A DNA stretch of 11,115 nt, taken from Cyanophyceae cyanobacterium. GTDB lineage: Bacteria; Cyanobacteriota; Cyanobacteriia; Cyanobacteriales; JBHJGN01. The DNA lies in the NCBI GenBank assembly GCA_050331735.1, contig JBHJGN010000002.1:1-11115 (forward strand). Direction: 5' to 3'. Within the stretch, counting starts at the first letter, position 1, and every line of letters begins with the position of its first letter. Position numbers and translations under genes: made by a program. The notes under the pieces are model-generated. The model was not told the origin of the DNA, searched no databases, and worked only from the letters and a program-made list of their open reading frames with translations. Shown one piece after another: positions 1 to 11,115 of the stretch.

Positions 1-136
1 GCACCTTGGTCTGAGGAAAAACGGCTTCAATGGCTTCGGGAAATCCGGTCAATCCATCCACGCAGGCGATGCAGTTTTTTTCGACTCCTCGGTTATGAAT
101 GTCGTTGAGGACCGAAAGCCAGAATTTAGCTCCTTC
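1..136 (-). mobile_element. IS256-family transposase, internal fragment (runs off the left edge; N-terminal part absent here)
   Basis: Manual translation of the minus strand from 136 gives EGAKFWLSVLNDIHNRGVEKNCIACVDGLTGFPEAIEAVFPQTKV. This matches the IS256/Mutator core signature (EGAKFW..VL..L..RGV....IAC.DGL.GF.EAI..VFP), including the catalytic-region DG. It is not in the ORF track. Confidence 0.9.
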
Positions 137-696
137 TCCTCTAGAACGTCCAACCAGGGATTTCGCTCAAATTCGAGCAACTGCTGTTCTTTTCCCCAAT
201 CCCAGCACGCTCTAATTAAGAGCAAGTAATCTTTCGTCGTGCGATCGCTACAGCTTTGTAGCACATGCTCAACGAAAGCAGCAGGCTTTTCCCTAAAGAA
301 CTTACTAAGATGCCGCTGTGCTCCTGCGTATCGGCACATGCTACCCACACGTAGACTCTTAGAAGTTTTCTGAATATGCATGAACTTCTCAAACAGCTCA
401 GCACAAGAAATCCGACCATTCCTACCAATTTGTCTTTGGGGTTTGTACTTCGTTAAAGTGCTGTCATAGTTCCCACTAGAAATGCCCAGCTCAATCTGCA
501 GCGCCAGTCGCTCAGCATGGCCCCTGTTGATATGGCCATCTGGAAGTCCTACTGCGAGCGACCGACGCTTCCCCTGATAGGTCCAGCAAAGTCGCAGATG
601 ACCCTCACCACTCTCAACTTTAACGATCCCCCTACCACTTTGGATTTTGCCCCGCTGGATTATTGGCTGACCCCCTTGATGTATCGAAACTAACAC
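137..696 (-). pseudogene. Truncated tyrosine integrase (Arm DNA-binding/DUF3596-like N-domain plus core-binding domain; catalytic domain missing)
   Basis: ORF 49..696 begins GHLRLCWTYQGKRRSLAVGLPD...AERLALQIELGISSGNYDSTLTKYKP, typical of cyanobacterial Arm-domain integrases, followed by LIRACWDWG...NPW. There is no R-H-x-x-R-H/W-Y catalytic region. The last ~29 codons are out-of-frame IS256 sequence. It lies just downstream of a tRNA 3' end. Confidence 0.8.
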
Positions 697-844
697 AATT
701 GATTTTTCTGCCAGAATCCGACTACTTTAGGGTCTAAAAAGGGCTAAATGTATCCAAAAGTGCGTTCCTTATTGAGAAGGATGCTGGTTGTTTTCCATTC
801 CTTAGAAACAACGAAACCCTCTTGGTGAGAAAGTTTTAGTGGTA

Positions 845-918
845 TCGGGATGACTGGATTCGAACCAGCGGCCCCTTCGTCCCGAACGAAGTGCGCTACC
901 AAGCTGCGCCACATCCCG
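845..918 (-). tRNA. trnP: tRNA-Pro (anticodon CGG)
   Basis: The reverse complement is CGGGATGTGGCGCAGCTTGGTAGCGCACTTCGTTCGGGACGAAGGGGCCGCTGGTTCGAATCCAGTCATCCCGA. It has acceptor stem CGGGATG/CATCCCG, anticodon arm CTTCG-TTCGGGA-CGAAG and T-loop TTCGAAT. CCA is not encoded directly after the discriminator. Confidence 0.97.
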
Positions 919-945
919 CCGTATCAATTGGCACTATCAGATCTC

Positions 946-954
946 ATACTATCA
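946..954 (-). promoter_or_regulatory. Putative extended -10 element for tRNA-Pro
   Basis: The minus strand reads TG-A-TAGTAT (TGnTAnnnT), ending ~27 nt upstream of the tRNA 5' end. Confidence 0.4.
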
Positions 955-1028
955 CGTCTCCAAAGGATGCTGACGCCGAAATTGATAAGATACATAATGT
1001 ACAGCTCAACACAGAAGGGATTTTGGGC

Positions 1029-1916
1029 GTGACAGTTAAACCGACATGGCTACGGGTAAAAGCCCCTCAGTGGCAGCGTGTGGGCAGCGTTAAAGAGACG
1101 CTACGAGATTTAGGGCTTAACACAGTATGCGAAGAGGCTTCGTGCCCAAATATTGGGGAATGCTTTCAGGCTGGAACAGCAACCTTTCTAATTATGGGAC
1201 CAGCCTGTACCCGCGCTTGTCCCTACTGCGATATTGATTTTGAGAAAAAACCGCAGCCCCTCGACCCGACCGAACCGAGACGGCTAGCCGAAGCGGTACA
1301 GCGATTGAAGCTCAATCATGTGGTAATCACCTCTGTCAATCGGGATGACTTGCCAGACGGCGGTGCAGTTCAGTTCGGGCGCTGTATTGAAGCCGTCCGC
1401 GCCACTTCGCCAAACACAACCATTGAAGTTCTCATTCCCGATCTGTGTGGCAACTGGCAAGCGCTAGAGCTGATTCTCTCAGCCAAGCCGGAGGTGCTCA
1501 ATCACAACATCGAGACCATCCCGCGTCTCTATCGTCGGGTGCGTCCTCAAGGACGCTACGAGCGATCGCTGACGCTTCTGCAACGGTCTCGCGAACTCGC
1601 TCCCGGCGTTTACACTAAATCAGGATTAATGGTTGGACTTGGCGAAACCGATGTGGAAGTGCGATCGCTGATGCAGGATTTACGGGCTGTTGACTGTGAT
1701 ATTGTGACCATTGGCCAGTATTTGCAACCATCGCTAAAACATCTCGGGGTGCAAGAATTCGTTTCCCCGGAACAATTTGAGGACTGGCAACAGTTTGGCG
1801 AAGCCATTGGCTTCCTTCAGGTGGTTGCTTCTCCCCTCACCCGCAGTTCTTACCATGCTGAACAGGTCAGAGCGTTAATGAAGCGCTATCCAAAGGTTGC
1901 TCAAGTGCAGAAGTGA
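1029..1916 (+). CDS. lipA: Lipoyl synthase (radical SAM)
   Basis: Contains [12 protein letters not shown] (auxiliary cluster), CTRACPYC (radical SAM CX3CX2C) and C-terminal RSSY. The start is re-assigned to GTG at 1029 ([14 protein letters not shown]), with AAGGGA 8 nt upstream. The longer 891 start overlaps tRNA-Pro. Confidence 0.96.
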
Positions 1917-1949
1917 GGAGAACCTCGTTAGTACTCGCAAACAGGGCTG

Positions 1950-2399
1950 TTAGCGCCAGAACTCCTGAATCACATCTGCAATATGGCGGTCGGAAAATAC
2001 ATCAATTCCCACCGCCGATTTGATTAAATAAGCGATTAGAACAATAGCAGCACTCGCGACTAAATTGGCTCCGATTAAAAGAACGACCGCCGCTACCCAA
2101 TTACCCGCTTGAGCTAGCTTGCTTGGCGCATAATCGCGCCGGTGTTGGCGGCGGTCTTTACCAACTAAGATCACTAAGTAGAAGCGGGAAAACAGCAGAT
2201 CCACCGTAAATCGCAGGTCTACTAATTTAGGGGACGGTTGGGCGGCGCGTTTCAACCCCTGAGTGACTGCTTCAAGCTGCTGTGGCGTGAAGCTTTGAGC
2301 AATTTTAGGATCTAGAGACGATAAATCGCGAGGCGTTCTTGTCCGATAACGAGCGGACGGAAACCGCGACTGGGCAGATGATTTCAAATTCCGCTTCAT
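1950..2399 (-). CDS. Hypothetical membrane protein (149 aa, C-terminal hydrophobic segment)
   Basis: ATG-started ORF filling the gap between lipA and the symporter, with VDLRFTVDLLFSRFYLVILVGKDRR followed by a long hydrophobic helix. Confidence 0.75.
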   Translation of the reverse strand: MKRNLKSSAQSRFPSARYRTRTPRDLSSLDPKIAQSFTPQQLEAVTQGLKRAAQPSPKLVDLRFTVDLLFSRFYLVILVGKDRRQHRRDYAPSKLAQAGNWVAAVVLLIGANLVASAAIVLIAYLIKSAVGIDVFSDRHIADVIQEFWR

Positions 2400-2509
2400 T
2401 CTTGTCAGCTAATTCATCCTCACCAAACTCGTTAACTAAGTTGACAATTAGCTGACAATGGGCAACTAATAACGGAAACGGGTATAACCAAAGCGCACTT
2501 CTCATCCAG

Positions 2510-4330
2510 ATGATCTCTATGACAATTCTTGATTGGCTGATTGTCCTGCTCTACCTGATCCTGACGATGGGATTAGGGATCTATTTATCTCGCAGAGCCT
2601 CAAAAAGCCTAGTCGATTTTTTTGTTTCTGGCCGCTCTTTACCCTGGTGGTTAGCGGGAACGAGCATGGCCGCTACCACTTTTTCGATTGATACCCCTCT
2701 ATATATTTGTGGTGTAGTGGCCACTCGCGGCATTGCGGGTAATTGGGAATGGTGGAGCTTTGGCGTGGCTCACATTGTTCTCATCTATGTCTTCTCCCGA
2801 CTCTGGCGACGTTCTGAGATTGTCACGGATGCGGAACTGACAGAACTGCGCTACGGCGGTCAAACAGCAGCGATTTTACGAGCGACGAAAGCGTTTCTGT
2901 TTGCCGTGCCGATCAACTGTATCGGCATCGGTTACGCTATGCTCGCTATGGTCAAGGTAATCGACGCTTTAGAACTGTGGCAAAGTTTAGGTCTCGCTCC
3001 CGGAGAAAACCTGAAAATCTGGAGCGTTATCGGCGTGAGCCTGTTTGTCCTCATTTATTCCGGTTTTTCGGGGTTATGGGGCGTTGTGACCACCGACTTT
3101 TTTCAGTTTTTCCTCGGTTTACTGGGAGCGATCGCCGTTGCCGTTGTGGCGGTTAACTCGGTCGGCGGGATGGGCGAACTGATTCCAGCCGTCCAGCAGG
3201 TTACAGAATTTGATGCTTTATCGTTTTTGCCGCTGTCTTTTGGCAGTGGTGGACTGGGCTGGAGCGATACAGCAGGAATTACGGCCACCACTTTTTCAGC
3301 GTACTTATTCGTTCAGTGGTGGTCGTTTCGCCGCAGCGACGGCGGCGGGGAGTTTGTGCAGCGACTAGCGGCAGCCAAAGATGAACGGGAAGCAGAAAAA
3401 GCGTCCTGGTTTTTCAATATCTTGAACTACATTGTGCGGACCTGGCCCTGGATTGTGGTGGCGCTAGTTGCTCTGGTTGTGTATCCCGATTTGTCGGATC
3501 GAGAGTTGGGTTACCCCAGGCTGATGCTGGACTTTTTGCCACCAATACTGCTAGGGCTTGTGGTTGCCTCTCTAATAGCGGCTTTTATGAGTACCGTTTC
3601 CACCTCGATTAACTGGGGAGCTTCCTATCTCACTAACGACCTCTATCGGCGCTTTTTTCGCCCCAGCGCTTCCCAGGCTGAGCTGGTCTTGGCTGGCAGA
3701 ATGGCCTCGGTGTTGGTCACAATTTTAGGCGCGACCGCTGCCTTTTATGCCCAGGATGTCCGCACTGTTTTCCGCTTAGTCATTGCCATTGGCACAGGAC
3801 CAGGGTTGGTTTTGATTCTGCGCTGGTTTTGGTGGCGCATCAACGCGGCAGCGGAATTGGCGGCAATGGTGGGCGGATTCGTCGTAGGGGTGTTTACCAG
3901 TATCCCGTCAGTGAATGAGCGCTTCGCTGACTTTGGCATACGGCTACTGGTGATTTCTGCGGTGACGGCTCTGATTTGGGTCACGGTAATGTTCCTGACG
4001 CCACCAGAGTCCGATGCCACCCTAGATCGTTTTTATCGACAGGTCCGCCCTGGAGGAGGAGGCTGGCAACGTCAGCGGCAGCGTACTGGGATTATGCCCG
4101 AGCAAAATCTCTGCAAAGAAATGCTGCGAGTGCTGGCGGCAATTCTACTGCTGTTTGGAGCGATGTTTGCCATCGGTGGTTTTCTCCTCCTGGAACCGCT
4201 CACGGGCTGGCTGTCTTTAATGACTGCCGTTGCGGGAGGTTTCTGGCTACGTCAGCTAAGTAAAAAAAGCATCAGGCCCATGCCCCGACCGGGGTTAGAG
4301 GATGACTGGGATACCCGGATGGGGGATTGA
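2510..4330 (+). CDS. Sodium:solute symporter (SSS) family transporter
   Basis: 606 aa with many TM segments and SSS-type motifs DFFVSGRSLPWWLAGTSMAATTFS, GLWGVVTTDFFQF, QRLAAAKDE and AAFMSTVST..NWGAS. Alternative start ATG at 2519. The substrate cannot be determined. Confidence 0.92.
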   Translation: MISMTILDWLIVLLYLILTMGLGIYLSRRASKSLVDFFVSGRSLPWWLAGTSMAATTFSIDTPLYICGVVATRGIAGNWEWWSFGVAHIVLIYVFSRLWRRSEIVTDAELTELRYGGQTAAILRATKAFLFAVPINCIGIGYAMLAMVKVIDALELWQSLGLAPGENLKIWSVIGVSLFVLIYSGFSGLWGVVTTDFFQFFLGLLGAIAVAVVAVNSVGGMGELIPAVQQVTEFDALSFLPLSFGSGGLGWSDTAGITATTFSAYLFVQWWSFRRSDGGGEFVQRLAAAKDEREAEKASWFFNILNYIVRTWPWIVVALVALVVYPDLSDRELGYPRLMLDFLPPILLGLVVASLIAAFMSTVSTSINWGASYLTNDLYRRFFRPSASQAELVLAGRMASVLVTILGATAAFYAQDVRTVFRLVIAIGTGPGLVLILRWFWWRINAAAELAAMVGGFVVGVFTSIPSVNERFADFGIRLLVISAVTALIWVTVMFLTPPESDATLDRFYRQVRPGGGGWQRQRQRTGIMPEQNLCKEMLRVLAAILLLFGAMFAIGGFLLLEPLTGWLSLMTAVAGGFWLRQLSKKSIRPMPRPGLEDDWDTRMGD

Positions 4331-4431
4331 ATGAGACGGCTAAAACTCAAGGACTGTTCTCACCGTAAAGAGAAAAATATCGGGGTTGTCGCGATCGTGA
4401 TTTGGGGCCGTAATCCAGACTAAACCCGGTG

Positions 4432-4536
4432 TCACTTCGATTTGATTGGAGGGGGCGTTCTCAGTCGGTCGGCACCGGAGCCTTCAACCGCTAAACTTTG
4501 AGTTAAAACAGCGGTTAAGAAGCCCAAAATCATCAT
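4432..4536 (-). CDS. Putative unannotated small protein, 34 aa (MMILGFLTAVLTQSLAVEGSGADRLRTPPPIKSK)
   Basis: GAGGAG Shine-Dalgarno 5 nt before the ATG and a TAGAAT -10-like box at 4568..4563. It lies downstream of a terminator. Below the ORF-track size cutoff. Confidence 0.45.
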   Translation of the reverse strand: MMILGFLTAVLTQSLAVEGSGADRLRTPPPIKSK

Positions 4537-4641
4537 TATCTCTCCTCATCTTTACCCTAGACATTCTATATTTGTAGGAAAAGGTAAATACTCCGATAAC
4601 CGTTGAATTTCTATTGCTGACACTACCATAGCAATGGTAGT

Positions 4642-4668
4642 AAAAAATCTCAGCCAGAAGCTGAGATT
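4642..4668 (-). terminator. Intrinsic terminator downstream of the PII gene
   Basis: The minus strand reads AATCTCAGC-TTCTG-GCTGAGATT-TTTT, a perfect 9-bp stem running into a T6 tract. Confidence 0.7.
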
Positions 4669-4869
4669 GCGGATGAAGAGCAAAACCGTAGAACTGAGGA
4701 TAAGCAAGCTAGCAGCTCAGAGAGAGTGCCAGCGGCTCAGAGCAGTCACTATCAGCCAAGGGGCCAGCTCCCGCTAGGCGAAATCAGCGGTCGAAAGCAA
4801 CGCGACAGGCTTTGAGGGCTTACTGCCACAAGCTAGTGACCAGCTTAACCAACCTCCTCCCCCATCGCT

Positions 4870-5268
<399 letters not shown>

Positions 5269-5328
5269 AAATAATCATAGCTTACTCAATTGAGCTTTAG
5301 GGAAGTTGTGTCCAGAGTGATTCCTTGA

Positions 5329-5565
5329 CTATTTCAAGGGAGGCAAGCCAGCTAAATTTCTCTCGGTGCTGTGCCCAAAAAAAAGGGAAGAGACAATCTC
5401 TTCCCTGCTAGGCTGGTTGTGTTGAGCTGGTGGCGAGTCTTTAAGCTTTCTGCGAAGCATTTGCTGCTGTTTTTTCAACTGCCTTTGTCTGGCCGAGCCG
5501 CCTTTACCCTTGTCATTGCGTCCTTGACGGCGAGGCGATTCCCATCGCTTTAATCGCTGAGCCAT
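5329..5565 (-). CDS. Small basic protein; candidate ArfA/BrfA-like alternative ribosome-rescue factor expressed from nonstop mRNA
   Basis: 78-codon ORF with an Arg/Lys/Gln-rich N-terminal ~42 aa containing KGKGGS, an AAAGGA SD, an extended -10 upstream and an intrinsic terminator inside the CDS. The confidence value is for the gene being real; the function is inferred. Confidence 0.7.
   Translation of the reverse strand: MAQRLKRWESPRRQGRNDKGKGGSARQRQLKKQQQMLRRKLKDSPPAQHNQPSREEIVSSLFFGHSTERNLAGLPPLK
5377..5406 (-). terminator. Intrinsic terminator located inside ORF 5329..5565, 45 nt before its stop codon
   Basis: The minus strand reads AGGGAAGAGA-TTG-TCTCTTCCCT-TTTTTTT, a perfect 10-bp stem running into a T8 tract. 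Confidence 0.88.
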
Positions 5566-5599
5566 CGTCTATTGTCCTTTAATCTGAGTTTCTCTCTAA

Positions 5600-5608
5600 A
5601 TTGTAACA
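5600..5608 (-). promoter_or_regulatory. Putative extended -10 promoter of the small basic ORF
   Basis: The minus strand reads TG-T-TACAAT, ending 34 nt upstream of the ATG at 5565. Confidence 0.5.
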
Positions 5609-5688
5609 AAAAGTATTAGAGCTAGCTCGCTGAGGGGCTGCTAAGCTCTTGCCAAGTGGTGTTTCTGGTTGCAGCGATTAGCGATCGC

Positions 5689-5970
5689 TTATTGTTCTTG
5701 CTGTTGTTCCCAACGCAGGAGCCAAACCATCAGCGCGACGATGCCAATTTGAAGAGCAAAGTTTGGTAAAGCCGAGGAAATATCCTTTCCCGCAACGATT
5801 TGCGTTAAAAAAACAAAGGCTCCGATGAGACCCGAGGCTCCGAAAGCGATGTAGAAAAATCTTCTGAATCCTCTGTAGGGAGCTTGCGCTTCGGCTTTAA
5901 GCCGAGCATACTTTTCTGAATCCATTTTCCGAGGATTAGAGGCTTGGCTACGCTGATTAAAATCTGACAT
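5689..5970 (-). CDS. DUF3493-like small membrane protein
   Basis: RLKAEAQAPYRGFRRFFYIAFGASGLIG followed by two hydrophobic helices. Recognised as the cyanobacterial DUF3493 pattern. Confidence 0.8.
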   Translation of the reverse strand: MSDFNQRSQASNPRKMDSEKYARLKAEAQAPYRGFRRFFYIAFGASGLIGAFVFLTQIVAGKDISSALPNFALQIGIVALMVWLLRWEQQQEQ

Positions 5971-6046
5971 CGTTTTGAACTCACTATTTTAAAAATCATG
6001 TTATGACGAGCGCTGCTCGCCTAAGTCGCACTTAATCGAGTAAAGT

Positions 6047-6055
6047 TGCTATACT
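6047..6055 (+). promoter_or_regulatory. Putative extended -10 promoter for tRNA-Thr
   Basis: TG-C-TATACT, ending 65 nt upstream of the tRNA. Confidence 0.55.
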
Positions 6056-6120
6056 AATAACTCGTCGCGGCGGTGTCACCGAGCAAACGATTCGGTTTGT
6101 TCGGGCCATATTAGTTGAAC

Positions 6121-6192
6121 GCCACATTAGCTCAGTGGTAGAGCACTCCACTCGTAATGGAGGGGTCGTCGGTTCAAATCCGACATGTGGCT
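6121..6192 (+). tRNA. trnT: tRNA-Thr (anticodon CGT)
   Basis: GCCACAT/ATGTGGC acceptor stem, D-arm GCTC-AGTGGTA-GAGC, anticodon arm CTCCA-CTCGTAA-TGGAG and T-arm GTCGG-TTCAAAT-CCGAC. No encoded CCA. Confidence 0.97.
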
Positions 6193-6204
6193 TCCTAAAC
6201 TAGA

Positions 6205-8049
6205 CTAGCCTAATCTTCCCGAATGGCGGTTGTAGTCAATGAGAAGACTAGTAAAAATGCGATCGAGCTGACCAATACAGGCTTGAGGTTGAGGCAGAAT
6301 TGCTCTCGCTGTTGAAGCAGAGTTCTTGAGCTGCTCAATCAGCAGGGGGACTTTTGGCTCTTTCTTCGGCTGGCGCAGCGTCAACTGCTGCGTCCCAAAA
6401 TTAAGGACTTTAAGCCAGGCTTTCATATTAGCGGGTAGTTCCTTCGTCAGGCGCAGAGAAACCGTGTCGTTAGATAACGACTGCACATAGGCAGGTGTTA
6501 AGAAAGACTGATACCGCTCCTCGTCTGCGAGCTGATAAACAAAAGCTAAACTCGCATTTTGAACAACCTGTCGAATCGGTTCTGCTTCTGCTCCCATCAG
6601 CTCTTTAACCAAAGTGTTTCTGGCCACCAGACTATCGGAATTACCAAGATCGGTAACGCTCATGTGAGTACCGCCAATAACGCTCAGAAGATATTTTTCT
6701 CCTGGCAGTTTCTCAAAGGGCTTGAGCTGATGAGCCACTAGAGGGGTAATCGAGTCTTCACTGGAGGAGAGAATGAGGGCGGGTAGGTTAGCTCGCGCTA
6801 AGCCAGCTTGACCAAACAAGTAACCGACAATTGGGTTGAGAGCAATGATTCTTTTCACGCGCCGATCTTGCAGTTTGATCGTTTCGTAGGGTAGTTCAGC
6901 CGCAGCACACTGTAACCAGTCGGCGGGTGCTCTTCCTAGGGGACTGAGGCGCTGACAGAAAGCGCGTAATTCTTTTGGTTTCAGTTCAGCTCCAGCTAGC
7001 GCCAGCGCCGTATAGCCGCCGAAAGAATGTCCAATCACGACAACCTGCTGAGTATTAAACTTACTTTTGAGATAGCCGCGGGTGCGAACAATTCTTTCTA
7101 GCTCATTAAGTAGGAAGGTAATGTCTTTAGGGCGATCAACAAATTCCGACGCGGGCAGAAAATTGTGAGGACTAACGCCTGCTGACACCTCCACAAGAGA
7201 CGTAATGTTGCTACCGGGATGCTCGACGGCAGCGACGGTCAAGCCATGAGAGGCTAAATAACGAGCCAGATAGGTCAAAAATTTGCGATCCGCCGCAAAG
7301 CCATGAGACAAAACGATGAGAGGACCGTGAGACTGAAAGCTGTAGTAAAAGTCTACTGGAATAGTACGCTGCCTGCGCTGATCCCGCATAATGACGGTGC
7401 GTTTAAAGACGGCTTCATCTCCTGGTGCCGTGGTCTCAACGCTGGACTGAAGTGGATTTTCAACGGCTAAACTATTCCTGAGCTTGGGACCGAGAATTTT
7501 GTTGTGGAAGGTGAAGGCGTTAAACTGGATAGCCATGCCGGCTGAGGCGACTAAATTAACGGCCAAGTCTTCAGCCGGGTAATCCCGCAGCAGGCTGAGC
7601 GCGCTGAGATGCTTGTTGTGCTGAGCTGCGTTCGTCAAGGTCTCCTGAATTTTTTCCGTCGTGGTTCCGGGAAGAGCAACGCTCAACTGTTGAAAGAGCT
7701 GATTGCCATCAGGAGAACGCCGTAGCTCCTCAAAAAATGAATGAGCGACTACCGGATCGACGGGCAAATTTCTTTGCAGCATTTGCTGAACCTGGGGAGT
7801 TAGCAGCAACCGGTAAGGTCTGAGTGCTGGCGATAGCTGTCCCGTATGCGCAAAGCGTTCTAGATCGCTAACGGATACAGAGCTTTGTAGCGGTCCTAAG
7901 TGCAGTGTGACCCGCTCTGCGGCTGAGGCAGAGGCAACACTACAGCTTACTGCCAGCAAAAGGCTAATTCCAACTTGTCTGTGCCACGTCTTAACTGCCT
8001 GTGCTGCTAGCTTCACCTGCTGGCGATACCGATTGAGCCTGAATTTCAT
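6205..8049 (-). CDS. Alpha/beta hydrolase with N-terminal DUF1400 domain, probably exported
   Basis: Signal-like ...ASASAAERV, DUF1400-type SVSVSDLERFA.TG, oxyanion-region IVLSHG, nucleophile GHSFGG and catalytic His region GGTHMS. Confidence 0.9.
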   Translation of the reverse strand: MKFRLNRYRQQVKLAAQAVKTWHRQVGISLLLAVSCSVASASAAERVTLHLGPLQSSVSVSDLERFAHTGQLSPALRPYRLLLTPQVQQMLQRNLPVDPVVAHSFFEELRRSPDGNQLFQQLSVALPGTTTEKIQETLTNAAQHNKHLSALSLLRDYPAEDLAVNLVASAGMAIQFNAFTFHNKILGPKLRNSLAVENPLQSSVETTAPGDEAVFKRTVIMRDQRRQRTIPVDFYYSFQSHGPLIVLSHGFAADRKFLTYLARYLASHGLTVAAVEHPGSNITSLVEVSAGVSPHNFLPASEFVDRPKDITFLLNELERIVRTRGYLKSKFNTQQVVVIGHSFGGYTALALAGAELKPKELRAFCQRLSPLGRAPADWLQCAAAELPYETIKLQDRRVKRIIALNPIVGYLFGQAGLARANLPALILSSSEDSITPLVAHQLKPFEKLPGEKYLLSVIGGTHMSVTDLGNSDSLVARNTLVKELMGAEAEPIRQVVQNASLAFVYQLADEERYQSFLTPAYVQSLSNDTVSLRLTKELPANMKAWLKVLNFGTQQLTLRQPKKEPKVPLLIEQLKNSASTARAILPQPQACIGQLDRIFTSLLIDYNRHSGRLG

Positions 8050-8508
8050 CTCTTGTTAACCGCAAAATAAACCACAGCAGCTCTGGTAGCAGAGCTATCT
8101 AGATAGGTGACGAACAATCCCTAATTTTAGAGGCGCAATGAGCACAAAATTCCAGTGAATTCCTTCAGCGGTGCAGCCAATACTTTTTAAGGCAGTCATG
8201 CTCTGTAATTGATGCAAGATGGGAACGAGTTACTATTTAGAATTCCCAATAATTCCAAGAATCTTAAACTGAGATTTTATTAAAGTTTGAGAAAGCTTCA
8301 CTCAATCAAAATCATAGCAGTTTCACTCCTAAAATTATCGCTTTCTTAATAGTCCGTTTTATTTTGCTGACGGTAATTTTTAAAATTTTGCCAGCAACAA
8401 AGCTCGATCGACGACAGATGTACCGCTCCCCTAAAGGGGCGATGCTTCCTTCTCATTAGCGGCTAGCGGAATTGCTGAAGGGAGACAAGGGTGGTCGCGG
8501 CTCAACCG

Positions 8509-9354
8509 TCATACTTTGGTTCTGTCTGTCAGAATTTCAGATCCATCAGCGGTCACTAAAACAGTATGCTCGAATTGAGCCGAAAGAGAGCGATCCACAG
8601 TCACGACCGTCCAGCGATCGCGCAGCGTCCGAGTCACCTTCGACCCCGCGTTAACAATCGGCTCAATAGCCAAGGTCATCCCCGCCCGGAGCTTGATATT
8701 TTGCATTTGATTGGTGCGGAAATTGAACACCGCAGGCTCTTCGTGAAGATTGCGCCCCACACCATGACCTGTATAATCTTCGACGACAGCAAAGCCGCTG
8801 GCTTTGACGTGGTCTTCGATGGCTCCGGCAATATCCATTAAGAAGTTACCGGCTCTGACCTGCTCAATGCCTTTGTATAAGGCATCCTGAGCTACCTGAA
8901 TTAATTTTTTAGCCTCAGACGAAACCTGACCAACGGCAAGGGTAATGCAGGAGTCGCCGTGATACCCTCCTTGGTAGGCTCCGGTATCCACCTTGAGCAC
9001 GTCTCCGGCGCGAATCACTTTCTTTTTACTCGGAATCCCGTGAACGACCTCATCGTTAAGACAGGCACAAATCGAGCCGGGAAAGCCATAGTAGCCTTTG
9101 AAGCTAGGAGTGGCGCCCATCGCTTTAATCCGCTTTTCTGCATAGGCATCTAAATCGGCGGTGGTCATTCCTGGTTCCACCATCTCTGAAATTTCTTTGA
9201 GGACCGTAGCCACAATTCTGGCGGACTGGCGCATGATGTCCAATTCTCGCCCAGACTTAATCTCAATACCGCGACGACTCTGCGGACGAGGTAGACCTTG
9301 CTGACGTTGTGGCTTAGGCTTATCTAGGGAAAGTAGGTTAGTGAAAATGTTCAT
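8509..9354 (-). CDS. map: Type I methionine aminopeptidase
   Basis: Motifs [15 protein letters not shown]...HGDSCIT, YTGHGVG..LHEEP, AIEP and SAQFEHT. Confidence 0.97.
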
Positions 9355-9546
9355 CTGTTGCTGGTACTGTCGGTTAACAAACTACACAGGGCAGTTTGGG
9401 GGAAAGGGCAACGGGTTAGGGGAAAAGGGGGAAATTCAATCGCTCAACTGTGGTAGGAGTTGCGGCTCTCGCATCAGCCTAACTCTAATCTACTAGAGTT
9501 TAGCGGTAAAGACCTTTTAGCTAAATCCGTATTCCTGTTGCCGATT

Positions 9547-10419
9547 TCAAAGATACTTCTGTAATAATAATGACAATTTTTCCTTGGTGGCGGCGGGAGC
9601 CTCAGTTAAAGGAGTGAGAATGGCGTATTGCAGAGCGGAGTGAGCCTCAGATTCGGGGAGATTCTGACTCAGGCGCTTCACGGTCTCTTGAATAATTTTT
9701 TGAGCATTGACGGCGTTGCGCCGGAGATTATCAATGACCATCTCTACCGTCACCTGGTCGTGGTCGGGATGCCAGCAGTCGTAGTCTGTGACTAAAGCAA
9801 GCGTTGCGTAGGCTATTTCTGCTTCTCTGGCTAACTTGGCTTCCGGTAGATTGGTCATGCCGATGACGGTGGCTCCCCAGCTACGATAGAGGTGCGATTC
9901 TGCCTGGGTGGAAAAGGCGGGCCCCTCCATACAGACGTAGGTTCCCCCACGGTGAAGAGTCACGTCAGGAAGAGCAAGGGAGGCGATCGCCTCGGCCAAC
10001 ACGGCTGCTAAACTTTGGCAAACCGGATGACCAAAGGCAATATGAGCAATAATACCGTCGCCAAAAAAGGTAGAAACTCGTCCTTTGGTGCGGTCGATAA
10101 ACTGGTCGGGAAGAACCAAGTCGAGAGGTTTTACCGCTTCTTTAAGAGAGCCAACCGCCGAAGCCGAAATGATGTATTCCACCCCGAGCTTTTTGAGAGC
10201 ATAAATGTTGGCGCGAAACGGTAGTTCAGAGGGCATGAGATGATGATTGCGCCCGTGGCGAGGCAGAAAAGCAACGGGCATTCCCTCTAGGGTTCCGACA
10301 ATTAAAGCATCAGACGGCTCACCAAAAGGAGTGTTTACCTTGACTTCCTCTCTATCTTTCAGCGCCTCCATTTGGTAAAGTCCACTACCGCCAATAACGC
10401 CGATTTTTGCTTCTGCCAT
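9547..10419 (-). CDS. mtnP: S-methyl-5'-thioadenosine phosphorylase
   Basis: Motifs [47 protein letters not shown] and VTDYDCW. ATG at 10419 is preferred over TTG at 10434. Confidence 0.96.
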
Positions 10420-10645
10420 TGGTTCTAAGTTCAATATTTAGTCTCAGTTATTGTAGCGAGAAATTCATCAAAGCTCTTATTGAGGGCTTCTACCCATCAA
10501 TCAGCCATAGCATCTTTTCTGAGAGTATTGATAACTTTCGTATAAGTGCTGATCTGGCTCTTATATTTTTGTTCTAGCCTAAGCAACTGTGAATCGGCGT
10601 TGTTTAGAGAGACATCGTTGGAGATTAAATAACGTCATTGAATTT

Positions 10646-10902
10646 GTCCAGGGGAAGGCCGAACTCTTCCCTCCACCCGAGCCTCAATTCGACGGCAAGA
10701 TTGGCATCACCTATAAAGAATCTCAGCCCGATACTGGGTTACTGATACTATTTCTTAATAGTGATGCTACGCAAACAAAAGAGAGCTAAAACCTTTCCCC
10801 TTCTCCCCCTATACCGCATTTGTCGCTTTACTTTCCAGAGATGGTATGAAATCGACTGAAGCCAAAGCAGATGCTCCTAACATTTTGTTGTTACTGATTG
10901 AT
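10646..10902 (+). pseudogene. Arylsulfatase 5' remnant, interrupted by a MITE-like insertion and truncated
   Basis: Removing 10746..10849 joins ...ELFPPPEPQFDGKIGITYKESQPDTGLL to KSTEAKADAPNILLLLID in frame. This resembles arylsulfatase N-termini (P.P.F.GKIG.TY..S.PD ... APN(I/V)LLIL.DD). Similarity stops after the first Asp. The left boundary is approximate. Confidence 0.75.
10746..10846. mobile_element. 101-bp MITE-like element with imperfect terminal inverted repeats and a TGA target duplication
   Basis: Ends are TACTATTTCT...AGAGATGGTA (8/10 inverted match, 17/25 when extended). It is flanked by TGA at 10743..10745 and 10847..10849. Excision restores the host reading frame. Confidence 0.75.
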
Positions 10903-10993
10903 TCCGCAAAGTACTGCTCCTATTGAACAAATTTTGTAAGAAAGCGGGTATAGCACGACCCTATCCCACTAATACAGTTTTACCTATCCACAT

Positions 10994-11115
10994 ATGAATG
11001 AGAGCCAGAGTCAAGAAACCATCGAAGACAAGAGGCAGACGCTCAAGAGCGGACAACTAAGCGTCGATATTTTCTCTGATACCAAGCAAAGCAGCGTTCT
11101 TGCTGAAATCTGGGA
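10994..11115 (+). CDS. 5' part of a hypothetical protein (runs off the right edge)
   Basis: ATG at 10994 is open to the window end: MNESQSQETIEDKRQTLKSGQLSVDIFSDTKQSSVLAEIW... Confidence 0.5.
   Translation, partial: MNESQSQETIEDKRQTLKSGQLSVDIFSDTKQSSVLAEIW

Follow-up and report, generated by a model that had tools for sequence, protein, structure and literature searches.

The window analysed here, 11,115 nucleotides of contig JBHJGN010000002.1 from a Cyanophyceae cyanobacterium, contains a small gene whose reading frame runs through what looks like its own transcription terminator, which raises the questions of why the frame stays open there and what a protein made from such a message would do. 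To our knowledge, release factor (RF)-dependent backup ribosome rescue factors have been described solely in some proteobacteria (ArfA and ArfT) and a few Bacillus species (BrfA), and the earlier note on this DNA had proposed the gene as a cyanobacterial factor of this class. The authors of the BrfA study predicted that many bacteria have rescue systems yet to be identified (PMC6881298).

The extended -10 element TGTTACAAT, the Shine-Dalgarno-like AAAGGA and the basic N-terminus described in that note all lie where it placed them, and the translation is identical (Table 1). TGTTACAAT is absent from a two-hexamer promoter scan because it has no -35 element. The claimed 10-bp hairpin and T-run inside the ORF were also found: the hairpin, AGGGAAGAGA-TTG-TCTCTTCCCT (10 pairs, 3-nt loop), spans codons 54-61 and is followed by a T-run spanning codons 62-64 and ending at 5377 (T7, or T8 counting the last T of the stem), with the TAG stop at 5331..5329, 15 codons past the T-run. 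The folding energy of the hairpin alone is -15.5 kcal/mol, and that of the 44-nt stretch around it is -21.2 kcal/mol (z = -3.87), a value equalled by none of 200 shuffles. Comparison of 105 homologous loci shows that the arrangement in the window, with its frame open through the hairpin, is more than chance.

Table 1. Features of the small gene in the window.
Feature	Position	Strand	Remarks
Small-protein ORF	5329..5565	(-)	78 codons, 78 aa; translation as quoted in the earlier note
Extended -10 element TGTTACAAT	5608..5600	(-)	Read directly in the sequence
Shine-Dalgarno-like AAAGGA	5580..5575	(-)	9 nt 5' of the ATG
Start codon ATG	5565..5563	(-)	
Conserved basic core, codons 1-42, MAQRLKRWESPRRQGRNDKGKGGSARQRQLKKQQQMLRRKLK	5440..5565	(-)	From the alignment; predicted helix at residues 23-42
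Linker, codons 43-53	5407..5439	(-)	Hydrophilic, unconserved, free of stop codons
In-ORF intrinsic terminator, codons 54-64	5377..5406	(-)	Hairpin 5406..5384 plus T-run 5383..5377
Unconserved read-through tail, codons 65-78 plus stop	5329..5376	(-)	Predicted to be missing in terminated transcripts

Homologues are common among cyanobacteria. A match at E<1e-10 is carried by 49 of 61 related genomes, and species-representative genomes yielded 575 confirmed homologous stretches, 80 of which belong to Nostocales, Pleurocapsales, Chroococcales, Coleofasciculaceae, Leptolyngbyaceae, Pseudanabaena and others. In a protein collection reduced to 90% identity, 1549 proteins match at E<=1, and the source names appearing among these matches are all 'hypothetical' or similar; at 50% identity, 453 clusters match. 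An even sample of the phylum has the gene in 70 of 251 genomes, mostly in the window's own order plus four further families, and in 0 of the 98 genomes of the largest family sampled. The best 150 of the 453 cluster representatives are all 66-172 aa long, and a single relative of 30-41 aa was found.

Conservation is limited to the start of the protein, residues 1-42, in line with the limit of ~45 aa that the earlier note had proposed to look for. In an alignment of 33 sequences this core is the only conserved part and holds 22 invariant columns, and the linker (codons 43-53) has no conservation. Column entropy in the core is 0.49, 0.25 and 1.27 at the first, second and third codon positions, and codon differences counted over 2000 random pairs from 105 loci comprise 35243 synonymous versus 12499 nonsynonymous changes in the true frame, against 4003/44233 and 1520/45882 in the two shifted frames. 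Judged by these codon patterns, the small gene is real, coding and under strong purifying selection, with a conserved core. K19, G20, G22 and G23 are invariant in the 33 cellular sequences and K21 and S24 nearly so, while K6, E9, S10, P11, R12, R16, N17, A25, R28, Q29 and K32 are invariant in cells and viruses alike, the family-wide blocks being ESPR, RN and AR.RQ..K. AlphaFold2 predicts one helix (residues 23-42) in an otherwise disordered chain (mean pLDDT 66). The window protein has no Pfam match, no named family was found for it in NCBIfam, PHROGs or the ESM Atlas, and Rfam gave no match at the small-gene locus in the window. Searching all PDB chains by profile (E<=10) gave a single match, an rRNA-contacting stretch of Nop14 (E=0.19).

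The window's genome (G000) carries a second copy (contig C8; L114 1459..1703, minus strand) directly after a gene for a 277-aa PP-loop (NAD_synthase-like) protein. It is broken after ...KGKGGSA by a frame-shifting 56-nt insertion, past which the remaining core, hairpin, T8 run and TAG follow in another frame, and it is probably a pseudogene. The insertion is strongly structured (-24.7 kcal/mol) and was rejected as a repeat element since it occurs once in the genome. The only match labelled as non-photosynthetic, L038, is titled Candidatus Sericytochromatia bacterium; it sits at the end of a 5-kb contig, its hairpin exactly matches the one in a Symplocastrum MAG (L033), and it is likely to be a mis-binned cyanobacterial contig.

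If the frame runs through a terminator by design, homologues should share the arrangement. We examined 110 loci (105 unique) and went on to 20 additional genomes that are more divergent, using a scanner for an RNAfold hairpin followed by a T-rich tail. It detected an in-ORF terminator in 109 of the first 110 loci, the remaining one (L026) having by eye a hairpin with a weaker T-run, and in 18 of the 20 divergent genomes; overall, 123 of 125 cellular loci keep the terminator before the stop, in agreement with the earlier note. None of the 105 loci has an in-frame stop in the interval from codon 42 to the hairpin's 3' end, and the other two frames have stops in the same interval in 30 and 94 of them, with linkers ranging from 9 to 72 nt. 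From the hairpin to the first stop the median distance is 48 nt in frame and 35 and 38 nt in the other frames, and the tails past the terminator cannot be aligned; as far as the sequences tell, the frame beyond the terminator ends at a random distance and the tail is unconstrained. Relative to the frame, hairpin midpoints are found in each of the three phases (22/44/39), and 104 hairpins contain 50 different inner stem sequences, so the element is conserved as RNA structure and not as peptide. The unalignable tails and the varying hairpin phase bear out the description of the residues over and past the hairpin as a translated terminator. The predicted stop-less products are 54-80 codons long (median 65). 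A TAG directly follows the hairpin at one locus (L061), and in about 15 loci the stop lies <=12 nt from the stem, and therefore could sometimes be transcribed.

The composition of the hairpin arms is unusual. Although the 104 family hairpins are homologous and hence not 104 independent events, 93 of them have a 5' arm that is >=90% purine, and the purine/pyrimidine bias has been kept while the stems diverged. In 2.5 Mb of the window's genome we counted 1824 terminator-like hairpins, of which 23 (1.3%) are as purine-rich. Since a purine-only arm lacks T and a pyrimidine-only arm lacks A and G, neither can contain a stop codon in any frame. Such arms suit a terminator that ribosomes would have to cross in whichever phase the linker, with its frequent shifts, happens to set.

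The two cellular exceptions and the viral homologues have ordinary stops. In one genome (G024; L123 161..292) the gene has 43 codons, and rimM (306..800), encoding a 16S rRNA processing protein, begins 14 nt past its stop, an arrangement that suggests an operon with a ribosome-maturation gene; in the other (G288) it is 51 codons long. No terminator lies within 230 nt in either case. Loss of trans-translation in these two genomes was rejected, as SmpB and tmRNA are present in both. Viral homologues were found on four IMG/VR contigs and in six GenBank phage records among 50,697, namely S-SSM4 (two), S-SSM6b, DSL-LC02, S-CREM1 and Acaryochloris phage A-HIS1. The S-SSM4 homologue (L120 1198..1323 = HQ316583.1 1382..1507) is an unannotated gene of 41 codons with an ordinary stop, located between CYXG_00002 and tRNA-Val with 6 nt from its stop to the tRNA; S-SSM6b, DSL-LC02 and S-CREM1 carry similar ORFs, likewise unannotated, and the A-HIS1 homologue is ORF039, annotated as hypothetical. 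All eight viral homologues read, a set that does not count S-SSM6b as a separate record, are 41-52 residues long and have an ordinary stop right after the ~42-residue core, and a viral terminator, where one exists, is 3' of the stop. The KGKGGS motif highlighted in the earlier note is kept in the 33 cellular sequences but not in the T4-like phage copies, where KGKGG is replaced by RSKLAS or KSPKRS.

The concern that homologues might normally stop before the hairpin, the window copy having simply lost its stop, therefore applies to the viral copies only (8/8), and not to cells, where the frame is open in 123 of 125 loci. That all eight viral copies stop after the core implies that the core alone is sufficient as the functional unit and that the stop-less tail is regulatory, and the missing stop in cells consequently calls for a regulatory explanation. 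The contrast in stop position between cells and viruses strengthens the regulatory reading, under which the stop-less design is, by this comparative evidence, a selected, cell-specific regulatory feature. Two traits of the ArfA/BrfA class are thus present in the family, the terminator inside the ORF at the sequence level and an unconserved, dispensable part past the truncation, the viral copies ending after the core. We consider it probable, on strong comparative support, that the cellular protein is made from a built-in stop-less message.

Upstream of the gene, the family shows two arrangements. In 40 of the 105 loci (among L002-L107) the gene directly follows a same-strand tRNA-Leu(CAA) gene, at a distance of 21-228 nt, and in 31 of these 40 the spacer between tRNA and start codon is just 21-36 nt. 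The spacer holds a GAGAGG/AGAGG ribosome-binding site at the same distance from the start as AAAGGA in the window. This proximity implies a tRNA-mRNA cotranscript ending at the in-ORF terminator, and the tRNA-linked mRNA is probably a processed trailer of the tRNA transcript. Same-strand upstream genes include an M48 peptidase in 21 loci, often 5' of the linked tRNA, and an FMN-dependent dehydrogenase in 16. At loci without an adjacent tRNA, an extended -10 element (TGnTAnnnT) occurs at -80..-15 of the start in 34 of 65 cases versus 3 of 62 control windows. The window's genome has its tRNA-Leu(CAA) elsewhere, and the small gene is not behind it.

Other features of the window were recorded in passing. 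A 215-aa ORF (49..696, minus strand) with an Arm-DNA-binding domain only, the N-terminal part of an integrase, adjoins tRNA-Pro(CGG) (845..918, minus strand) and looks like the remnant of a tRNA-integrated element. A 149-aa ORF (1950..2399, minus strand) has a basic N-terminus, a hydrophobic C-terminal half and no Pfam family. An Rfam Plastid-ycf2 match at 6121..6193 (35 bits; threshold 65.7) was dismissed as just the antisense of tRNA-Thr(CGU).

The design of the gene closely resembles that of brfA, which has 71 codons (78 in the window) and a rho-independent terminator in its ORF a few codons before the stop, giving a product of ~62 residues that is degraded via tmRNA tagging and for which a cryo-EM structure has been reported (PMC6881298). 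The product predicted from the window's stop-less message is of about the same size (~62-63 residues) and, as in the BrfA report (PMC6881298), the tail would be unneeded and the protein itself lacks a GGQ motif. No sequence similarity was found between the two proteins, the PDB search (E<=10) having returned Nop14 and no BrfA chain. According to the published accounts, BrfA is limited to part of the Bacillaceae, whereas the small-protein family covers the greater part of a large order of cyanobacteria and reaches some others; tmRNA control and RF2 dependence were demonstrated experimentally for BrfA, whereas in the cyanobacterial family they are predicted.

The likeness to arfA also lies in the message. 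In arfA (72 codons) a stem-loop within the ORF causes termination or RNase III cleavage, the truncated product keeps its full activity, conservation is poor in the C-terminal tail, and the ribosome-bound protein is ordered over only 46-48 residues (PMC8012679); the cyanobacterial gene shares the stop-less message via a stem-loop in the ORF and the poorly conserved tail, and differs in having a canonical terminator where arfA is partly RNase III-dependent. The KGKGS motif of ArfA is described as binding the empty mRNA channel (PMC6299226). The basic motif RQGRNDKGKGGSAR (residues 13-26) of the window protein aligns to ArfA residues 28-41, RVEKNKKGKGSYMR, with 50% identity over 14 residues, and no counterpart was seen of the hydrophobic RF2-binding segment reported at ArfA residues 15-31 (PMC6299226). 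Like ArfT, reported as a 40-aa protein with a KKGGS-type motif, the family is very small and basic, its minimal viral forms having 41-45 aa, and unlike it the cellular genes would be controlled via a truncated message, a mode of regulation that is reported not to apply to ArfT (PMC6299226). Profile comparison by hhalign gave the family alignment a probability of 2.8% against E. coli ArfA and 3.5% against an 18-sequence ArfA profile, over 14 columns, and the PDB profile search (E<=10) returned no ArfA chain. Neither PF03889 (ArfA) nor PF10685 (KGG repeat), the family to which we take ArfT to be linked, turned up when 33 members were compared with Pfam at E<=10. Given the weak hhalign result and no link through Pfam or the PDB, the family was not filed as ArfA, BrfA or ArfT; on these comparisons it is like all three in gene design, with no detectable homology beyond the 14-residue motif.

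The rescue inventory of the window's genome comprises tmRNA, SmpB, RF1 and RF2, together with RqcH, another backup pathway; no ArfB-type short RF-1-domain gene was found in it. An ArfB-like gene is present in 16 of the 61 relatives. A complementary distribution of the small gene and ArfB was rejected, as the small gene occurs in 14 of the 16 ArfB-positive and 35 of the 45 ArfB-negative relatives. Of the 162 cyanobacterial genomes covered by a 2024 survey, 90 have arfB and none has arfA (Table 1 in PMC11633108).

Our leading interpretation, to which we give slightly less than an even chance, is that the small protein is a tmRNA-gated, RF-dependent backup ribosome rescue factor convergent with ArfA and BrfA. 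Transcription would start from the gene's own extended -10 promoter, as in the window, or run on from tRNA-Leu(CAA) in many relatives, and would end at the in-ORF terminator, leaving most messages with ~63 codons and no stop codon. Ribosomes would reach the 3' end of such a message and stall. With spare tmRNA-SmpB capacity the product would be tagged for degradation, and with trans-translation saturated or lost it would build up untagged, bind stalled ribosomes in their empty mRNA channel or at the decoding centre and, in the manner of ArfA and BrfA, promote peptidyl-tRNA release through a release factor. We infer the position of the RNA 3' end, the tagging, the ribosome binding and the release factor recruitment from the design of the gene. 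The rescue interpretation is supported by the coding and widespread nature of the gene, the in-ORF terminator with its stop-proof arms and the ungated viral copies; by the lack of a conserved downstream gene and the presence of tmRNA, SmpB, RF1 and RF2 without ArfB in the genome; and by the ArfA-like basic motif, the brfA/arfA-like design and the absence of arfA from the 162 surveyed cyanobacteria. It is weakened by the lack of Arf homology, the loss of KGKGG in T4-like phages and the lack of complementarity with ArfB, by the ordinary stops in G024 and G288 where SmpB and tmRNA are kept, and by the stops close to the hairpin in about 15 loci and the presence of RqcH.

Another reading of the ORF is that of a leader peptide, the hairpin being a translation-controlled attenuator of the downstream gene. 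In the window this would be glnB (4870..5208, minus strand), which lies 120 nt downstream on the same strand, a DUF3493 gene being the upstream neighbour. Synteny rules this out, as no same-strand downstream gene is conserved. Among the 105 loci, the window is the only one with glnB or DUF3493 as a neighbour. At 75 other loci, 47 of the nearest downstream ORFs share the strand of the gene (median gap 447 nt), 25 face it from the opposite strand, and 3 loci have no such ORF; the downstream genes come from many unrelated families. In addition, glnB has a promoter-like site of its own (5289..5262), and a leader peptide would not be expected to have a 42-residue core in which 22 columns are invariant; we regard attenuation as extremely improbable. 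The protein might instead come mainly from read-through or complete messages, with the terminator a by-product of compact gene ends and no link to trans-translation. The 40 loci behind tRNA-Leu(CAA) could simply use the terminator of the tRNA unit, and two cellular genomes and all viral copies read work with ordinary stops. Compact gene ends would not, however, leave 123 of 125 loci with a frame that is open as far as the terminator and an unconserved tail of random length beyond it, nor yield stop-proof arms of a kind found in 1.3% of the genome's terminator-like hairpins. The lengths of the best 150 cluster representatives (66-172 aa, against the one relative of 30-41 aa) also speak against a by-product and, since phages tolerate a stop after the core, the lack of one in cells has to be accounted for. 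We accordingly judge this explanation improbable.

The main rival to the rescue interpretation accepts the stop-less, tmRNA-gated design as real and assigns the protein another ribosome-associated role under the same gate, as a ribosome- or rRNA-binding factor that does not recruit a release factor, for example a vacant-ribosome occupier, a hibernation or protection factor or a sensor of translation stress. Cyanobacteria already have RqcH and often ArfB (PMC11633108), which favours such a role. The architectural evidence fits it equally well, and it is further favoured by the basic, disordered-plus-helix shape predicted by AlphaFold2, by the Nop14 stretch that was the sole PDB profile match (E=0.19), by the lack of homology to known Arf factors, and by the genomic neighbours, rimM directly after the gene in G024 and a tRNA gene upstream in 40 of 105 loci. 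Against it, the characterised genes of this design, arfA and brfA, all encode RF-dependent rescue factors as far as the published descriptions go, and we know of no hibernation factor made from a nonstop message. We think this rival somewhat unlikely, though a serious contender.

Returning to the rescue interpretation, its fullest form would be an independently evolved, RF-dependent rescue factor, the first for cyanobacteria, gated by trans-translation through a stop-proof terminator and carried in many lineages on a tRNA-Leu(CAA) trailer, whose core was captured ungated by phages as the first virus-encoded rescue factor, freeing host ribosomes during infection. We hold this complete scenario to be somewhat unlikely; a search of the literature, subscription journals not covered, found no cyanobacterial factor of this kind described. 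If rescue is indeed its function, the family would fill a gap in the rescue factors of a major photosynthetic phylum and would represent a third independent rescue factor made from a stop-less message, making the logic of the design testable by comparison, with gated cellular and ungated viral copies as a natural experiment. The stop-proof purine/pyrimidine terminator within an ORF would be a new sequence signature, searchable in other phyla. Even if the function is different, the family is a widely conserved, unnamed small protein whose expression is predicted to be a readout of trans-translation in the cell.
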